A DNA stretch of 64,000 nt from an uncultured Alphaproteobacteria bacterium (lineage in GTDB: Bacteria; Pseudomonadota; Alphaproteobacteria; RF32; CAG-239). How positions within the stretch are numbered: position 1 is the first letter of the stretch; the number at the start of each line of letters is the position of its first letter. The stretch is from NCBI GenBank assembly GCA_944390355.1, contig CALXPT010000006.1, positions 5,826-69,825 on the forward strand, in the 5' to 3' direction. The translations under genes and the position numbers were made by a program. Under the pieces are notes generated by a model. It saw nothing but the letters and a program-made list of their open reading frames with translations. It ran no database searches and was not told the origin of the DNA. Shown here one piece after another: positions 1 to 64,000 of the stretch.

Positions 1-162
1 CAGAACAAAAACCAAGAAACAAAATAAAAAAGGTCTGAACCGCTGCCACAAAAAACAAATCATCATTTATTTCCTCAAAAAACATCCAAAAACAAGAACA
101 AATAAACCGACTTAACAAGATATGCACTAATGAGCTTTTAGACTTGCAATAAAAAAAATTAG

Positions 163-1602
163 TTGTATATCTCTCACAGAAAAATTAAGAAAAACTTATG
201 GAAGAAAATAATATCGGCGGGAATAAAAACAATGCAAAGCATGACCTCGGGCAACCCGACAAAGTTAATAATCCAATTCACGATACCGTTATTAATCGGC
301 AATATTTTTCAGCAGCTTTACAGCATTTCAGACACAATAATCGTTGGACGCTTGCTCGGCGTCAATTCACTGGCGGCAGTCGGCTCAACCGGTCCGTTAT
401 TTTTCTTCATCACGGCAATTACCATAGGTTTCACGGCCGGATTAACCGTTATCACAGCCCAAAGATTCGGAGCCGGCGACGAAAAGGGTGTGCGAAAATC
501 AGCGGCAGCCTCCATAATCATCTCCACCATATACACCTTAAGTGTAACCTTTATCATGTTAGGTCTAATCACCCCGATATTAAAACTGATGAACGTCCCA
601 AAAGAAATTTTCTCCGAAGCCAAAGCATTTATTTCCATGATAACGGTAGGCTTAATAATGATAGTTTTTTACAATCTTCTGGCCAACATCATCCGCGCAT
701 TAGGAGACAGCAAAACCCCGTTATATTTTTTAATATTTTCAGCCCTGTTAAATATAGTACTAAACTACACATTAATCAAACACCTTGGATTCGGAGTAGA
801 AGGTTCTGCCCTTGGAACAATCATATCTTTAAGCATATCCGTCATATGCTGTTATTTTTACATCATAAAGAAATATCCATTGCTGCACCTACACAAAAGC
901 GATTGGAAACTGGATTGGGATTTTTATAAACAACATATCATCATAGCTCTTCCGATGGGCATACAATTTTCGATTATAGCCTTAAGCAGCATAATCATGC
1001 AAAGTGTATGCAATTCCTTTGGTCCGACCACAATCGCTGCATTTACCTCTGCAATGCGTATAGAACAAGTCGCCACGCAACCGATGGTCTCTTTTGGCAT
1101 AGCCATGGCGACATACACGGCACAAAACTATGGAGCAGGCTACATCAGCCGCATAAAAAGAGGAGTCTTCAATTGTTCAATGATATCGTTAGTCATAGCC
1201 ATCATAGCAGGTATTTTAATGTATACGATAGGAGAAAATATGGTCGGAATATTCATAAAAGACCATAACGAAGAAGTCATACATTTAGCCCAAAGCTATC
1301 TCAACATATCAGTTCTTTTCTACTTCTTTTTAGGGCAAATTTTTATTTATCGCAACGCTCTCCAAGGACTTGGCAGACCGAGCATTCCATTAATATCAAG
1401 CATAGTTGAACTATTTATGCGCTCATTTGCCGCAATTATTTTAGCAGCCCAATGGGGCTATCTCGGAGTATGCATAGCCAGCCCGATAGCATGGGTCGGA
1501 GGCTCTTTGGTTGTCAGCATCGGCTATTATTACATTTTAAGAAAAATCAGCAAACATTTCCTATCATACCACGCCCAAACCGGCCTCTCGTGGCAAAGAT
1601 AA
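163..1602 (+). CDS. MATE family multidrug/sodium efflux transporter (NorM-like); 12 predicted TM segments. True start may be the internal Met at 232.
   Basis: 479-aa ORF, hydrophobic throughout, with MATE-like motifs (e.g. GRLLGVNSLAAVGSTGP, LALPMGIQFS). Family assignment is from recall, not a search. Confidence 0.8.
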   Translation: MYISHRKIKKNLWKKIISAGIKTMQSMTSGNPTKLIIQFTIPLLIGNIFQQLYSISDTIIVGRLLGVNSLAAVGSTGPLFFFITAITIGFTAGLTVITAQRFGAGDEKGVRKSAAASIIISTIYTLSVTFIMLGLITPILKLMNVPKEIFSEAKAFISMITVGLIMIVFYNLLANIIRALGDSKTPLYFLIFSALLNIVLNYTLIKHLGFGVEGSALGTIISLSISVICCYFYIIKKYPLLHLHKSDWKLDWDFYKQHIIIALPMGIQFSIIALSSIIMQSVCNSFGPTTIAAFTSAMRIEQVATQPMVSFGIAMATYTAQNYGAGYISRIKRGVFNCSMISLVIAIIAGILMYTIGENMVGIFIKDHNEEVIHLAQSYLNISVLFYFFLGQIFIYRNALQGLGRPSIPLISSIVELFMRSFAAIILAAQWGYLGVCIASPIAWVGGSLVVSIGYYYILRKISKHFLSYHAQTGLSWQR

Positions 1603-1703
1603 AAAATTAACACACAGGAAATTTTTTAGGACTATGCAAAAAAGATTTATTGTGATTAGATACAACAACATAAAGATTTTCTATACTCAAAGGAGATTAA
1701 GAT

Positions 1704-2033
1704 ATGGATATTAAATCATTTGCCAATACACATTTTATTGACATTATCAAGAACCACTATGTTGACTATCAAGGCAAGGCCGACCGCCCGACTTTTTGGT
1801 ATTTTGTTTTGTGCAACTTTATTGTACAATTCGTTATTGCTCTGATTTTCAACATTTTAGGTCTTCCGATTGTAGCAACAATCATTTCATTGGCTTTTGT
1901 ATGTCCAAGCGTTTGCTTAGCCATCCGCCGCATGAGAGATACGGGTTTATCGCCTTGGCTGGTTATTGGTATGTTTATCCCACTGGTAAATTTAGTAGTT
2001 TTAGTGCTCCTCGCTTTGCCAAGCAAAAAATAA
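1704..2033 (+). CDS. DUF805-family small inner-membrane protein
   Basis: 109 aa. Has the 'GKADRPTFWYFVL' and 'IRRMRDTGLSPW' blocks typical of the DUF805 (YhaH-like) family, and three TM helices. Confidence 0.6.
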   Translation: MDIKSFANTHFIDIIKNHYVDYQGKADRPTFWYFVLCNFIVQFVIALIFNILGLPIVATIISLAFVCPSVCLAIRRMRDTGLSPWLVIGMFIPLVNLVVLVLLALPSKK

Positions 2034-2053
2034 CACCAAAATTTTCGAAATCA

Positions 2054-2090
2054 AAACCGACTTTGAACAAAAGTCGGTTTTTTCATTTTA
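2054..2090 (+). terminator. Rho-independent terminator after the DUF805 gene
   Basis: Hairpin aaaccgacttt-gaacaa-aagtcggttt followed by a T-run (ttttttcatttt). Confidence 0.6.
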
Positions 2091-2137
2091 CAAACCAAAA
2101 TTTGGAATTTAATATAAATCAAAGAAAGGAAAAACAC

Positions 2138-3040
2138 ATGAAAAAACGACTGCAAAGCATAGCTGCATCAATCATAAAAGAATACACAACATTTCTAAAG
2201 AAATATTTTTGCATAAAGGGTCGAGCCGGCCGCCACCAATTTTGGTCCGTATTTATAGCAACATTTATATTAAGTTTTCTATTTTCATTTATCCCGCAAG
2301 GGCTGATAGCATTTGCTTTGATAACGCTAATTCCGACGCTGACACTTTATATCCGCCGTTTTCACGACTTTAATTGCGGCAGGAAAACTATTTTAGTAAG
2401 TTTTCTGCCGCTGATAATAAGTTTTATAGCAACCCCATACAGCATTTATGCATTTTTATTTGCCATATTTTATACTCAAATACTTCTTCTGGCGGGCATG
2501 AGCATCAAAGGCAGCCCCAAAGCAAACAATTATGGCTTAGCTCCTCGCTATAATGACAATAAATACCAAAAACTATATATCGCCACGGCATTGCTGAGTT
2601 TCTGTTATATTATATATCTTATCGGCAATACCATATGGACAATTGAACAAGCAAAAAAAATTCTGCAAACAAACGCAAATTACGGTTTAATAATGGATAG
2701 TCAAATTTTAACACCGATATTTAAGAACTACCCACAAGGCAATTTTCCGCAAGATATGCAGCACGCACTAAGCCAAAACGCACCGGACGCATTAAAACAC
2801 TTTATAAAAAACGGCAACATAACCATCCGCGGACAAGAACAAACATTTACGATAATTTTTAACGGCTTAAACGCCAAACTGTGCCGATTGACCCAAAACT
2901 ATCAAGGTCGCTACCGTTTGGTATCGGAAATCGCCCACTCAGAACCGTTAACCGAAGAAATATTGAACGGAAGCGACTTTAGCAACGGTTGCACTTGTGA
3001 GTCAAACACCTGCTCGGTTGCCCTCAGCTTTTCGCGCTGA
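2138..3040 (+). CDS. Second DUF805-domain membrane protein with a ~150-aa C-terminal extension; tandem paralog of 1704..2033
   Basis: In-frame ATG at 2138 preceded by aaagga (spacing 7). The N-terminus 'KGRAGRHQFWSVFIATF...IRRFHDFNCG' is DUF805-like. The ORF-track start at 1796 overlaps the upstream gene in another frame and is unlikely. Confidence 0.55.
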   Translation: MKKRLQSIAASIIKEYTTFLKKYFCIKGRAGRHQFWSVFIATFILSFLFSFIPQGLIAFALITLIPTLTLYIRRFHDFNCGRKTILVSFLPLIISFIATPYSIYAFLFAIFYTQILLLAGMSIKGSPKANNYGLAPRYNDNKYQKLYIATALLSFCYIIYLIGNTIWTIEQAKKILQTNANYGLIMDSQILTPIFKNYPQGNFPQDMQHALSQNAPDALKHFIKNGNITIRGQEQTFTIIFNGLNAKLCRLTQNYQGRYRLVSEIAHSEPLTEEILNGSDFSNGCTCESNTCSVALSFSR

Positions 3041-3731
3041 TTTGGTGGCGCAAATCACGCATTTTCTGCCGAACGACATCATTAATCTGCCGCGATTCGA
3101 TAATTTTTTGTATTGTTTTCAAACAGGTGCTATTCCGCAAAGCTTTACAAAGCAAAAACTCCTCAATTTCACAAGGAAATCGAATATAAAGCATGGATAA
3201 CAACCAAGCCTGAGCCGTTTCAACATAATAATCCTGAGATTTTATTTTTCCAACAAATGCCAAAATATCAGGCAAATAATCTTTTTGACAATAATGATTA
3301 AGCATCATCACCAAGACAAATCGCAAATCATAAGGAAGAGAAGAATGAGCATAATTTTTCATCATCCAATTCCAAAATTTAGCTTTGTCGTTAAAATTCA
3401 GAGACGCACAGCAAGAATCACAAACCGACCAATTATCCAAACAAGCAACAAACTTAGGCAAAAAACAAAGTTTTTGAGCATCAGACAAGGGAATATACCC
3501 AAGCACCATACCATACAGCATTTTTTCTTCAAAAAGAGCACCGACATCCTGCTCCAAAAACGATTCTCCTCTACCGCTTTTAACGATTTGCTTTGCCATA
3601 TCGCGAAGTTTAGGCAAACGCACCCCCAAAACACCATCCCGCACATTAACAGGCAAAAGCTTAATGGCAAAAGTGCGGTATTTTTCCTCTGCCATACGCA
3701 TCAATTCGGATTTGACATCAAAATTTTCCAT
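3024..3731 (-). CDS. DNA alkylation repair protein (AlkC/AlkD-like HEAT-repeat glycosylase family, PF08713-like)
   Basis: 235 aa. Pattern 'RTFAIKLLP...LGVRLPKLRDMAKQI...NWSVCDSCC' matches the DNA alkylation repair enzyme family as I recall it. Confidence 0.65.
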   Translation of the reverse strand: MENFDVKSELMRMAEEKYRTFAIKLLPVNVRDGVLGVRLPKLRDMAKQIVKSGRGESFLEQDVGALFEEKMLYGMVLGYIPLSDAQKLCFLPKFVACLDNWSVCDSCCASLNFNDKAKFWNWMMKNYAHSSLPYDLRFVLVMMLNHYCQKDYLPDILAFVGKIKSQDYYVETAQAWLLSMLYIRFPCEIEEFLLCKALRNSTCLKTIQKIIESRQINDVVRQKMRDLRHQISAKS

Positions 3732-3806
3732 AATTAAAAACTACAAAAGCAAATTAAAATACATATATAATAAGGATAAAAAGAAGTATAAAAAAATCAA
3801 GATAAA

Positions 3807-4313
3807 ATGACCATGAAGCGCATAATCGTCAACGACAAAATGCAATCGGGATATAGTTATGAACTCTCGGCACCGACAGGCCGAGATTTTGCGGCAGGCT
3901 TCACACCGGAACTAACCCCGCAGCAAATGTTGGAAATGGGAGTATTTGAAGGCCATTACTTAACCGATTGCACAAACGAATTTCCCCGCGCATGGTTTGA
4001 AAAAGCCCGAATAAACAACGAGCGAGCGGATATAAGTTTAAACTATTTTCACGTTAAATCGCGTCTATCCTTACAAGAGTGGCAAAACAAAGGTTGGATA
4101 ATCGGCCCCGATATCAGAGGCTGGTTTCAATGGTATTGCCGCTACTATTACGGCCGCCGCCTTGAAGATATAGACAAGATTCAAATCAAGCGTTGGCAAG
4201 CTTTCAAAAGGCATAAGGCGCAAATTTTAAAAAATTGTTATATAGGAGATATAGACTGCCGACCGCGCCAACGTCAAGCCTTATTACAATGGGCATATAA
4301 CCCGTTATTTTAG
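3807..4313 (+). CDS. Conserved hypothetical protein (aromatic/Arg-rich motif GWFQWYCRYYYGRR)
   Basis: 168-aa ORF with coding-like composition. I do not recognise a family. Confidence 0.5.
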   Translation: MTMKRIIVNDKMQSGYSYELSAPTGRDFAAGFTPELTPQQMLEMGVFEGHYLTDCTNEFPRAWFEKARINNERADISLNYFHVKSRLSLQEWQNKGWIIGPDIRGWFQWYCRYYYGRRLEDIDKIQIKRWQAFKRHKAQILKNCYIGDIDCRPRQRQALLQWAYNPLF

Positions 4314-4317
4314 AAAT

Positions 4318-4344
4318 ACAAAAAAAGCACTACCGAAGTAGTGC
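4318..4344 (-). terminator. Rho-independent terminator for the minus-strand gene 4361..4720 (bidirectional hairpin)
   Basis: Perfect hairpin gcactac-cgaa-gtagtgc. An A-run on the plus strand gives a T-run on the minus strand. Confidence 0.6.
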
Positions 4345-4360
4345 CCAATCAAGGAAAAGA

Positions 4361-4720
4361 TTATTTTCTGTCTTCCAAAGAGCGTTGATAAAGCTCATCA
4401 ATAAAAGCCAAAGCATTTTTATTGGTAGACATGCTCACCTCCGCATTTAAGCGATTAACATTAGACGGCCACAAACTGTATTTTGAGGTGTAATCTTCCA
4501 ACAGCTTTTTAGCCTCGGCGCATTTTTCCGCATGAGAATCACAGTCAAGATGCCGCCCCCCGATAGTTTTGTCATGATTCTGCAAATACATACAAACATG
4601 TCTGAGCATAGCATACTCATCATTAACGTTAATACGATAATGCTGTACAAACTCACCAATTTCCTTAAATTTGTTAGAAACAACCAAAGCGGTGATTTCT
4701 TCTTTAGATAATTCTTTCAT
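4361..4720 (-). CDS. Hypothetical small protein, paralog A (HxDC...C motif)
   Basis: 119 aa. Shares 'MLRHVCMYLQNHD..GRHLDC...C..KKLL..Y' with the 5099..5461 product 'MLHRVCSFLQNHD..GKHTDC...C..KQLI..Y'. Confidence 0.5.
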   Translation of the reverse strand: MKELSKEEITALVVSNKFKEIGEFVQHYRINVNDEYAMLRHVCMYLQNHDKTIGGRHLDCDSHAEKCAEAKKLLEDYTSKYSLWPSNVNRLNAEVSMSTNKNALAFIDELYQRSLEDRK

Positions 4721-4857
4721 AATTATAAATTTTAAGAGATTAATAAAAATAAGTTATCGAAGACATGAGTATTACGAAAAAATACAATTGTCAACAAACA
4801 AAATAAAAAATATGCTTGTAAGAGAAAAAAATATGGAGTAAAAGACAAGAAAAAGAA

Positions 4858-4934
4858 GTATCCGTAGCTCAATTGGATAGAGTGTCGGCCTCCGACGCCG
4901 AAGGTTGTGGGTTCGATCCCCGCCGGATACGCCA
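4858..4934 (+). tRNA. tRNA-Arg (anticodon CCG), 77 nt, CCA encoded
   Basis: Manual cloverleaf. Acceptor gtatccg/cggatac. D-stem 10-13/23-26. Anticodon stem tcggc/gccga with loop ctCCGac. T-arm gtggg-ttcgatc-ccccg. Confidence 0.9.
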
Positions 4935-4946
4935 ATAGAAAGATAT

Positions 4947-4984
4947 ACCTGCCGTTAGAGCGGGTATATTTTTTTAAATAAAAT
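4947..4984 (+). terminator. Rho-independent terminator after the tRNA-Arg gene
   Basis: Hairpin atatacctgc-cgttaga-gcgggtatat (one G-U pair) followed by ttttttt. Confidence 0.65.
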
Positions 4985-5098
4985 AATTTTTTTAATTTTA
5001 ATGGGGAAAAATGCTAGACAAAATAGAAAGAATGTATTATATAATTCCCCGAAGAGATTACAATTAACATATTATTAACCCTAAAAAATTTTTAAATT

Positions 5099-5461
5099 AT
5101 GGAAAAATTAACAGAAAGACAAGCAAAAGACTATGTGGCAGCCAAACCATTAGTACAAGTATTGAACTATGCCGCAACAAACAACGGCTTATCAGCCGAC
5201 TGCGAAAACATCATGCTGCACCGTGTGTGTTCATTTTTACAAAATCATGACGCATCCCTCCCCGGAAAGCACACGGATTGCTTAAGATATGCCCGCACTT
5301 GCGGACACATCAAGCAGCTGATAAGCAGTTATATTGAAGACCACGGTATTCACGTGGAAAATCTTGAATATCTACAGCAAGGCAAAGAAGGTGAGTTCAA
5401 CACCGGCGCAGTCCAATTCATCTTGGAAAAACACCAAGAGCTGACTGCCAAGAAAAAGTAA
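5099..5461 (+). CDS. Hypothetical small protein, paralog B (HxDC...C motif)
   Basis: 120 aa, paralogous to 4361..4720 (see above). Followed by a strong terminator. Confidence 0.5.
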   Translation: MEKLTERQAKDYVAAKPLVQVLNYAATNNGLSADCENIMLHRVCSFLQNHDASLPGKHTDCLRYARTCGHIKQLISSYIEDHGIHVENLEYLQQGKEGEFNTGAVQFILEKHQELTAKKK

Positions 5462-5482
5462 AAAATCTACACTGTTAATTCA

Positions 5483-5522
5483 AACGTATCGGAATACAAA
5501 CGATTCCGATACGTTTTTTTAT
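5483..5522 (+). terminator. Rho-independent terminator
   Basis: Perfect 13-bp stem aacgtatcggaat / attccgatacgtt, loop acaaacg, followed by ttttttt. Confidence 0.8.
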
Positions 5523-5561
5523 AAAAAACAAGCAAAAACCCCAAAACAAAACATTTTTCTC

Positions 5562-5590
5562 TTGACTTTATTAAATTTTACGTCTATTAA
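5562..5590 (+). promoter_or_regulatory. Sigma-70-like promoter upstream of rpmB
   Basis: TTGACT - 17 nt - TATTAA, about 47 nt upstream of the rpmB ATG. Confidence 0.45.
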
Positions 5591-5636
5591 AGGGCAACAA
5601 GTTTATGTTTAGTTGAGAATTTATAAGGAAAGTATC

Positions 5637-5912
5637 ATGTCTAAGAAATGTGAAATTTCAGGAACAGGCGTTATGAGCGGCAACAAAGTCAGCCACGCAA
5701 ACAACAGAACTCGCCGTCGTTTCTTGCCTAATTTGCAAGTAGTTTCACTTTTTAGTGAAAAATTGGGTAAAATCTTCAAGATGAAAGTATGCTCCAAAAC
5801 TTTGCGTTCAATTGAACACAACGGCGGTTTGGATGCTTACTTGACTTCTACTTCTAACACCAAGTTGTCAGAAGAAGCACAAAAAATCAAAAAAGAAATT
5901 GCAAATGCATAA
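5637..5912 (+). CDS. rpmB: 50S ribosomal protein L28
   Basis: 'MSKKCEISGTGVMSGNKVSHANNRTRRRFLPNLQ' is the L28 signature. ATG at 5637 is preceded by aagga (spacing 6). The ORF-track start at 5613 is less likely. Confidence 0.85.
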   Translation: MSKKCEISGTGVMSGNKVSHANNRTRRRFLPNLQVVSLFSEKLGKIFKMKVCSKTLRSIEHNGGLDAYLTSTSNTKLSEEAQKIKKEIANA

Positions 5913-5952
5913 AATGCATATTAGATTATAAAAATAAAACACTTCTCCTAAG

Positions 5953-5990
5953 TAAAAAAAATCCGTTCATATCCATGAGCGGATTTTTTT
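5953..5990 (+). terminator. Rho-independent terminator after rpmB
   Basis: Hairpin atccgttcat-atcc-atgagcggat followed by ttttttt. Confidence 0.65.
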
Positions 5991-6098
5991 ATCCCCGTTA
6001 TGCACAAAGGGCAGACAAATTAGTATTTGCCAATTAGAAAATAATTCGCTATAACACAGCTGTTCATATTGACCAACCCTAAATAAAGGACTCCGAAG

Positions 6099-7574
6099 AT
6101 GGAAACCAAAATAGACCCAGCCATTTTGCCGCAAAATCTTGAAGCAGAACAAGCCCTGCTCGGAGCCATATTGATAAACAACAAAGCTTTTGAAAAAGTT
6201 TCCGAATACCTAAAACCCTACCACTTTGCAGATTCGATTCATGCTAAAATATTCGAAGTCATATCAAAATTAATACAAAGAGGCCATGTCGCCGACGTCA
6301 TCACGCTCAAGAACTACTTTGAACAAGAAGGTTCGTTGAATGAAGTCGGTGGAGCAAAATACCTCTTAAAACTGGCCGACAGTGCTTCTCCGTTAACCAA
6401 CATCGAATACTACGGTCAGTTCATTTATGACAAATACCTAAGACGAGAGCTGATAGCCACCGGATATGACATTGTCAACGCCGCCATGACCGAAGACATA
6501 GATTCGGATGCCAATGAACAAATCGAGCAGGCAGAGAAAAAACTCTTTGAACTATCAAACCAAGGAGATATCAACGGCGGCTTTGTATCATTCGGAGAAG
6601 CCCTTGCCAGTTCACTATCGCTCATCGAGCAAGCCTACCAAAAAGAAGGCAAACTTTCCGGCCTTCCGACAGGCTTAGACGCTCTGGACGCCAAAACCGG
6701 CGGACTGAACAATTCCGACTTAATTATTTTAGCCGGCCGTCCTGCCATGGGAAAAACCGCCTTAGCAACAAATATTGCATTTAATGTGGCAGAATATATG
6801 TCCCGCGCCAAGGATTTGGATGAAAAATCAAGAGGCGTAGCCTTTTTCTCGCTCGAAATGTCGGCCGACCAGCTGGCCAGCCGTATATTATCAACGGTAA
6901 CCCAAACCTCAAGCCACAAAATGCGCACCGGAGAATTGGAAGAATCCGAATTTATCCGAGTTGCGGCCGGAGTCCGAGAATTAGAAAAAATTCCGTTATA
7001 TATAGACGATTCCCCCGGAGTAAACATCAACACCATCCGCACCCGCGCCCGTCGTCTAAAAAGGAACAAAGGTCTGGGCTTAATAGTCATAGACTATATC
7101 CAACTCATCAGCGGCAGCGGCACCAAAAAAACCGAGGGCAACCGCGTGCAGGAATTATCCGAAATCTCGCGAGGCCTAAAGATTTTAGCCAAAGAATTAA
7201 ATTTGCCGGTTATAGCTTTGTCGCAATTAAACCGCGGTGTTGAACAACGAGACGACAAACGCCCCGTCATGTCAGACTTAAGAGAATCAGGCTCCATCGA
7301 GCAAGATGCCGATATTGTCATGTTTGTCTTCCGCGAAAACTACTATATCAAGAACGAAGAACCCAAACAGCATGCAGGCGAAACACCGGAACATTTCCAA
7401 AACCGAATTGAAGAATGGGAAAACCGCTTGCGCAAAACCGAAAACATCGGTGAAGTCATCATCGGCAAGCAACGCCACGGCCCGACTGGTACGGTTCAAC
7501 TTTTCTGGAACGGCGAGTTTGCCCAGTTTGGCAATCTTGTAAGAGAAGAAAACCTTCCGGATCAAATAGGCTAA
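6099..7574 (+). CDS. dnaB: Replicative DNA helicase DnaB
   Basis: 491 aa. Walker A GRPAMGKT, 'FSLEMS', 'IIGKQRHGPTG', and a DnaB N-terminal domain 'LPQNLEAEQALLGAIL'. Confidence 0.95.
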   Translation: METKIDPAILPQNLEAEQALLGAILINNKAFEKVSEYLKPYHFADSIHAKIFEVISKLIQRGHVADVITLKNYFEQEGSLNEVGGAKYLLKLADSASPLTNIEYYGQFIYDKYLRRELIATGYDIVNAAMTEDIDSDANEQIEQAEKKLFELSNQGDINGGFVSFGEALASSLSLIEQAYQKEGKLSGLPTGLDALDAKTGGLNNSDLIILAGRPAMGKTALATNIAFNVAEYMSRAKDLDEKSRGVAFFSLEMSADQLASRILSTVTQTSSHKMRTGELEESEFIRVAAGVRELEKIPLYIDDSPGVNINTIRTRARRLKRNKGLGLIVIDYIQLISGSGTKKTEGNRVQELSEISRGLKILAKELNLPVIALSQLNRGVEQRDDKRPVMSDLRESGSIEQDADIVMFVFRENYYIKNEEPKQHAGETPEHFQNRIEEWENRLRKTENIGEVIIGKQRHGPTGTVQLFWNGEFAQFGNLVREENLPDQIG

Positions 7575-7669
7575 TGAAAACACTTAGCAAAGAAATATTT
7601 AATACCTTGCTTATCTTTGGTTTGATGTTTATCAAAACCTCGGCAATATTTGTTTCCTATGCAACGACA

Positions 7670-8095
7670 CTATTCAGCCGAGTCTTCAGGCGTTTTTTTG
7701 CGTTTTTCAAAAGAAAATGAGGCTTTAAGAGAAGTCTTTTCAAATTTCATTCCCGCATAATCATATTGAGACTTATCCGGAGTCGCTTTGGAATTTTGGC
7801 ACTGACGAGCCTGTTCATCATGATGACAATGTCCCCCACAACGGCATTCACCATGTCTTCCGCTTTCACAACAACAGTCATGAGCCTCATGAGAGGTACA
7901 ACAATCGCCTTGCCCGCATGAGCAACCGCAAGCGCAATTTTCCGTCTCATTAACGGCATCATCAGGCACATTCTGCCCCTTTTCCGTCAACACCGCCTTT
8001 TGCATTTTTCTAAGTTTTGCACGTTGCTGAGCCCCGCAAGAACAAGTACCTTGCACAGGGGCATGAATAATTAAATTTGCCAGCCATTTAAACAT
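7670..8095 (-). CDS. Cys/His-rich putative metal-binding protein (no recognised family)
   Basis: 141 aa with 19 Cys and 9 His, e.g. 'CACGCSCGQGDCCTSHEAHDCCCESGRHGECRCGGHCHH'. Strong RBS (AGGAGA, spacing 7) upstream of the ATG on the minus strand. Confidence 0.55.
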   Translation of the reverse strand: MFKWLANLIIHAPVQGTCSCGAQQRAKLRKMQKAVLTEKGQNVPDDAVNETENCACGCSCGQGDCCTSHEAHDCCCESGRHGECRCGGHCHHDEQARQCQNSKATPDKSQYDYAGMKFEKTSLKASFSFEKRKKTPEDSAE

Positions 8096-8176
8096 TTTTG
8101 TTTCTCCTGAAAAAATTTATGCTATATTAACCTAACAAGATTACAAAAGCCTTAAAAGCAATAAAAGGAAAACGGC

Positions 8177-8563
8177 GTGAAAAAAAAGCTAACGGACTAT
8201 AGCTCGGAAGAGTGGGAAAATATATGCAACCATTGTGGCAAATGCTGTTTGCTGAAACTCCAAGATGAAGATACGGGCAATATCTACTACACGGATATCG
8301 TCTGCAAGTATTATGATATGGAAAACGAACGTTGCAGTATCTACGAAAAACGTTGCGAAGTAGTTCCCGAATGCCTAAAATTAACACCGGACAACATCGA
8401 TAAAATTGAATGGATGCCCAAAAGCTGCGCCTATCGACGATTATTTGAAAAGGATTCGGGCTCGCCTTCTTCGACAAGCAGCATCAAAGGCCGCTGTATT
8501 TCCGAACAAAACGTAAAAGAAGACGAACTCGAAGACCACATCATAGATTGGGAAGACCTGTAA
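8177..8563 (+). CDS. YcgN/UPF0260-family Cys-cluster protein, copy 1 (divergent; GTG start)
   Basis: 'EEWENICNHCGKCCLLKLQDEDTGNIYYTDIVCKYYD...PECLKLTP...WMPKSCAYRRL' aligns with E. coli YcgN, but lacks the CxC of the central cluster. Confidence 0.7.
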   Translation: MKKKLTDYSSEEWENICNHCGKCCLLKLQDEDTGNIYYTDIVCKYYDMENERCSIYEKRCEVVPECLKLTPDNIDKIEWMPKSCAYRRLFEKDSGSPSSTSSIKGRCISEQNVKEDELEDHIIDWEDL

Positions 8564-8567
8564 AACC

Positions 8568-9074
8568 ATGGATCTAAAAACAATAGAATTACAAACGCCC
8601 TATACCCCGCAAAGTCGTTTTAATGACCTGAAAGGGATAGAACCCGAGTTTTGGAAAAAGAAAAAACTCGAACAAATGAACAAAACCGAATGGGAGCTAT
8701 TGTGCGACGGCTGCGGCAAATGCTGTTTAAATAAGCTTGAAATCAAAGGCAAAATAAGATTCACAAACACGCATTGCCGTTTTTTAGATTGCCAAACATG
8801 TTTATGCAAAATCTACGAACACCGTTTTGAAAAAGTTCCCGATTGCCGCGATATAGATTTGCAAGCCATCCGAGAAAAGCCTCGCTGGTTACCCAAGACC
8901 TGCGCCTATTGGCTTTTAGACAACGGCTATGACCTGCCCGAGTGGCACCCGCTCATCACGGGCAACGCCGATTCGGTACACCAAGCAAAAATGTCGCTAA
9001 AAGGACGTAAAATTATCTCAGAAAGCGGAATTAAAGACTATGAAAATTACACTGTTAACTGGCAAGACTTATAA
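8568..9074 (+). CDS. YcgN/UPF0260-family Cys-cluster protein, copy 2 (canonical)
   Basis: 'EWELLCDGCGKCCLNKLE...FTNTHCRFLDCQTCLCKIYEHRFEKVPDCRDI...WLPKTCAYWLLDNGYDLPEWHPLITG' is near-collinear with E. coli YcgN. Confidence 0.8.
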   Translation: MDLKTIELQTPYTPQSRFNDLKGIEPEFWKKKKLEQMNKTEWELLCDGCGKCCLNKLEIKGKIRFTNTHCRFLDCQTCLCKIYEHRFEKVPDCRDIDLQAIREKPRWLPKTCAYWLLDNGYDLPEWHPLITGNADSVHQAKMSLKGRKIISESGIKDYENYTVNWQDL

Positions 9075-9750
9075 TATAGAGCAAGAGTTTGATTTTCCGC
9101 TCAAGATAGTAAAATCACCGCGAGCCAAAAAATTAACTCTCCGTATAGATTCAAAGGAACATCTACCGATTCTGACGCTTCCGCGTTATTGTTCGCAAAA
9201 AAAAGCCTTGGAATTTGTCTGTGCCCACACGGAATGGATAAAATCAACCTTAGCCAAATTGCCGACAAGCCATCCGTTTCAAAACGGCGATAGAATTTCC
9301 GTTTTCGGCAAAGAAGTAACGATTTCACACCAACCGCAACGACGCTTGGGAGCCAAAATAGAAAACGACTTATTGGTAGTTTCGGGCGAAGAAGAGTTTA
9401 TAAACCGCCGCATCAAAGATTTTATCAAGAAAAAAGCCGCTGATGAATTTTATAAACGTTCCAAAAAATACGCCAAGAAAATCGGCGTTGAATTCAATGA
9501 CGTAACCATAAAAGACACCAAATCAAGATGGGGAAGCTGCTCTTCGTTAAACAACCTCAATTACAGTTGGCGGATAGCACTGGCACCGGAATTTGTAATT
9601 AATTACCTAATGGCGCACGAAGTTGCCCATCTGGCTCATCCCAACCACTCGCAAAGTTTTTGGCAAACGGTGGCAAAGCTGATTCCGGATTATGAACAAG
9701 GGGAACTCTGGCTCAAAGAGCATGGCCGAGAGTTATACCGCTTTGAATAA
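9040..9750 (+). CDS. YgjP-like metal-dependent hydrolase (DUF45/WLM, M48-related)
   Basis: C-terminal 'HEVAHLAHPNHSQSFW' zinc-binding motif. 236 aa. The first ATG overlaps the upstream gene by 35 nt, so the start is uncertain. Confidence 0.75.
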   Translation: MKITLLTGKTYNIEQEFDFPLKIVKSPRAKKLTLRIDSKEHLPILTLPRYCSQKKALEFVCAHTEWIKSTLAKLPTSHPFQNGDRISVFGKEVTISHQPQRRLGAKIENDLLVVSGEEEFINRRIKDFIKKKAADEFYKRSKKYAKKIGVEFNDVTIKDTKSRWGSCSSLNNLNYSWRIALAPEFVINYLMAHEVAHLAHPNHSQSFWQTVAKLIPDYEQGELWLKEHGRELYRFE

Positions 9751-9829
9751 ACAAATATTGATTTTGCATTTCAAACACCCTATATTAATTAATGTCGACA
9801 ATTTTTTTTGACACGAGGAGACAGTTTAT

Positions 9830-10555
9830 ATGTTAGACAATTCAAAAGCACAAGTAACCGCTCTGGTAGATGAAGGCTTAAAAGACTATATGCTGAAAGT
9901 CTACAACTTCATGGCCGGTGGCTTGGCCGTAACCGCATTGGCGGCCTATGTTCTCATGAGTTCGCCGACTTTCATGCGCATATTTTTTTCATTTAACGAG
10001 GCCGGCTATGCAACCGGTATGTCCGCATTCGGCTGGATAATATTATTTGCGCCGTTAGTAATGGTATTTGCATTTAGCTGGGTTATCGCACGCGGCACAT
10101 CGCAACAAGTACAAATTTTATTCTGGAGCTATGCAGCGGTAATGGGCATATCATTAACACCAACCTTAATGATATACACCGGAGCGTCGGTCGCCCGCGT
10201 ATTTTTAATCACGGCCGCAATGTTTGGCGGCATGAGTTTGTATGGTTATACCACCAAAAAAGACTTAAGTGGTATGGGCTCATTTTTAATCATGGGTGTA
10301 TGGGGTATTGTAATCGCCTCAATCGTCAATTTGTTCATGCAAAGCCCTGGGTTATCTTATGCTATTTCGATTATAGCCGTTATAGCCTTTACGGGATTAA
10401 CTGCGTATGACACACAAAAGATTCGTCAAATCTACTTTGCCGGAGACGATAAAGAAACCTACACCAAGAAAGCCATTTTAGGAGCCTTGGAATTATATCT
10501 GGACTTTATCAATATGTTTATAGCACTTTTGCGTTTAATCGGCGACCGCCGTTAA
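9830..10555 (+). CDS. Bax-inhibitor-1/YccA family membrane protein
   Basis: 241 aa, 7 TM segments, BI-1-like N-terminus 'LKDYMLKVYNFMAGGLAVTA'. SD aggaga (spacing 7). Confidence 0.85.
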   Translation: MLDNSKAQVTALVDEGLKDYMLKVYNFMAGGLAVTALAAYVLMSSPTFMRIFFSFNEAGYATGMSAFGWIILFAPLVMVFAFSWVIARGTSQQVQILFWSYAAVMGISLTPTLMIYTGASVARVFLITAAMFGGMSLYGYTTKKDLSGMGSFLIMGVWGIVIASIVNLFMQSPGLSYAISIIAVIAFTGLTAYDTQKIRQIYFAGDDKETYTKKAILGALELYLDFINMFIALLRLIGDRR

Positions 10556-10573
10556 TTTCCAAATGCACGAAAC

Positions 10574-10606
10574 AAAACCGCAAGTTCAAAACTTGCGGTT
10601 TTTTAT
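10574..10606 (+). terminator. Rho-independent terminator
   Basis: Perfect 13-bp stem aaaaccgcaagtt / aacttgcggtttt followed by a T-run. Confidence 0.8.
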
Positions 10607-10607
10607 A

Positions 10608-10636
10608 TTGACAACAAAACAAAAAATAGTTATAAA
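10608..10636 (+). promoter_or_regulatory. Consensus sigma-70 promoter of the rpmH-rnpA-yidD-yidC operon
   Basis: TTGACA - 17 nt - TATAAA. It is followed by a ~90-nt leader containing two copies of aggcacatagcct. Confidence 0.6.
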
Positions 10637-10728
10637 GAGGCTGATTCCGAGGCTCAGGCACATAGCCTGAACTTAATTAATAATAATAACCAGAGGCACA
10701 TAGCCTCACATTTAACCGGAGAAATGAA

Positions 10729-10863
10729 ATGAAACGTACTTATCAACCAAGTAAATTGGTAAGAGCACGCCGCCACGGTTTCCGTGCCCGCATGGCCACC
10801 AAGAACGGCCGCAAAGTTTTGGCCGCTCGTCGTGCAAGAGGACGTGCAAAAATTTCTGCATAG
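10729..10863 (+). CDS. rpmH: 50S ribosomal protein L34 (absent from the ORF track because it is below the size cut-off)
   Basis: Translation [44 protein letters not shown] is a textbook L34. Confidence 0.9.
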
Positions 10864-10876
10864 GCCAACTAAGCAT

Positions 10877-11227
10877 ATGGAAATTTTAACACTAAAAAAG
10901 CGTAAAGATTTTCTGAGAGTCGCCGGCAAAGGGGAAAGAGTAATAACCTCCACCCTCGTATTGCAGGCGGCTCAAACTTTATCAGCCCCGACAGATGCAT
11001 CATATGTGGGCTACACCACCACCAAAAAAATCGGCAAAGCCCATATCCGCAACCGCGCCCGTCGTCGTATGCGCGCCGCAGTTCGTCTGCTGTTTCCGTC
11101 TCTTGCACAGCCGCAAATGAGTTATGTCCTAATCGGCCGCTACAACACAGCAGATTGCGCTTTTTCCAAACTCTGCAAAGACCTCACCTATGCCCTCAAA
11201 AAAATATCGGCACAGTCCACGGAATAA
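10877..11227 (+). CDS. rnpA: RNase P protein component
   Basis: Directly follows rpmH. '[17 protein letters not shown]...[23 protein letters not shown]' is the RnpA signature. Start 'MEIL' at 10877. Confidence 0.85.
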
Positions 11228-11238
11228 AGCCTTTTAAC

Positions 11239-11493
11239 ATGAAACAGCAAATACATCAACTTCTGAAAAAATTTTTCATTCTGCCGATAAGGTTTTATCA
11301 ACTATTCATATCGCCGTTTTTCCCGCAAGTTTGCCGCTATCATCCCACCTGCTCCCAATACATGATAGAGGCAATTCAAACCCATGGTATTATAAAGGGG
11401 CTATGGCTCGGCACCAAACGCATTTTGCGCTGTCATCCATGGGGAGGTTCGGGAGAAGACCCCGTACCGCCCAAACAGAAAAACCAGCATTAA
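11239..11493 (+). CDS. yidD: Membrane protein insertion efficiency factor YidD
   Basis: '[32 protein letters not shown]' is the YidD motif. Conserved position between rnpA and yidC. Confidence 0.85.
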
Positions 11494-11571
11494 ACACTTG
11501 CCATTACAATAAATATAGATTAAATTTCAATACAGATTTTTATATTGATTAATCCATAAACGGAGTATTTT

Positions 11572-13251
11572 ATGAACGAAGAAGAAAATAATATGAAAGG
11601 GATAATTTTAGCCACCCTTTTATGTGCATTGGTAATTATCATCAGCCGCTACTTGTTTCCGGTAGCAGAAATTACACCGCAAACAACCGAACAAGCAAAA
11701 ATCAGCGAACAAACGGCAACCGCTCCTGCGAGAGAAGAGACACAAACGGAGAGTGAAATTTTTCCGGTTGACCAAATTTTATCATCAGCACCACGCATCA
11801 ATATAGAAAACGAGGCTATAGAAGGTTCCTTGCGCGTACAAGGTGCAAGATTTGATGATTTGCTGCTTCGTAAATACAAACAAACTTTGTCCGCGGATTC
11901 CGCCGATGTTGAACTGCTGGCACCTGCTAAGACAAAATCCCCTTATTATGCGGAATTCGGCTGGCTTTCGACTCAAAAAGGCGTCAAGACCCCAAACAAA
12001 GACACAATCTGGACGGTTAAGGGCAAACAACTAACCCCTGACACCCCCATAATAATGGAATATAACGCCCCACAAGGATTGCGTTTCATCCGCACCGTTT
12101 CGTTAGATAAAAATTACATGTTCACAATTACCGACAGCGTCGAAAACAATTCCAACCAAACCATCACATTATACCCCTATGGATTAATATCGCGCACACC
12201 GGCCAAAGACACCGAAACAACATCCGTCGTACACCACGGTATCACCGGCGTTTTGGATAATACGTTACACGAAATCAAATTTAATGACTTGGACGAAGGC
12301 GAAAGCGAAAAATACCAAACCAACGGCGGCTGGGCCGGTTTCTCGGATCGCTATTGGTTTAGTGCGTTTATTTTAGATAATACGAATCATCAAACCGTAA
12401 AGACCAGCCGCATAAATAAAGAGACCTATCAGGTTGACTACTTGGGAGAGCCGATAAAAATAGCCCAAGGCGCGGTCGGCACTACCACGGTTAAGTTTTT
12501 TGCCGGAGCCAAAGAGATAAAGTTGCTGGATAAATACCAAAAACAATTGAATATTCCCAAATTTGACTTAGCTGTAGATTTTGGCTGGTACTACTTTTTA
12601 ACCAAACCGTTCTTTTATATTCTGGACTTTTTATACAATCTGATTGGCAACATGGGATGGGCAATTTTGCTGTTTGCCTTTTTGCTGAGAATAGCCATGT
12701 ACCCAATAGCAAGCAAATCCTATGACAGCATGTCAAAGATGAAAAAGTTGCAACCGAAAATCAAAACCCTGCAAGAACGCTACGGCGATGACAAAATGAA
12801 ATTGCAACAAGAAACAATGAATTTGTACCGCAAAGAAAAAATCAATCCGGCAGCCGGCTGCCTACCGCTTTTGATACAAATTCCGGTATTTTTCTCATTG
12901 TACAAAGTGCTTAACATTGCAATAGAGATTCGCCACGCACCGTTTATCGGCTGGATAAAAGACTTATCGGCACCGGACCCGCTGACAATATCGGTATGGA
13001 CGCATCTGCCGATTCCCTCGATTTTAGATATCGGTGTATGGCCAATCATCATGGGTATAACGATGTATATCCAACAGAAGCTTAATCCGGCTCCGACCAA
13101 CAAGGATCAAGCCCGCGCATTTGCCATGTTGCCACTGATATTCACGTTCATGCTTGGCCATTTCGCCTCCGGATTGGTAATTTATTGGACATTAACCAAC
13201 ATCCTTTCCTTAATTCAGCAAAAAATCATCATGAAGAAAAACGGAATATAA
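11572..13251 (+). CDS. yidC: Membrane protein insertase YidC
   Basis: 559 aa with a large periplasmic domain and a C-terminal 5-TM Oxa1 core ('MYPIASKSYDSMSKMKKLQPKIKTLQERYGDDKMKLQQETMNLYRKEKINP'). Confidence 0.95.
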   Translation: MNEEENNMKGIILATLLCALVIIISRYLFPVAEITPQTTEQAKISEQTATAPAREETQTESEIFPVDQILSSAPRINIENEAIEGSLRVQGARFDDLLLRKYKQTLSADSADVELLAPAKTKSPYYAEFGWLSTQKGVKTPNKDTIWTVKGKQLTPDTPIIMEYNAPQGLRFIRTVSLDKNYMFTITDSVENNSNQTITLYPYGLISRTPAKDTETTSVVHHGITGVLDNTLHEIKFNDLDEGESEKYQTNGGWAGFSDRYWFSAFILDNTNHQTVKTSRINKETYQVDYLGEPIKIAQGAVGTTTVKFFAGAKEIKLLDKYQKQLNIPKFDLAVDFGWYYFLTKPFFYILDFLYNLIGNMGWAILLFAFLLRIAMYPIASKSYDSMSKMKKLQPKIKTLQERYGDDKMKLQQETMNLYRKEKINPAAGCLPLLIQIPVFFSLYKVLNIAIEIRHAPFIGWIKDLSAPDPLTISVWTHLPIPSILDIGVWPIIMGITMYIQQKLNPAPTNKDQARAFAMLPLIFTFMLGHFASGLVIYWTLTNILSLIQQKIIMKKNGI

Positions 13252-13255
13252 ACCA

Positions 13256-13897
13256 ATGACCGACAACTGTGATAAATTCTCCGCTCAAGAATACCAATAT
13301 GCCGAAACCTTATTCAGAGAACCGGTGAGCTTTGTTTTGAGCGTTGCGGATTTATCACAGTTGCCGTTAAGCGAAATCAGCGAAGTTGCATTTGCGGGGC
13401 GTTCAAATGTCGGCAAATCGAGCATAATTAATGCCCTGTTCGGGCAAAAAAAATTAGCCAAGACCTCAAACACCCCAGGGCGAACCCAGCAGTTAAATTA
13501 CTTTAATATAAATAATAAAATTCATATAGTTGACCTCCCCGGCTACGGCTACGCGGAAGCCCCCGAAAAACTGGTCAAACAATGGCAAAATCTTATTTTT
13601 GATTATCTACGCGGACGTGTTAACTTAAAGAGAGTTTTCGTATTAATCGATTCGCGGCACGGCATCAAACAATCGGATAAAGAGATTTTCGATTTGCTGG
13701 ATAAAGCAGCCGTTACCTACCAACTGGTATTAACCAAAACCGATAAAATCACAAGCAAAGAACTCGAAAAACAAGTTGAATTGCTAAAGAGCGAAATCAA
13801 GAAACACGCCGCAGCTTACAATGACATCATCGCTACCAGTTCGGTAAAAGGGACAGGATTAAGTGAACTTAAAGCCGAAATTTCAACATTAATATAA
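13256..13897 (+). CDS. engB: Ribosome biogenesis GTPase YihA/EngB
   Basis: GRSNVGKSS (G1), DLPGYGYA (G3), TKTDK (G4). Immediately downstream of yidC, as is typical for Alphaproteobacteria. Confidence 0.9.
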   Translation: MTDNCDKFSAQEYQYAETLFREPVSFVLSVADLSQLPLSEISEVAFAGRSNVGKSSIINALFGQKKLAKTSNTPGRTQQLNYFNINNKIHIVDLPGYGYAEAPEKLVKQWQNLIFDYLRGRVNLKRVFVLIDSRHGIKQSDKEIFDLLDKAAVTYQLVLTKTDKITSKELEKQVELLKSEIKKHAAAYNDIIATSSVKGTGLSELKAEISTLI

Positions 13898-14305
13898 TAT
13901 CTACTGTCTCTCTGGGGAAAAAACATTTGACAAAATCGCCCAACAGAATAATAATATGCGCGTAACTTAAATTATTATACCATGAAAAAAGAAAAAATAG
14001 GAAAAGAAGTATTAATCATACTTCTCCTAACAATTTTAACAATCGGCGTATCATTGCACTATAGTTTCAACCCTTTAGCAGCCATTTACGCCCTTTGTTG
14101 GGGATTAACACTGGTTGAACTAAATCGAGCCATTGTCCACACCCCCAAAGAGCAAGGAGGACAATAAGCTGCCGCGAACCGACATAATTTATGATTTATG
14201 CCAGCCTGCCGCAACTTATTATCCGCAAACAAAAACACCGATTTTCATCGGTGTTTTTAATATTTATACCACAGAACCATCGAAGCGAAAGATACGACGA
14301 TACTT

Positions 14306-15418
14306 TCAATCAATTTTGGAAATGAGATATTCAATATCTTTTTTATCCAAATCCTCTTCGGCATTAGCATAAGATAAAATACGCTCAATAACTTTATGAG
14401 TAAACACCTGTTGATTGCTGTTTTTAATGTCAAAACGAATATCTTTAATCACCTTAAGAGCGCAAAACACGGCCGGAAAAAAGTTTTTAGGAATAAAGGC
14501 CTTACGCAGCAAATTCCGCACCACGAAATCGACTTGAGAATTATATAAAATTTTGCGCACCTCGGTAATAGGCATATTAGCCAAATAAACGATAGCATAT
14601 TCAAAAAACTTCAAATCCCCCATACAAATGGAGCGTACTACAAAAGAAGGGGTTAATTTATTAGAGCTGTAAAGCTCATGAACCAAAGCCTCAACCTGTT
14701 TATCTGAGCTAAATTCAGCCGAAACTTTCAAGGTTGCCTTTTCTTTAACCTTCTCAATCAAATCGGTAGCAACATCGGCAGGGAGTTTGTGTTTAAGAAT
14801 AAGCCTTTTTTGCAAATCATCGGAAAGGGAATCCAAAATTTTGGTAATAACCGTAACGGGAAGTTCATCGCGACTAACCAAAGATTGCTGAACATTTTTG
14901 CTCTCACCATACTTAGAAATAATATTTTGAAAAGTATTTTCACGAATATTAGCCGTGTTATTAGAAATAAGAGTAACCACCACTTCTTCATTACATTTAT
15001 TAACAATATAATCAGACACATCATCGGACAAATTACGACGTTGAGCTACGGCTTTTTGTTTGCTGACATTCTGAGCATTGATAATACCAAGTAAATCCTC
15101 ATCCGAAAGACCTTCGTAATACTTAATAAACGGAATAGAAACCGAGTTTTCATCATTAATAAGTTTTTTCACTAAATCATGAGGCACATCTTTGCTGTTT
15201 TTCAAGCACTCAGAGAGTATCTGGCGAACTTTAACCTCAACATCCTGCACCATAATTCTAAAAATATCTTCAGCCAGCTTGCGTTCATTTAAAGAAATAT
15301 TTGCTTGATCATAAAGCTCAGACAATTTATTAACTGTCAAAATTTTATTTTCAACCGAAGGACTTTCAGAAAGATTACGAACATCTTCTTCAGACAATAT
15401 CTTCTTATTATTAGCCAT
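14306..15418 (-). CDS. DUF2336-family protein (alphaproteobacterial conserved hypothetical)
   Basis: 370-aa soluble ORF with a repetitive helical architecture. The DUF2336 assignment is from recall. Confidence 0.55.
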   Translation of the reverse strand: MANNKKILSEEDVRNLSESPSVENKILTVNKLSELYDQANISLNERKLAEDIFRIMVQDVEVKVRQILSECLKNSKDVPHDLVKKLINDENSVSIPFIKYYEGLSDEDLLGIINAQNVSKQKAVAQRRNLSDDVSDYIVNKCNEEVVVTLISNNTANIRENTFQNIISKYGESKNVQQSLVSRDELPVTVITKILDSLSDDLQKRLILKHKLPADVATDLIEKVKEKATLKVSAEFSSDKQVEALVHELYSSNKLTPSFVVRSICMGDLKFFEYAIVYLANMPITEVRKILYNSQVDFVVRNLLRKAFIPKNFFPAVFCALKVIKDIRFDIKNSNQQVFTHKVIERILSYANAEEDLDKKDIEYLISKID

Positions 15419-15498
15419 AACACTTTCCCAATAAACAACTCAACAACTACATCATATAACAAAAATTATATAAATTTATATTAATTTTATGTTACAAA

Positions 15499-16383
15499 TT
15501 AAACTTGCCCAAGAACAGCCTTTTTATCAACATCCTCCAAACGATAAAAAGTAATAAGATAATCCATCATACCGGCAAAATTTTCTAAAGGATTCGCAAA
15601 AATCACATACGGCACCAAGAAATGACCGGATAAATACTTTTCTCGATAGCGTAATCTTGTCCGCATATAACGAAAAGTTTCAAAATTAACGGAAGAATTA
15701 ACCTCTAAAGCAAACGCCGCCATAGAATCATACAGCGAGGGGAAGATTTTGATACGATATTGAGCATTTTCATCATCATGAGGCTTAAGACCTTGATTAG
15801 AATACCACACGAGCTGACGGTACAAATTATTGGAATAAGGCACAAACTTAGCCTTTCCCCAATTAGTATTAATAGCCGCCGCCGCAATTAGGATTGAAGG
15901 AGGCACCCCATCCACCCGAACGCTCAATTCTTCCAACAAAACATCATACCGTTTTTTGCCTTTTTCGCGAGTAAAGACATCATATTTCGACGCAAAACCA
16001 TCAATCATCTGCCGGTCAACATCATCCAAAGCCTCATTTTTGTTCTTATAATTTAAATGAGAGATAACCTCACGCTCGTCTGCAATTTCTTGATTTATTT
16101 TTAAGGACAAGGGAATCAAAATCATCATAAACAAACGGCGTTGTTCCATCTCGGAAGGAATATCCAAATAATCTTTTGGCAAAGATTCAACCAAGACTTC
16201 AGGATAACTCCACTGACTTTTATCCCATTTTTGCGCATACAAATAATTATCATAATCATAAGACTTAAAGATGTCGACCAATTCTTGAGCAGAAACATTG
16301 CCGACAGCCCTTGCCTGCACACAACAAGGAACAAGCAAACCCCAAACGACCGCGAGTCCTATACTAAGCTTTGAAATTCTCAA
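15499..16383 (-). CDS. Secreted glucosaminidase-domain protein (Bax/FlgJ-like peptidoglycan hydrolase)
   Basis: Signal peptide 'MRISKLSIGLAVVWGLLVPCCVQARA'. The central region 'ILIAAAAINTNWGKAKFVPYSNNLYRQ' resembles glucosaminidase domains. Confidence 0.55.
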   Translation of the reverse strand: MRISKLSIGLAVVWGLLVPCCVQARAVGNVSAQELVDIFKSYDYDNYLYAQKWDKSQWSYPEVLVESLPKDYLDIPSEMEQRRLFMMILIPLSLKINQEIADEREVISHLNYKNKNEALDDVDRQMIDGFASKYDVFTREKGKKRYDVLLEELSVRVDGVPPSILIAAAAINTNWGKAKFVPYSNNLYRQLVWYSNQGLKPHDDENAQYRIKIFPSLYDSMAAFALEVNSSVNFETFRYMRTRLRYREKYLSGHFLVPYVIFANPLENFAGMMDYLITFYRLEDVDKKAVLGQV

Positions 16384-16900
16384 CGGCTTTGACCTCCGGA
16401 ATATAGGTTTTCAAAACTTTTTCGACCCCTTCTTTTAAAGTAACACCGGCATAAGGGCAACCGGCACAAGCCCCTTTCATCTCCACATAGACGATACCGT
16501 TTTCAAATCTGACAAAAGCAATATCACCTTTGTCCTGCTGCACGGCCGGCCGAATTCTGGCATCAAGCAAACCTTTAATTTTTGCGATGACAACAGCCTC
16601 ATCATGAGGATTCTCCGAAATTACGATATGTTCTCCCGTTGCCAAGAAATCCATAATCTCCGCCAATATAAGCGGTTTCAAATCATCCCAAGCGGCATCG
16701 GCACATTTTTTAACCGAAATCATATCCGGCGTAATAAAAACCGAGCAAATCCCGCCCAAATCAAAAATATTTTCCGCCAAAGGAGACTTGCGCATTGTCT
16801 TGGCATCAACAAACTCTGCCTCACCGTTTTCAAGGAGCTTAACATCCGGAAAAAAATTCATAACATCAACATCAGGAGTAACTTGCGTTTGAATCAACAT
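16364..16900 (-). CDS. NifU-like Fe-S cluster assembly protein (Nfu family)
   Basis: C-terminal 'GIVYVEMKGACAGCPYAGVTLKEGVEKVL' carries the CxxC Nfu motif. Confidence 0.8.
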   Translation of the reverse strand: MLIQTQVTPDVDVMNFFPDVKLLENGEAEFVDAKTMRKSPLAENIFDLGGICSVFITPDMISVKKCADAAWDDLKPLILAEIMDFLATGEHIVISENPHDEAVVIAKIKGLLDARIRPAVQQDKGDIAFVRFENGIVYVEMKGACAGCPYAGVTLKEGVEKVLKTYIPEVKAVENFKA

Positions 16901-16908
16901 ATCAATAA

Positions 16909-17907
16909 CTACCTCACCTCAAAATGACGAACAATATCCACAATCAAAGAACGAGCTTTTAGAATATAAAAGGCCAAATAACTCAAATGATTTGAGGCCA
17001 TAACATCAGACAAGTCAGCATTTCGGATAATAACCGGTTGAATGGCAACCGCTTGTTCCAAAGCACTGAGCAATCTCGTCCATTTCTCATAAACTTCATT
17101 TTCTACAATAATTTTGCGATAATCATTACCGATAGCACGTAACAAAATCAAATAACCGTAAGCTTTGCCTTGATTATAAAAGAAAACATCATCAGCTTTA
17201 CCGTCCAAAAAATCGCCGCTGTATTCACGGATTTGCACTTCCAGTTGCGCATCCGAAACCTCAAGACTTTTTGCCACGGCCTCTAACACAGGTGCTAAGG
17301 ATATTTCACTGGGAACAAAAGAAACAATCCCATTTTCCAGTTGTTCGTTATAAGTAAGCAAATGCTGACGGGCTTTGCGATATTGTCTTGCGGAAGAAGG
17401 AGCGGGAATCAAATTGCTGTCCGAGCGAAACAACCAAATATCCCCTGGGTATGTCAACAAATCAGCAGCTTCGGACAATTCAGAGGATTCGGTAGCATTC
17501 ATTTGCTTGCTCAAATTAAGAGCCACCACCTCATTAGCCTTCATAAGACCGAGTTGAAAATTCGGCATATTATCCAAGAAATAAGACGGAAAGAAAAAAG
17601 GCAGATTCGCCGTCCACAAATGCACATTCACTTCGCGGTCAATCAACATTGCCAAAGTATCAATAGACGCAAGACGTTTTTCATGAACTGGAACAATTTC
17701 ATAATTCGGGTTTCTGTCAATATGATGAATAAAGAACGCCCCCAGAGGATAATACAGACAAACAACAAAAGCCAAACCGAGCAAAATAAAATGCCACCAA
17801 GATTTCAAGAAGAAGACGCCGGCCTGCACGAAGCTCCCTTTTGCCAAGCGAGAATTTTTAAGTTTACGTTTTAAGAAAGTCGCAAATTGTCTAATATACT
17901 TTTTCAT
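16909..17907 (-). CDS. Hypothetical membrane-anchored protein
   Basis: 332 aa with a single N-terminal TM segment. Tightly packed (2-nt gap) against murJ. Confidence 0.5.
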   Translation of the reverse strand: MKKYIRQFATFLKRKLKNSRLAKGSFVQAGVFFLKSWWHFILLGLAFVVCLYYPLGAFFIHHIDRNPNYEIVPVHEKRLASIDTLAMLIDREVNVHLWTANLPFFFPSYFLDNMPNFQLGLMKANEVVALNLSKQMNATESSELSEAADLLTYPGDIWLFRSDSNLIPAPSSARQYRKARQHLLTYNEQLENGIVSFVPSEISLAPVLEAVAKSLEVSDAQLEVQIREYSGDFLDGKADDVFFYNQGKAYGYLILLRAIGNDYRKIIVENEVYEKWTRLLSALEQAVAIQPVIIRNADLSDVMASNHLSYLAFYILKARSLIVDIVRHFEVR

Positions 17908-17909
17908 GG

Positions 17910-19499
17910 TTATTTTCCTTTTTTAGGCAACAGTCTCTTAAAATCATTAAAATCAATCACATTAAACATTTTACCGACAAGCAAAAAAGTTGCAAGACCG
18001 AAAACGCCAAGCCCGCCCAAAAAGAACAAACGCCACCAAATATTCAAAGCGAGCCAGTTTCCGAAACAACGGTTTAAGAAAACTTCACCGCCGAGCAAAG
18101 CCACCGCCATGATAGCAGAAACAAAAATAATTTTAAAAATTTTAACATTGAGAGCCCGCGAAAATTTCCAATAACCTCTTTTTTTCAAACCGCGTTTATA
18201 TTGATAAAACGAAACAAAAGCAGCCAAAGTTGTGGCAAAAGCAACACCGACATGCCCGAAAGGTTTCATTAAAAGGATAGAGAAAACCAAATTGCAAATA
18301 AAAACAATAATACTATACTTCACGGGAGTTTTGGTATCACCGCGAGCAAAAAAATTCGGAGTTAAAGCCTTAACCAAAACATAAACCGGCAACCCGATAG
18401 AATAAGCGACGATAGCCCGCGCGGTCATAGTAGTTTCCAAAGTGCCGAATTTACCATGCTGAAACAAAATATTAACCACCGGCTCCGCCAAAACAATCAA
18501 GGCCGCAGCGGCCGGAACGGAGAGTAAAGCCCCATATTCAACGGCTTTTTCCTGCAATCTGGCGGCTTCTTTAAGATTCTCTTCCTTAATATTTTTGGAT
18601 AGGACCGGCAACAAAGCGACACTGATAGCCGCCCCGATAACCCCCAACGGCAGTTGCTGGAGTCTGTTGGCATAATAAAGCCAAGAGATAGCACCGGTAC
18701 CGACTAAAGAAACAAGAATGGTATCCACCATCATGTTAATCTGATAAACACCGGCTCCCAAAACCCCCGGAGCAATTCTTTTAAACAACGTACGAATATC
18801 CTGTAATTTTAACAACTTGAAGACATTCCATTGCGGATGAATAGCCACACCGGCATGCTTCAAAAAGAACATTAGCCAAAACACTTCGAGCACACCGGCA
18901 ACGGTAACCCCGAAAGCGATTCCATGAGCAGGAGTCGCCCCTAAAGGAGTAAAAGCAAAAGCCGAAACAATAATCATCAAGTTCAAAATAATCGGAGCAG
19001 CGGCAGGAGCAGCAAATTTATTAAGAGAATTAAGGATTCCCGATTGAAAAGAAACAATGGAAATAAACAATAAAAAAGGAAAAGTAATTTGAGAGAGTTG
19101 CGTTGCGAGAGCAATTTTCTCAGGGTCGGAATGGAATCCCGGAGCCAAGAGCAAAACGAGCTCGGGCATAAAAAATTCCATAACCAAAGTAAAAACCAAA
19201 AGAAAAAAAGCCAAAACCGAGATAGCCTGAGAGGCAAAACGCATAGCCTTATCCTGTCCATCGGAAACCATTTTGGCGGAGAGCATCGGAACAAAAGCAG
19301 AAGTAAATGCACCTTCGGCAAAAAGGCTTCGAAACAGATTCGGCAGTTTAAAGGCCACAAAAAAAGCATCAGCAACTTTTCCTGCCCCCAAAAAATTAGC
19401 CAAGACCATATCGCGAAAAAAACCGCTGACGCGGCTCAAGAGAGTAAATCCGCCAAAAGTAGCGACCGATTTAAAAAGAGACATCTGCGCCCCAATCAA
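17910..19499 (-). CDS. murJ: Lipid II flippase MurJ (MviN)
   Basis: 529 aa, polytopic. N-terminal 'LSRVSGFFRDMVLANFLGAG...DAFFVAFKLPNLFR' is the MurJ signature. Confidence 0.9.
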   Translation of the reverse strand: MIGAQMSLFKSVATFGGFTLLSRVSGFFRDMVLANFLGAGKVADAFFVAFKLPNLFRSLFAEGAFTSAFVPMLSAKMVSDGQDKAMRFASQAISVLAFFLLVFTLVMEFFMPELVLLLAPGFHSDPEKIALATQLSQITFPFLLFISIVSFQSGILNSLNKFAAPAAAPIILNLMIIVSAFAFTPLGATPAHGIAFGVTVAGVLEVFWLMFFLKHAGVAIHPQWNVFKLLKLQDIRTLFKRIAPGVLGAGVYQINMMVDTILVSLVGTGAISWLYYANRLQQLPLGVIGAAISVALLPVLSKNIKEENLKEAARLQEKAVEYGALLSVPAAAALIVLAEPVVNILFQHGKFGTLETTMTARAIVAYSIGLPVYVLVKALTPNFFARGDTKTPVKYSIIVFICNLVFSILLMKPFGHVGVAFATTLAAFVSFYQYKRGLKKRGYWKFSRALNVKIFKIIFVSAIMAVALLGGEVFLNRCFGNWLALNIWWRLFFLGGLGVFGLATFLLVGKMFNVIDFNDFKRLLPKKGK

Positions 19500-19604
19500 A
19501 CAATTTTTTTGTACAAATTAAACATTCTTTATTGAATTATACATAAAATAAGCTATAAATAAAGCAAATTAAAAAAATAACCGCAATTTTTTTGCATTTT
19601 AGTA

Positions 19605-19633
19605 TTGACAAACCTTTTTTTAATTGCGATAAT
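19605..19633 (+). promoter_or_regulatory. Sigma-70-like promoter for the 19709 gene
   Basis: TTGACA - 17 nt - GATAAT in an AT-rich divergent intergenic region. Confidence 0.45.
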
Positions 19634-19708
19634 AGACAAAAAGGGAGATAAGAAAGGAATGTTAAAATGCAAATAATATAACCCGATAAATAATTAAGGA
19701 GAAAAGTT

Positions 19709-20113
19709 ATGTCAATATTAAATGCCCAAACAGCAGAAAATCTATTCAGAAACAGTTCTGAAGCCCAAAAGTTTTTGAAAAAGCTTGGTGCACGCAGACA
19801 CCCGAGCGGCAATGTTCAAAATCAAACAATGACCGAAAAGCTCAGAGAACTCCATGATGCCCTAATAACAATGGACAGTGGTAAGAAATTAGCACATGGA
19901 AAAGCTTTAAACATGGAAGAAGCAAATGTCAAAGAAGCACAAAAAGATAGCCTCTATAATTCCCTGCTTGATATGGAAAGCGGCAAACATCTAGCCAAAG
20001 GCAACGTCTCAAGCATAGCCGCCGAAAAAGCCTACAATGCCGTATTAGCCGCGGAAAAAGAAATCGCCGCCAACCAAATGATGCAAGACCAACTTGGACG
20101 TAGCAGAGCATAA
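19709..20113 (+). CDS. Hypothetical protein with an internal repeat
   Basis: 134 aa. Contains 'MDSGKKLAHGKALN' and 'MESGKHLAKGNVSS' repeats. SD aaggaga. Confidence 0.45.
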   Translation: MSILNAQTAENLFRNSSEAQKFLKKLGARRHPSGNVQNQTMTEKLRELHDALITMDSGKKLAHGKALNMEEANVKEAQKDSLYNSLLDMESGKHLAKGNVSSIAAEKAYNAVLAAEKEIAANQMMQDQLGRSRA

Positions 20114-20237
20114 TGCCCATGATAGATATGTATAATTGAAAAAAGACATAACTTGAAGATAAAAAAACGAAGTTTGCAAAAACTTCGCTTTTTTATTGAT
20201 TAAAAATTAATAAAATCATGCTAGTATATCTCCCAAA

Positions 20238-21947
20238 ATGTATATTTGCGCAAATAGGAGACAAACAGTGTCTGATAAAGAAAACGCATATGATGAAATC
20301 ATAAACATAAATAATTTAATTTTTAAAGAAAAAGACTTTGATACGGTCTTAAGCAAAATCGTGGACTATATTCTTGAAAAATCTAAAGCAGATGGAACAT
20401 TTTTATACATAGTAAATGACGAAGGCTACCTAAATTTAGAAATATGCCGTATAAAGAGTCTGCAAATAAACAAAAACGGCAGCGATAATATAACACTGTA
20501 TCCGACTTCATACCTACCGGATTTAAAAAACGCAAAAAAAATAAGCATAGCAGAAGCAAGCGCCTTACACAAAGAAATAATCAACTACGCTAACGTAGCA
20601 ACCGCAACAGATTACAATACCAATATAACCAAATTTTTTGAAAAAGAAAATAACTACACCATAGTTTCTTGCCTAGCCCTGCCCATCATCAACAGAAAAG
20701 GTCAAATAAACGCGGTTATTCAGTTTATAAATGAACAAGATAATAATGGCAAAATAATAACCTTTACCCAAAACAAACAAAATTACTTGCAAAACCTATG
20801 CAATTTATTAGGTATAGCGCTAGAGAATCACCAGTTGCGTTCATCATACAACCAATTGCTTGAATCTTTTATTGAAGTATTGGCTCGAGCCATAGACGCA
20901 AAATCCCCTTACACCGGCGCACACTGCCAAAGAGTACCGGTTATCGCCCGAATGTTAACCACCGCAGCGGTACAAGAGACAACCGGACCTCTAAAGAATT
21001 TTGATATGTCGCGCGATGACTGGTATGCCTTAAATATTGCCTCATGGTTACACGATTGCGGCAAGATTACAACCCCGGAATATATTGTCGATAAAGCCAC
21101 AAAACTGGAAACGATATATAACCGCATTCACGAGATTCGCGACCGCTTTGAAATTCTGCGCCGCGATGCCCATATAGAATATCTGAAAAAACGCTTGGCA
21201 GGTACAGAAGACAAAGAAAGACTACAGGCCGAATTTGTAGCCAAAGTAGCCGAACTGGAAGATAACTTCAATTTCATAGCCAAGTGCAATACCGGAGATG
21301 TAGCACTAACTGACAACGACTTAAATCGTTTAGACAAGCTCTCAAAAATCAAATTTTTGCGTTATTTTGATAGAACCAAAGGTTTATCATGGGCAGAAAG
21401 AGACAATATCCAAAACCTCCAAAAATATCAGTCTCCTGCATATGAAAATCTGTTACAAAACCGCCAAGACCTTAACTTCAAGGGCTATAATTATGGCGAA
21501 TTGTATAATCTAAAAATAAAACAGGGAACGATTAATAAAGAAGAACGCAAAAAGATTAATGAACATATCGTCGTAACCATAGATATGTTAAAAGCGATAC
21601 ATTTCCCCAAAGAGCTGGCAAATGTAGTAGAATATGCCGGTGCTCACCATGAACGAGTAGACGGCAAAGGCTACCCCAACCAATTAACCGGAGACCAAAT
21701 GTCCGTACCGGCAAAAATCATGGCAATAGCAGACATTTTTGAAGCATTAACGGCAAACGACCGCCCCTATAAAGAACCTAAAAAATTAAGCGAAGTTCTT
21801 TCAATCATGAAAGACATGAAGAACAACGGGCACATAGACCCCGATTTATACCGCGTATTTATCGAAAACGAAGTTTATAAAGAGTACGCAGAACAATATG
21901 TATCTCCCGAACAAATTGATGAAATCCACCCTGAGGATTACTTATGA
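20238..21947 (+). CDS. HD-GYP domain phosphodiesterase with an N-terminal GAF-like sensor domain
   Basis: 'WLHDCGKITTPEYIVDKATKLE' (HD) and 'GAHHERVDGKGYPNQLTGDQMS..AKIMAIADIFEALTANDRPYK' (GYP). Confidence 0.8.
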   Translation: MYICANRRQTVSDKENAYDEIININNLIFKEKDFDTVLSKIVDYILEKSKADGTFLYIVNDEGYLNLEICRIKSLQINKNGSDNITLYPTSYLPDLKNAKKISIAEASALHKEIINYANVATATDYNTNITKFFEKENNYTIVSCLALPIINRKGQINAVIQFINEQDNNGKIITFTQNKQNYLQNLCNLLGIALENHQLRSSYNQLLESFIEVLARAIDAKSPYTGAHCQRVPVIARMLTTAAVQETTGPLKNFDMSRDDWYALNIASWLHDCGKITTPEYIVDKATKLETIYNRIHEIRDRFEILRRDAHIEYLKKRLAGTEDKERLQAEFVAKVAELEDNFNFIAKCNTGDVALTDNDLNRLDKLSKIKFLRYFDRTKGLSWAERDNIQNLQKYQSPAYENLLQNRQDLNFKGYNYGELYNLKIKQGTINKEERKKINEHIVVTIDMLKAIHFPKELANVVEYAGAHHERVDGKGYPNQLTGDQMSVPAKIMAIADIFEALTANDRPYKEPKKLSEVLSIMKDMKNNGHIDPDLYRVFIENEVYKEYAEQYVSPEQIDEIHPEDYL

Positions 21948-22663
21948 TAAAGATTTTTCCGATTTTATGCCGCGCCGGCACGATGGACAATTATGCCTAC
22001 CTGCTAACTGACGAGAAAAGCCAAATATCGGCAATTATAGACCCCTCAGAAGTAGCCCCGATACAAAAATTTTGCGAAACACAAAATATCAAACCCAAAT
22101 ATGTTTTAAACACCCACCACCATTTTGACCACACGGATGGCAATTTGGCACTCAAAAACCTCTACAATGTACAAATTGTCGGTCATTCTAAAGATGCACA
22201 CCGTATCCCTGGAATTGATATTTGCTTACAAGAAGGAGATTACTTTCAGCTTGGAGAAAGCCAAGCCCAAATCATAAGTGTCGATGGACACACTATCGGG
22301 CACATTTTATACTACTTTGCAAATTCTCAAACCTTATTTACGGGAGATATGCTATTCAACCTCTGCATCGGCGGTATTTTTGAAGGAACGGCAGAACAAA
22401 TGTGGCAATCGATTCAAAAAATAAAAGCCCTTCCGGAAGAAACACGCTTCTACCCCGGACACGAATATACGCGCTACGGAGCCAACGAAGCACTTTACTT
22501 CAGTCAAAATTCAGAGGAAGTAAAAAAATATCTGGAACAAGCACAAACGCACTTACAGCAAGGACTTCCGGCCGGTCCCTATACCTTAAAAGAAGAAAAA
22601 CAATGCAATCCCTACTTAACGGCAACAGACTTCAAAGAATTTGTACACCGCTTAAACAGCTAG
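21944..22663 (+). CDS. gloB: Hydroxyacylglutathione hydrolase (glyoxalase II, MBL fold)
   Basis: 'YVLNTHHHFDHTDGN' metal-binding motif and 'MDNYAYLL' N-terminus. 4-nt ATGA overlap with the upstream gene. Confidence 0.85.
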   Translation: MIKIFPILCRAGTMDNYAYLLTDEKSQISAIIDPSEVAPIQKFCETQNIKPKYVLNTHHHFDHTDGNLALKNLYNVQIVGHSKDAHRIPGIDICLQEGDYFQLGESQAQIISVDGHTIGHILYYFANSQTLFTGDMLFNLCIGGIFEGTAEQMWQSIQKIKALPEETRFYPGHEYTRYGANEALYFSQNSEEVKKYLEQAQTHLQQGLPAGPYTLKEEKQCNPYLTATDFKEFVHRLNS

Positions 22664-22666
22664 CGA

Positions 22667-23806
22667 TTATTCTTTTCCTAAAGAAACATTCCGGTTAATA
22701 TGAACGGAAAGCAAAATGCCGAAACTCGTCATGATGGAAAGCATCACCGTACCACCATAAGAAATAAGCGGCAAAGGAATACCCACGACAGGTATAAGCC
22801 CCAAAACCATAGCCGTATTAATAAAGACATAAAGAAAATAGTTTGTAGTTAATCCGATTGCCAAGACCTTTCCAAAATAGTTACTGCTTTTGAAAGCAAA
22901 CGAAAACCCATAAGCAATAATAACAAGATTAATAAGAATAATAGTCACCGCCCCAATCATACCAAATTCTTCAGATAACATAGTATAAATAAAATCGGTA
23001 TGTTTTTCCGGCAAAAAATTCAGATGGCTTTGCGTTCCTTTCAAAAAACCTTTACCAAAAACTCCACCTGAACCTAAAGCGATTTTAGATTGAATAATGT
23101 GATATCCGGCACCCAAAGGGTCTCTTTCTGGATTAAGAAAAGTTAACACTCTGTTTTTTTGATAATCATGCAAAAAATGCCACGCAATCGGAGCCATAAT
23201 AATCGCCGAAAGTCCGATAATACCAAACTTCCAAAGCTGAACCCCGATACAAAAGAAAATCGCGGTAGAAGTCATAATAAGCATCAACCCCGTACCCAAA
23301 TCCGGCTGCACAATAATCAGTCCGGCAGGCACAAGAACCATAAGCAACGGCGGAATCATACCCTTAATACTCTCAATAGATTGTAAAGGCACGCCATGAA
23401 AATACTTAGCTAAAGCCATAATCAAAGCAATTTTCATGAGTTCGGAAGGCTGTAACTTAAAGAATCCGAAGTTAATCCAACGCTGTGCCCCCATACCGAT
23501 ATGTCCGGACACATCAACCACGACCAGCAAAAACAAAGTAAAGATATAAAAGACATAAGCATAGCGCATAAGAAGTTTAATATCAATGAGAGCCACAACA
23601 AACATAAGCCCGAGACCGACACAAAAGCGCAACAATTGTTTATAAGCCCACGGGCTCCAACTACCGTTAGCAGCAGAATAAAGCATCACCACGCCGATAG
23701 CCGCTAACAAACAAATACAACAAACGAACCAAAAGCTGATATTCATCAACTTTTCTTTAATAGACATTCGCTGAGCACGAAAACTTGTTTCATATGGCTT
23801 ATACAT
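22667..23806 (-). CDS. mrdB: Peptidoglycan glycosyltransferase RodA
   Basis: 379-aa SEDS protein downstream of PBP2. Has the 'GSGGVFGKGFLKGTQSHLNFLPEKHTDFIY' motif. Confidence 0.9.
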   Translation of the reverse strand: MYKPYETSFRAQRMSIKEKLMNISFWFVCCICLLAAIGVVMLYSAANGSWSPWAYKQLLRFCVGLGLMFVVALIDIKLLMRYAYVFYIFTLFLLVVVDVSGHIGMGAQRWINFGFFKLQPSELMKIALIMALAKYFHGVPLQSIESIKGMIPPLLMVLVPAGLIIVQPDLGTGLMLIMTSTAIFFCIGVQLWKFGIIGLSAIIMAPIAWHFLHDYQKNRVLTFLNPERDPLGAGYHIIQSKIALGSGGVFGKGFLKGTQSHLNFLPEKHTDFIYTMLSEEFGMIGAVTIILINLVIIAYGFSFAFKSSNYFGKVLAIGLTTNYFLYVFINTAMVLGLIPVVGIPLPLISYGGTVMLSIMTSFGILLSVHINRNVSLGKE

Positions 23807-23820
23807 CTATAACAACCTCA

Positions 23821-25644
23821 TCAATGCGTCCGATAGACAACCGGATCAAGAATCAAAGCATTTTTTAAAATCTGACTTGCAATAGGAGCGGCGGCCGTTG
23901 ATCCACCACCACCATGTTCGACTAATACAGCCACGGCATATTTAGGATTATCAGCAGGAGCATAGCCAATAAAAATAGCGTGGTCGCGATATTTCCAAGG
24001 CAAATCCTCCTGTTTAACAATACCTTGTTGACGTTCTTGAAGCGTAATACGGCGCACTTGAACTGAACCTGTTTTTCCGGCCATTTTCATACCATTGTAG
24101 TCAAATCTGGATCGCCAAGCCGTACCATGTTGATAATTAACCACCTCAAACATACCCTGTTTAACCAAATCCAAATAAGAATCAGAGACTTTAATTTTTT
24201 TAATTTTGAGCAATCTTTTATCAGAAACAGGGAAAAAGGTGGGAACGACCTCAAAAGCCCCGTTAACCAAGCGCGCGGTCATTGTTGCTAATTGCAAAGG
24301 AGTAACCAAGAGAGACCCTTGTCCGATACCGACAATCAACGTCTCCCCTTGCTGCCACGGTTCACCCTTAGTTTTCAATTTCCATTCTCGATCAGGCACC
24401 AAGCCGGAAAGCTCATTTTCTAAACCGATATTAATTTTTTTCCCCAAACCGAAACGTCTGGCCATATTGGCAATTTTATCAATTCCGACCCGCATAGCTG
24501 TTTCATAAAAAAAGATATCACAAGAATGCATCAGAGCTTCAACCACATTCAAACTACCGTGTCCCCAATGTTTCCAACAATGGAACAAATGGTTACCGAG
24601 AGCCATTTTTCCACCGCAAAAAATCTTTGTATCCGGCTTTATAGCCTTAGATTCTAATCCAGCCAACGCCACAAGAGGCTTAAACACAGACCCCGGAGAA
24701 TAATGACCTTGAATAGCTTTATTAACTAAAGGAGTTTTTTCATTCGATTGTAAAGCATTCCATTCCTTATGGGTCAGTCCTCTGGCAAAAGCATTGGGAT
24801 CGAAAGCTGGTGTAGAAACAAAAGCCAAGATTTCACCACTATGAACATCTAATAAAATAGCAGCACCGCTCTGCTCACCAAACGCATCATAAGCTTTTTC
24901 CTGTAATCTCGCATCAAGGGTTAAAGTAATATTTTCACCCGCTTGACCTTCATTTCGTTCAATTTCCTTCATTACGCGCCCATAAGCATTAACTTCCATT
25001 TTCAAGATACCGCTTTTACCGCGCAATCTTTTTTCCAAAAACTTTTCAATACCGGATTTTCCTATTTTAAACCCCGGCACTTCCAAGAGGGGGTCATCTT
25101 TTTCATCGGAGTCGGAAACAGCCGCAACATAGCCCAAAACCTGAGCCATTTTTTCGCCGTAAGGATAATAGCGGTTCAACCCTTCTTCAATATAAATTCC
25201 AGGCAAATCCTCAATATTGAGTTGAACTTTAGCCACCTCCTCCCAAGTCAAGTTATCCATAATTTTAACAGGCACAAAACTACGATTACGTTTCAAATCA
25301 CGTTTAACGCGTTTTTCTTCATCAGGAGAAAGAGGCATAATTTTTTTTAACGCATCAAGAGTATCTTGAACATTAGCTGTTTGCTCGGCAACAATCATAA
25401 CCTGAAAATTTTGTTCATTAGTTGCTAATATTTCGCCGTTTCGATCATAAATAATACCTCTTTGCGGGATAATCAAACGGGTAGAAATACGGTTTTCATC
25501 CGCAAGCATTTTGAATTGATCGGCTTGAAAGACCTGTAGATAATACAAACGGAAAACGATTCCGAGCAACAAGAGAGCCATTCCGCAAGCCATAATAAGC
25601 GAGCGTTGTAATAAAACCTTGCCTTTATCATTATCCCTATTCAT
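23821..25644 (-). CDS. mrdA: Penicillin-binding protein 2 (elongasome transpeptidase)
   Basis: 607 aa with SxxK (STFK-like 'SVFKP'), SxN and KTG ('KTGS') motifs. Lies in the mre cluster. Confidence 0.9.
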   Translation of the reverse strand: MNRDNDKGKVLLQRSLIMACGMALLLLGIVFRLYYLQVFQADQFKMLADENRISTRLIIPQRGIIYDRNGEILATNEQNFQVMIVAEQTANVQDTLDALKKIMPLSPDEEKRVKRDLKRNRSFVPVKIMDNLTWEEVAKVQLNIEDLPGIYIEEGLNRYYPYGEKMAQVLGYVAAVSDSDEKDDPLLEVPGFKIGKSGIEKFLEKRLRGKSGILKMEVNAYGRVMKEIERNEGQAGENITLTLDARLQEKAYDAFGEQSGAAILLDVHSGEILAFVSTPAFDPNAFARGLTHKEWNALQSNEKTPLVNKAIQGHYSPGSVFKPLVALAGLESKAIKPDTKIFCGGKMALGNHLFHCWKHWGHGSLNVVEALMHSCDIFFYETAMRVGIDKIANMARRFGLGKKINIGLENELSGLVPDREWKLKTKGEPWQQGETLIVGIGQGSLLVTPLQLATMTARLVNGAFEVVPTFFPVSDKRLLKIKKIKVSDSYLDLVKQGMFEVVNYQHGTAWRSRFDYNGMKMAGKTGSVQVRRITLQERQQGIVKQEDLPWKYRDHAIFIGYAPADNPKYAVAVLVEHGGGGSTAAAPIASQILKNALILDPVVYRTH

Positions 25645-25646
25645 AA

Positions 25647-26165
25647 TTAAGCCTCATCCGTCATTAGAGAGTTCTGAACAAAAACATTGATAAGAGTAAG
25701 AATAGGATAAGCAAAAACCGAAACAACAAAAGCAAACCCCAATAACTGTACAGGCAAGAATTCAGCCCAAAAAACAGAAGCAATAAACCACTTGGCAAAC
25801 AAGGCTACGAACTCCGCCAAAACAAAACCGGCCCACATAACCTCAAAAGACTTACCGTTAAAATACTTCAACAAATTAGAAACAAAGACATATAAAATTA
25901 ACAACTGGAAGACGGAAATTCCATAAGGAGCGGAAGACAAAGCCCCTTCAAACAAGCCCAAAACGAACACCGAAAACAAATTAAAGACATCAGGACGATG
26001 CAAGAGCCAATAATAAACACAAGCCACGCTAACCGAAGCATGAACATTCGAAGAAAAAAAGACATTAAAGGGCACATAAGAAAAAGCAATTAAAAAGATA
26101 GAAGACAACAACGGCATCATCCGTTGTAACAAAAGTTTTAAGGATTCGGAAAAGCTATCATTCAT
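25647..26165 (-). CDS. mreD: Rod shape-determining protein MreD
   Basis: Hydrophobic 172-aa product. The ATG at 26165 forms an ATGAATGA overlap with the mreC stop. The ORF-track start at 26219 would overlap mreC by 62 nt. Confidence 0.7.
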   Translation of the reverse strand: MNDSFSESLKLLLQRMMPLLSSIFLIAFSYVPFNVFFSSNVHASVSVACVYYWLLHRPDVFNLFSVFVLGLFEGALSSAPYGISVFQLLILYVFVSNLLKYFNGKSFEVMWAGFVLAEFVALFAKWFIASVFWAEFLPVQLLGFAFVVSVFAYPILTLINVFVQNSLMTDEA

Positions 26166-27036
26166 CGCCACCCTCCGTCTCGACTTGAGCAGGATTTTCC
26201 TCTTGAGCATAAGAAACAATCTTCACATACTCAACCCTGTCCAAATCGGCATAAGGCAAAACACGAATTTCTCTTTGGCTTACTTTTGAAACCACACCAA
26301 CGGGCAAGCCGGACGGAAAAACGCCGGCCACACCGGAAGTAACAATCCTGTCGCCTTCCTTAATTTCGGAAAAAAGCGGTGTAAACACAAGTTTAGGCTG
26401 AAGAGTATTATCACCGGCCAAGATACCGCGCACGCGTGTTTTTTCAATCATGACGGGGATACGAGAGTTAATATCGGTAATCAATAAAATTTTGCTGTAA
26501 ATATGACCGACTTTATCCAAACGTCCGACTAAACCACGTTCGGTTAGAACCACCTGTCCCTTCTGAGGGCGAGCTCCTTTTCCGGTATAAGCGATGAGAG
26601 AATGGGAAAAAGCATCCCCTTCTTCGGCAATCACACGAGCGGTAATCAAATTTTCTTCATCAGGACGTTTATAATTTAAGAGTTGAGCCAACAGCCTGTT
26701 TTCAATTTCAAGAGAACGAGCACGCTCACTAATTAGGCGGAGTTTTCTGTTTTCGGCACGCAACAATTTATTTTCACGTCTGGCCAAACGCAAATCTTTG
26801 AGATAATCATAGATAAAAGAAATTCCTTTAGCCGGCAGGTTAAGAAAATCGACAACAGGACTAACCACATCGGTAGCCACGGAAGAAGTTCTATCGACCA
26901 AAACCGTATCAGTTTTATTGAGGAGCATCATAACAAAAGCCACAACAAAAAGAATGACTAAAGCAAACTTTTTAATCAGCAAGCGAATATGGCTTAATTG
27001 AACAAACAACACTCTCCGACGTTTCATAATGGCCAA
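26158..27036 (-). CDS. mreC: Rod shape-determining protein MreC
   Basis: N-terminal TM segment, coiled-coil 'RRENKLLRAENRKLRL', and a beta-rich C-terminal domain. Positioned between mreB and mreD. Confidence 0.85.
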   Translation of the reverse strand: MAIMKRRRVLFVQLSHIRLLIKKFALVILFVVAFVMMLLNKTDTVLVDRTSSVATDVVSPVVDFLNLPAKGISFIYDYLKDLRLARRENKLLRAENRKLRLISERARSLEIENRLLAQLLNYKRPDEENLITARVIAEEGDAFSHSLIAYTGKGARPQKGQVVLTERGLVGRLDKVGHIYSKILLITDINSRIPVMIEKTRVRGILAGDNTLQPKLVFTPLFSEIKEGDRIVTSGVAGVFPSGLPVGVVSKVSQREIRVLPYADLDRVEYVKIVSYAQEENPAQVETEGGDE

Positions 27037-27106
27037 ACTCTATAAAAAGTAAAGAATCCAAACGCGCCAGCCGAAAGAGCTGACGCATTTGAATTTTGAT
27101 TAAAGG

Positions 27107-28162
<1,056 letters not shown>

Positions 28163-28227
28163 CTATTTGAGTTCATAAAAAAATAATTTATTTTGTTTTA
28201 TAACGATATGAGGAGCTATGCAACATC

Positions 28228-29163
28228 TTAAAGCATCTTTTTAACATCATAAATAAGATTTTCCAAAATTTCTTTCTGCCCGAGATAACATTGATGAATC
28301 ACTGCATCAGCTTTAAGTTTATTTTTAAACCACGTCCGCTGGCGTTTGGCATATTGACGCGTATGAAGTTTAGCGGATTCGATGGCATCTTCCAAAGAAT
28401 ATTTCCCACGCACATACCCCAACAACTCAGGCACCCCCAAGGCACGCATGGCGGGCAGCTTATCATTCAAAGAAAGAGCTGACAAAGCCTTAATTTCATC
28501 AAGAGCACCTTGAGCAATCATTTTATCAAAACGCAAAAAGCAGCGTTCATCAAGCTCCGCTTTATCCGGCAGAAGGGAGATAACAAAAAAACGAGCAGAA
28601 GGCAAAAGCTTTTTCATAGGTTGTTTGTGCCAATCGCTGAGTTTTTTACCGGTATCAAAATAAACCTCGAGCGCACGGCGAACACGCGTCGTATCATTAC
28701 AGCTTAATTTTGCGGCACTCTCTGCATCAAAAGAAGAAAGCAATTGATGACACTTGACAACTCCGTCACATTTGAGCATCTCCGCAACTTTTTTCTTAAC
28801 TTCGGGCTTTGTCTCGGGAATAGGCGTAACCCCGTTAATCAAAGCATCTAAATACAACCCCGTACCGCCGACAAGCATAGGGATTTTATGATTTTGCCAC
28901 AAGTCATGAATACACTTAACAGCTTCGCTGGCCCAATCCACAACCGAACTGTTAAAAGAAGCATCCCACATTTCATAAAGATAATGCGGAACAATTTTTT
29001 TATCGTTTTCATTAGGACAAGCAGCAATAATCGGCGTATTTTTATAAACCTGCATTGAATCGGCATTAACAACGGCACCGTTAAAATACAGAGCCAAATC
29101 AATGGCGAGTTGAGACTTTCCCGAGGCGGTCGGCCCCGCCACCACAATCACAAAATTTTGCAT
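28228..29163 (-). CDS. miaA: tRNA dimethylallyltransferase
   Basis: 'VVAGPTASGKSQLAIDLA' P-loop at the N-terminus when started at Met 29163. The longer ORF-track start is unlikely. Confidence 0.9.
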   Translation of the reverse strand: MQNFVIVVAGPTASGKSQLAIDLALYFNGAVVNADSMQVYKNTPIIAACPNENDKKIVPHYLYEMWDASFNSSVVDWASEAVKCIHDLWQNHKIPMLVGGTGLYLDALINGVTPIPETKPEVKKKVAEMLKCDGVVKCHQLLSSFDAESAAKLSCNDTTRVRRALEVYFDTGKKLSDWHKQPMKKLLPSARFFVISLLPDKAELDERCFLRFDKMIAQGALDEIKALSALSLNDKLPAMRALGVPELLGYVRGKYSLEDAIESAKLHTRQYAKRQRTWFKNKLKADAVIHQCYLGQKEILENLIYDVKKML

Positions 29164-29192
29164 TAAACCTAATCTTTCCCAACAAATTCCAC

Positions 29193-30098
29193 CTAAAGTT
29201 TTCGGCATTGAGCATGCTCGACCATACCGCTGCAAAGTTCCTCATAGCTGATACCGACAAACAAAGCCTGCTCAGGCACCAAAGACAAAGGGGTCATCCC
29301 AGGGTTGGTATTAACCTCTAAGAGTACCACCCCGTCAATATCATTATAGCGAAAATCGGAACGAGAGAGCATATTGCACCCCAAAGCCTTGTGCAATTTT
29401 TCGGCATATTTCTTAACCGTATTTTCAACCTCGGGAGCCAAATTTGCGGGCAGTTCGTGCTGCGTCATACCGTTTGTATATTTAGCCTGATAGTTATAAA
29501 AAGCGGCATGCGGACACAATTCCGTAACCGCTAAAGCCTTACCGTTATAAACCGCGCAGGTCAGTTCTCGTCCGGCAATATATTTTTCAACCAAAATTTC
29601 TCTGTTTTCATCATCATAATTCACTTGAGCCAAATCACTTTCGGTTTGCACGATAAACACCCCGACGCTGGAACCGTCGGCTACGGGTTTCACCACATAC
29701 GGCAACGGAATTTTCGTTCCGTTTTGTAGCAAAGAAGCAAAAGTCAACTTTTCGGATTCAGCAATCTTAATACCGACGCCGGCCGCCACCATTTTGGTTA
29801 ATTCTTTATCCATCCCGAGCAAAGAGGCCTTCATCCCCGAATGGGTATAAGGAATTTGCATCAAATCGAGCAACGCTTGAATTTCACCGTCTTCGCCCCA
29901 GTTTCCATGAAGAGCATTAAAGACGACATCGGGACGATTCCCCTTTATTTCGGCAAGAAAATCATCAATATTTTTCAAATCATGGGCATAGGCAGCATAT
30001 CCGGCACGTATTAAAGCCTCAAGCACGCCCTTTCCGCTCACCAAACTAACCTCTCTTTCGGCAGAAAAACCGCCCATCAGTACCATAACTTTTTTCAT
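29193..30098 (-). CDS. ddl: D-alanine--D-alanine ligase
   Basis: 301 aa, ATP-grasp. 'VLMGGFSAEREVSLVSG', 'HGNWGEDGEIQALLD', 'LLEVNTNPGMT'. Confidence 0.9.
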   Translation of the reverse strand: MKKVMVLMGGFSAEREVSLVSGKGVLEALIRAGYAAYAHDLKNIDDFLAEIKGNRPDVVFNALHGNWGEDGEIQALLDLMQIPYTHSGMKASLLGMDKELTKMVAAGVGIKIAESEKLTFASLLQNGTKIPLPYVVKPVADGSSVGVFIVQTESDLAQVNYDDENREILVEKYIAGRELTCAVYNGKALAVTELCPHAAFYNYQAKYTNGMTQHELPANLAPEVENTVKKYAEKLHKALGCNMLSRSDFRYNDIDGVVLLEVNTNPGMTPLSLVPEQALFVGISYEELCSGMVEHAQCRKL

Positions 30099-30173
30099 AT
30101 GATTAAATCCTTTAAAATAAAAAAATATATGATAGTATGCGTTGAAACACTTAAGGAAAGGCTAACAATAGGG

Positions 30174-30953
30174 ATGAAAAGAGCAATTTTTGCACTAATG
30201 GCAATAATCTGGAGCACACAAGCCGGTGCCGAAGGGATAAGACACAAATTTATTGTCCAAGTCGGCCCGTTTGACGCGGCACGCACGGAATTAGAGTTCA
30301 ATCTAAACGCGCAAGACTTTTCGGTAATCTCAAAAGTCAAAACCAACGGTTTATTTGACCTTGTTTACCCGTTTTCGGCCCAATACTCAAGCCTTGGCAA
30401 AATCTTAGCCGATGAAACGCTTTTGACTCAAAAATATGCCTCGGATTCGCAATCAAGCCGTACCCATCGCACCAAAGAACTGTTTTACAACAACCAAGGC
30501 CTGCCGATATACCGTCTAAGTGCCAAAAACAACAAGAAAAAACGCGTTGACATTCCGCAGGAACCCCAAAACCTCGGCACCACGGACTTACAAACCGCCA
30601 TAGCACAAATAGCTTTTCAGTACCGTAATGTTGGTTTTTGTCAGGCACGGCTTGAGATTTTTGACGGCAAACGCCGCTTTGCTGCCGTATTCCAAGATAA
30701 CGGCAACGAACACCTCACGGCCAATGAATATTCTTCGCTCACCGGCCAAGCCCATAAATGCCTGTTTTATATAGATAAGCTAGACAATGACGATGATGAT
30801 TTGATTTGGCAAATATCACAAGAAAACCCGATAAATTTATGGATAATGCAAGATAAACAAACCAAACTCCCCTACATAGCCCGTATCCACATGAACAACA
30901 CGCCGCTGGGCGAGTTAAATGCCTATACCACGCACATCAGCCTCACAGATTAA
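30174..30953 (+). CDS. Secreted hypothetical protein (tentatively DUF3108-like)
   Basis: Signal peptide 'MKRAIFALMAIIWSTQAGA'. The family call is weak. Confidence 0.5.
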   Translation: MKRAIFALMAIIWSTQAGAEGIRHKFIVQVGPFDAARTELEFNLNAQDFSVISKVKTNGLFDLVYPFSAQYSSLGKILADETLLTQKYASDSQSSRTHRTKELFYNNQGLPIYRLSAKNNKKKRVDIPQEPQNLGTTDLQTAIAQIAFQYRNVGFCQARLEIFDGKRRFAAVFQDNGNEHLTANEYSSLTGQAHKCLFYIDKLDNDDDDLIWQISQENPINLWIMQDKQTKLPYIARIHMNNTPLGELNAYTTHISLTD

Positions 30954-30971
30954 AACAAAGGACGAACAAAG

Positions 30972-32369
30972 ATGTTGAACAAAGCAGAATTATTACTTCC
31001 CGCCGGTTCATTGGTAAAGTTAAAGACCGCGATTTTATATGGAGCCGACGCAGTATATGCCGGCACACCGGACATGTGCTTAAGGGCACAGTCCAAAATG
31101 ACAATGGAAGATTTGCAAGAAGGTATCGCCTATGCACACGAGCGTGGAAAAAAGATATATTTGACGCTCAATTTGTTCATGCATAACCGCGATGTTGAAA
31201 AGCTCCCGACTTTTGTAAACACCCTGCGCCAGTTGAAACCCGACGGTGTTTTAATTGCCGACCCCGGAGTGTTCATGTATGTAAAGGAACATGCACCGGA
31301 ATTAAACTTGTTTGTATCGACCCAAGCCAATATATGCTCTTCCTTAGCGGTAAAGTTTTGGCAGCAGCAGGGGGCAAAACTCTGTGTTTTGGGTAGAGAA
31401 GTTACTTTTGAGGAGATGAAACAAATCCGCACAGACTGCCCCGATATTTTGCTTGAATGTTTTATGCACGGTGCGATGTGTATGTCTTACTCGGGACGTT
31501 GCCTGATTTCCAACTATCTGGCAGACCGCAGTGCCAATCAGGGCAAATGTGCGCATTGCTGCCGCTGGCACTACAAACTTCACTTAAGACTAAAAGACGG
31601 TACGATTAAAGAGCTCACAATAGATGAAAACAACAAAGACAGCTTTGAATTTTTGCTGGAAGAGGAATTCCGCCCCGGAGAATATTATGAAGTTATGGAA
31701 GACGAGCACGGCGGATATATTTTGAACTCTAAAGATATGTGCCTAATGCCGCGCTTGCCGGATTTGCTGGAAATAGGTATGGATTCCCTCAAAGTTGAAG
31801 GCAGAAATAAAACCGAATATTACGCCGGCACGGTTGCGAGAGTTTATCGCCAAGCCCTAGACGACTGGTATAAAAATTCCAAAGAATGGGATTATAAAAA
31901 ATATATGCCTGAGTTAGAAACCTTGCAAAACCGCGGCTATTGCTTAGGCTTTCATGATGGCAAATTAACCAACATCAGCCAAAATTATGAATATACCAGA
32001 ACATTGGGTGATTGGCTTTTTGCCGGCTCGATTGTTGAGTGGCAAGGAGATGACGCAATATTTGAGCTTCGCAATTACATCAACGGCGAGGAAGAAATCG
32101 AATTTTTAGCCCCGAACAGCTTAGAAAACATCAAACTAAGCTTAAGCGAGTTTGAAGACGCGGATAACGGCGAGATAACCCCGCGAGTTTCTGCCGGACA
32201 AGGCAAAAAAATCCGCATCCGCCCCACCGCATGGAATCAAGATATTGCCGAAATCAAGCAACACTTGCCGCAATACACGATTGCCCGCAAATTCGCTCCG
32301 CTTGAAGGCGAAAACGGCCAAATGCTGGCACATAAAAAAGCCGAATACGAAAAATTAATAAAAAAATAA
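30972..32369 (+). CDS. Peptidase U32 family protein (collagenase-like; YegQ/RlhA-type)
   Basis: 'LLLPAGSLVKLKTAILYGADAVY', 'GVLIADPG', and Cys-rich 'CMSYSGRCLISNY...CAHCCRW' typical of U32. Confidence 0.85.
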   Translation: MLNKAELLLPAGSLVKLKTAILYGADAVYAGTPDMCLRAQSKMTMEDLQEGIAYAHERGKKIYLTLNLFMHNRDVEKLPTFVNTLRQLKPDGVLIADPGVFMYVKEHAPELNLFVSTQANICSSLAVKFWQQQGAKLCVLGREVTFEEMKQIRTDCPDILLECFMHGAMCMSYSGRCLISNYLADRSANQGKCAHCCRWHYKLHLRLKDGTIKELTIDENNKDSFEFLLEEEFRPGEYYEVMEDEHGGYILNSKDMCLMPRLPDLLEIGMDSLKVEGRNKTEYYAGTVARVYRQALDDWYKNSKEWDYKKYMPELETLQNRGYCLGFHDGKLTNISQNYEYTRTLGDWLFAGSIVEWQGDDAIFELRNYINGEEEIEFLAPNSLENIKLSLSEFEDADNGEITPRVSAGQGKKIRIRPTAWNQDIAEIKQHLPQYTIARKFAPLEGENGQMLAHKKAEYEKLIKK

Positions 32370-32464
32370 AAAAAATTAAAATTTTGCGCCGATTCTTCTT
32401 GACAATTTTTGTCCATTAAGGTATAAAGCGACTCTGGAAGTATATAATTTTAAAAATTATTGTT

Positions 32465-33061
32465 ATGGAAGATATAAGAAATGTCATCTGTGATATCATC
32501 TCCGTTATGGTTCCGGATGAGGAAGAAATCAAAAAATTTCAGCAGCGTAGCGATGATGTGAAACTGGCTGACGCGTTATTAGATTTAGTCGTATCAAACC
32601 TTATTTTTAAGGTTCTTGTATTAAAAAATTCTCTTTGCAAAGAGGGATGTGATAACAAGTGCGGTGTTATAATTGAAAGGATTAAAACCATTTGTGAAGA
32701 CAGCAATCTTCAAAAAGAATGGAAAATTCTTTCTCAACTGCACATTGAGCATAATCTTGAAAAAGAAGAATTAAACGCCTCTGTTGCCAAATATGTTAAA
32801 TTTGAATTTGAGCATTTTGGCAAAACCTTAACAGAGGAGGAAACATGGGAACAAGGCGACAACGAAGAGTTGATGTACTCTTACCTTGACACCGTATGCG
32901 CATCACAAAGTACTCTTGAGAGAGAGGAAAATTCTCTGCGCTTTTTATTTGAAGCGATACTCATTCTAAATACACATATTTTAGAAGAGGAACGTTTCAA
33001 ACAATTAATTAGCGACTATGAAAAAATCTTAAAAGGGCAGTTATCACTGCAAAACTTCTAA
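32465..33061 (+). CDS. Hypothetical acidic protein
   Basis: 198-aa ORF, Glu-rich, no recognisable domain. Confidence 0.45.
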   Translation: MEDIRNVICDIISVMVPDEEEIKKFQQRSDDVKLADALLDLVVSNLIFKVLVLKNSLCKEGCDNKCGVIIERIKTICEDSNLQKEWKILSQLHIEHNLEKEELNASVAKYVKFEFEHFGKTLTEEETWEQGDNEELMYSYLDTVCASQSTLEREENSLRFLFEAILILNTHILEEERFKQLISDYEKILKGQLSLQNF

Positions 33062-33113
33062 AACTGAATAAAAAAAACCGAAGATAATAAAATCTCTCGG
33101 TTTTTTTTATTTT

Positions 33114-33410
33114 TCAAACCCGTTTGAAAACCCCTTGTTCGATTGGCGGCAAAAACCCGCTCCAACGTCCCACCACAAATTTGACCGAGTCAACCCGAGA
33201 AAGCGGCGGCCCTTTATGGCAGGCAACAAGCATTTTATCAATGTTGTCTTCTTCGCCCGACATCATAATTTCCACCGTGCCATCTTCCACATTACGCACC
33301 CAACCGGAAATACCGCCGATTTCCTCGGCATTTTTCACCGCCCACCAACGAAAGCCAATTCCTTGCACACGGCCATAAATTTTAATATAAACCTCACGCT
33401 CCATAACCAT
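33114..33410 (-). CDS. acyP: Acylphosphatase
   Basis: 'IYGRVQGIGFRWWAVKNAEEIGGISGWVRNVEDGTVEIMMSGEE' is the acylphosphatase signature. Confidence 0.8.
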   Translation of the reverse strand: MVMEREVYIKIYGRVQGIGFRWWAVKNAEEIGGISGWVRNVEDGTVEIMMSGEEDNIDKMLVACHKGPPLSRVDSVKFVVGRWSGFLPPIEQGVFKRV

Positions 33411-33418
33411 CCAAACGC

Positions 33419-33925
33419 TTAAACCGGCGTCTCCCGCAAATAAGCCTCCAAATCAGCCAATTCTTGATAAATTGAACTACGCCGCTCCTCCGCCAAAGCA
33501 TCTTTCCCCCAGCTTTCGGCTTGCCAAATTTCTTCAATCAAAGCCGCTTGATAAGCTTTCTCAGCATCAATTTTACCCTTAACGAACGCCGCCGCCAAAA
33601 GCACCGAACGCATATCAATTGCCGCCAAATAGAACACGACCAATTCACGATTATTCAAAGAATCAATAAAACTCCTGAGCTTTTCGCCCAAAGTCATATT
33701 CTCCGGCATAACGCTGAGACCGGCCGTCGTAACCAACGGTTCATCAAAAATCTTCCGAGCCCAAATCAAAATCGGCAGCCAAAGCTCTTCTTGCCGCTTA
33801 GCCAAATCAGGATTCGGCGACCAAAACAAGATACAATCGGTAACAGCAAATTTCATCAATTTATCAATAACTTCCTTGCGATTTTCCGCAAGAGTCCTCT
33901 CGGCATTTTGCAAAAAATTATTCAT
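33419..33925 (-). CDS. ATP12-family F1-ATPase assembly chaperone (appears N-terminally short at 168 aa)
   Basis: 'TDCILFWSPNPDL...QEELWLPILIWA' and 'EEIWQAESWG' match the ATP12 C-terminal core. Only 43 nt separate it from the upstream gene, so the short length seems genuine. Confidence 0.6.
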   Translation of the reverse strand: MNNFLQNAERTLAENRKEVIDKLMKFAVTDCILFWSPNPDLAKRQEELWLPILIWARKIFDEPLVTTAGLSVMPENMTLGEKLRSFIDSLNNRELVVFYLAAIDMRSVLLAAAFVKGKIDAEKAYQAALIEEIWQAESWGKDALAEERRSSIYQELADLEAYLRETPV

Positions 33926-33968
33926 AACGCCTCTTCAACAATAACAACCGTTTTACCACAAAAGACTT

Positions 33969-36185
33969 CTATTTTTTCTTGACGCCGAAAGCCCCAAGCA
34001 AATTTTTAGCCGCATCTTTTACCTCATTGACCGTATCTTTCACACCATCGGTTGCAAGCTTAGCGGTATCTTTCACGGCATCCACACCACCTTGCACGAC
34101 ATCGCTGGCACCTTGATAGACCGCCTGTTCGGCTTGATTAACGGCACTCGGTTCAGGAAAACGACCAGCATAAGGTGTACCTTTAAGAGCGGTATAACAA
34201 GGAGAAGAATCATTATCCATCAACAATTGCGACCCCAAATAAGCCGTACCACCGGTAGCCGCCACGCCGACAATAGCCTTAATAGCTTGGGTATCATCCA
34301 AAACAATTTTAGGCGATTGAATCGTTCCCTTCACTTTCAAAAAAGATGCAATGGCCTGAGCCACATTGGCATCAATCACCTCACCGGAATACGGATGAAG
34401 CGTAAAATCAATCTGGTCATTAGCGATATTAAGCGTACCGGAACTGACTATATTAAGCTTTTTGCCGTTAAAGACAATACCTTTGGGAAAATCGAACACC
34501 CCGTTTTTAACATCCGTACGCACCACAGCACAATTCATATTAATGTTTTTATCAACGTTTTTATCCAGTTTCAAAGCTTGCAAAAGCTGAGTAACAAAAT
34601 TTCCGCTTAAAATTTGCAACTTTCCGGTCTGAATGGTTGATTGATTGGCAATCACAATAACCTGCCCGTTTAAAGAATCAACCACATCGCGATAAGTCAA
34701 CCCTTTACCGTTTAAGTTAATATCAACATCAACCACGCCGCCGTCAATAACTCCGAATTTTGTCGTATCGGATACTACCTTGAGTTCCGGCACAACATTT
34801 TGCAAAACCACGCCATCGCCTTTAACCTTAAGCATAATATTTTTGGCTTGGGCATTAACATTAGCCAAAACATCAACCATTCCGCCACCGACATTTGCCT
34901 TCAAGGGATTAACATTTAATACGCCGTTTTTCAATACCGCATTCAAAGACACATTCTGCAAAGTCAACCCCTCATTAATCACCAAAGACTTAACATTAAG
35001 CAGAGCTCTGGCATCAACCATATTCAAAAACTCATAAGGAATTTTATCATTCGGCACCAACTCGGAAGCTTGTGCAGAAGGAATTATCGCAGGCAGCATA
35101 AAGGCTGTCTTGCTCTCAGCCCCCAACGTCCGCACATCAATTTTATCACTATCCAACACGGCATCAACATAAGGCACTTTTCCGGAAATATCGGCAGTAA
35201 CCTTTCCTTGAAGTTGGTTGCCGTTAACCTCAACCACCAAATCCAACAACTCAACCACATTCAAATTTCCGTTAGCATTTGAGCGCAAATCAACCTTAGG
35301 AGCACCGAAATTTCCCTGAGGATTGTGGAGTTGAACGGCCGCCGCAAAAGAAATATCCCCGCTTAAAATACCATTAACGCTGCCATTAAGCTGCACATCC
35401 GCCCCATAAGCCGAAACCTTAGCATCAATCGGATAATTCGGTTCATTATTCAAAAGCTTATTAATAGAGCCGACATCTGCCTCGCCCTTAATTTTTTGGT
35501 CATTAAACAACGCATCAAAAACAAGAGAGATATTAGCATCCATACTCGGAGCCGACATTTCAAAATCATTCAAAACCGCCTGAGTAACTTTTCCGGTTTT
35601 GTTATCAATCAAAGTCAACGCACCGTTTTCAATAGAAATATTCCGCGCGGCAAATCCGGCCAAAGCAATTGCCTGCGGATTCTCTTTCAAAACCTCAGCG
35701 GTTTTGTCAGCATCTTGAGCATTAACCAACCCTGTAGCCACGGCTTGGTCTTTCAACAAATCAATTTGTTGATTGGAAGGAGCGTCGAGCTTAGAAAAAT
35801 CCCAGTTAGTTTTGCCGTCTTTGGCAATTTCCAAATTAATAACCGGAGAAACGATATTAATATTATCAATAACGACTTGCCGCTTGAGCAAAGGCAACAC
35901 GGAAACTTTGATTTCCAATTTTTCCACTTGCACCATATAAGGAGTAGAAGCCCACTCGGCATTTTGCAGTTCAACATCATTAACGACCAACGTCGGCACA
36001 AAAGAGATACCGAGTTCGGCATCGCCATTAATAACGAGCTTGCGCCCCAGCTGCTTTTCGGTTAGTTCGGCAATCATTGGCTTATATTTGTTCAAATCGA
36101 AATTACGAATAAAAAGATATCCGCCGATTGCAACCAAAACCACCAAAATCAAAACAATCTTAAAAACCAGTTTAATCAGTCTCAT
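33969..36185 (-). CDS. AsmA-family outer-membrane biogenesis protein
   Basis: N-terminal TM anchor 'MRLIKLVFKIVLILVVLVAIGGYL', then about 700 aa of beta-rich repetitive sequence typical of AsmA/TamB-like proteins. Confidence 0.7.
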   Translation of the reverse strand: MRLIKLVFKIVLILVVLVAIGGYLFIRNFDLNKYKPMIAELTEKQLGRKLVINGDAELGISFVPTLVVNDVELQNAEWASTPYMVQVEKLEIKVSVLPLLKRQVVIDNINIVSPVINLEIAKDGKTNWDFSKLDAPSNQQIDLLKDQAVATGLVNAQDADKTAEVLKENPQAIALAGFAARNISIENGALTLIDNKTGKVTQAVLNDFEMSAPSMDANISLVFDALFNDQKIKGEADVGSINKLLNNEPNYPIDAKVSAYGADVQLNGSVNGILSGDISFAAAVQLHNPQGNFGAPKVDLRSNANGNLNVVELLDLVVEVNGNQLQGKVTADISGKVPYVDAVLDSDKIDVRTLGAESKTAFMLPAIIPSAQASELVPNDKIPYEFLNMVDARALLNVKSLVINEGLTLQNVSLNAVLKNGVLNVNPLKANVGGGMVDVLANVNAQAKNIMLKVKGDGVVLQNVVPELKVVSDTTKFGVIDGGVVDVDINLNGKGLTYRDVVDSLNGQVIVIANQSTIQTGKLQILSGNFVTQLLQALKLDKNVDKNINMNCAVVRTDVKNGVFDFPKGIVFNGKKLNIVSSGTLNIANDQIDFTLHPYSGEVIDANVAQAIASFLKVKGTIQSPKIVLDDTQAIKAIVGVAATGGTAYLGSQLLMDNDSSPCYTALKGTPYAGRFPEPSAVNQAEQAVYQGASDVVQGGVDAVKDTAKLATDGVKDTVNEVKDAAKNLLGAFGVKKK

Positions 36186-36189
36186 GATG

Positions 36190-37125
36190 TTACTCCTTAA
36201 AGTTAATACCGGCCGCCTCAAGCGATTCTTTATAATAGTCTGGCAACCCTGCTTTCAATTCAAGTTTTTTATTATATAATGGCGAAAGATTAATTTTATA
36301 TGCATGAAGATACAATTTATCAGCCAAAAAAGCAAATTTTTGACGTACGGTTCCAAAATACTTATCATCACCGGCAATCGGACAATGAATGGATTCGAGA
36401 TGCACGCGAATTTGGTGTGTCCGACCGGTCAAAGGCGACGCCTCAATGAGTGAAAACTTATCACCGACGGCATCCAAAACATCATACTCGGTAACGGCAT
36501 CTTTTCCCTCGGGAGACAAGACCGACTTTTCCCCGACTTTCAAAAGTTTGGAACGAATGACACCGAAATTTTGCTTAGGCACGCCCAAACAAAACGCCAA
36601 ATAAGTTTTTTTAAGCTGATGTTCACGAAAAGCCCTGGTCAAAAGCTCGGCATATTTGCGATTTCTGGCCAACACAAGAAGTCCGCTGGTATCTTTATCG
36701 ATTCGATGCACCAGTTTAGGTTTTTCGGGAGCATCAAATTTAAGAGCCTCAAGCATACCGTCAATATGTCGCGTTGTATTTGTACCGCCTTGCACGGCCA
36801 AGCCGGAAGGTTTATTGAGAACCAAAATATTTTTATCTTTATAAATCACCAAAGATTGAATAAAAGCGGCATCTTTAGCGGAAACAAAATCTTTTTTAGG
36901 TTCCAAGACTTGTTTTTCCTCATCAAGAGGCGGCACGCGAATTTCTTGTCCGACCGACAATTTAAGAGACGATTCGGCTTTTTTCCCGTCGACTTTAATT
37001 TGTTTTGTGCGCAAAAGTTTTTGAAAACGCCCCAGCGGCAACCCCGGATAATACTTTAAAAACCAGCGATTGAGACGCATTCCGTCATCTGAATCTTTAA
37101 CTTTAACAATTTCAACACCGGCCAT
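36190..37125 (-). CDS. rluC: 23S rRNA pseudouridine synthase (RluC/RluD family)
   Basis: S4 domain 'LNRWFLKYYPGLPLGRFQKLLRTKQIKVDG' and catalytic 'VHRIDKDTSGLLVLARN'. Start 'MAGVEIV' at 37125 with SD aaggga. Confidence 0.85.
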   Translation of the reverse strand: MAGVEIVKVKDSDDGMRLNRWFLKYYPGLPLGRFQKLLRTKQIKVDGKKAESSLKLSVGQEIRVPPLDEEKQVLEPKKDFVSAKDAAFIQSLVIYKDKNILVLNKPSGLAVQGGTNTTRHIDGMLEALKFDAPEKPKLVHRIDKDTSGLLVLARNRKYAELLTRAFREHQLKKTYLAFCLGVPKQNFGVIRSKLLKVGEKSVLSPEGKDAVTEYDVLDAVGDKFSLIEASPLTGRTHQIRVHLESIHCPIAGDDKYFGTVRQKFAFLADKLYLHAYKINLSPLYNKKLELKAGLPDYYKESLEAAGINFKE

Positions 37126-37194
37126 CAGATATTCCCTTTCTCTAAAACAAAGAAAGTTTAGCGGAAAGTCCGCCAAAACACAAGCAAATTTAAC

Positions 37195-37228
37195 CACAAA
37201 AAAATCGCAGTTTTCACCTGCGATTTTT
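37195..37228 (-). terminator. Rho-independent terminator of the small gene 37214..37492
   Basis: Hairpin aaatcgcag-ttttcac-ctgcgattt followed (on the minus strand) by a T-run. It spans the stop codon. Confidence 0.7.
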
Positions 37229-37492
37229 TCTAACATTGTAACGATTAACATGCCCTTTGCCATAAGTACCTTTTTGCTGCTTATAACGCATATCCAAAGC
37301 TTTACGAACATCGCGTTTATTTTTGCGAGGCATTTGCTCCGAAACCAAAATCACATCTTTGGAAGCATCAATCAGTTCGACTTTACTAATCACAAGCCCA
37401 TACTCATCTTTCAAAACCTCAGCTAATTCCTGCACTTCTTTTGATGATAATCGAACAAGCTCTTCTGCCGCTTTTTTCAAATCCATATACAC
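37214..37492 (-). CDS. Small basic hypothetical protein
   Basis: Its own terminator is present. The N-terminus 'MDLKKAAEELVRLSSKEVQELAEVLKDEYG' resembles the bL12 N-terminal helix, but the rest does not. Confidence 0.45.
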   Translation of the reverse strand: MYMDLKKAAEELVRLSSKEVQELAEVLKDEYGLVISKVELIDASKDVILVSEQMPRKNKRDVRKALDMRYKQQKGTYGKGHVNRYNVRKNRR

Positions 37493-37563
37493 AATAATTT
37501 TAAGTTTAATAATTTTTTTTCAAACTCAAACTATCACACATATCTCAAAAGTCAAACAAAACA

Positions 37564-38901
37564 TCAATTTTCGTTATGCTCTTTTTGAGCTTTAGCACGT
37601 TGTTTTTCAGCCCTAAGCTTTTCAAAATATTCCACTCTTTTCTTAACTTCCCGCTCAAACCCGCGGTCAACGGGAAAATAGAGTTTGGTATGTCGCACCC
37701 CGTCAGGAAAATAATTTGCGCCGGAAAAACCGTCTTCACAATCGGGATCATATTCATAACCTTCATGATAACCGAGTTGTTTCATAAGTTTGGTCGGCGC
37801 ATTCAAAATATTTTTTGGCGGCATGAGAGAGCCTGTTTTTCTGGCCAAATCTCTAGCAGCATAAGAAGCTTTATACACGCCGACGGATTTGGGAGCGGTT
37901 GCCAAATAAGCCGTTAATTGAAAAAGAGCCAAATCTCCCTCGGGCGACCCCAAACGCTCATAAGTCTGCCAACAAGAAATCGCTTGAGTAACGGCATTCG
38001 GGTCAGCCAAAGACACATCTTCAACGGCAAAACGAGTCAGCCGTCGAAAAAGATATTTAGGGTCTTCGCCGGCCTCAAGCATGCGAGCGACCCAATACAA
38101 ACCGGCATCAACATCCGAACCGCGTAAAGACTTATGCACGGCCGAAATCAAATTATAATGTCCGTCACGCCCTTTATCATAAATCGGTGCACGCGAACGA
38201 ATAATCCGCACAATAGATTCCTTATCAAAAATCTCATCAGGCTGAGCATACGACCACACGGATTCGGCCAAGTTTAAGATATACCGCCCATCTCCATCGG
38301 CCGTATCTTTCATAAACTCTCGTGCTTCGTCATCTACCGGCAACTTTTTACCCACCTCATTTTCCGCACGTTGAAGCAAAACTTCAAAATCATCGGCGTT
38401 CAAACGATTAAGTACAAACACCTGACATCTGGAAAGCAAAGCGGCATTGAGTTCAAAAGAAGGATTTTCAGTAGTAGCACCGACCAAAATAACTGTTCCG
38501 TCCTCAACATAAGGCAAAAAACCATCTTGCTGAGATTTGTTAAAGCGATGAATTTCATCAACAAACAACAACGTCCCTTTTCCTTGGTTAGCCCGACGTT
38601 CTTGCGCATATTGAAACACGCGCTTCAAATCAGCCACACCGGAAAAAACGGCAGAAATTTGCTCAAAATACAAATTAGTATGTTCGGCAATCAAACGTGC
38701 AATGGTTGTTTTGCCGCACCCCGGAGGCCCCCACAGAATAAAAGAAGTAATTTTACCGGACTTAATCATCCGCCCAAGCGGCGCGTTATCACCGACCACA
38801 TGGTCTTGCCCGACCACTTCGGACAAACTCTGCGGCCGGAGTCTATCTGCCAACGGGCGCTTTATACGACTAGAAAATAAAGTTTCCTCCATCACCACCA
38901 C
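37564..38901 (-). CDS. rarA: Replication-associated recombination protein A (MgsA/RarA AAA+ ATPase)
   Basis: 'LRPQSLSEVVGQDHV', 'LWGPPGCGKTTIA', 'LFVDEIHRFNKSQQD'. 445 aa. Confidence 0.9.
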   Translation of the reverse strand: MVVMEETLFSSRIKRPLADRLRPQSLSEVVGQDHVVGDNAPLGRMIKSGKITSFILWGPPGCGKTTIARLIAEHTNLYFEQISAVFSGVADLKRVFQYAQERRANQGKGTLLFVDEIHRFNKSQQDGFLPYVEDGTVILVGATTENPSFELNAALLSRCQVFVLNRLNADDFEVLLQRAENEVGKKLPVDDEAREFMKDTADGDGRYILNLAESVWSYAQPDEIFDKESIVRIIRSRAPIYDKGRDGHYNLISAVHKSLRGSDVDAGLYWVARMLEAGEDPKYLFRRLTRFAVEDVSLADPNAVTQAISCWQTYERLGSPEGDLALFQLTAYLATAPKSVGVYKASYAARDLARKTGSLMPPKNILNAPTKLMKQLGYHEGYEYDPDCEDGFSGANYFPDGVRHTKLYFPVDRGFEREVKKRVEYFEKLRAEKQRAKAQKEHNEN

Positions 38902-38909
38902 AACCTCTT

Positions 38910-47155: not shown

Positions 47156-48508
47156 CTAAAAAGCTAGGACCGGGCGAACGTACTCGCTATAGTCGTTCTT
47201 ATCGTAGCCGTACACGTAATCGCCTCTGAAACTCAAATTCCACGCGAGGTTGCCTGAATGCTCGGAAGAAGACCAATACCAATCTGGCTCCAATTTTGTT
47301 CCGCCGATTTTTCCTAACGCTATATTCAATACATCCTTATTACCACGTATAGCGTTTAATTCACCAAAAGCCGGCAAATACCAATCTCCGGCTATTGTTC
47401 CTTCTGTTTTATAGCTGTTCACATACTCAAATGCAGGACAACTCTTCCCATTCGCCTTACAATACTCCAACACTACCCTCGTATTGTTTTTACCTTGCCA
47501 ATCCGCTGTAACCGCTGATCGCGATGTTATATTACTCAACCCCGGAACATCAAAATAATCTGGAAATGACCAATATTGTCGAGATTCCTCCAACGCTATC
47601 GCTAAACGATTCTCTTCATCAAACACCACACCGATTGGTGTTTTATCAGAAATAACGTCAGGTGAGCAACTTCTGTCCGAATATAATATATCTCCGATTT
47701 TGCAATCGCAGTAATCGGCGGTTATGATGTATAAATTTGAGCATTCTTCATAAGTGCAGACCATGCACGGCGGACATTCGCTCTCTGTGCCGAGGTTCGG
47801 GCATGGTTCACATTCCGAACACAGGGTTGTATTGCCGCTTTGACAAGTGCTAGCGCCGTCCTCGCAGCCCATTTCCCCGCAATCCAAATATCCGGTGCAG
47901 TCTTTCTCTTTGATTTTGTATAAGTCGCCATCACAAGATTTGCATGGTTCGCCGTCAGTTTCATAACCAGAGGGAATTTCATCTAAGCTATATTGATATT
48001 CTGCCGAACATGACGGATTACAGCAGTCTTCATACAAATCATTGCCGCAAACCTCTCCGACACCTTTTAATGGCGGTTCGCAGGTCTTGTAATCACTCGG
48101 GCAGTCCGGAATACATTCGGCAAAATATTTGTTATTCAGCGGACAATATTTATTAGGCTTATAACCGCTCGGACATGAGGTTTTGGTAAAACCCATTTCA
48201 ATACAACTGTTATCACCGCCACCGCCCCCAGGGGGAACAACTTCCGGCGTACCGCCTTCCAAATCCGTACCGACAAAGTCCGCCCCGCCGCAATCTTCCG
48301 TATCAGTTATCCAGCACACCTGTGCAACTTTAATCTCTTGCCGCTCACTAAAACTCGGCGGAGACAAGTAAACTTCAGAAAAGAGGTGTGTGTGAAGTGT
48401 GTGAACAAATGTAATTTTTTCTGAAGGAAGGGAAATATCGGCTCTCACATCCGGCGCAAAAATCGCAACCGAAGATAATAGCCCAAACAACAAATAAACC
48501 TTGTTCAT
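47156..48508 (-). CDS. Secreted Cys-rich protein with an EGF/furin-like Cys-rich central region and a C-terminal DUF1566 (Lcl C-terminal-like) domain
   Basis: Signal peptide 'MNKVYLLFGLLSSVAIFAPDVRA' (ATG 48508, SD aagga). About 50 Cys in 'CPSGYKPNKYCP...CEPCPNLGTESECPPCMVC'. The C-terminus 'DWYLPAFGELNAI...DWYWSSSEHSGNLAWNLSFRGDYVYGYDKNDYSEYVRPV' matches the DUF1566 consensus. Confidence 0.7.
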   Translation of the reverse strand: MNKVYLLFGLLSSVAIFAPDVRADISLPSEKITFVHTLHTHLFSEVYLSPPSFSERQEIKVAQVCWITDTEDCGGADFVGTDLEGGTPEVVPPGGGGGDNSCIEMGFTKTSCPSGYKPNKYCPLNNKYFAECIPDCPSDYKTCEPPLKGVGEVCGNDLYEDCCNPSCSAEYQYSLDEIPSGYETDGEPCKSCDGDLYKIKEKDCTGYLDCGEMGCEDGASTCQSGNTTLCSECEPCPNLGTESECPPCMVCTYEECSNLYIITADYCDCKIGDILYSDRSCSPDVISDKTPIGVVFDEENRLAIALEESRQYWSFPDYFDVPGLSNITSRSAVTADWQGKNNTRVVLEYCKANGKSCPAFEYVNSYKTEGTIAGDWYLPAFGELNAIRGNKDVLNIALGKIGGTKLEPDWYWSSSEHSGNLAWNLSFRGDYVYGYDKNDYSEYVRPVLAF

Positions 48509-48668
48509 GATAAAAGTCCTTTCGATATTACTTATCTCCACGACTCGTATTATACCACAAGAAAAAAATCCTTTCAATAGAAATTTTCGAGGTTTTCCGC
48601 GGGTTTGCACGAAGTGTTTTGCAAAAAAAACTCCCTTTGGGAATAACATCACCAAAGGGAGTCTGCAC

Positions 48669-49250
48669 TTAAAACTTTAACCGAAACATCGGCCAAACAC
48701 GACATTTCCTATCCAACGGAACAAATCCAAAACCAAAATTATAACCGACACCTGCCAACCAAACCGGATAGAGACATTGTCCTGAAGCCGTCCAATACAT
48801 CGCACCGCAATCCATAGCCGGAGTATCGATTCTCTTCAAACTATCAGAAATAACATCCAAATGCCCGAGCGATAACATAAACTCACGCTTGCTTGGCAAA
48901 AAAACTTCGTTGACACAACAAACAGTAGACTGAAAATCCAAACAAAACCGAACCGCCTCAGCCCGTTTGCCTTGTTCCTTCGCTTGTTCGGCAATAAGCT
49001 TGGTCGCACGATACCCATCCAACTTCTCCCAATCATCACAAAAATTTATTCCATCAGATGAAAAGGGAAGCTCAACTTGCCTCAAAGCCCAACAAAAACA
49101 CTCATGTTTCCGCTTAAAGGCTACCACGCCGCAAATTTCGGCATCTCGTTTAACCGGTTTTTGGGAAATAAAACCATCGGAATAACAATACATCCCCGGA
49201 AAAATCCATTTTTTCCAAAAGACAAACTTAGCAAAAAAATTTTTATTCAT
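48669..49250 (-). CDS. DUF1566-like protein (paralog; no obvious signal peptide)
   Basis: 'EVFLPSKREFMLS' (an LP..EL block) and 'AMYWTASGQ..YPVWLAGVGYNFGFGFVPLDRKCRVWPM' parallel the DUF1566 C-terminal block of the neighbouring gene. Confidence 0.5.
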   Translation of the reverse strand: MNKNFFAKFVFWKKWIFPGMYCYSDGFISQKPVKRDAEICGVVAFKRKHECFCWALRQVELPFSSDGINFCDDWEKLDGYRATKLIAEQAKEQGKRAEAVRFCLDFQSTVCCVNEVFLPSKREFMLSLGHLDVISDSLKRIDTPAMDCGAMYWTASGQCLYPVWLAGVGYNFGFGFVPLDRKCRVWPMFRLKF

Positions 49251-49314
49251 AATAATTAAAGATAAATATAGAAAAACAAAGCAAAGCTAACACTTTTACA
49301 ATTTTTGTCAAGTT

Positions 49315-49875
49315 TTAATCTTCGGGACTAAAATCCATAACCTTTTTAACCACATCATAATCAAAACCTGCTCGTGCAAGAACCGCCATATCTTTTTGAA
49401 AATAATCACTTTTATTTTTCTCCTGACGAAAAGGACCGATATGCTTTTTACGCGCCAATTTCAACGCATTTTCAAAAGGATTAAAATTCTGAGCCGCCAA
49501 AACTTCATCAACAACAGTTTCATCAACACCTTTTTCCGCCATTTTGAGCCGAATATATTTCTCAGACTTACCGGCATTCAAATAATCTTGAATTTTCAGT
49601 TTAGCAAAACGCATATCGTCAATATATTGATAGCGCACGCAATCCTGCAAGATTTCCTCAATCCAAACATAAGCCGCAGCCCTGTCAAACTCGGGAAAAT
49701 AAAAGGCATAATTATCCACGCGCCTTTTCAAAACCTCTCTGAGCTTGGCTTGAGTAGTTTCGAAACGCTGCAAATAATAAAGTGCAATATTTTTAAGCCT
49801 GTCTTTCGTAATTTTCCGCAACCGAACATTAGGTTTCTTTTCATCGACATCATATGACACTTGCAAATTCCTCAA
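49315..49875 (-). CDS. recX: Recombination regulator RecX
   Basis: 186 aa, three-helix repeats. 'LKNIALYYLQRFETTQAKLREVLKRR' is RecX-like. Confidence 0.8.
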   Translation of the reverse strand: MRNLQVSYDVDEKKPNVRLRKITKDRLKNIALYYLQRFETTQAKLREVLKRRVDNYAFYFPEFDRAAAYVWIEEILQDCVRYQYIDDMRFAKLKIQDYLNAGKSEKYIRLKMAEKGVDETVVDEVLAAQNFNPFENALKLARKKHIGPFRQEKNKSDYFQKDMAVLARAGFDYDVVKKVMDFSPED

Positions 49876-49925
49876 ATATTATCTAAATAAAATAGCAAGA
49901 AAGATTATAAATAAGGAAACAACAA

Positions 49926-50843
49926 ATGAATAACAAAAATTTTGACACTTGTGCATCATTCCATATAAATAACGGAGCATTTTACGGCCGCTTGATAAGA
50001 TTAAACAACGTCATCAACGAGATAATAGCCAAACACAACTACCCGCAAACAGTCAATGGAATAATTGCCGAATGCACGGCCTTAGCCGCTCTTTTAGCAA
50101 GTACGATAAAATATGACGGTCTTTTCACATTACAAACCAAAAGCGACGGACCGGTCGGTATGGTTGTAGTAGATGTCTCATCAGAAGGCAAAATTCGTGC
50201 CTGTGCCGAATATGACGAAGACAGAATCAATGCCGCCAAGGCTCTTCGCAAGACCCAAAACGAACATGAAGAAACGCCGCACTTTTTAGGCCACGGCTAT
50301 CTTGCCTTCACGGTAGACCAAGGCGGCCCCGATAAGCTATATCAAGGAATAGTTGACATACAAGGCAAAACCTTATCCGAATGTGCAATGCGCTACTTCA
50401 AGCAATCCGAACAAATAGACACCTTTATAAAGCTGTTTCTGCATGAACCGCAAACCCCTGAAGGTCAGTGGTTTTCAGCCGGAATTTTGCTGCAAAAACT
50501 CCCCTTTGCCGGTGGCAAAATTAATAAGACGACAGATATTAACGAAGATTGGAACGAAGCAGTCGTTTTCATGGACAGCCTGCAAGCCGACGAAGTATTT
50601 AATGCCGAACTCACGGGACAAGAATTGCTCCACCGACTTTATCACGCGCATAAATTGGAAGTAGAACAAACCAAAGATTACAGCTTTGCCTGCCGCTGCA
50701 ACCGCGAAAAACTTCAAGCCGTATTATCATCAATTTCACCCGAAGAACTGGATTCGTTAATAGAAAACGGGCGCATTACCGCCGAATGCCATTTTTGCGG
50801 AGAAAAATACAGTTTTGAAAAAGGGGAATTAATCAAACAATAA
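49926..50843 (+). CDS. hslO: Redox-regulated chaperone Hsp33
   Basis: C-terminal zinc centre 'CRCNREK...CHFCGEKY' (CxC...CxxC). 305 aa. Confidence 0.9.
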   Translation: MNNKNFDTCASFHINNGAFYGRLIRLNNVINEIIAKHNYPQTVNGIIAECTALAALLASTIKYDGLFTLQTKSDGPVGMVVVDVSSEGKIRACAEYDEDRINAAKALRKTQNEHEETPHFLGHGYLAFTVDQGGPDKLYQGIVDIQGKTLSECAMRYFKQSEQIDTFIKLFLHEPQTPEGQWFSAGILLQKLPFAGGKINKTTDINEDWNEAVVFMDSLQADEVFNAELTGQELLHRLYHAHKLEVEQTKDYSFACRCNREKLQAVLSSISPEELDSLIENGRITAECHFCGEKYSFEKGELIKQ

Positions 50844-50919
50844 CACTTTTTTAATCAATCATTGATAAAATAAGCTAAAATTCTAAAGAACAATAATCGT
50901 AACTGAATGGAAAAAACGC

Positions 50920-51531
50920 ATGTTCAAAAAAATTTTAGCATCATTGGCGTTAATAGCTCTGGTTTCCGGTTGCGCCGGAATCAGAGATGACATGGCCGAA
51001 CCAAGCCGTTATGAAGACATCAACTTCACCAACCAAACGCCAATCAAATTAAAAGTCAGCAAGATTGATATTATTTCGGAATTTGTTCCCTCGTTTAAGA
51101 GACCGAATGTTGAGCATTTATTGCCGATATCAATTGAAAAAACGGCGCGCACATGGGCAGAACAACGCCTAGACGCGGTAGATTTTGGCTCTAACAAGGT
51201 AGCAAAATTCATCATTAAAGATGCCTCTGTAACGGAAGAAAACATCAAGATTGATGATATGTTCAAAGCCGACCGCATAAAATACAATGCAAGATTGGTC
51301 GTAACAATACAAATTGCCGATCCCGAAAATTTTTCCATAGCCGAAACCACGATTGAAGCATGGCGGGAGCTGACAATACCGGCCAACACCGACATTGATG
51401 AAAAAGAGAGATATTGGAACACAATGGTACGCAAACTCTTCACGGAATTTAATACCAGTATGGAAAGAAACATTCATCAATACTTAAATATGTACGTTGC
51501 CGAAAGCACCCACATACAAGAGTTCAATTAG
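50920..51531 (+). CDS. Lipoprotein, unknown function
   Basis: Signal plus lipobox 'LIALVSGCAG'. 203 aa. Confidence 0.55.
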   Translation: MFKKILASLALIALVSGCAGIRDDMAEPSRYEDINFTNQTPIKLKVSKIDIISEFVPSFKRPNVEHLLPISIEKTARTWAEQRLDAVDFGSNKVAKFIIKDASVTEENIKIDDMFKADRIKYNARLVVTIQIADPENFSIAETTIEAWRELTIPANTDIDEKERYWNTMVRKLFTEFNTSMERNIHQYLNMYVAESTHIQEFN

Positions 51532-51598
51532 ATTAAAGAGCAACAAAAAAATCCCCTAAGCCTTCTGCTTAAGGGGATTTTTAATATAATAAACAATC

Positions 51599-52024
51599 TT
51601 AATTCATGGCACGAGAAATTTCCTCCGGCACTGCCCCCAACAAAAAGGTCGGCACCCGAACATCTTCCATCACACCGCGGCTTTCTTTAACAACTTTACA
51701 ACTGCCGTAAAAAACGGCACTTGGAGTCGAAATCGGAGCCACACTGGAAAATTCGTAATATTCCCCCGGTTCAAGGGTAGGAATTTCCCCCTTAAAGCCA
51801 AAAGAATCATCACAAAAAGAATTACCTTTAGCATCAGTAATATTCCAATGTTTACCGACCAGTTGAATGGTTTCAGAAGAATTATTTTCAATACAAAGAT
51901 AATAACCGAAAACAAATTTATCTCTGTTTTCGCGGTCTTTCTCATCTTCGCTGAGTTCTTTAAAGCACGCCGAAATAACAATATCATCCGTAGCGCTTGT
52001 AACATAATTTTCTTCGCCTAACAT
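51599..52024 (-). CDS. apaG: ApaG (DUF525) domain protein
   Basis: 'FGYYLCIENNSSETIQLVGKHWNITDAKGNSFCDDSFGFKGEIPTLEPGEYYEFSS' fits the ApaG consensus. Start 'MLGEEN' at 52024 with SD gaggatgag. Confidence 0.75.
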   Translation of the reverse strand: MLGEENYVTSATDDIVISACFKELSEDEKDRENRDKFVFGYYLCIENNSSETIQLVGKHWNITDAKGNSFCDDSFGFKGEIPTLEPGEYYEFSSVAPISTPSAVFYGSCKVVKESRGVMEDVRVPTFLLGAVPEEISRAMN

Positions 52025-52190
52025 TTTCTCATCCTCGCTAAAGAAATTACAGTTAGATTTTAAATGAAAAAAACAAGCAATCAACGAGATAAAAAGTTGT
52101 TAACAGGATTTATCCCCACCTATTTAACATCTCAAAAAAACCATTGATTTTTCAAAAAGACATAATATGAAAGGAAAATATCGATTCCAT

Positions 52191-52226
52191 AAAAAAGAAG
52201 GAAAAACCATAACCGATCTTTCCTTC
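52191..52226 (-). terminator. Terminator of carD
   Basis: Stem gaaggaaa / tttccttc with a 13-nt loop and an adjacent T-run on the minus strand. Confidence 0.5.
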
Positions 52227-52247
52227 TTTAATAAACACAAAAAAAAT

Positions 52248-52757
52248 TTATTTTGCTAACACATCAACCAACTGATTAGTAGCTTCTTCAGCCGAAATAT
52301 CGTGGCAAACGGCATATTCATTGGCCAAACGCCCCAATGCCTGTTCATAAATCTGGCGTTCACTGTAAGACTGTTCGGCCAAATTATCCTTACGATATAA
52401 ATCACGTACCACTTCGGCAATCGCAATCGGGTTACCGGAGTTAATTTTATTTTCATATTCTTGAGCGCGGCGAGACCACATAATTTTCTTAACCTTAGCC
52501 TTGCCTTTCAACACATTAACAGCGTTATCCATGGTAGATGCCTCTGAAATTTTGCGCAAACCAATTGTGTCTGCCTTGGCCATTGGAATACGCAGGGTCA
52601 TTTTATCCTTATCGAAATTAACAACAATCAATTCGAGTTCGGAGCCGGCAATTTTCTGCTTAGCAATATCGGCAACTTTGCCTACCCCGTGAGCAGGGTA
52701 CACAACATATTCGCCAGAATTAAAAGCAATACCGGAAGAAGATTTTTTATTCATCAC
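52248..52757 (-). CDS. carD: CarD/CdnL family RNA-polymerase-binding transcription factor
   Basis: 'FNSGEYVVYPAHGVGKVADI...ELIVVNFDKDKMTLRIP' is a CarD/TRCF-like N-terminal domain. 169 aa. Confidence 0.85.
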   Translation of the reverse strand: MMNKKSSSGIAFNSGEYVVYPAHGVGKVADIAKQKIAGSELELIVVNFDKDKMTLRIPMAKADTIGLRKISEASTMDNAVNVLKGKAKVKKIMWSRRAQEYENKINSGNPIAIAEVVRDLYRKDNLAEQSYSERQIYEQALGRLANEYAVCHDISAEEATNQLVDVLAK

Positions 52758-52953
52758 AACTCCCTGATATATTTTTATTGGTTACGGCGTTGAGTGTTTC
52801 GAAAGAAGTCGCCCAACCCCACTGACGCGGATAACATACCACATTTTTCACCTTAAATCTAGCCCTAAAATGCATTATTTTGTCAAAAAAACACATTTTT
52901 TTGCCTTAAGGCTTATTTTTCAATAAAAAAATATTTAAATTTTTCAAAATTTT

Positions 52954-53493
52954 CTAATAAGATGGATAATCGGTAATAGTCGGCTGAGGCAAAGCTTCAA
53001 TTTTTTCGACATCCGTATCGGGATAAGACTGTACGTCATAAACACGCCCGTCAGATTCGTAAAGCGTATTTTCAATCTGATTATTTAAAGCCGCCGGATT
53101 AGGCTCTTGAGAAACGCTTGGATTCTGCACTTCATTATCTTGAACCACATTAGACGGAGCTACTTCCACATTCGGAGTCGTTGGCGAAGAGGATTCATCT
53201 TGCATATTGGTATTGCTCGTTGTTGGAGAGTTCGAAGAAGAATCATCACCGACAATCGGATTTCCGAGCGGGTTCTCTGAGCTTGATTGTTCAAGCAAAA
53301 CCGCTTCGGTTGTACCATCCGAATTTTCAGCCTCACCAAACACAACGACACTGCTTTGCCCCTGAGATTGAGAAGTTTCCTTATTTTGAGAACTTTGAGA
53401 GGCATCGGCAGCATTTTGTACTTGAGCAAACGAGTTTGCACTCCCTAAAGACAAGGTCATAACCGCCACGGCACTTAACAACATATAACGCAT
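52954..53493 (-). CDS. Secreted Ser/Thr/Asn/Gln-rich low-complexity protein
   Basis: Signal peptide 'MRYMLLSAVAVMTLSLGSANSFA', then about 150 aa of low-complexity S/T/N/Q/E sequence. Confidence 0.5.
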   Translation of the reverse strand: MRYMLLSAVAVMTLSLGSANSFAQVQNAADASQSSQNKETSQSQGQSSVVVFGEAENSDGTTEAVLLEQSSSENPLGNPIVGDDSSSNSPTTSNTNMQDESSSPTTPNVEVAPSNVVQDNEVQNPSVSQEPNPAALNNQIENTLYESDGRVYDVQSYPDTDVEKIEALPQPTITDYPSY

Positions 53494-53606
53494 AATTCAA
53501 ACCTCCTAAAAAAATAAATAAGAAAGATACCTTATAGATATAATCTTGAAAACGCACAAAAAAAGGGGCACAAAGCCCCTACATTATTTAGTTAAAGACA
53601 TACCGA

Positions 53607-54788
53607 TTAATGAATAAGCGCAACCGTATCTTTTGCAATCATAAACTCCTCATTAGTCGGAATAACATAAACCTTAACCTTTGAATCCGGAGTCGAAATT
53701 TCAACATCTTGACCGCGAATGGCATTCTGCGCCGCATCAAGCTTAATTCCAAGATAAGCCAACCGTTCACAAACCATTCGACGGACAAGCTGAGAATTTT
53801 CTCCGATTCCCGCGGTAAAGACAATGGCATCCACCCCGCCCATAACCGCAATATAAGAACCGATAAAACGCAAGATGGTGTGAACATAAATTTCCAAAGC
53901 GGCTTTAGCCTTGTCATCCCCTTCATTAAATTTTTTCTCAACATCACGGCTATCGGAATAACCGCAAATACCGAGCATACCGCTTTTTTTATTAAGCATA
54001 TCGTTCATCTCATCAACCGAAAGATTTTGATATTTCATAATATGCAAAGGAATATAAGGATCCAAATCACCGCTGCGCGTACCCATCATAATACCGGCCA
54101 AAGGTGTAAAGCCCATGGAAGTATCAACGCACTTACCATCAGCCACGGCAGAAATGGAAGCCCCGTTCCCCAAATGGCAGGTAACAAATTTGCCTTTACG
54201 CCCCAACATCTTGGCAGCCGCTTCGGACACATAGCGATGAGAAGTACCATGCGCTCCATAACGTCTGATTTGATATTTTTCATATTGTTCATAAGGCAAT
54301 GGATATAAGAAAGCCTCTCTTGGCATAGTCTGATGAAAAGCCGTATCAAAAGTCGCGACCTGAGCAATATGAGGCAAAGCTTTTTTAACGGCATTAATCC
54401 CCAAAACGGCGGCCGGATTATGCAAAGGAGCCATAATGGAAAGCTCGGAAATCTTGCGGATAACTTCATCATCAATCAAAACCGAGCGGTCAAAATAACT
54501 ACCGCCTTGCACGATTCTGTGTCCGACGGCGTCTAATTCATCCAAACTCTGCAAAACATTTTGGAGCAACAAACCCAAAACTTCTTTAATAGCCTCGTTA
54601 TGACTGGGAAGAGCAACCTTTTTTTCCTGAGTCTCTCCGCCTTTGACTTTAATGCTGACAAAAGACCCGTCGATTCCGATACGTTCGGCATTTCCTTTGG
54701 CAATAACATCATAACTATCACCCTCAACATTAAAAAGTTGATATTTTAATGAAGAAGAGCCCGAATTTAAAACCAAAATTTTTTTCAT
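53607..54788 (-). CDS. ackA: Acetate kinase
   Basis: 'ILVLNSGSSSLKYQLF' and 'VTCHLGNGASI'. Start 'MKKIL' at 54788 with SD ggag. Confidence 0.9.
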   Translation of the reverse strand: MKKILVLNSGSSSLKYQLFNVEGDSYDVIAKGNAERIGIDGSFVSIKVKGGETQEKKVALPSHNEAIKEVLGLLLQNVLQSLDELDAVGHRIVQGGSYFDRSVLIDDEVIRKISELSIMAPLHNPAAVLGINAVKKALPHIAQVATFDTAFHQTMPREAFLYPLPYEQYEKYQIRRYGAHGTSHRYVSEAAAKMLGRKGKFVTCHLGNGASISAVADGKCVDTSMGFTPLAGIMMGTRSGDLDPYIPLHIMKYQNLSVDEMNDMLNKKSGMLGICGYSDSRDVEKKFNEGDDKAKAALEIYVHTILRFIGSYIAVMGGVDAIVFTAGIGENSQLVRRMVCERLAYLGIKLDAAQNAIRGQDVEISTPDSKVKVYVIPTNEEFMIAKDTVALIH

Positions 54789-54815
54789 AAAAAACTCCAA
54801 AATCTAGAAATTACG

Positions 54816-55820
54816 TTAGTGCTGTGTCTGCATGGCGGTAATGGCAATCACGCCGACAATATCCTCAACCAAGGCCCCGCGCGACAAATCATTAACCGGC
54901 GCATTAAGACCTTGGAGCATCGGTCCATAGGCCTCACATCCTCCCAATCTCTGCAAAAGTTTATAGCCGATATTTCCGGCCTCCAAAGATGGAAAGACCA
55001 AAACTTTAGCTTGACCGGCAACATGACTGTCGGGAGCTTTTTTCTGTCCGACCACAACATTCAACGCGGCATCTGCCTGCATTTCGCCGTCAAGCTCGAT
55101 TCCCATATTTTTGTAATAATCGGAACTCAAATCGGCCAGAGCCAATTCGGTAGCACGTTTAACTTTGTCAACCCCATCGCCTTTTCCCGAACCGCGAGTA
55201 GAATAAGACAGCATCGCAACTTTAGGCTCGATTCCGAAATGAATGGCGCTTTCGGCAGCATCAAGAGCAATATCAGCCATTTCACGGTCGGTCGGATTAA
55301 TAACGATAGCGCAGTCCGAAAGCAAATAAGGCGTATCATTAGCCACCAAAATCAAACAAGAAGAAACCGAGCGACCTTTTTTGGCCGACTTAATAATCTG
55401 CAAAGCCGGACGAACGGTGTCCGCGGTTGAGTGGTTCGCACCGGACACCATTCCGTCTGCATGACCGGATTTAATCATCAAGGTGCCGAAATAATTGTAA
55501 TTAAGAGCAAGCTTACCGGCCTCTTCACGAGTTAAACCTTTTTCTTTGCGAAGTTCATAAAGCAAATCGGCATATTGAGACAAATGCGGAGAATTTTCAG
55601 GTTTAATGATTTCGATTCCCTCTAAGCTCCATCCTTTTTGGGCATAGTAATTTTTAATTTCATCCACGTTGCCCAAGATAACGATTTTAGCCACCTTTTC
55701 CGAAGCAATGATATGGGCGGCTTCCAAAATTCTCAAATCTTCCCCCTCCGGCAAAACAATAGTTTTATGAAGGGCTCTTGCCTTATCCATAAGGCTGATT
55801 AAATATTTAGAGTAAGACAT
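54816..55820 (-). CDS. pta: Phosphate acetyltransferase (short, PTA domain only)
   Basis: 334 aa. 'VLPEGEDLRILEAA' and 'MVSGANHSTADTVRPALQII'. Immediately upstream of ackA. Confidence 0.9.
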   Translation of the reverse strand: MSYSKYLISLMDKARALHKTIVLPEGEDLRILEAAHIIASEKVAKIVILGNVDEIKNYYAQKGWSLEGIEIIKPENSPHLSQYADLLYELRKEKGLTREEAGKLALNYNYFGTLMIKSGHADGMVSGANHSTADTVRPALQIIKSAKKGRSVSSCLILVANDTPYLLSDCAIVINPTDREMADIALDAAESAIHFGIEPKVAMLSYSTRGSGKGDGVDKVKRATELALADLSSDYYKNMGIELDGEMQADAALNVVVGQKKAPDSHVAGQAKVLVFPSLEAGNIGYKLLQRLGGCEAYGPMLQGLNAPVNDLSRGALVEDIVGVIAITAMQTQH

Positions 55821-56012
55821 AAAAAAAACCTATCAAAAAAAATCAAAAACTTCACAGCCAATCAAAAAAAACAAGATGACGGCTTTGATTAACCCGAATT
55901 AAACAATGTATAAGTTAAATTGTCCACAAAAAACTTTTGATTTTTTATTACAAATAGAATAACATCAACATAAATTTCGGAACAAGACCGAGATCCCAAA
56001 AAGGAAAAACAA

Positions 56013-56432
56013 ATGCAAGAAAGAACATTATCCATAATCAAACCGGACGCAACGGAGCGTAATATAACGGGTTTGGTTAATAGCATGATTGAAGCTGCCG
56101 GACTAAAAATCATCGCCCAAAAGATGATTCGGCTCACGCAAGAGCAAGCCCAAGAATTTTACGAGGAGCTAAAAGACAAAGCTTTTTTCGCAGGTATGAC
56201 GGCACAAATGTCCTCAGGGCCGATTATCGTACAGGTTTTGGAAGGAGAAGATGCAATAGCGCACTACCGCAAAATCATGGGCGCAACCAATCCGGCCGTT
56301 GCGGAAGAAGGAACGATTCGCAAAACTTATGCTCTTTCAATAGAAAAGAACACCGTTCATGGTTCGGATTCGCCACAATCCGCAGCTCGCGAAATTGCAT
56401 TTTTCTTTAATCATACGGAAATTGTCGGTTAG
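56013..56432 (+). CDS. ndk: Nucleoside diphosphate kinase
   Basis: '[11 protein letters not shown]', 'NTVHGSDS' (active-site His). 139 aa. Confidence 0.95.
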
Positions 56433-56443
56433 GAGATAAAATC

Positions 56444-57508
56444 GTGCGTCTGACTACCCTGTTTACTATTCTGAGCCTGCTTTTTGCCGCAACACTACAG
56501 GCGGAAGCATCAACACAAAACGCGCGCTACACGGCAGATGTTAACATTGATGTAACATCATCATCAGCCTCGGCGGCACGAGACAAAGGCATGAAACAAG
56601 CCTATCGCTCGGCATTCACGGCAATTGCCGGCAAAATGACCTCGGGCGAAGGATTAAATCGACTAAAAGAATTAACGGATGAACAGCTTATCAACTTTAT
56701 CCAAGAAACCGAAGTCGTATCTGAAAAATCCTCAGACGTACGCTATATGGCACACCTCAAGATTCGCATTAACGAAAAACTCTTAAAACAGTATATGGAA
56801 GAACAATCGATTCCCTATGTCTTAAAGACTGCGGCCAATATTATAGTAATTCCGCTGTTTCGAGAATTTCCCGCAGATTCGCCCTTGCTGTGGGAAAAGA
56901 ACAATCTTTGGCGCAAAGCATGGGAAAATTCTCCCGTAACCGGCAGTGATAACAATTATATATCCATCCCCGGAGACGGTATCAACTATTCGATTCTGGA
57001 TGCGGAAAAAGCCCGTCAATTAAACGGACAAGCGTTAGATATGGTCGCCAGCCACTTAGGCACACGCAACATTTTTGTTTTAGATAGTTATTACAACGGA
57101 ATAGAGGGGTTAAACATTATTGTGATGTCTTATAAAGACGGCACTCAAAAAACCATCACCGTGAACGGTGAAAGAGGACCGGAGTTGTTTACTCAAGCTA
57201 TACCGGAAATAGCTCGATACATAGATTCGACAATAGCGGAACAAAAGATGAATATGGATTCGACCCCCTCGGAAATAACGGTACTTTATAGCTATCCGAA
57301 ACTCTCAAACTGGGTAGCAACCGAACAAAAATTACAAAATCTCCCGCAAATTAACAACATCAAAGTAGAAGCTATGGGACAAGGCAAAGTTCAATTTAAA
57401 ATCAACTTTATCGGCTCGGTATATGATTTAATCACCGCACTTAAAGCCTATCAAATCAACTTAAACGATATGTCCGGTTATTACACCTTGACCACCTTTG
57501 GAGCATAA
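56444..57508 (+). CDS. Secreted hypothetical protein (GTG start)
   Basis: Signal peptide 'MRLTTLFTILSLLFAATLQAEA'. SD aggag 8 nt upstream of the GTG. Confidence 0.55.
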   Translation: MRLTTLFTILSLLFAATLQAEASTQNARYTADVNIDVTSSSASAARDKGMKQAYRSAFTAIAGKMTSGEGLNRLKELTDEQLINFIQETEVVSEKSSDVRYMAHLKIRINEKLLKQYMEEQSIPYVLKTAANIIVIPLFREFPADSPLLWEKNNLWRKAWENSPVTGSDNNYISIPGDGINYSILDAEKARQLNGQALDMVASHLGTRNIFVLDSYYNGIEGLNIIVMSYKDGTQKTITVNGERGPELFTQAIPEIARYIDSTIAEQKMNMDSTPSEITVLYSYPKLSNWVATEQKLQNLPQINNIKVEAMGQGKVQFKINFIGSVYDLITALKAYQINLNDMSGYYTLTTFGA

Positions 57509-58589
57509 AGCAATGATACAGCCGCAAACAAATACCAAAAACAATCATAACTGGCTTTTTTGGCTGGGGCTGTTTGTAATTTTTTGCTATGGGCTCTATG
57601 TTTTGCGCTCTGTACTTCTTCCCTTTGTGGCCGGCATCACAATCGGCTACTTGCTGGACCCCTGTGTTGTAAAATTCACCAAACTGGGATTAAGCCGCAC
57701 CTTGGCAACCTGTATTGTTTTGATATTACTGATATTGTTACTAATACCGGCCTTAATTTTGCTGTTCAGCGTTATTAACGACCAAGTTGCACGTTTTGTA
57801 TCGGTCATACCGGAATATTTGACATCGCTTTCCCAAAAGCTTGAACCATGGCTCAATGATTTGCACAAAAGTTTTCCGACCATAGATGCCGAAAGAATAA
57901 AAGCTTACATTCGCGAAAACATGGCCTCCTACCTAAAAGTTTTGGGAAAATTGGCACAAAGCCTATTAAACAGCGGTTTTGCCCTTGTAAACATCATATC
58001 ATTGCTGCTCATCACACCGGTTGTAGCTTTTTATATGCTGAGAGATTGGGACGGCTTTGTCAAAAAGATAGACAGCCTGTTGCCGCGCAAGCATAAAGCC
58101 TCAATCCGTCAACAAGCCAAAGAAATTGACCGCACCTTAGCCTCATTCATCCGCGGCCAACTAAGCGTCTGCGTATTGCTTGGTTTGTTTTATTCCGTCG
58201 GTTTATATTTAGTTGGGCTGGAACTCGGTGTTTTAGTAGGTTTTATCGCTGGATTAATATCATTTATTCCCTACGTTGGTTCAATCAGCGGTTTTGTTGT
58301 GAGTATATGCATAGCTCTGGCACAGTTTAATACCATTACACCGATAATACAGGTTATCATTGTATTCATGTTAGGGCAGTTTTTGGAAGGCAACTTTTTA
58401 ACCCCGAAACTGGTAGGAGACAGCGTAGGTCTGCATCCGGTATGGATAATGTTTGCCTTGCTTGCCGGAGGGGTTTTATTAGGCTTTTTAGGATTAATGA
58501 TAGCGGTACCGACAGCGGCAATCATCGGCGTTTTGCTCCGCCACGCCATAGAGAACTACAAACACAGCAGCTTATACCAAAACGGTTGA
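57498..58589 (+). CDS. AI-2E family transporter (PerM/YdiK-like)
   Basis: 8 TM segments. 'LPFVAGITIGYLLDP' and 'GLISFIPYVGSISGF' are characteristic. Confidence 0.8.
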   Translation: MEHKAMIQPQTNTKNNHNWLFWLGLFVIFCYGLYVLRSVLLPFVAGITIGYLLDPCVVKFTKLGLSRTLATCIVLILLILLLIPALILLFSVINDQVARFVSVIPEYLTSLSQKLEPWLNDLHKSFPTIDAERIKAYIRENMASYLKVLGKLAQSLLNSGFALVNIISLLLITPVVAFYMLRDWDGFVKKIDSLLPRKHKASIRQQAKEIDRTLASFIRGQLSVCVLLGLFYSVGLYLVGLELGVLVGFIAGLISFIPYVGSISGFVVSICIALAQFNTITPIIQVIIVFMLGQFLEGNFLTPKLVGDSVGLHPVWIMFALLAGGVLLGFLGLMIAVPTAAIIGVLLRHAIENYKHSSLYQNG

Positions 58590-58673
58590 GACACAAAAAA
58601 CTTTACAAATCTTACAAATCATGATAAACAACGGTTCGTAAAATTTTATTATTAACCGTTAAAATAATTATGT

Positions 58674-59357
58674 ATGAAAGAAATTGGTCATAGGATTAGC
58701 ATTTTTAAGCACACTAGCCCAAACGAAGGCTCAGTGATAACGATTACCGGCAAAGACGGAACAAAAAATTATCATGTTCAATCCGTTACGACACACATAG
58801 CCGTTCACCGACACAATTGTGAAAATTGGCTTTATGCCGCAACCGATAGCAACGGACAATTTATTTTTTTCTTAGAAAGAATAAAATACGAATGCCTGAA
58901 AACCGTTTTTTTTCCGGAAGAAGCGCAAAACGCCGAACAGTATAAATACACGGCCGACGGAATGTTTTATTATCAAAAAAACGGGCAATGGTACATTCTT
59001 AACAAAGAAAATACATTGCTCGGCAAGAAAATATTATCTGAGTTCTTTGTCAAAAAAGATGAGGACAATTCCTACATCATCACACATGAACAAGATTGCA
59101 GCAGCAGCACATTTAAATGCAAAAGCTACAAAATTGCAACAGATGACAATAATGAGAAATGCCTCTTATTAGGCGGCGTTAATGAAAAACGAGAACATTT
59201 TACCATTCTTAACAAGCACGGTCTCGTATCACCTTTCAATTATTTCTTTGCGCTAAACATTGACGGCGAGCACACGCTTTTCAGAAACGAAGGAAATTAT
59301 TGGATAACGCCGGACAGAAAAGTTTCCGAAGAGCTTTACCAATTTGATCAAGATTAA
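58674..59357 (+). CDS. Hypothetical 227-aa protein, tandem paralog 1
   Basis: Shares 'EAQNAEQYKYTADG(M/V)FYYQKNG(Q/L)WYIL', 'FKCKSYK', 'NECLLLG' and 'EGNYWITPDRKV(S/P)EELYQFDQD' with paralog 2. Confidence 0.6.
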   Translation: MKEIGHRISIFKHTSPNEGSVITITGKDGTKNYHVQSVTTHIAVHRHNCENWLYAATDSNGQFIFFLERIKYECLKTVFFPEEAQNAEQYKYTADGMFYYQKNGQWYILNKENTLLGKKILSEFFVKKDEDNSYIITHEQDCSSSTFKCKSYKIATDDNNEKCLLLGGVNEKREHFTILNKHGLVSPFNYFFALNIDGEHTLFRNEGNYWITPDRKVSEELYQFDQD

Positions 59358-59364
59358 AAAAAAC

Positions 59365-59400
59365 AACCTTAGAGTCTAAAACCTCTAAGGTTATTTTTTA
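59365..59400 (+). terminator. Rho-independent terminator (copy 1)
   Basis: aaccttagag-tctaaaac-ctctaaggtt followed by attttttag. Confidence 0.8.
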
Positions 59401-59507
59401 GCTTTCTTTATTGAAAGATTACCCATTAATTAACACTTTACAAATTTATCAAAAAATGCTACCTAAATCACAGATAAATTTATTATTACCCCTAAAATAA
59501 TTATGTT

Positions 59508-60191
59508 ATGAAAAAAATTGGTACAAGGATTGAAATTCTCAATCTCAACACAAAAAAGGAAAAAAACAAAGGTTACCTCATCACCGTTTTTTCAAATAAC
59601 GGAAAACATGAGATTCAAGCTTTATCCGTCAAAAATCTTGAAAGGTTTAACAGCAACTACCAAAACACATGGTTGTATATTATAGTTGATAAAGACAACC
59701 ATCGACTATTTTTTCTTGAATCGGAAGCTCACGGGTGCATTTATCAACTTGATGAAGCTCAAAACGCCGAGCAGTACAAATACACGGCAGACGGAGTGTT
59801 TTACTATCAAAAAAACGGCTTGTGGTATATCCTTGGCTCAGAAATCATATTATTAGGAAAAGAAATATTACCTTATATCTTCATCAAAAAAACTGAAGAT
59901 AACTCTTACCTTGTAACACATAGCCGCCTTAGAACAGATACATTCAAGTGCAAAAGCTACAAAGTTATAAAAGCTAGTAATGGAAACGAATGCCTTTTGT
60001 TGGGCGATGTCACAGAAAAAAGGGAATATTTCATCATTCTAAGCTCACAAGAAGTTATTCATTCTTTTGTTCAGCTTTACATTGAACTAATCATTGATAA
60101 TAAAAGCGTTCTATTCAAGGATGAAGGAAATTATTGGATAACGCCGGACAGAAAAGTTCCCGAAGAGCTTTACCAATTTGATCAAGATTAA
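59508..60191 (+). CDS. Hypothetical 227-aa protein, tandem paralog 2
   Basis: See paralog 1. The 3' ~80 nt and the terminator are nearly identical to copy 1. Confidence 0.6.
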   Translation: MKKIGTRIEILNLNTKKEKNKGYLITVFSNNGKHEIQALSVKNLERFNSNYQNTWLYIIVDKDNHRLFFLESEAHGCIYQLDEAQNAEQYKYTADGVFYYQKNGLWYILGSEIILLGKEILPYIFIKKTEDNSYLVTHSRLRTDTFKCKSYKVIKASNGNECLLLGDVTEKREYFIILSSQEVIHSFVQLYIELIIDNKSVLFKDEGNYWITPDRKVPEELYQFDQD

Positions 60192-60198
60192 AAAAAAC

Positions 60199-60234
60199 AA
60201 CCTTAGAGTCTAAAACCTCTAAGGTTATTTTTTA
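60199..60234. terminator. Rho-independent terminator (copy 2), shared with the convergent methyltransferase gene
   Basis: Hairpin identical to that at 59365..59400. Confidence 0.8.
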
Positions 60235-60927
60235 GCTTTCTTTATAGCGTTCTTTGCGCGCACGGCGAGACAAGCTCCACAAATTTCCCCATCCGTTAAT
60301 CGGCTGAACCTCATATTTGGACTTAAAATCAAAATCACGGGAAAAAAAGAGAGAAGTCGTTTTGGTGTAATTATTCATTGGGCAAAACCCATAAAAATCC
60401 ACTTGCAAAAGATTTGCTTCCCTCAAAGCAGCCACAGCATTTTTATATTCCAAAGAAGTGTTAATGCGGTCGCTGTCATCCAAAATAATCACCCCGCCTT
60501 TGGCTAAGGCCTGAACGGCGCATTGAGCACATTCGGCACGCCGTTTACCGTCAACCACAATCACATCATATTTTTTGTTATCTTCAAATATGGCCTTTTC
60601 ATAAATTTCACCTTCATCCCGCCACCGCACGTCAAGATTAGGTTCATGAAAAAGACCGCACCACTTATCAAACCACTTGGGATTATCCTCAATACTAATC
60701 ACTTTCTGCGCACGCTTTGCCCAAAACAAAGACGAATTTCCGCAGCCGTATTCAAACACCGACTTGTCGCTATAATCAAATTGCGCCAAATACTCTATCG
60801 CTGGATAAGTATACCATGGAATAGGATTTCCGTCTTTATCAACACAAACTTTTTCATCAATCGTGCGTTCAATGGCAAAATCATTACGCCACATATCAAT
60901 AAATTTTTGAAATTTTTCACTATACAT
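60232..60927 (-). CDS. Class I SAM-dependent methyltransferase (TylF/CmcI/FkbM-like O-methyltransferase fold)
   Basis: Motif I 'VFEYGCGNSSLFWA' and 'DVIVVDGKRRAECAQCAVQALAKGGVIILDD'. Confidence 0.6.
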   Translation of the reverse strand: MYSEKFQKFIDMWRNDFAIERTIDEKVCVDKDGNPIPWYTYPAIEYLAQFDYSDKSVFEYGCGNSSLFWAKRAQKVISIEDNPKWFDKWCGLFHEPNLDVRWRDEGEIYEKAIFEDNKKYDVIVVDGKRRAECAQCAVQALAKGGVIILDDSDRINTSLEYKNAVAALREANLLQVDFYGFCPMNNYTKTTSLFFSRDFDFKSKYEVQPINGWGNLWSLSRRARKERYKES

Positions 60928-61044
60928 ATTAATTCCTCAAAAACAGCAAATAAAAATCCCGCTCAAACGCATATTTTTCTTTATTTTTAAAACAAACTAG
61001 ACTATAACGACAACAAATCAATAAATTTTTAAATAGCCAACAAA

Positions 61045-61353
61045 ATGTCCGATATCGAAATCACATTAGTCCACCCGCAAACGCAAGAAACACAAACCAT
61101 CGACTTAGGTTATTCATGGTTGGTCATGCTTTTTGGATTTTTGGTTCCGCTCTGCCGCAAAGAATATAAAATCGCCTTAATTTTCTTCATCATATATTCT
61201 TTTTCGCTCGGAGTTTTATCTCCGTTCATGGCCATATTCTACAACAAACTGCGTCTGGCAGGTTATCTTCACCAAGGCTATAAAATCCAAAACATCGACG
61301 GCGACTTAGATGATAAGACCTTGCAAGAACTCATATCTAAAATCCGCGGCTAA
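61045..61353 (+). CDS. Small membrane protein, hypothetical
   Basis: 102 aa with two TM helices. The 3' end overlaps the convergent holA end by 17 nt. Confidence 0.4.
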   Translation: MSDIEITLVHPQTQETQTIDLGYSWLVMLFGFLVPLCRKEYKIALIFFIIYSFSLGVLSPFMAIFYNKLRLAGYLHQGYKIQNIDGDLDDKTLQELISKIRG

Positions 61354-62389
61354 GCTTAGCCGCGGCAGATGCGGCCGCGGATGCCACTTGCAATAAAGTA
61401 TAACTAACCAAATCCTCGGTCGGCATATTTGCATTACGCGTATCTTTTTCGGCTTGATAGAGTAAATTAATCACACTAAACACGCGGTCTCGATTCCAAA
61501 TCAACACCTGCCGACGAAAAGCAGCTTCTCTGAAAAAGATAATGCGCGGGGTTAATTTCTTCATCGCCGCATCAACATTTTGCCCTTCTTCCATAAACGA
61601 CAAACAGGTTAAAATCTTCAAAAAATGGAAATACAAACTACGCAAAATGAGTGAGGGCTCCGTCCCCTCGTTAATTAACTTTTGATAAGCTTGCATCACC
61701 TTATCTTTTTGCCCGCCGGCCGCAGCATAACACAAATCATCACTTGAGGAAGAAGAAGTATCACTGATAACGGCCAAAACATCATCGGGCGTAACCTGAG
61801 TTTTCTCACCGACATAAGTAATCAGCTTTTCGATTTCGCCTAAATTAGAACGCCTGTCATTGGACAATCTGGCACCCATAAGTTGCAAAGCATCATTGGT
61901 AATGGCAATTTTCTGAGCAGATAAGGTCGTACGGATAGTAGAAAAAATATCTTCATCGCGGTCTTCATAACAGGCAACAACCCCGAAATAAGAAGTATCT
62001 TCGCCCAGTTTAACCAAAGAAGATTTTTTGTTTAAAGTCGAAGAATAAGCAATAACCAAAGTATCCGACTTAGCATCCTCAAACATCGTCTTAAAGACCT
62101 TGGTGAGATTATTATCGGCATCTTTAATAACGATAACACGCCGCCCCCCCATAAGCGATTGAGCATTAAACTCACCGATGAGCACACCGGCATCGGCATT
62201 AACATCATCGCCGTTCAGATAAACGACTTGAAACGGGTCAAAAATATCCGGAGCAATAGCCTTGGTTAAATTTTTAACATACTCGGCAATCAGCCCCTCA
62301 TTAGCCCCGTAAATAATCCAAGCTTTAACGGAATCATCGGGTTTTTTATAAAAACGCTCAATCTGTCCGGCTTTATAAATCACCCTCAA
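61337..62389 (-). CDS. holA: DNA polymerase III subunit delta
   Basis: 350 aa in the conserved leuS-lptE-holA order. N-terminal 'AWIIYGANEGLIAEY' is HolA-like. Confidence 0.8.
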   Translation of the reverse strand: MRVIYKAGQIERFYKKPDDSVKAWIIYGANEGLIAEYVKNLTKAIAPDIFDPFQVVYLNGDDVNADAGVLIGEFNAQSLMGGRRVIVIKDADNNLTKVFKTMFEDAKSDTLVIAYSSTLNKKSSLVKLGEDTSYFGVVACYEDRDEDIFSTIRTTLSAQKIAITNDALQLMGARLSNDRRSNLGEIEKLITYVGEKTQVTPDDVLAVISDTSSSSSDDLCYAAAGGQKDKVMQAYQKLINEGTEPSLILRSLYFHFLKILTCLSFMEEGQNVDAAMKKLTPRIIFFREAAFRRQVLIWNRDRVFSVINLLYQAEKDTRNANMPTEDLVSYTLLQVASAAASAAAKLSRGF

Positions 62390-62936
62390 TCACTCCCATT
62401 TTGGTAAATTTGGTATGGAAATAAGCCCCGACGCGCAACGTAATGTCATCACCGATAATTTTAGCCGCCTCCTCATCGGCTTTTTTCTCAGCAATTGTTG
62501 TCGAATAAGGATTCTTCAAAATATCATAACTGCTGTAGGCAACACTTTTATTCTTAAATAAAGTTTTGCCGTTTTCCGTCATGTAATAAGTAACGGTATA
62601 AATCACCATTTTGCGGGTAGAAGTAATATCATCGCGCATAGCTTGGTCATAAGTACGTTTACTTGTCAAATCGGCATACAAACGATATTGAGGATGAGAA
62701 GGAACACCTTTAGGGGTTAAATTATCCAACAAAACATTACGCAAGAGCTGCCCAAACCTTTCAGGAATTATCTCTACCTTAACTTTTTGCATTTCTTGCA
62801 AAATTGAGGTATTAAATTCATCATTATAATACCATTTTGAATCACCGGTTTTCTGCACATAAAGAGGAGAAAAACCGCACCCGCACAAACAGCAAATAAT
62901 CAAGAATAGAGATAATTTCTTCATAGGAACTCCCAA
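62373..62936 (-). CDS. lptE: LPS-assembly lipoprotein LptE
   Basis: Lipobox 'LIICCLCGCG'. About 185 aa. Immediately downstream of leuS. Confidence 0.7.
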   Translation of the reverse strand: MGVPMKKLSLFLIICCLCGCGFSPLYVQKTGDSKWYYNDEFNTSILQEMQKVKVEIIPERFGQLLRNVLLDNLTPKGVPSHPQYRLYADLTSKRTYDQAMRDDITSTRKMVIYTVTYYMTENGKTLFKNKSVAYSSYDILKNPYSTTIAEKKADEEAAKIIGDDITLRVGAYFHTKFTKMGVIEGDL

Positions 62937-62941
62937 TATTT

Positions 62942-64000
62942 TTACGCCGCTACGATATTAACGATTTTATTCGGCACGACAATAACCTTGCGGATATCTT
63001 TGCCCTCGGTCTGGCGTTTAATATTTTCCAAAGCAAACGCAGCTTTTTCCACCTCATTTTTAGCGGCATCTTTAGGCATTTCAATCGTGCCGCGCATTTT
63101 TCCGTTAAGTTGAACGGCAATGGTAACCACGTCATCTTCGGCCAATTTAGGGTCAAAGACCGGCCAAGGAGCTTTAACGGCCAAATCGCTATGGCCTAAT
63201 CTCGCCCACATTTCCTCAGCCAAATGCGGTGTAAACGGACACATCAAAAGAACAAATGTTCCATAAACCTCAGCCGAAATTTTCTCGGATTCGGACAGCG
63301 AGTTAACAAAACTCATGAGAGAAGAAACGGCCGTATTAAACTTCATCTGGTCAATACGTTCGGTAACTTCTTTAATACACTTATGTAAAGCGCGCAGCTC
63401 TTTTTCCGAAGGCTGGGCAGAAGCATCAACCTTTTTGAACAAGCCATAAACTTTGTTAACAAAACGGTAGACACCCATCAAACTTTCTTCCGACCACATG
63501 GCCACTTGGTCAAACGGCCCGATAAACATTTCATAGAGACGGAAAGTATCTGCCCCGTAACTGCTGACAATATCATCAGGATTAATAACGTTTCCGCGGG
63601 ATTTAGACATCTTTTCGCCGTTTGACGCCAAAATCATTCCGTGCGAAGTACGTTTTTTATACGGCTCGGAGAACGGCACCAAACCGCAGTCAAACAAAAA
63701 CTTGTTCCAAAAACGAGAATACAGCAGGTGCAGCGTAGTATGCTCCATACCTCCGTTGTACCAATCGACCGGCATCCAATATTCCAAAGCTTCTTTAGAG
63801 GCAAATTCTTTGTCATTATGCGGATCGCAATAACGCAGGAAGTACCAAGAAGAGCCTGCCCAGTTCGGCATGGTATCAGTTTCGCGACGAGCTTCTCCGC
63901 CGCATTTCGGACAAGTTGTTTTGAGCCAAGCTCCGGCTTTTGACAACGGCGATTCACCCTCATCATTCGGATGATAATCAGGCACTTCGGGCAGAGTCAA
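62942..64000 (-). CDS. leuS: Leucyl-tRNA synthetase, C-terminal ~350 aa (partial; the 5' end lies beyond the window)
   Basis: 'KMSKSRGN' (KMSKS motif) and anticodon-binding C-terminus '...KVIVVPNKIVNIVAA'. Confidence 0.95.
   Translation of the reverse strand: MTLPEVPDYHPNDEGESPLSKAGAWLKTTCPKCGGEARRETDTMPNWAGSSWYFLRYCDPHNDKEFASKEALEYWMPVDWYNGGMEHTTLHLLYSRFWNKFLFDCGLVPFSEPYKKRTSHGMILASNGEKMSKSRGNVINPDDIVSSYGADTFRLYEMFIGPFDQVAMWSEESLMGVYRFVNKVYGLFKKVDASAQPSEKELRALHKCIKEVTERIDQMKFNTAVSSLMSFVNSLSESEKISAEVYGTFVLLMCPFTPHLAEEMWARLGHSDLAVKAPWPVFDPKLAEDDVVTIAVQLNGKMRGTIEMPKDAAKNEVEKAAFALENIKRQTEGKDIRKVIVVPNKIVNIVAA

What the first reader, a model, noticed from the sequence alone, without database searches (positions are those of the whole stretch)
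4361..5461. Two paralogous Cys/His-motif small proteins arranged divergently around tRNA-Arg(CCG)
The ~120-aa ORFs on opposite strands flank the tRNA gene and share a core (ML(R/H)(H/R)VC.(Y/F)LQNHD...G(R/K)H.DC...A..C...K(K/Q)L(L/I)..Y) and similar C-termini. Each has its own strong rho-independent terminator, as does the tRNA. tRNA genes are common integration targets, but there is no integrase or direct repeat of the tRNA 3' end nearby. This looks like a fixed, possibly functional arrangement, e.g. a small regulator pair or duplicated antitoxin-like proteins. The conserved H-x-D-C ... C pattern hints at metal or redox chemistry. I do not recognise the family.
Basis: seen in the sequence. 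Interest (0 to 1): 0.55.

Follow-up and report, generated by a model that had tools for sequence, protein, structure and literature searches.

The report
Orphan paralog pair flanking tRNA-Arg
Two real, related genes for small helical proteins of unknown function sit on either side of a tRNA gene in an uncultured alphaproteobacterium; they belong to a tiny, fast-evolving family found only in this clade, and they are not the remains of a mobile element.

Summary
A (4361-4720, -) and B (5099-5461, +) are true paralogs (31% identity, E 9e-16) diverging from tRNA-Arg(CCG) (4858-4934). All three have real terminators.

There is no integrase and no repeat of the tRNA 3' end, so this is not an island.

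The family matches nothing in Pfam, NCBIfam, PHROGs or PADLOC. It has about 18 clusters among 5.8 billion proteins, all in one clade of uncultured Alphaproteobacteria (DnaB 88-97% identical). Both proteins model confidently as the same six-helix fold, with no significant PDB or viral match.

B is the ancestral-position copy: every relative has one copy between tRNA-Arg and rpmB-dnaB. A is a subclade-specific inverted duplicate. It is less constrained (dN/dS 0.15-0.48 against 0.06-0.16) and is deleted in one strain.

Only two cysteines (C43, C67) and a few other residues are invariant.

Unexpectedly, the gene is hypervariable. Two relatives with 92-98% identical flanking proteins share only 43% identity here, and the divergence has sharp edges.

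Function is unknown. My best guess is a thiol-dependent binding module under rapid turnover. Interest is moderate.

The parts
4361..4720 (-). Gene A: 119-aa member of the orphan family. It is the subclade-specific inverted duplicate.
   Evidence: ORF. Paralogous to B at E 9e-16. Orthologues are 58-96% identical. dN/dS is 0.15-0.48. AF2 six-helix model has pLDDT 87.7. It is absent in L007.
4325..4346 (-). Intrinsic terminator of A. It also faces the 3' end of the 168-aa gene, so it is probably bidirectional.
   Evidence: Terminator scan. Fold energy -12.2 kcal/mol, z -3.9.
4721..4857 (.). 137-bp divergent promoter region between A and the tRNA. Predicted elements are an A -35 box TTGACA (4794->4789, - strand) and a tRNA -35-like block GCTTGTAA (4814-4821, + strand). 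The A 5'UTR motif TTTTATTAATC lies at 4748->4738. A has no Shine-Dalgarno sequence.
   Evidence: These blocks are conserved between A-tRNA spacers and the tRNA-X spacers of relatives, with the same 119-140 bp spacing. Motif search. Promoter elements are predicted, not measured.
4858..4934 (+). tRNA-Arg, anticodon CCG.
   Evidence: ARAGORN. Rfam RF00005, 64.7 bits. 96-97% identical over its full length in most relatives (91-95% over partial matches in L008/L009 and L016/L017), always next to the family gene.
4936..4976 (+). Intrinsic terminator of the tRNA. It insulates B from tRNA read-through.
   Evidence: Inverted repeat I9. Fold energy -20.6 kcal/mol, z -6.6, followed by a T7 run.
5014..5098 (+). 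B promoter and leader. Predicted elements are a -35 box TAGACA (5015-5020) and a -10 box TATATA/TATAAT (5038-5045). The conserved 5'UTR motif TATTATTAACC lies at 5070-5080. B has no Shine-Dalgarno sequence.
   Evidence: Alignment with upstream regions of B and X orthologues. The CT[AG]GACAA(A)AT and TATTATTAAYC blocks are conserved across clades whose proteins are only 26-42% identical. SD survey. Predicted, not measured.
5099..5461 (+). Gene B: 120-aa member of the orphan family. It is the ancestral-position copy upstream of rpmB-dnaB.
   Evidence: ORF. Orthologues are 71-99% identical. dN/dS is 0.06-0.16. AF2 six-helix model has pLDDT 85.9. One copy sits in this position in every related genome examined.
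5482..5516 (+). Intrinsic terminator of B. It separates B from rpmB.
   Evidence: 14-bp perfect stem followed by a T-run. Fold energy -18.1 kcal/mol, z -5.3.

Best explanation
A and B are two copies of a clade-restricted orphan gene, not a mobile-element remnant or a two-component system.

Shown:
- Every sampled genome of this group of uncultured Alphaproteobacteria carries one family gene wedged between tRNA-Arg(CCG) and rpmB-dnaB.
- The window's subclade carries a second, inverted copy (A) on the other side of the tRNA.
- A is less constrained, carries a loop deletion in one lineage, and has been deleted in one strain.
- Each copy is a monocistronic unit with its own conserved upstream blocks and a strong terminator.
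- The products are soluble, near-neutral proteins of about 120 aa that model confidently as a six-helix bundle or solenoid.
- The invariant residues are M1, E35, C43, L46, Q47, C67 and Y77 (A numbering).
- The gene is the fastest-diverging element of its conserved neighbourhood. In at least one pair of genomes it was exchanged as a cassette with sharp edges.

Inferred:
- A arose by inverted duplication of the ancestral [tRNA <-> gene] unit, followed by loss of one tRNA copy.
- The upstream blocks are a sigma-70-type -35 box plus a TGn-extended -10 box, followed by an SD-less AU-rich leader that carries a conserved TATTATTAAYC element.
- C43 (helix 3) and C67 (helix 4) lie on the conserved faces of two consecutive antiparallel helices joined by the variable loop. 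They probably form one thiol site, either a disulfide or persulfide switch or a ligand or metal contact.
- Because so little else is conserved and alleles turn over quickly, the protein most likely works by binding a partner that itself changes, rather than as an enzyme. A would then act as a spare or second-specificity copy.
For: - Paralogy.
- Orphan status: searches give no family. One search finds 8 representatives among 1.84 billion proteins. One search finds 18 clusters among 5.8 billion. One search finds 1 of 185,579 GTDB species genomes. One search finds none in IMG/VR.
- Synteny and the three arrangements.
- B/X against A: tree and identity matrix (B-X2 32-38%, A-X2 21-27%).
- Loss of A in L007: (dS 0.028 against L001).
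- Selection: and (piN/piS of A is 0.37).
- Fold.
- Lack of structural neighbours.
- Invariant residues and the non-conserved HxDC motif.
- Promoter and UTR conservation.
- Terminators.
- Hypervariability:
  - L010 against L012 flanks are 92-98% identical in protein and the family gene 43%.
  - the nucleotide identity trough of 42-72% has sharp edges.
  - flank dS is 0.13-0.73 and dN 0.009-0.078, while the family gene has dN 0.44 and saturated dS.
  - A is a mosaic.
Against: - There is no experimental or homology-based functional evidence at all.
- The Cys-Cys proximity was reasoned from helix boundaries, not measured.
- The two cysteines could simply be core residues.
- Within species, A and B show purifying rather than positive selection. 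The hypervariability may therefore reflect occasional allele import plus relaxed constraint, not an arms race.
- The promoter -10 box of A is weak under any reading.
- The tree is unrooted, so which of A and B is the 'original' rests on position and similarity only.
Confidence: 0.55

Rival explanations
1. Orphan immunity-, antitoxin- or anti-phage-type proteins. On this reading A and B are specificity determinants that neutralise a polymorphic toxin or phage factor encoded elsewhere. Diversifying or frequency-dependent selection and cassette swapping would explain the hypervariability and the extra, dispensable copy.
For: - The divergence island is sharply bounded in otherwise near-identical flanks.
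- One copy is duplicated and one is lost at strain level.
- The best PDB fold hit of A is a chain of a CdiA-CT/CdiI complex (5t87_C, probability 0.90, TM 0.47, E 0.32).
- Relatives carry AbiH plus a prophage, or an orphan methyltransferase, on the tRNA's other side.
Against: - No toxin or partner gene is adjacent, and each gene is monocistronic with its own terminator.
- There is no PADLOC, Pfam or PHROG hit.
- The CdiI-like hit is not significant and is not reproduced with B's model.
- The gene is core to the clade and sits among housekeeping genes.
- There is none on viral contigs.
- Within-species dN/dS is below 1.
Confidence: 0.15
2. Metal-binding or redox protein that uses the reader's H-x-D-C...C pattern, for example a Zn, Cu or Fe-S site.
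For: - Two invariant cysteines lie on adjacent helices.
- Extra His and Cys residues are common in the intervening loop of the A, B and L016 alleles.
- The neighbourhood contains other Cys-rich proteins, namely a CxxCxxCC protein and a Cys/His-rich 141-aa ORF.
Against: - H57, D59 and C60 are absent from the X1 clade and are deleted in L014_A, P0010 and P0011.
- P0021 has 2 Cys and 0 His.
- Two thiols per monomer cannot form a complete tetrahedral site without oligomerisation.
- There is no match to CsoR/RcnR (Pfam; hhalign probability 0.3%) or to a ZAS-type HxxxCxxC motif.
Confidence: 0.15
3. A pair of small transcription regulators that control the tRNA, each other, or rpmB-dnaB.
For: - The proteins are small and all-helical.
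- Some low-ranking fold hits are TetR-family proteins.
- A conserved element (TATTATTAAYC) lies downstream of the predicted promoters of A, B, X and of two unrelated 227-aa genes. It could be an operator.
Against: - The TetR hits have TM 0.2-0.35 and probability at most 0.3.
- There is no HTH profile.
- pI is 6.2-8.8 for most members.
- Extreme sequence turnover is atypical for a regulator of essential genes.
- The shared element is not a palindrome.
Confidence: 0.08
4. Remnant of an element integrated at the tRNA gene, that is, a genomic island or prophage scar.
For: - tRNA genes are integration hot spots.
- In relative L008 a prophage-like block with a serine recombinase lies beside the tRNA cluster.
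- The left flank of the tRNA differs among lineages.
Against: - No tRNA 3'-end repeat occurs in 64 kb.
- No integrase or transposase is present among the ORFs scanned from 163 to 25644, or in the 20-kb syntenic loci.
- The B/X copy is present in all relatives at the same place.
- The family is absent from viral contigs.
- GC content is not distinct from neighbouring intergenic-rich sequence.
Confidence: 0.03
5. Degenerate LOV- or PAS-derived module that keeps the flavin-adduct cysteine motif (C-R-[FY]-L-Q).
For: - The only PDB sequence hits of the family profile are LOV domains, aligned over the NCRFLQG motif (E 0.5-0.8).
- hhalign against Avena LOV2 gives 28 aligned columns, probability 27% and pairwise P 7e-4.
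Against: - The hits are not significant at database level.
- Both AF2 models are confidently all-alpha with no beta-sheet, whereas the PAS beta-sheet is what holds the flavin.
- The C-terminal half has no similarity to LOV.
Confidence: 0.03

Closest known systems
LOV (light-oxygen-voltage) PAS domains, Cα-Eα helical segment with the GRNCRFLQG motif
   Same: There is a local sequence resemblance: A[ST]xxFxx[IL]xxY ... E.[IL]L.[RH].C.[FY]LQ, including an invariant Cys-x-[FY]-L-Q. This is the only recurrent hit in PDB profile searches.
   Different: The match is not statistically significant (E 0.5-0.8, hhalign probability 27%). The family is predicted to be all-alpha with six helices, so it lacks the five-stranded PAS sheet that binds the flavin. 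The C-terminal half is unrelated. The family is not a member.
CdiI-type immunity proteins of contact-dependent inhibition systems (PDB 5T87 chain C)
   Same: Both are small all-helical proteins of about 115-120 aa. 5T87 chain C is the best Foldseek hit for A (probability 0.90, TM 0.47). The evolutionary pattern is also alike: hypervariable alleles, cassette exchange and extra dispensable copies.
   Different: The hit has E 0.32 and 9% identity, and it is not recovered with B's model. No CdiA, CdiB or any other toxin gene is nearby. The gene is core and syntenic among housekeeping genes. There is no PADLOC or Pfam hit.
CsoR/RcnR/CstR family (Pfam PF02583), all-alpha cysteine-based metal or persulfide sensors
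   Same: Both are small, cytoplasmic and all-alpha, with a conserved cysteine pair 17-24 residues apart on neighbouring helices. CstR similarly uses just two Cys.
   Different: There is no Pfam match in any of 19 members, and hhalign probability is 0.3%. The family has six helices rather than a three-helix bundle. There is no W-X-Y-Z fingerprint, and no regulated efflux or sulfur-oxidation operon is adjacent.
Lineage-specific (ORFan) genes expanded by local duplication
   Same: The taxonomic range is narrow and no homologs are detectable outside the clade. The family evolves fast, has an inverted local duplicate with relaxed constraint, and shows strain-level loss.
   Different: Unlike most ORFans, this gene is fixed in a housekeeping block next to a tRNA. 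It has a confidently predicted fold, strongly conserved expression signals and an invariant Cys pair.

Membership tests
tRNA-targeted integrative element / genomic island | Integrase or recombinase gene next to the tRNA | tested here: not met
   The ORFs scanned from 163 to 25644 and the 20-kb syntenic loci encode MatE, DUF805, an AlkD-like protein, L28, DnaB, YidC, EngB, NifU, MurJ, RodA, PBP2 and similar. None is a recombinase.
tRNA-targeted integrative element / genomic island | Direct repeat of the tRNA 3' end (attL/attR) | tested here: not met
   The 25-mer and 17-mer of the tRNA 3' end, with up to 3 mismatches, match only the tRNA itself in 64 kb.
tRNA-targeted integrative element / genomic island | Patchy presence among close relatives | tested here: inconclusive
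   The B/X copy is present in all relatives at the same site. A is present in 10 of 10 conspecific contigs but absent in L007, through a simple indel that leaves the tRNA promoter intact.
Type II toxin-antitoxin / polymorphic-toxin immunity | Cognate toxin gene adjacent, usually in the same operon | tested here: not met
   Each gene has its own upstream region and terminator. The neighbours are a tRNA, rpmB and a conserved 168-aa gene.
Type II toxin-antitoxin / polymorphic-toxin immunity | Profile or structural match to a known antitoxin, immunity or defence family | tested here: not met
   PADLOC, Pfam, NCBIfam and PHROGs give nothing. The best fold hit, 5t87_C, has E 0.32 and TM 0.47 for A only.
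LOV / PAS domain | Alpha/beta PAS fold with a five-stranded antiparallel sheet | tested here: not met
   The AF2 models of A and B contain six helices and no strands, with pLDDT 86-88.
LOV / PAS domain | GXNCRFLQ motif with a significant profile match | tested here: inconclusive
   The C-x-[FY]-L-Q motif is present and invariant. However, the PDB profile E-value is 0.5-0.8 and hhalign probability is 27% over 28 columns.
CsoR/RcnR/CstR (PF02583) | Match to the family HMM and a three-helix bundle architecture | tested here: not met
   There is no PF02583 hit in 19 members at E up to 10. The family has six helices.
Zinc-binding anti-sigma (ZAS) domain | H-x3-C-x2-C motif | tested here: not met
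   No CxxC or HxxxCxxC appears in any member of the alignment.
Thiol-based redox or ligand site (generic) | Two conserved cysteines within bonding distance | not testable with these tools
   C43 and C67 are invariant. They lie on consecutive helices H3 and H4. Model coordinates could not be read, so the distance is inferred only.

The most novel reading that the evidence does not exclude
The locus may be a hypervariable specificity cassette. On this reading it encodes a previously undescribed all-alpha fold built around one invariant cysteine pair. It is permanently parked between tRNA-Arg(CCG) and rpmB-dnaB in a clade of uncultured Alphaproteobacteria and is exchanged between lineages by homologous recombination in the conserved flanks. 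It would act as a self/non-self, anti-phage or host-interaction determinant (orphan-immunity-like), and A would provide a second specificity. The shared promoter and 5'UTR element with the two tandem 227-aa orphan genes (58674-60191) would then mark a small clade-specific regulon.
Probability: 0.15. Interest if true: 0.6.

Novelty: categorically new. Interest (0 to 1): 0.38.

Why it matters
On its own this is a pair of hypothetical proteins in an uncultured bacterium, so the immediate impact is small. It is still worth recording for three reasons.

1. It defines a protein family and a confidently predicted fold that match nothing in Pfam, NCBIfam, PHROGs, PADLOC, the PDB or BFVD. 'Categorically new' here means unclassifiable with current libraries. 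It does not mean a demonstrated new mechanism.

2. The gene is a sharply bounded divergence hot spot inside one of the most conserved neighbourhoods of the genome (tRNA, rpmB, dnaB). Selection on interaction specificity usually produces this pattern, so the gene is a concrete candidate for a new specificity or immunity-type module in a poorly known, frequently sampled group of bacteria.

3. The locus gives a clean natural series: a single copy, an inverted duplicate, a decaying duplicate and a deleted duplicate. This is useful for studying how new small genes duplicate and die.

Tried and rejected
- Island hypothesis. I searched for repeats of the tRNA 3' end and for integrases. Nothing was found, so I rejected it.
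- CGG-codon link between the genes and tRNA-Arg(CCG). Family genes carry 0-1 CGG codons apart from L008_X, with no enrichment. Rejected.
- Known RNA elements in the intergenic regions. Rfam finds only the tRNA at gathering level, and nothing credible at E up to 1.
- Overlapping divergent -35 boxes, which would imply competition between the tRNA promoter and the A promoter. Comparison with the single-copy loci shows that the conserved tRNA-side block is GCTTG(T/A)A, about 20 bp away from the gene-side TTGACA box. I therefore dropped the competition idea.
- Further paralogs in the window. tblastn and an HMM against the six-frame translation found only A and B.
- Phage origin. There is no family member in IMG/VR and no PHROG hit.
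- Consistent weak Pfam hits across 19 members. None was found; the best hit was shared by only 2 members.
- CsoR/CstR relationship. hhalign probability is 0.3%.
- LOV relationship. The similarity is a local motif only and the fold is incompatible.
- Identifying the source study or habitat from sample names. The literature search found nothing relevant. The only taxonomic label obtained is 'uncultured Alphaproteobacteria bacterium'.
- My first L28 queries were out of frame, so the L28 rows should be ignored. L28 values are valid.
Full report
**1. What is there**

- ORF A, 4361..4720 on the minus strand, 119 aa.
- tRNA-Arg(CCG), 4858..4934 on the plus strand.
- ORF B, 5099..5461 on the plus strand, 120 aa.

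BLASTP aligns A and B over 90 residues without gaps, at 31% identity and E 9e-16. The paralogy is therefore real.

All three genes end in genuine hairpin-plus-T-run terminators:
- A: 4325-4346 (-).
- tRNA: 4936-4976 (+).
- B: 5482-5516 (+).
- Fold z-scores are -3.9, -6.6 and -5.3.

The tRNA 3' end has no second copy anywhere in the 64 kb, even with three mismatches. The ORFs scanned from 163 to 25644 encode housekeeping functions and no recombinase. The 20-kb syntenic loci of a sister species show the same. The island reading is rejected.

**2. The family**

Neither protein hits Pfam, NCBIfam, PHROGs or PADLOC. Scanning 19 family members one by one gave no recurrent weak hit either. The family is very small:

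| Search | Result |
|---|---|
| Exhaustive profile search of 1.84 billion representatives | 8 proteins with E up to 1e-3, two of them repeat-containing false positives |
| Indexed search of 5.8 billion clusters | 18 clusters, all 112-151 aa (one a 79-aa fragment) |
| 185,579 GTDB species genomes | one locus, titled 'uncultured Alphaproteobacteria bacterium' |
| IMG/VR viral contigs | none |
| Source names for the proteins | none |

AlphaFold2 models of A and B give the same six-helix architecture:
- A: 12-sequence alignment, pLDDT 87.7, pTM 0.82.
- B: 19-sequence alignment, pLDDT 85.9, pTM 0.80.

Foldseek against the PDB (both models) and BFVD (A) returned nothing with E below 0.3. The best hit was a chain of a CdiA-CT/CdiI complex (5t87_C, TM 0.47) for A, and B did not reproduce it.

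A family profile run against PDB sequences hits only LOV domains, over their NCRFLQG motif, at E 0.5-0.8. Because the models contain no beta-sheet, I treat this as a motif-level resemblance and not homology. CsoR, as an example of the all-alpha Cys-sensor class, scores 0.3%.

**3. What is conserved**

Across all clades the invariant residues are M1, E35, C43, L46, Q47, C67 and Y77 in A numbering. L4 and L91 are nearly invariant.

- The loop is shortened by 7 residues in one A lineage (L014_A, P0010, P0011).
- It is replaced in the single-copy clades.
- One member (P0021) has two Cys and no His at all.

The proteins are hydrophilic, and pI is 6.2-8.8 in all but one member.

C43 and C67 sit on the conserved faces of consecutive antiparallel helices, at similar distances from the connecting loop. 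A single shared thiol site is therefore plausible but not shown.

**4. Comparative anatomy**

Related contigs have DnaB 88-97% identical to the window's. They fall into three arrangements:

| Type | Loci | Arrangement |
|---|---|---|
| III | L008/9, L010/11, L012/13, L016/17, L030/31 | Variable left flank, tRNA-Arg(CCG) on the opposite strand, 119-136 bp, one family gene (X), then rpmB and dnaB |
| I | Window, 10 of 10 conspecific contigs, L001-6, L014-15 | 168-aa gene, A inverted, 135-140 bp, tRNA, 164-209 bp, B, then rpmB and dnaB |
| II | L007 | As type I but without A |

B occupies the ancestral position. It is also closer than A to the X2 clade, at 32-38% against 21-27% identity. In a neighbour-joining tree A, B and X form three clades, and A is separated from B plus X with 100% bootstrap support (unrooted).

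The A-tRNA pair mirrors the ancestral tRNA-X pair. It has the same divergent orientation, the same spacing and the same conserved blocks. B keeps the X-type -35 region, CT[AG]GACAAAATAGAAA. The simplest history is an inverted duplication of the [tRNA-gene] unit followed by loss of one tRNA. This is inference.

L007_B nests beside L001_B with dS 0.028, yet L001 carries A. In L007 about 510 bp, comprising A with its terminator and promoter, are replaced by about 105 bp of unrelated sequence. The tRNA-side promoter block is kept. A is therefore dispensable and was lost recently.

**5. Selection and tempo**

| Gene | dN/dS between orthologues | Within-species diversity |
|---|---|---|
| B | 0.06-0.16 | Not informative. 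The contigs were selected by exact B sequence, so piN = 0 by construction |
| A | 0.15-0.48 | More variable than its neighbours, piN/piS 0.37 |

Both genes are coding and constrained, and A is less constrained than B.

Between lineages the family gene diverges far faster than its block. L010 and L012 illustrate this:
- Flanking proteins are 92-98% identical, with dN 0.009-0.078 and dS 0.13-0.73.
- The family protein is 43% identical, with dN 0.44 and saturated dS.
- Nucleotide identity falls from 85-100% to 42-72% over about 400 bp that match the gene. The edges are sharp, and the sequence immediately downstream is 100% identical.

Saturated dS inside recent flanks points to allele import by recombination rather than in-place change alone.

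L001 against L014 shows a mosaic inside A. Codons 1-35 are 97% identical and the rest 52%. For that remainder dN is 0.33, while dS is about the genome average.

**6. Expression signals (predicted)**

The upstream regions of A, B and all X genes share:
- a -35 box, T[TGA][GT]ACAA;
- a TGnTA-type extended -10 box about 17 bp downstream;
- a leader with the element TATTATTAAYC at -27 to -17 from the ATG.

None has a Shine-Dalgarno sequence, although half of the long ORFs in the window have a clear one. The element occurs 10 times in the window with up to 1 mismatch, against 4.4 expected, and 0 of 100 shuffles reach 10. Four of the ten lie at the same distance upstream of start codons. These belong to A, B and two tandem, paralogous, Pfam-less 227-aa ORFs at 58674-60191.

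**7. Interpretation**

Shown: this is a clade-restricted orphan gene that is fixed beside tRNA-Arg and rpmB. It has a subclade-specific, decaying inverted duplicate, a new-looking helical fold, an invariant cysteine pair and exceptional sequence turnover.

Inferred: it is a thiol-dependent binding module whose partner changes, with A as a spare or second specificity. I hold this functional part at roughly 25%.

The rival readings are given with their evidence in the structured fields. They are orphan immunity or defence determinant (about 15%), metal site (about 15%), regulator (about 8%), island scar (about 3%) and LOV-derived module (about 3%).

**8. Verdict**

Paralogy, the absence of an island and the unknown family all stand. 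The claims of a fixed pair, an HxDC motif and a regulator or antitoxin role do not.
- The family is unclassifiable with current libraries, but its significance is untested.
- Interest is moderate, and it rests mainly on the hypervariable-cassette behaviour inside a core housekeeping block.

Noticed in passing
window 58674-59357 (+) and 59508-60191 (+): Two tandem paralogous 227-aa ORFs have no Pfam family. Their upstream regions share the layout of A, B and X: a -35 box TTTACA, a TGnTA extended -10 box, the element TATTATTA[AC]CC at -27 to -17, no Shine-Dalgarno sequence, and a TTATGAAA start. This may be a small clade-specific regulon or a common leader type.
   Followed up: partly
window 3807-4313 (+): A 168-aa ORF next to an AlkD-like DNA-alkylation-repair gene is 74-77% conserved in relatives. 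It has no hit in Pfam, NCBIfam, PHROGs, PADLOC or PDB sequences. It contains the striking motif GWFQWYCRYYYGRR.
   Followed up: partly
L010 735-1150 vs L012 (family gene X); L001 10105-10360 vs L014 (gene A): Sharply bounded divergence troughs (42-74% nucleotide identity) lie exactly over the family gene, within flanks that are 85-100% identical. This indicates cassette-like allele exchange and mosaicism.
   Followed up: yes
L008 1-5900: In a more distant relative a prophage-like block abuts a tRNA-Ser(CGA)/tRNA-Gly(GCC)/tRNA-Arg(CCG) cluster immediately upstream of the family gene. The block holds a terminase, DUF5681, a ParB-N6/N4 methyltransferase, DUF2924, a large serine recombinase and AbiH. 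The tRNA's far side is therefore a variable, integration-prone boundary in the clade.
   Followed up: partly
L012/L013 4319-5119: An N6/N4 DNA methyltransferase gene is inserted between the AlkD-like gene and the 166-aa gene in one lineage only.
   Followed up: no
window 7670-8095 (-): A 141-aa ORF is very rich in Cys and His (for example CACGCSCGQGDCC...CCCESGRHGECRCGGHCHH). It lies beside a CxxCxxCC (PF03692) gene and is only 39-46% identical in relatives whose DnaB is 88-97% identical. It is another fast-evolving gene and a probable metal binder.
   Followed up: no
It keeps both invariant cysteines.
   Followed up: yes
window 5036-5063 (-): A good sigma-70-like match (TTGTAA-16-TATAAT, 10 of 12) lies on the minus strand inside B's leader, pointing back towards the tRNA. 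It could be chance in AT-rich sequence or an antisense promoter.
   Followed up: no

Follow-up and report, generated by a model that had tools for sequence, protein, structure and literature searches.

What is the small cysteine- and histidine-rich gene that lies between dnaB and a pair of ycgN genes in an uncultured alphaproteobacterium, and what could its product do? The gene is found in a stretch of 64,000 nucleotides (contig CALXPT010000006.1, positions 5,826 to 69,825), hereafter called the window, and it had been picked out for the cysteines and histidines crowded into part of its product. To our knowledge, few bacterial metallothionein-like proteins have been reported, the characterised ones being SmtA/BmtA, MymT and PmtA. 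UPF0260/YcgN, the family of the neighbouring proteins, is conserved across Proteobacteria, and we know of no function for it.

Position, composition and expression signals of the gene

The gene is carried by the minus strand. The features delimited in it and in its upstream region are the following (coordinates of the window):

7670..8095, minus strand: coding sequence of 141 aa, ATG start, stop codon included (open reading frame list and translation)
7982..8095, minus strand: conserved N-terminal module, residues 1-38, with a predicted amphipathic helix (3-11), a loop P13-x-Q-G-T-C18-x-C20 and a second predicted helix (23-38) (invariant columns; pS far above pN; AF2 at low confidence)
7799..7936, minus strand: low-complexity core rich in Cys, His and Gly, residues 54-99 (composition; length and position hypervariable among homologues)
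7709..7765, minus strand: semi-conserved C-terminal motif Y111-F129 (YDYAGMKFEKTSLKASFSF), matching the first strands of the beta-meander of the family (alignments A1, A2 and A4)
8103..8108, minus strand: Shine-Dalgarno sequence AGGAGA, 7 nt upstream of the ATG (sequence; AAGGAG or AGGGGA in all orthologous loci)
8120..8131, no strand assigned: AT-rich, near-symmetrical -10-like box TGCTATATTAAC (GCTATAAT in relatives), within the 81-bp spacer that separates the gene from ycgN-short (intergenic alignment)

The sequence-only reading had reported a Cys/His-rich open reading frame of 141 aa. The frame, its ATG and the 46-residue string quoted from it (residues 54-99) are exact, but the counts are not: instead of 19 Cys and 9 His in about 70 residues, the protein contains 15 Cys and 7 His in total, with 13 and 6 of them, respectively, in these 46 residues. 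The cysteines occupy positions 18, 20, 54, 56, 58, 60, 65, 66, 74-76, 84, 86, 90 and 99. Besides its Cys and His, the core has 7 Gly; it includes five CxC and three CC motifs and is devoid of aromatic residues. Cysteine makes up 10.6% of the whole protein and 28% of the core, compared with 1.4% in the long open reading frames of the window, an enrichment that is far beyond chance. Histidine accounts for 5.0% of the residues of the protein (2.2% in the long open reading frames) and for 13% of those of the core, and its longest run is HH. No tandem repeats of note were found from which the Cys-rich core could have originated.

Other parts of the first description were borne out. The ribosome-binding site described as strong is read on the plus strand as TCTCCT at 8103-8108, 7 nt before the ATG. 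The lack of a signal peptide agrees with a hydropathy scan, in which the best 19-residue Kyte-Doolittle window reaches only 0.85; the N-terminal hydrophobic stretch is about 10 residues long and the QGTC sequence does not match a lipobox. Because neither a signal peptide nor a membrane span could be formed by hydrophobic segments this short, the protein is expected to be cytoplasmic, and its identification as a secreted or lipoprotein Cys-rich peptide was discarded on the same observations.

In the 81-bp spacer, the TATAAT-like box and the Shine-Dalgarno sequence are the only elements conserved in the intergenic alignment. The box reads TGCTATATTAAC in the window and GCTATAATAGC in one of the related loci (L003). 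A sigma-70 consensus scan of the spacer detected no canonical -35/-10 pair, and no metal-regulator operator was recognisable in its alignment. Given its near symmetry, the box may act as a bidirectional promoter for the gene and ycgN-short; promoters of this kind have been described in bacteria (PMC12825309, PMC10268837). The gene is probably well translated and expressed, because its Shine-Dalgarno sequence is strong and conserved and is accompanied by the -10 box.

A conserved gene of uncultured gut Alphaproteobacteria

Gene calls in public metagenome assemblies include the identical protein in 115 blocks. Among seven independent samples, five have the gene unchanged; of the other two, one differs by two synonymous changes and one by two amino-acid changes, and the neighbouring genes carry a few substitutions across the same samples. 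The core is stable within the species. Syntenic in-frame orthologues are present in metagenome-assembled genomes of related uncultured Alphaproteobacteria and in human-gut metagenome contigs, and they keep both the start (MFKWLA...) and the AAGGAG site. Between lineages that share 40-53% identity the frame is maintained, and indels come in multiples of three. Over codons 1-38, synonymous differences largely exceed the non-synonymous ones (window versus L001: pS = 0.60, pN = 0.13; L002 versus L003: pS = 0.62, pN = 0.11; L003 versus L004: pS = 0.59, pN = 0.01), a pattern by which these first 38 codons are judged to be under strong purifying selection. On this comparative evidence, the gene is real, conserved and restricted to a group of uncultured gut Alphaproteobacteria.

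The alternative is that the dnaB-ycgN spacer contains no gene here but a chance open reading frame or the shadow of a feature on the other strand. It can invoke the lack of an annotated name or domain in any source, but it retains practically no credibility against the excess of pS over pN in the head, the conserved start and Shine-Dalgarno sequence, the frame kept at such low identity and the roughly 90 distinct homologues, and these comparative data rule it out as an explanation. The statement that no gene is apparent on the opposite strand also holds, as the antisense open reading frames across the gene are just 48-51 aa long.

An invariant N-terminal module defines the family

The family is small. 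A single-sequence search retrieved 3 homologous proteins, a profile search 38, and an exhaustive HMM search (1.84 billion cluster representatives, E ≤ 1e-3) 51 clusters. All the members are short (those listed have 40-141 aa), and except in two truncated entries their match to the profile begins at residue 1 or 2. None of the homologues bears a name or a Pfam domain. The protein was said to belong to no known family, and this agrees with our searches: no family match was found for it or 25 of its homologues in Pfam, NCBIfam, PADLOC and PHROGs, nor in a sequence-profile search of the PDB. One member has a weak match to the Pfam Metallothio model (E = 0.029). As judged from these searches, the family is undescribed, unnamed and narrowly distributed.

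The alignments divide the proteins into four parts. The first is a head with invariant columns M1, F2, W4, L5, A6, P13, Q15, G16, C18, C20, L28, M31 and Q32 in alignment A2 and, over the whole family, the near-invariant pattern M-F-x-W-L-x(3)-L-x(3)-P-x(2-5)-C-x-C-(C)-E-x-K-x(3)-L-x(2)-M. The first predicted helix is amphipathic (muH 0.40-0.52). The second part is an acidic linker. A beta-meander motif, FSSxSYxxxYxFD...GxYxRxVxY, also recurs in the family, and its last strand seems to be missing from the protein of the window. The inserts rich in Cys, His and Gly are free in length and are placed either before the meander or at the C-terminus. The homologues have between 0 and 13 cysteines after residue 40 (median 6); several of them have none or only 1-2, and the protein of the window represents the maximum.

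The Cys/His stretch, which had drawn attention to the protein, is in fact the most variable feature of its family, and the N-terminal module had been overlooked. As far as the alignments tell, the defining feature of the family is this invariant module, MFxWLxxxLxxxPxxxxCxC(C)...L..M, and not the Cys/His stretch.

The AF2 model of the protein of the window has a pLDDT of 47.7, with the helices 3-11 and 23-38 at low confidence and core residues 54-99 disordered (pLDDT about 40). For the homologue P0003, modelled with 40 sequences, the pLDDT is 61.5 and only the beta-meander (strands 68-71, 74-81 and 86-93) reaches values of 76-84. A Foldseek search against the PDB gave no match at E ≤ 0.001. 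The models suggest a disordered insert flanked by foldable modules.

Genomic context and proposed order of gain

The gene is flanked by dnaB on one side and on the other by an operon of two ycgN genes and a ygjP-like gene:

6099..7574, plus strand: dnaB, convergent with the gene, 95-bp gap (Pfam DnaB and DnaB_C)
8177..8563, plus strand: ycgN-short, a truncated and divergent YcgN paralogue of 128 aa with a CxxCxxCC domain, head-to-head with the gene (PF03692, 5e-11; below all NCBIfam YcgN cutoffs)
8568..9074, plus strand: ycgN-long, a canonical YcgN/UPF0260 cysteine-cluster protein of 168 aa (NCBIfam NF003501, 176.3 bits for a cutoff of 167)
9040..9750, plus strand: ygjP-like gene with a metallopeptidase fold, in the same operon, overlapping ycgN-long by 35 nt (PF01863, 1.4e-51)

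The divergent transcription from two ycgN/UPF0260 paralogues that had been proposed is confirmed by these matches (PF03692 at 5e-11 for 8177-8563; 176 bits for a YcgN cutoff of 167 for 8568-9074). The two YcgN proteins of the window are 38% identical, and the short copy is devoid of the LPxWHPLxTG..VH segment. The short form is not a peculiarity of the window: it makes up at least 225 clusters at 57-78% identity and is better conserved than the Cys/His-rich protein. A search of the literature on YcgN, UPF0260 and PF03692 found nothing on function. The neighbours of the gene in the window are MatE, DUF805, a DNA-alkylation repair protein, L28, DnaB, the two YcgN, YgjP, Bax1-I, L34 and RNase P; within about 7 kb of it in the window, there is no gene for a metal transporter or a metalloregulator.

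The context was surveyed in 51 loci that carry the gene, corresponding to about 20 distinct lineages, with a metagenome scan for loci based on alignment A2; the distant homologue P0088 was added to them. In most of them, ycgN-short, ycgN-long and ygjP follow one another in the direction opposite to the gene, which is head-to-head with ycgN-short and convergent with dnaB. In L017, L018, L043, L044, L047 and L066, the gene is instead head-to-head with ycgN-long, which is followed by ygjP, and convergent with ycgN-short, which lies downstream of dnaB on the same strand. In both orders, the gene is head-to-head with a ycgN gene over a spacer of about 60-85 bp, and this holds for P0088 and for all the surveyed loci that show the flank (L041 starts just before the gene, so that its upstream flank is absent). 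The 35-nt overlap between ygjP and ycgN-long is kept in all loci. In two loci (L020 and L021), dnaB is not adjacent and TrbC genes stand beside the gene, the ycgN neighbour being kept; a role related to DnaB was rejected on this ground. The most distant homologue, P0090 (E = 3.6e-7), has no ycgN nearby.

Several features of individual loci may be mentioned. The TrbC genes that flank the gene in L020 and L021 are conjugative pilin genes, and L021 shows Bax1-I as well as ygjP twice. These features point to a rearrangement or a mobile-element insertion at the site of the gene. P0090 (L064 4001-4288, GCA_002410125.1) is flanked by two unknown proteins, one of 347 and one of 393 aa, that are paralogues of each other and have in common a C...H motif reminiscent of papain-like amidases, in a locus downstream of flavodoxin-like reductases. 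In L027 (1284-2441), the head of the protein (43 aa) runs in frame into about 340 aa of unrelated sequence resembling the beta subunit of a tRNA synthetase. The contig is 2.5 kb long and of low coverage, and the join is probably an assembly chimera, not a true fusion. On the dnaB side, no intrinsic terminator was predicted in the 95-bp gap of the window (7575-7669). In some relatives (L023, L030), the stop codons of dnaB and of the gene are 0-3 nt apart or overlap, and the convergent transcripts must therefore overlap.

The ycgN-short/ycgN-long/ygjP operon also exists without the Cys/His-rich gene within 2.5 kb. This is the case in three lineages (L052-L055, L056-L059 and L060-L063), in which dnaB, ycgN-short, ycgN-long and ygjP follow one another on the same strand. 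In L052, ycgN-short starts on the stop codon of dnaB, and the two ycgN genes of L060 are separated by genes for an acetyltransferase and an ASCH-domain protein. In neighbour-joining trees of DnaB and of the combined YcgN-short, YcgN-long and YgjP, two of the lineages without the gene are outermost and the third is nested among those that carry it; since the trees are midpoint-rooted, without an outgroup, this polarity is provisional. The simplest reading of this topology, provisional as well, is that the ycgN duplication predates the gene, which would have been gained later and lost at least once. The head-to-head position could be structural: as ycgN-short overlaps the dnaB stop codon in L052, a gene inserted between dnaB and ycgN in the antisense direction must bring a promoter for the downstream operon.

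These data also bear on the suggestion that the three genes form a small cluster of metal or Fe-S type Cys-rich proteins. Their adjacency stands, but a functional cluster is not established, as the operon occurs without the gene; an obligatory coupling with YcgN was rejected on the same evidence and on the location of P0090 elsewhere.

Possible functions of the protein

The interpretation to which we tentatively incline, while stopping short of calling it probable, is that the protein combines a metal buffer or reservoir, similar to a metallothionein, with a conserved module for docking or oligomerisation. Metal binding, the metal involved and any partner are our inferences. The insert would bind soft metal ions in thiolate/imidazole clusters, most plausibly Zn(II) or Cu(I) and possibly Ni, Co or Cd; the protein would act as a buffer or reservoir of the metal in the cytoplasm; and the conserved head and the meander would serve oligomerisation or docking to a partner. 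The composition of the core speaks for such a role, with its 28% of Cys arranged in five CxC and three CC, its Gly spacers, its interspersed His and its lack of aromatics, and so does its alignment with a second metallothionein-like peptide of the same genome (see below). The weak Metallothio match of one member, the cytoplasmic location and the predicted disorder of the insert between foldable modules are also in its favour. Against it, no homology to characterised metallothionein families was found in Pfam for the protein or 25 of its homologues; the spacer shows no recognisable metal-regulator operator, genes for metal transport or metalloregulation are absent within about 7 kb, and the confidence of the AF2 models is low. 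The features by which metallothioneins are operationally recognised, namely small size, a very high proportion of Cys in CxC, CC or CxxC motifs and a near or complete lack of aromatics, are present in the 46-residue core and not in the whole protein, which has 10.6% Cys and whose head and tail include F, W and Y, nor are they common to all the members of the family, with their 0-13 cysteines after residue 40. Because several homologues have 0 or 1-2 cysteines in that region, bulk metal storage cannot be the core or ancestral function of the family; some lineages may have it as an add-on.

Comparison with known systems helps to delimit this metal-buffer role. The protein resembles metallothioneins (SmtA/BmtA of PF02069, mycobacterial MymT, Pseudomonas PmtA) in the composition of its core only: all are small, cytoplasmic and predicted to be unstructured without metal, with CxC and CC motifs, Gly spacers and His. 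It differs from them in that the Cys-rich part is an insert, absent from some members, in a larger protein with its own head and beta-meander. SmtA/BmtA proteins have a zinc-finger-like fold of about 55 aa with a conserved Cys/His pattern. Neither the protein nor 25 members of its family match the PF02069 Metallothio_Pro profile at E ≤ 1, and an assignment to SmtA/BmtA was discarded. The copper storage proteins Csp1/Csp3 are four-helix bundles lined with Cys; they were also rejected, as there is no Pfam match and the AF2 model has two short N-terminal helices and a Cys region that is non-helical and disordered. The His-rich nickel-binding proteins of the Hpn/Hpn-like type were set aside too, since His makes up just 5% of the protein (13% of the core) with no run longer than HH.

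The third domain of SlyD binds nickel, and the metal-binding extensions of the nickel metallochaperones SlyD, HypB and UreE are reservoirs for metal delivery whose length varies between species (PMC11198818, PMC7055735). The protein of the window has the same plan, a conserved module with a low-complexity extension of species-variable length, and these variable His/Cys-rich tails, rather than a classical metallothionein, may be the best working analogy for it. It differs in the absence of a PPIase, GTPase or UreE domain and of a hydrogenase or urease context, and in the dominance of Cys rather than His. As a new modular family, the proteins would add to the knowledge of Zn/Cu buffering in gut bacteria, and their range of 0-13 cysteines makes them a natural experiment in the evolution of low-complexity metal-binding segments; if the protein were only a lineage-specific metal sponge, it would be a modest addition to the catalogue.

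Alternatively, the protein could be a dedicated partner of the neighbouring YcgN proteins, as a donor of metal or Fe-S, an assembly factor or a regulator. Its N-terminal module would then dock on YcgN-short or YcgN-long and the Cys/His insert would supply or hold the cofactor. This possibility, which we consider unlikely although it is compatible with a role as metal buffer, draws on the head-to-head linkage to ycgN over about 60-85 bp, kept in two gene orders in P0088 and in the surveyed loci that show the flank, and outlasting the loss of the dnaB neighbour in L020 and L021. The near-symmetrical -10 region common to both units could also co-express them, in line with the concept of bidirectional promoters (PMC12825309). 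Nevertheless, YcgN does not require the protein, because the operon occurs without it within 2.5 kb in three lineages (two basal and one nested in the midpoint-rooted trees); the most distant homologue, P0090, lies away from any ycgN, and the head-to-head position may be purely structural. The protein is not itself a YcgN paralogue: it has a CxC and CC pattern, unlike the CxxCxxCC of the adjoining YcgN/UPF0260 (PF03692) Cys-cluster proteins, and it does not match the PF03692 and NCBIfam YcgN (PRK05170) models, as both neighbours do. If the adjacency is functional, the protein could help to assign a role to UPF0260.

A more elaborate scenario joins these elements with the order of gain. The gene would have arisen or landed in the dnaB-ycgN junction of a single clade of gut Alphaproteobacteria, its head would dock on the YcgN proteins encoded from a common bidirectional promoter, and its expanding and contracting tail would feed or buffer their metal or Fe-S cofactor. 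As a whole this sequence of events is distinctly unlikely; if true, it would offer a first functional handle on UPF0260/YcgN and an example of a newly evolved metallochaperone.

It seems improbable that the protein is a thiol redox buffer or switch, whose thiols, with or without bound Zn, would scavenge or sense oxidants met in the gut, such as HOCl, H2O2 or electrophiles, in the manner of the zinc-thiolate switch of Hsp33. The invariant CxC and the high thiol density are in keeping with it, as are the cytoplasmic location and partial disorder that are predicted, and metallothioneins have also been tied to protection from oxidative stress (PMC11237414). On the other hand, the protein is without an effector domain, no redox genes are found beside its gene in the main lineage, and the number of Cys varies from 0 to 13 among its homologues.

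Lastly, the protein could be read as the precursor of a ribosomally synthesised peptide (RiPP), made up of a conserved leader and a hypervariable Cys-rich core, with the YcgN proteins as modifying enzymes and the YgjP-like metallopeptidase as the processing one. The near-invariant residues 1-38 followed by a hypervariable Cys-rich region do have the layout of a leader and core, and the adjacent operon provides a gene with a metallopeptidase fold. Yet the existence of the ycgN/ygjP operon without the gene indicates that it is not a dedicated maturation system, and genes for an exporter or for radical-SAM, MNIO, cyclodehydratase or LanM-type enzymes are absent within 5-6 kb in all loci; apart from ygjP, the neighbours are two ycgN, dnaB and housekeeping genes. 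Moreover, the region C-terminal to the supposed core is conserved and predicted to form a beta-meander, and conservation begins at Met1, which is unusual for a RiPP leader. A precursor peptide is, for these reasons, very improbable.

Other cysteine-rich genes of the window

A second small Cys-rich gene is encoded elsewhere in the window:

46902-47096, plus strand: open reading frame of 64 aa (17 Cys, 3 His) that shows KECTCG-type repeats and has an AAGGAG site of its own (sequence)

The peptide has no Pfam or PHROG match and, from its sequence, looks like a stand-alone metallothionein-like peptide. It had been described as not similar to the 141-aa protein. This is correct for the nucleotide sequences, between which no similarity was found, but the cores of the two proteins align by BLASTP with 41% identity over 46 aa (pairwise E = 4e-4). 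They have in common the motif style (G/K)ECxCG..CH, and the N-terminal module is absent from the 64-aa peptide. Because nucleotide homology is absent, this likeness would be compositional and is best read as convergent; an origin of the core by recombination from the 46902-47096 gene was rejected on the same ground. Adjoining the peptide, the minus strand encodes a 499-aa Cys-rich protein (47156-48655) with many CP and CxxC-type motifs, whose sole Pfam match is a sub-threshold one to the Lcl C-terminal domain (27 bits for a threshold of 34.9).

Follow-up and report, generated by a model that had tools for sequence, protein, structure and literature searches.

The gene at 47156..48508 on the minus strand of the window (the whole 64,000-nucleotide stretch of alphaproteobacterial DNA analysed here) encodes 450 aa plus a stop codon according to the open reading frame listing and its translation. 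Its product is very probably a Sec-exported, disulfide-rich ligand-binding protein with a disordered leader, a Cys-rich stalk and a C-type-lectin head, in which the last 39 codons are the variable repeat (VR) of a diversity-generating retroelement (DGR). DGRs belong to a known kind of system in which a reverse transcriptase rewrites a lectin-like binding site. The window gene adds one member to the DUF1566-class DGR targets, which are already known. The reverse transcriptase and template that produced its VR would be located elsewhere in the genome, with targeting in trans or at a distance, or would no longer exist. The protein would be secreted or displayed, binding a variable ligand.

The VR comprises 119 nt (47158..47276, minus strand), encodes WSSSEHSGNLAWNLSFRGDYVYGYDKNDYSEYVRPVLAF, and was delimited by gapless alignment to a template repeat (TR) at a related locus, TR2 of L001 (8770-8888). 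The two are 81.5% identical over 119 nt without a gap, and mismatches fall on 19 of the 42 template adenines and on three of the 77 other bases (Fisher p=6.6e-8), the template being that of a related but different species whose housekeeping DNA is approximately 79% identical. The adenine-mutagenised part of the window VR extends over approximately 47184-47260. The L001 template encodes WSSSENSNNNAWNLRFSDGNVNNNNKNNNNNYVRPVLAY, is rich in AAY codons and is non-coding DNA located between the bAvd and reverse transcriptase genes. A corresponding pattern is seen across the protein family, where the C-terminal segment of the 39-aa class is unique in 34 of 39 cases; the entropy of this region is highest at template Asn codons, and WSSSE, AW, K and YVRPV are constant. 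The DGR nature of the C-terminus, which is the defining feature of the protein, had been overlooked by the first-pass annotation.

The ends of all VRs and TRs were compared. The 3′ end of the VR, TACGTTCGCCCGGTCCTAGCTT (47161..47182, minus strand), is invariant and IMH-like (IMH as defined in PMC5758913), and it opens with a GC-rich segment. VRs and TRs diverge directly after it, at the stop codon: VRs continue with TTTAGGTTC..., and TRs with ATTCRT or TTTTGTAAAA (TTTTGT). The window VR and the DGR-adjacent VR of L010 have the same IMH-like end. A GC-rich inverted repeat, AACGCCCCG-TGTTCTT-CGGGGCGTT (47107..47131, minus strand), lies 25 nt 3′ of the stop codon and forms a 9-bp GC hairpin with a DNA folding energy of -15.8 kcal/mol (z=-4.3; 0 of 200 shuffles were as stable). 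An equivalent hairpin occurs 3′ of the VRs of L001, L002, L003, L004, L005, L008 and L010; the IMH-like end together with the downstream hairpin is kept in all VRs and missing after TRs. The hairpin is a candidate DGR target-recognition hairpin, a bidirectional terminator, or both, and the cis elements of the VR appear intact. It is situated between convergent genes and could be a mere terminator.

Complete DGR machinery is present in sister genomes. L001, from a related MAG, has a bAvd gene, two template repeats in tandem and a reverse transcriptase with IGNLTSQ and YVDD motifs, homologues of which have RVT_1 adjoining PF22296 bAvd. Five TR-VR pairs were compared: the L001 VR with TR1 (14 adenine and 0 other mismatches), L002 with TR2 (15 and 0), L003 with TR2 (15 and 1), L004 with TR1 (18 and 0) and the L010 VR with its own TRb (17 and 0). 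L002 to L005 are on other contigs and are thus non-adjacent targets. The family is large, with 960 matches in one search and 1,913 cluster representatives in a profile search whose 537-position profile mixes Cys-rich and DUF1566 sequence and so counts the combined family only. In Pfam scans of long multi-module relatives, Lcl_C alone was found besides two low-scoring, probably spurious matches, and no anchor or secretion domain was detected.

The mechanism is established for DGRs generally and is inferred for the window gene. The first step would be transcription of a non-coding template repeat with many AAY (Asn) codons, which the DGR reverse transcriptase with Avd would copy into cDNA, with misincorporation opposite template adenines. 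The cDNA would then replace the VR, guided by the GC-rich 3′ IMH and helped by the downstream hairpin. In this way up to 22 binding-surface codons could be recoded, giving approximately 10^22 sequences for a TR2-type template, while scaffold residues would stay fixed.

Searches of the 64-kb window by tblastn with the L001 reverse transcriptase and by sensitive blastn with the VR detected neither a reverse transcriptase nor Avd nor a template repeat, and the VR has machinery-free flanks of 47 kb on one side and 16 kb on the other. The window VR is thus a remote or an orphaned target. An orphaned VR would have been written by a past DGR whose machinery was lost or is no longer used, leaving a binding protein of fixed sequence; this is a sub-case of the DGR reading that differs in present activity only, and its probability is put at somewhat under one half. 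The bare flanks speak for it, as do the three non-adenine differences from the best template at hand, although a template taken from another species would be expected to show them. Strain comparison points the same way: the window VR is 100% identical in L006, L007 and L017 (four contigs and at least three samples), including the L017 strain, which is 0.57% divergent over 17 kb and carries 19 differences in the gene outside the VR, in clusters. With no VR heterogeneity among the window, L006, L007 and L017 as a sign of ongoing diversification, and the VR unchanged among the sampled strains, the site is currently static. Furthermore, the GatCAB-PfkB-Zip genes, which form the DGR-cassette context in L001, lead directly into the fused gene in L006, and Avd, template and reverse transcriptase are all absent there. 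L006 may, however, be an assembly chimera; it and L007 are identical starting 80 nt upstream of the ATG. Against loss stand the intact ORF with its strong promoter, the intact hairpin and the IMH-like end shared with the L010 VR, as well as the observation that many DGRs act rarely or under regulation (bioRxiv 10.1101/2024.11.15.621889, discussion).

Among seven metagenome reverse-transcriptase loci (from L010-L016, L025 and L026), none supplied a template with fewer non-adenine mismatches than TR2 of L001. In L025, which also counts against loss, the reverse transcriptase is preceded by a template end that has the CCCGG variant of the window, though the template is truncated because the contig begins inside it. 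L025 may be the cognate DGR locus of the window VR. A genome-contig search with the window protein matched only a related species. Seven metagenome contigs, retrieved by a scan for the predicted template pattern, matched the pattern alone and were rejected as chance hits.

The open reading frame is genuine. It has a promoter of its own and codes for a signal peptide. Its true start is the ATG at 48508, since homologues open with MNKV, and the MNKV start was also chosen by the gene callers in L006, L007 and L017. A longer TTG start at 48655 was rejected, as it lies inside the terminator of the upstream gene. A sigma-70-type promoter (TTGAAA-17 nt-(TG)TATAAT; 48549..48577, minus strand) scored 11/12 in a promoter scan and has an extended -10 element, and an AAGGA ribosome-binding site (48517-48521, minus strand) was read 8 nt 5′ of the ATG. 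The Sec-type signal peptide predicted from the sequence covers aa 1-23 (48440..48508, minus strand) and reads MNKVYLLFGLLSSVAIFAPDVRA up to a putative cleavage site before D; its signal-peptide-like N-terminus consists of MNK, VYLLFGLLSSVAIFA and PDVRA, with A23 unchanged across 53 homologues. The signal peptide proposed in the first-pass annotation is borne out. No lipobox cysteine was read in or just past it. The conserved leader that follows (aa 24-99; 48212..48439, minus strand) comprises HTLHTHL, KVAQVCWITDTEDCGGADFVG and a Pro/Gly linker that ends in the previously noted glycine run, PPGGGGGD (aa 92-99). Its invariant columns are H39, T40, Q63, V64, C65, D69, T70, C73, G75, F78 and V79, and disorder is predicted here by a pLDDT below 50 over residues 1-95. 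The upstream 193-aa ORF, considered as a possible second DUF1566 protein, reached a probability of only 17% against DUF1566 in hhalign.

The Cys-rich module (aa 100-265; 47714..48211, minus strand) is a stalk-like segment of approximately 165 aa with an undescribed fold, in which about 24 conserved cysteines are arranged in beta-hairpin units. About 50 cysteines had been reported for this part of the protein; the count is 30 in the whole protein, with 28 of these in aa 65-281, where 14 disulfides would be expected. The module has no Pfam family and no structural relative in the PDB, and a Cys-rich-only homologue (P0015) had zero Pfam matches. The sole match in a PDB sequence search was a chance RING-finger at E=1.4. 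Internal repeats were not significant (score 61 against 51.8 ± 8.9 for shuffles). The first Cys-rich unit, compared with the ACIQTPTCSSLGYTS... N-terminus of DUF1566-only paralogues, scored approximately 3 sd over shuffles, with one shuffle higher.

These data bear on the earlier proposal of a eukaryote-like EGF/furin-type adhesin, acquired horizontally and joined to a DUF1566 domain of the Lcl type, in which hypermutation plays no part. That proposal is now highly improbable. The DUF1566-like domain is real, and Foldseek matches of the Cys-rich module were all EGF-, TNFR- or furin-like (uromodulin, DR6, CD97, p75 and R-spondin), though insignificant. However, the EGF, furin and TNFR models gave no Pfam match at E<=1, and the suggested resemblance found no support at either the HMM or the structural level. 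The module belongs to a large bacterial family in which it is seen only alongside Lcl_C. DUF1566 had also been called unusual in Alphaproteobacteria, a view at odds with the size and modularity of the family and with the five paralogous loci in one related alphaproteobacterial MAG. Horizontal acquisition fares no better, as the neighbours are housekeeping genes and composition is native (GC 44-45%, compared with 33-47% in the window). The "eukaryote-like" and horizontal-transfer parts of the proposal are already contradicted, and the adenine-specific pattern is left unexplained by it. Paralogous expansion across the lineage, and not an isolated horizontal acquisition, accounts for the family.

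The C-terminal head is a DUF1566/Lcl_C-like C-type-lectin-fold domain (aa 266-450; 47159..47713, minus strand). The motifs that had been used to recognise it (DWYLPAFGEL, YWSSSE, AW and YVRPV) are present, but its length is approximately 185 aa and not the roughly 140 aa originally given. The PF07603 Lcl_C model matches aa 353-447 (47168-47452) at E=4.4e-6, with a score of 27.4 bits, under the gathering threshold of 34.9. PF07603.18 is listed in the precomputed annotation of the exact window protein, and two-domain relatives score 66.8 and 72.4 bits against PF07603. The domain has the C-type-lectin fold used for VR display, which is also the fold of the Lcl C-terminal domain, and likeness to the structure 4eps is confined to this head. 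In human microbiome data, DUF1566 is the Pfam domain found most often among DGR variable proteins (PMC4159848). It defines the "category d / CLec2" DGR targets, and remote targeting is documented as well (PMC5758913).

In the window, stalk and head are encoded by one fused gene, and the exact protein is present in a public collection (P0001). By blastn against L008, L001 and L004, nt 1-790 and nt 803-1353 of the gene correspond to two separate genes, with the fusion junction (...YIITADYCDCKIGDILYSD...) at 47706..47719 (minus strand). Upstream of the junction, the DNA is that of the Cys-rich gene of a two-gene arrangement, and downstream it is that of a separate DUF1566 gene from approximately codon 104. 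About 470 nt are missing at the junction, including a stop codon, the intergenic spacer, a second signal peptide, a CIQTP motif and a coiled coil. The window gene is the product of an in-frame deletion of approximately 470 nt that joined the Cys-rich gene of its relatives to the next DUF1566 gene. Cassettes have been shuffled and fused across the family.

The least probable account attributes the C-termini to ordinary paralogy, with hypervariability through diversifying selection and gene conversion in place of reverse transcription; the shuffling and fusion of cassettes and gene-conversion-like patches (all 11 differences in the near-identical L007 contig fall in codons 10-94, and those of L017 are clustered) would suit it, but selection and gene conversion yield no base-specific pattern, whereas the window VR has a strong template-adenine bias, the five sister-locus TR-VR pairs have zero non-adenine mismatches (one in L003), and the templates are non-coding AAY-codon copies between bAvd and a DGR-type reverse transcriptase.

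A broader extension of the DGR reading is possible, and is put forward tentatively. A single two-TR DGR might diversify dispersed stalk and head gene pairs in trans as a multi-locus surface repertoire, with recombination, gene conversion and in-frame fusion of cassettes as a second, combinatorial layer. The Cys-rich module, of new fold, would then represent a new family of disulfide-rich domains in physical partnership with the DGR-diversified lectin heads. If so, the window gene would be one such fusion, and the contrast between L006 and L007 and the clustered differences would be other possible traces. As a natural fusion, the locus provides an experimental handle, since it shows the Cys-rich protein to be a partner of the DUF1566 variable protein.

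Reading the gene as a probable target of programmed hypermutation instead of an odd adhesin changes both its annotation and how it would be studied. Remote targets are explicitly undetectable in large metagenome surveys (Roux et al., 2021), and genes of this kind therefore go unrecognised. DUF1566-class DGR targets and remote targeting are already documented, and current activity is not visible at this locus; the two-template cassettes with dispersed targets and the Cys-rich module lacking Pfam and PDB relatives are modestly new.

Among known systems, the closest is the DUF1566/Fib_succ_major class ("category d", CLec2), with Legionella pneumophila LdtA as its prototype (Wu et al., 2018, PMC5758913). 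Shared features are a C-terminal VR in a DUF1566-type C-type-lectin fold, an AAY-rich template with adenine-specific mismatches, an export signal, a GC-rich IMH-like end with a downstream inverted repeat, and targets that are sometimes non-adjacent to the reverse transcriptase. However, LdtA is a lipoprotein (PMC5758913), whereas the window protein has no lipobox; its N-terminal partner is the undescribed Cys-rich module, its reverse transcriptase and template are outside the window, and in the related cassettes the template repeats come as tandem pairs whose members serve different targets.

The head also resembles the Bacteroides Type V pilus tip proteins (PDB 4EPS, BACOVA_04982 / BovFim1C), and among the DGR variable proteins of Bacteroides one group is recognised by its 4EPS-like folds (bioRxiv 10.1101/2024.11.15.621889). 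In contrast to these, the window protein lacks both a lipoprotein signal and pilin N-terminal domains, scores only 12.1 bits against the NCBIfam FimD tip adhesin model NF052322 (cut-off 170), and comes from an alphaproteobacterium and not from the Bacteroidota. Legionella Lcl (C-terminal domain PDB 8Q4E; PMC11162425) has a similar stalk and head design, and in the paralogues P0002 and P0069 the DUF1566 head follows a coiled-coil stalk, which recalls the Lcl trimer "lollipop". Unlike Lcl, the window protein has a Cys-rich stalk and no collagen GXY repeats (a G5 run only), and it scores 13.1 bits against the NCBIfam adhesin_Lcl model NF046116 (cut-off 500); the Lcl C-terminal domain is not presented as a DGR target in PMC11162425. 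Finally, the multi-target DGR of Treponema denticola TvpA (PDB 2Y3C; PMC4891356) differs in its FGE-sulfatase-type target fold, which is not DUF1566, its single template repeat and its lack of a Cys-rich partner module, but it offers a likeness in that one DGR serves several remote targets, with seven targets reported (PMC5758913).

The gene at 47156-48508 (-), which encodes a leader, a Cys-rich module and a DUF1566 (Lcl_C-like) head, is, judging from its sequence, a target of a diversity-generating retroelement (DGR). Its last 119 nt (47158-47276) form a variable repeat (VR) that aligns without gaps, at 81.5%, to TR2, one of two template repeats (TRs) in L001, a related alphaproteobacterial MAG locus. 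Mismatches fall at 19 of the 42 template adenines versus 3 of the 77 other positions (Fisher p=6.6e-8), and three non-adenine differences are to be expected with a TR2 from a different species, whose housekeeping DNA is ~79% identical to that of the window. TR2 encodes WSSSENSNNNAWNLRFSDGNVNNNNKNNNNNYVRPVLAY, which corresponds to WSSSEHSGNLAWNLSFRGDYVYGYDKNDYSEYVRPVLAF in the VR. Across the family, 34 of 39 C-terminal segments of the same length class are unique, with variability highest exactly at the template Asn codons and with WSSSE, AW, K and YVRPV fixed; a TR2-type template has 22 recodable codons, a computed ~10^22.5 sequences. At their 3' ends, all VRs carry an invariant TACGTTCGCCCRGTCCTAGCTT followed by TTTAGGTTC..., and templates part from them after TACGTTCGCCCRGTCCTAGCTT, running on as ATTCRT or TTTTGTAAAA; this is the distinction between the VR and TR end sequences (IMH and IMH*). 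Furthermore, a GC-rich hairpin lies within ~25-35 nt 3' of every VR and of no template; in the window it is AACGCCCCG-TGTTCTT-CGGGGCGTT at 47107-47131 (-; z=-4.3). Efficient retrohoming in the Bordetella and Legionella DGRs requires such an inverted repeat (PMC5758913). The window hairpin may equally be a bidirectional terminator between convergent genes.

In L001, the Cys-rich and DUF1566 genes are separate and adjacent, and are followed by a 125-aa four-helix protein, ~600 nt of non-coding DNA and a 439-aa reverse transcriptase. This enzyme bears the DGR hallmark IGNLTSQ and YVDD, and its homologues elsewhere adjoin the accessory protein bAvd (PF22296). The non-coding DNA (8344-8960) holds two 251-nt units in tandem, each with one template repeat (TR1 and TR2), and the duplicated unit is also present in L010/L011, L014 and L016, further related loci. 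Within the L001 MAG, TR1 and TR2 match different targets, with differences essentially confined to adenines: the cassette-adjacent VR differs from TR1 at 14 adenines and no other base, and VRs on other contigs differ from TR2 at 15 adenines and no other base (L002), from TR2 at 15 adenines and one other base (L003), and from TR1 at 18 adenines and no other base (L004). The VR of L010 differs from its own TRb at 17 adenines and at no other base. The related loci are bona fide DGRs with non-adjacent targets. In the cassettes of this clade, the template-unit copies are 89-93% identical, ~235-260 nt long and placed between bAvd and the reverse transcriptase. Two-domain paralogues of the same MAG (L005) have two VR-like segments (6972-7091 and 7557-7675), one internal and one C-terminal, both with excess mismatches at adenine positions and several non-adenine mismatches; in the internal segment, the IMH-like sequence is cut off after GTTCGCCCAGT and then continues as coding sequence.

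No reverse transcriptase, Avd or template lies within the 64-kb window, and the cognate template of its VR was not found among related reverse-transcriptase loci or by a metagenome pattern scan. A Logan contig, L025, starts inside a template end (1-110; CAATTACGTTCGCCCGGTCCTAGCTTATTTGTG) and continues into a reverse transcriptase that shares 70% identity with the L001 enzyme. The template end has the CCCGG variant, as in the window VR, and this truncated contig is possibly the cognate element in the species of the window. Three other contigs carrying the gene (L006, L007 and L017) have a VR identical to that of the window. The L017 strain is 0.57% divergent over 17 kb, and the 19 differences in its gene are all outside the VR. 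L007 is 99.95% identical to the window over 21,356 nt; the 11 differences, one of them a 3-nt indel, are all confined to ~250 nt at 48226-48479 (-), codons 10-94 of the gene, a clustering suggestive of gene conversion with a paralogous Cys-rich gene as donor. At present, the locus therefore varies through recombination-like patches in the gene's 5' half rather than through the VR, and the gene is a remote target that is quiescent or else a fossil target.

The gene arose by fusion. In the two-gene arrangement, the Cys-rich gene corresponds to nt 1-790 of the window gene (88.5% to L008, from the same sample as L007) and the downstream DUF1566 gene, from codon ~104 on, to nt 803-1353. An in-frame deletion of ~470 nt removed a stop codon, spacer, second signal peptide, CIQTP motif and coiled coil. 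Independent fusions are present in the family (e.g., P0049, P0019 and P0096) and the Cys-rich/DUF1566 gene pair is found repeatedly, at several loci, which argues for a joint function of the Cys-rich protein and variable head. Between L006 and L007, from sister samples (gene at 10001-11356), identity is 100% over a stretch that starts 80 nt before the ATG and extends 11.4 kb downstream; further upstream the two contigs are unrelated (L006 has GatCAB-PfkB-Zip, L007 has Hsp33-RecX-174 aa). It is the GatCAB-Zip context that, in L001, harbours the full DGR cassette. The difference stems either from a true rearrangement involving paralogous loci or from chimeric assembly at the 5' region that they share.

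The DUF1566 motifs quoted in the first-pass annotation are present in the protein. Pfam places Lcl_C (PF07603) at aa 353-447 with E=4.4e-6, at 27.4 bits and thus below the gathering score of 34.9; relatives with two Lcl_C domains score 66.8-72.4 bits, and the public precomputed annotation of the exact window protein gives PF07603.18. Structure comparison gave scores of 14.8 to a Bacteroides fimbrial tip protein (4eps_A), 11.2 to the Legionella Lcl C-terminal domain (8q4e_A), and 6.0 and 4.5 to the DGR variable proteins TvpA (2y3c) and Mtd (1yu0). Among Bacteroides DGR variable proteins, one group is defined by 4EPS-like folds. The Lcl C-terminal domain has itself been described as C-type-lectin-like (PMC11162425).

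The Cys-rich module had been described as eukaryote-like, with about 50 cysteines. This was an overcount, as the protein has 30, of which 28 lie in aa 65-281, and no EGF, furin-like or TNFR model matches it at E<=1. Modelled separately, aa 95-270 form short beta-hairpins (pLDDT 83.4), and Foldseek searches of the PDB gave only insignificant matches to EGF/TNFR/furin-like modules (best E=0.15, TM<=0.18). The likeness is therefore generic to elongated disulfide-rich modules rather than evidence of homology, and a eukaryotic character is unsupported. The reported Gly run (PPGGGGGD) is found at aa 92-99, and the N-terminus of the 450-aa product (MNK, VYLLFGLLSSVAIFA, then PDVRA before D) reads as signal-peptide-like, as had been proposed. 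The minus-strand ORF ends at 47156, and its longest mechanical form extends to a TTG at 48655, within the terminator of the upstream gene. The true start is the ATG at 48508: homologues start MNKV, gene callers place the start at the same ATG in three other contigs, a ribosome-binding site (AAGGA) lies 8 nt 5' of it, and a promoter scan found a near-consensus TTGAAA-17-(TG)TATAAT at 48577-48549 (-).

The protein search brought up 960 relatives. Every one of them comes from a metagenome or MAG, and none is named. They are modular, comprising Cys-rich-only proteins (~280-320 aa) with the leader of the window protein, proteins that have another signal peptide and, besides a short 'ACIQTPTCSSLGYTS...C' motif and a coiled coil, carry a single DUF1566 domain or two, and fusions resembling the window protein, some with additional Cys-rich units. 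Searching 1.84 billion cluster representatives with a profile identified 1,913 members at E<=0.001, the longest reaching 1,843 aa with many repeated stretches; Pfam finds Lcl_C alone in these family members, besides two low-scoring and probably spurious matches. In the genome collection, five related loci all belong to a single MAG titled 'uncultured Alphaproteobacteria bacterium'. The suggestion of horizontal acquisition is not supported: the family is a paralogous expansion across the lineage, in housekeeping surroundings (TruA, RecX, Hsp33) and with native composition, rather than an isolated transfer. The first-pass observation is thus borne out in part, and its adhesin idea is reasonable.

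In human microbiome data, no Pfam domain is commoner among DGR variable proteins than DUF1566 (PMC4159848), which also defines 'category d / CLec2' targets, such as Legionella LdtA (PMC5758913). Remote targets have been documented (PMC5758913), and are undetectable by metagenome surveys (PMC8144416). The gene therefore belongs to a known kind of system, and the novelty is modest: the Cys-rich partner module is undescribed, the related cassettes combine two template repeats with dispersed targets, and the window gene is a natural fusion of stalk and head.

Judging by synteny with L006 and L007, an 814-aa T4SS coupling-protein-like product (T4SS-DNA_transf/TraG; 38910-41354, -) and a 443-aa pentapeptide-repeat protein (41436-42797, -) are encoded a few kb from the gene, without any evident connection to it. 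Directly upstream, a 193-aa ORF (48669-49250, -; 174 aa as called in L007) has no family match and weakly aligns to the DUF1566 core (FLPSKREF/WYLPAFGEL, MYWTASG/WYWSSSE; hhalign probability 17%, E=1.4e-3); this ORF is possibly a degenerate relative with a lectin fold but no VR. Convergent with the window gene, a 64-aa ORF (46902-47096, +) has an extremely high Cys content, with repeats of the ECTCGKECTCGKECHC type, and resembles a metallothionein, and Pfam and NCBIfam searches gave no significant match. It is annotated as a gene in L006 and L007; in L017 the region is variable and has no gene call. Its DNA carries 18-nt tandem repeats.

Follow-up and report, generated by a model that had tools for sequence, protein, structure and literature searches.

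The window analysed, a 64,000-nucleotide stretch of one contig from an uncultured alphaproteobacterium, carries two adjacent genes (here c1 and c2) of 227 codons each that are nearly identical at their 3′ ends and strongly diverged elsewhere. This raises the question of how such a pair arose, what made the ends alike and what the proteins might do. The two open reading frames lie in tandem on the plus strand, as originally predicted, in a short spacer between the convergent genes for PerM and for a methyltransferase, and their units are offset by 834 nt. The features are as follows.

57498–58589, plus: perM, AI-2E/PerM-family transporter gene, left flank (Pfam PF01594, E = 3.7e-64)
58600–58609, plus: ACTTTACAAA box 5′ of c1, −35-like (TTTACA)
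58646–58673, plus: A/T-rich c1 leader TTATTATTAACCGTTAAAATAATTATG, conserved, with TAAAAT 8 nt 5′ of the ATG
58674–59357, plus: c1, open reading frame for a 227-residue, predicted soluble all-β orphan protein
58920–58988, plus: c1 central conserved block EEAQNAEQYKYTADGMFYYQKNG, conserved in all family members
59289–59411, plus: tract copy 1 by alignment (last 22 codons of c1, stop, terminator, methyltransferase relic)
59358–59399, both strands: bidirectional intrinsic terminator after c1 (A-run, hairpin at 59365–59392, T-run; the terminator scan matches both strands)
59398–59411, plus: methyltransferase 3′-end relic TTAGCTTTCTTTAT, duplicating the gene's final codons and stop (60232–60245) with no coding role
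59412–59434, plus: joint and spacer TGAAAGATTACCCATTAATTAAC, an ancestral-type perM 3′-end relic (CTGGAAGATTAA) plus spacer
59435–59507, plus: c2 upstream region, with a ACTTTACAAA box at 59435–59444 and an A/T-rich leader at about 59478–59507
59508–60191, plus: c2, open reading frame for the 227-residue paralog
59754–59822, plus: c2 central conserved block, by alignment with c1
60123–60245, plus: tract copy 2 by alignment (c2 3′ end, terminator at 60192–60233, true methyltransferase 3′ end)
60232–60927, minus: class-I-like methyltransferase gene, convergent right flank (Methyltransf_24, below the cut-off)

Each unit is self-contained and comprises a −35-like box, an A/T-rich leader lacking a Shine–Dalgarno sequence, a 227-codon gene and a bidirectional terminator. 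The window has exact copies of the ACTTTACAAA box only at 58600 and 59435; the box is also found 5′ of the single gene of a related lineage (lineage B) and of a third family member, c3, from another (lineage C), and being kept in all cassette types it is a putative promoter element. The leaders of c1 and c2 proved similar on comparison, as had been noted, and the leader is likewise conserved in the lineage-B gene, c3 and a distant locus (P0024). Neither leader has a Shine–Dalgarno sequence and most neighbouring genes have GGAG-type sites; translation of c1 and c2 may possibly be leaderless. No RNA fold of the leader was better than that of shuffled sequence, and an RNA element at the conserved ends was rejected: Rfam gave only meaningless microRNA matches, on the terminator. 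The 3′ codons of perM read LYQNG* in this species as against the ancestral-type LYLED* of related lineages. In lineages B and C, perM and the cassette gene have matching GAT/GAC Asp codons at their ends, a single site at which the match is possibly coincidental.

Divergence of the genes and the identical 3′ tract

The c1 and c2 proteins share 114 of 231 residues (49%; BLASTP, E = 3e-74), and the conserved blocks listed in the original prediction are found in both. Over the whole gene dS is 1.33 and dN 0.39, with dN reaching 0.71 in the N-terminal third and dS, away from the conserved blocks, lying between about 1.3 and saturation. The central block, said to differ mostly at synonymous sites, indeed does so: six of its eight differences are synonymous and two are non-synonymous (dS 0.85, dN 0.036, dN/dS about 0.04). 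It appears to be maintained by purifying selection, not by conversion. The companion idea of diversifying change in the middle of the genes found no support, dN/dS being <1 everywhere (0.3–0.55). Within the species, all that was seen is a surplus of amino-acid over synonymous polymorphism (Pn/Ps 13/5 versus 24/63 in the flanks; Fisher p = 7e-4). A recent sweep, considered for the low within-species synonymous diversity of c1 and c2, was discarded, as that of holA is equally low.

The picture is quite different at the 3′ end. Positions 59289–59411 (c1 unit) and 60123–60245 (c2 unit) agree over 123 nt with one mismatch, T at 59325 versus C at 60159 (Ser218 versus Pro218), so that the coding part has no synonymous and one non-synonymous difference. 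The tract holds 66 coding nucleotides, the stop, the hairpin AACCTTAGAG-N8-CTCTAAGGTT with its A/T runs and 14 nt further. The near-identity with a single mismatch therefore stands as first described, with the coding share corrected from ∼80 nt to 69 nt including the stop; likewise, both copies do share the hairpin, and its length is not 36 nt but 28 nt for the core and 42 nt with the A/T runs. The hairpin has only these two copies in the window, where none is expected by chance. A run of this kind has a chance of ∼1e-22 at the overall divergence (36% per site) and still of ∼4e-6 at that of the most conserved internal block. Divergence is not uniform along the unit: the alignment shows a discrete tract, with dS 0 inside versus 0.85 to saturated outside.

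Between this species and lineage B, the c2 tracts differ at 12 of 123 sites, and at 12 of these 12 the local c1 agrees with the local c2; within the tract, paralogs in one genome are closer than orthologs between lineages. The terminator loop is TCTAAAAC in both c1 and c2, TTTGAAGA in lineage B and different again in loci L018–L022. Because the tract has no synonymous differences, is identical in its non-coding part including the relic and shares the 12 sites, we conclude that it was homogenised after c1 and c2 had split. The predicted combination of old divergence with 3′ homogenisation by gene conversion is upheld by the saturated dS outside the tract and the lack of synonymous differences within it; conversion between the copies, after they were stacked, would account for the identity of the final 123 nt.

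Purifying selection on a shared C-terminal peptide and on a terminator that also serves the methyltransferase could be invoked to explain the identity without any copying of DNA. As selection of this sort would have it, the terminator has one and the same stem in different species, whether the site is empty or filled, and distant family members keep a W-I/V-T...K-x-P-E-x-L-Y-x-F motif at the C-terminus. It would nonetheless have to remove every synonymous difference from the tract when even the strongly constrained central block has a dS of 0.85, to hold identical between c1 and c2 a loop that varies by lineage, and to extend through the 14-nt methyltransferase relic, which is functionless after c1. 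We regard selection without copying as very improbable.

Whether conversion continues is a separate matter. The haplotypes GATCAAGAT and GACCGGAAT are each seen in c1 and c2 alleles, with the caution that short-read phasing in the repeat is uncertain; the c2 of L001 has a haplotype intermediate between the two, and there is noise in L109, the key contig. That conversion occurred is thus better supported than that it is repeated and ongoing, for which the case is weaker.

Probable exchange between lineages and the origin of the pair

The same site was compared among related loci. The neighbours perM, methyltransferase, ndk, holA, lptE and leuS are found across the loci of A, B and C. The spacer between perM and the methyltransferase holds a single c2-like gene in lineage B (L003, L014–17), c3 alone in lineage C (L098–101) and other cargo in L023 and L027. 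It is empty in L018–L022, where the perM stop is directly followed by the homologous terminator; at such empty sites of related species this terminator has the same stem and a lineage-specific loop.

The c2 protein is 88% identical to that of the single gene of lineage B. The nucleotide identity with lineage B is ∼0.9 over 59512–60911 and 0.44–0.8 just outside. Between the two lineages c2 has a dS of 0.24 and the methyltransferase one of 0.50, the latter low value perhaps partly reflecting constraint rather than transfer; for the flanks (ackA, pta, ndk, a DUF2066-like gene, perM, holA and lptE) dS is 1.0–1.9 or saturated. The contrast between a c2 dS of 0.24 and values of at least 1.0 for five of the six other flanking genes, the methyltransferase being the exception, indicates a probable lateral exchange of c2 between lineages. 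A mobile element carrying the genes as cargo found no support: no transposase or integrase lies within about 5 kb to the left or right of c1 and c2, and the IMG/VR, phage and plasmid collections hold no relatives. The only flanking repeat at the site is the 8-nt AAGATTAA, in lineage B.

The joint between the units gives the best view of how they came together. Here, the methyltransferase 3′-end relic is fused at CTTTAT (6 nt) to a perM 3′-end relic that is colinear with the perM end plus spacer of lineages B (L014) and C (L099). This perM relic is of the ancestral type (its first 10 nt match the lineage-B perM end at nine of ten positions), and the species' own perM no longer has such an end. 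The joint probably arose by illegitimate recombination at the CTTTAT microhomology shared by the 3′ end of the methyltransferase gene and that of an ancestral-type perM, and this by either of two routes. One is unequal exchange. The other is homology-facilitated illegitimate recombination, in which homology anchors one side and an illegitimate join forms on the other; the incoming DNA would then consist of the perM end, c2, terminator and methyltransferase. PMC6382021 describes recombination of this kind, with 3–10 bp of microhomology, in transformable bacteria.

The original prediction took the pair for a tandem duplication in place. This does not sit well with c2 being closer to lineage B than the flanks are, nor with the ancestral-type perM relic held in the joint. 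Such a duplication would have been an unequal crossing-over at CTTTAT between sister chromosomes, followed by long divergence with only the 3′ end converted; lineage B would later have lost c1, and most strains here c2. In form the joint is exactly what an unequal exchange involving the ends of perM and of the methyltransferase gene predicts, with the unit's downstream end fused to its upstream one, and stacking by the homology-facilitated route would give the same joint. The flanks have a species-level dS (1.0–1.9) comparable to that between c1 and c2 (1.3 to saturated), and a duplication in a common ancestor is possible for this reason. Moreover, the lineage-B gene has a largely c1-like proximal leader, a c2-like distal leader part and a c2-like body, the arrangement that a tandem pair would be left with after a deletion from one conserved 5′ block to the other. 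Even so, duplication in place still needs a later exchange of c2 to account for a dS of 0.24 against at least 1.0, and separate losses in lineage B and in most strains here on top of the empty sites of L018–L022; if the non-coding perM relic dated from the c1–c2 split, it should also be more decayed than is observed. We therefore hold duplication in place to be rather unlikely as the full history of the pair.

Stacking of two pre-existing divergent cassettes is, on the sequences compared, at least as likely as a duplication in place, and import of c2 from another lineage is favoured because of its low dS to lineage B and the ancestral-type perM relic. We infer the direction and number of the events at the locus, and the overall account, in which diverged family members were stacked, their 3′ ends converted and c2 lost in places through the repeat, is probably correct.

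Copy number among strains

The original prediction pointed to a strain comparison for copy-number variation, and such variation was found: 17 of the fetched loci have c1 alone and nine have the c1–c2 pair. c1 is present in every sampled strain of this species and c2 in a minority; each of the two perM haplotype backgrounds includes loci of either kind. As the identical tracts lie in direct repeat, crossing-over from one to the other would delete c2, which fits the many strains with c1 alone.

The comparison sequences are nearly all short-read metagenome assemblies, in which the repeat may collapse and variants within the tract may be mis-phased. The c1-only contigs are nevertheless not simply collapsed assemblies, since the contigs with the exact c2 of the window (16, all at least 2 kb) are tandem in both of the distinct places listed, the other 14 being similar. 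The opposite error, a tandem stitched together from the alleles of two strains via the 123-nt tract, is hardly credible. The repeat does disturb assemblies: one sample gave a scaffold with Ns at the repeat (L113) together with an orphan 889-nt c2 contig (L108). Against a chimera, the joint carries its own unique 23-nt sequence, c2 never directly follows perM within this species, and the tandem is present in at least nine contigs of independent origin, which differ in sample and assembler and reach a coverage of about 15×. It was rejected on the recurrence of tandem and unique joint across independent assemblies (L001, L105–107, L109, L112, L118 and L119). More generally, repeats of 123 nt can make short-read metagenome assemblies lose a gene, and pangenome counts are affected accordingly.

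The protein family and its predicted structure

The family of c1 and c2 is a very small orphan family confined to uncultured gut Alphaproteobacteria. It amounts to about seven clusters among billions of proteins: three clusters at 90% identity among 5.8e9 clusters in one search and five matches among 1.84e9 representatives in another. A protein search with a wider profile added no further members, and there were no relatives in GTDB representatives, JGI metagenomes, IMG/VR, or phage or plasmid records. The earlier impression that no domain can be recognised was borne out for ten family members: c1, c2 and eight relatives gave no credible match in Pfam, NCBIfam, PADLOC or PHROGs, only sub-threshold noise (DUF4275, AAA_14, NsnC). 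A profile search of the PDB sequences returned nothing below E = 0.4.

The AlphaFold2 models are confident (pLDDT 89.7 and pTM 0.82 for c1; pLDDT 88.8 and pTM 0.80 for c2) and have the same strand pattern. Both are all-β, with about 20–21 antiparallel strands in succession and then a short helix at the C-terminus. Given these models and a c2 dN/dS of 0.25 between lineages, c1 and c2 both look functional.

With either model, Foldseek found no more than local β-meander similarity in the PDB and BFVD, blade-like in places with a probability of up to 0.99. There was no global structural match (TM-score ≤0.32, r.m.s.d. 10–21 Å), and hhalign detected no internal blade repeats. A β-propeller was thus rejected, since there is no global superposition on a closed propeller and no repeated blades; failure of the global superposition and the lack of internal sequence repeats set the models apart from propellers and single-layer sheets alike. 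The strand count and terminal helix are features that we take to resemble the single-layer sheet of Borrelia OspA, with a weak score for the likeness to the c1 and c2 models (probability 0.44–0.57). A confidently predicted all-β family with neither sequence nor structural relatives is a reasonable target for structural genomics.

The methyltransferase neighbour and possible roles

The right-hand neighbour had been described as a TylF/CmcI-type methyltransferase. Neither TylF (PF05711) nor CmcI (PF04989) matches it at E ≤ 1, and that assignment is replaced by a Methyltransf_24 match of 21.2 bits, below the 26.3-bit cut-off, and a sole PDB match to 3cvo, a 'methyltransferase-like protein of unknown function' (E = 0.0015). 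It had also been proposed to check whether homologs of the pair co-occur with the methyltransferase. The methyltransferase is present in at least 228 GTDB species representatives, none of which has the 227-residue family; among the best 80 of the 228 matches, the copies are 72–94% identical. Functional coupling was rejected, the gene being near-universal in the clade and the site usually empty. The methyltransferase is a mere positional neighbour of c1 and c2.

For the proteins themselves, a tentative suggestion, in which we place little confidence, is that they are accessory binding proteins of use to certain strains or in certain niches, with a possible part in phage or inter-bacterial conflict, and not partners of the methyltransferase. 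A narrower version, which we likewise consider unlikely, makes them immunity or defence factors (orphan polymorphic-toxin immunity or single-gene anti-phage proteins) with conflict driving their divergence, exchange and copy-number variation. Several properties are in keeping with it: a distribution that is patchy both within species and between them, a position at an insertion hot spot, a GC content of 34–38% versus 41%, transfer between lineages, divergent paralogs in tandem and the excess of amino-acid polymorphism over the flanks (Pn/Ps 13/5 versus 24/63, as given above). Set against these, no toxin, effector, defence partner or mobile-element gene adjoins c1 and c2 in the A, B and C loci, PADLOC, PHROGs, Pfam and NCBIfam gave no match, phage and plasmid records hold no relatives, and dN/dS is below 1 both between the copies and between the lineages.

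The host belongs to a human- and animal-gut lineage that is uncultured and about which there is almost no experimental knowledge, and the family offers a way into the roles of strain-variable genes in gut Alphaproteobacteria.

Comparison with known systems

The tufA and tufB genes of Salmonella and Escherichia coli are the textbook case of concerted evolution of duplicated genes by gene conversion. As there, RecA-type copying within the chromosome would keep a stretch identical, synonymous and non-coding sites included, and within the converted stretch paralogs in one genome are closer than orthologs between lineages. Unlike tufA and tufB, c1 and c2 are homogenised over a 123-nt 3′ tract only, the other 85% of the unit being saturated; their adjacency as direct repeats means that the tract can also delete a copy; and they are accessory orphans, not essential genes.

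Polymorphic-toxin loci have tandem arrays of divergent orphan immunity genes, for example the SUKH-type arrays. The resemblance, and it is a resemblance only, lies in small cytoplasmic proteins, divergent tandem paralogs, presence or absence by strain and lateral exchange. In contrast to those arrays, c1 and c2 have no toxin gene, secretion-system context or match to a described immunity family, and their predicted all-β structure is without a match.

Homology-facilitated illegitimate recombination is similar in that the c1–c2 segment is bounded on one side by long homology (terminator and methyltransferase), that the 6-nt microhomology of the joint falls within the 3–10 bp range and that the added DNA comes, on our reading, from a related lineage. 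The event at this locus differs in being known by its footprint, which unequal sister-chromosome exchange would also leave, and in that the process is known from naturally transformable bacteria; the host here is uncultured.

It could be argued that the units represent an undescribed type of exchangeable cassette of gut Alphaproteobacteria with a role in phage or inter-bacterial conflict, made up of a promoter, a leaderless-type start, an all-β protein of new fold and a terminator, which would be swapped, stacked and deleted at a hot spot via conserved 5′ and 3′ handles and would move across species; we find this quite improbable. The locus is a tidy instance of known processes and not a new type of system, and it shows together a microhomology joint, partial gene conversion, the likely loss of a copy via a direct repeat and exchange between lineages.

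Organization and divergence of the pair

Each of the two tandem units consists of a box, a leader, a 227-codon gene and a bidirectional terminator, and the units are offset by 834 nt in the spacer between perM and a convergent methyltransferase-like gene:

58674-59357, + strand: c1, ORF of 227 residues
59289-59411: 123-nt tract at the c1 end, equal to 60123-60245 with one mismatch
59398-59411: methyltransferase relic TTAGCTTTCTTTAT, 14 nt, 3' of the c1 terminator, a copy of the last codons and stop codon of the methyltransferase gene (60232-60245)
Directly after this relic: perM-type relic TGAAAGATTACCCATTAATTAAC, colinear with the real perM end and spacer of lineages B and C
59508-60191, + strand: c2, ORF of 227 residues
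60232-60927, - strand: methyltransferase-like gene

The two proteins are 49% identical (E = 3e-74). Ungapped comparison and a six-sequence DNA alignment showed a mosaic: a moderately conserved box and leader give way to an N-terminal third that is very diverged, after which come a conserved central block, a second half that is again diverged and the near-identical 123-nt tract. The tract comprises the last 22 codons, the stop codon, the terminator (a hairpin, AACCTTAGAG-N8-CTCTAAGGTT, between an A-run and a T-run, with no further copies in the window beyond the c1 and c2 sites) and 14 further nt; its sole mismatch, 59325 T versus 60159 C, gives Ser218 versus Pro218. The chance of such a run is ∼1e-22 at the overall c1/c2 divergence, confirming the predicted tandem pair with near-identical 3' ends, and is still ∼4e-6 if the divergence is taken from whichever internal block is best conserved. 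The GC content of the cassette genes is 34-38%, versus 41% around them.

Regional divergence of c1 and c2 (Nei-Gojobori)
Whole gene: dS 1.33 (effectively saturated), dN 0.39
N-terminal third: dS 1.31, dN 0.71
Central 23 codons: dS 0.85, dN 0.036
Middle: dS saturated, dN 0.39
3' tract: dS 0 (no synonymous differences), one non-synonymous difference

The central block differs mainly at synonymous sites (six synonymous and two non-synonymous differences), as had been noted originally, and is therefore kept by selection on the protein. Between lineages, c2 has a dN/dS of 0.25; given this purifying selection and that on the central block, both genes appear to be functional. Within the species, Pn/Ps is 13/5 for c1 and c2 together versus 24/63 for the flanks (Fisher p = 7e-4), an amino-acid polymorphism excess that is compatible with relaxed or diversifying selection. 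The diversifying change proposed for the middle of the genes is not established, as dN/dS exceeds 1 in none of the c1-versus-c2 regions.

Conversion of the 3' end

The 3' tract was copied between c1 and c2. The c2 genes of lineage A (the species of the window) and lineage B (a sister lineage with a single c2-like gene) differ at 12 of the 123 tract positions (∼10%, similar to the remainder of c2), and at all 12 the c1 and c2 of lineage A have the same base. The terminator loop, which varies between lineages, and the methyltransferase relic, which has no function, are included in this agreement; selection acting on the peptide or on the terminator cannot account for it. The predicted combination of ancient divergence and a converted 3' end thus holds, with dS saturated over the gene and zero in the tract. 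Across strains, c1 as well as c2 alleles include two end haplotypes of several nucleotides, GATCAAGAT and GACCGGAAT, and the c2 of one locus (L001) has an intermediate haplotype, which suggests repeated exchange. Conversion is probably still ongoing; short-read assemblies can mis-phase variants within the repeat.

The joint and the origin of the pair

In the joint between c1 and c2, the methyltransferase relic and the perM-type relic meet at a common CTTTAT. The perM end and spacer read CTTTATCTGGAAGATTAA... in lineage B and CTTTACCTAGAGGACTAGGGTTAATTTAAC, then the ACTTTACAAAT box, in lineage C (which carries a third gene type, c3, alone). The present perM of lineage A ends LYQNG*, not LYLED*, unlike the ancestral-type relic in the joint. 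From these sequences, the joint is the footprint of an illegitimate exchange, at 6 nt of microhomology, between a methyltransferase end and an ancestral-type perM end.

Between the window and the lineage B locus L014, dS is 1.0 for ackA, 1.1 for pta, 1.9 for perM, 1.2 for holA and 1.3 for lptE, and is saturated for ndk and the DUF2066-like gene; it is 0.50 for the methyltransferase and 0.24 for c2. Nucleotide identity is ∼0.9 over 59512-60911 and 0.44-0.8 immediately outside. The low dS of c2 and this drop in identity argue that c2 was exchanged between lineages A and B long after their split, and the adjoining methyltransferase was probably exchanged along with it. The c1-c2 split itself is no younger than the two lineages, which, together with the ancestral-type perM relic, favours the addition of c2 beside a c1 that was already in place. 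Its arrival was probably by homology-facilitated illegitimate recombination (summarized in PMC6382021): incoming c2 DNA would have been anchored by homology on the methyltransferase side and joined on the other side at microhomology. The old tandem duplication first proposed agrees with the ancient c1/c2 divergence, but its in-place origin is not established in view of the c2 dS and the perM relic; an ancient in-place duplication would further require c2 to have been exchanged at a later time and several losses to have occurred independently, and we regard it as possible but less likely.

Further downstream, a leuS segment (63012-63911) is 85-91% identical in nucleotide sequence to L014, versus 66-82% for lptE and holA next to it; strong constraint may be the reason, or a second recombination tract.

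Copy-number polymorphism

The pair is polymorphic between strains: among the fetched lineage A loci, 17 have c1 alone, its terminator leading directly into the methyltransferase, and nine have the pair. The exact c2 of the window occurs in 16 contigs, all of at least 2 kb; the arrangement is tandem at both distinct places listed, the other 14 being collapsed as similar places. The c2 cluster holds 24 contigs versus well over 80 for c1; strains with c1 alone are therefore genuine. Each state is found on both perM haplotype backgrounds, which implies either that deletions between the 123-nt direct repeats have happened repeatedly or that homologous recombination has shuffled the states.

True assembly collapse was seen in one sample (ERZ28613719), where an N gap (L113:3684-3879) starts exactly where the 123-nt repeat ends and c2 is left as an orphan 889-nt contig (L108), a concrete case of a short repeat causing gene dropout in metagenome assembly. 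In one tandem contig, 58 nt are duplicated internally at the 3' end of c1 (L109:2109-2840; ORF called as 243 aa), and the c2 terminator has a duplicated half-hairpin, with a truncated methyltransferase of 156 aa (L109:3621-3760); genuine slippage at the repeat may be the cause, or noise in the assembly of a mixed sample.

The insertion site

The left flank, perM, belongs to the AI-2E transporter family. In lineage A the site is occupied by c1, with or without c2; lineage B has just a c2-like gene there (L003, L014-17; 88% identical to c2) and lineage C has c3 (P0023; L098-101). The lineage C perM shares 96% identity with the perM of genomes L019-22, whose sites are empty. In L018-L022, the nearest of the methyltransferase-bearing representatives, the site is empty: the perM stop codon leads straight into a homologous terminator (same stem, lineage-specific loop) and then the methyltransferase end. 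The same spacer in related species holds a 243-aa Cys-rich ORF with a signal-peptide-like N-terminus (secreted; L023:10694-12250), a 110-aa HTH-like ORF (L027:10694-11420) or a 274-nt insert containing repeats (L024:10688-10960). With such unrelated cargo, the spacer behaves as an insertion hot spot, with a strain-variable cassette.

The methyltransferase is present in at least 228 GTDB species representatives (72-94% identity for the best 80 of the 228 hits). As the site is empty or differently filled in related species, it is a positional neighbour only, and a functional link to c1/c2 is not established. Nor is its TylF/CmcI-type label upheld: no curated family reached threshold, Methyltransf_24 scoring below its cut-off, and the PDB gave only entry 3cvo (E = 0.0015). 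It is a conserved, uncharacterized core gene of this gut alphaproteobacterial clade.

The perM end at 58560-58600 reads LYQNG* in lineage A versus LYLED* in related lineages (L014:9880-9915; L018, empty site), and was remodelled in lineage A beside the cassette insertion point. The last codons of the cassette genes (59333-59357 and 60167-60191; L014:10660-10684; L099:915-939), CTTTACC...GAYTAA (LYQF..D*), resemble the ancestral perM end CTTTAYCTRGARGAYTAA (LYLED*), and the lineage B insertion is bounded by an 8-nt direct repeat, AAGATTAA; a perM end that was duplicated may have supplied the C-terminus and stop codon of the cassette. A 102-aa ORF at 61045-61353 (+), with two hydrophobic segments, overlaps the holA 3' end by 17 nt, is ∼51% identical between lineages A and B (its neighbours 85-94%) and is uncalled in several assemblies; it is either fast-evolving or no real gene.

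Family, putative expression signals and protein models

Searches for the family gave three clusters among 5.8 billion protein clusters and, with an exhaustive profile search, five proteins among 1.84 billion representatives; a broader profile gained no further members. There were no relatives in GTDB species representatives, JGI metagenomes, IMG/VR or phage or plasmid records. The predicted absence of a recognized domain was borne out in Pfam, NCBIfam, PADLOC, PHROGs and PDB sequences. A distant member (P0024; L103:2860-3565) lies in another genomic context, adjoining a GNAT acetyltransferase and a META-domain gene; it has the conserved leader and ∼20 N-terminal codons and then an in-frame stop, the called gene restarting at GTG, and may be a decaying copy.

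The box ACTTTACAAA and leader TTATTATTAMCCSYTAAAATAATTATG are common to all cassette types, and the leader is kept even at the P0024 locus despite its other context. The leader lacks a Shine-Dalgarno site, in contrast to the GGAG-type sites of most neighbouring genes; it neither forms a stable or conserved RNA fold nor matches Rfam. A TAAAAT hexamer 8-9 nt upstream of the ATG would suit a leaderless or near-leaderless mRNA.

AlphaFold2 models, from an alignment of only ten sequences, are confident, with a pLDDT of 89.7 and a pTM of 0.82 for c1 and 88.8 and 0.80 for c2. They are alike in pattern, each having ∼20-21 antiparallel strands plus a short helix at the C-terminus; Foldseek gave only local likeness to propeller blades and single-layer sheets (TM-score ≤ 0.32), and no internal repeats were detectable in the protein. 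The patchy distribution, hot-spot location, lateral exchange and tandem divergent copies would fit accessory genes for conflict or niche adaptation, a reading that we hold to be quite improbable; no partner gene or family match backs a specific role. The protein fold is the most interesting loose end of the locus.

The locus can best be regarded as a stack of two members from a new and very small family of orphan cassettes, located at an insertion hot spot. It has been shaped by known recombination processes, of which it is a clean case study, and is no new kind of system.
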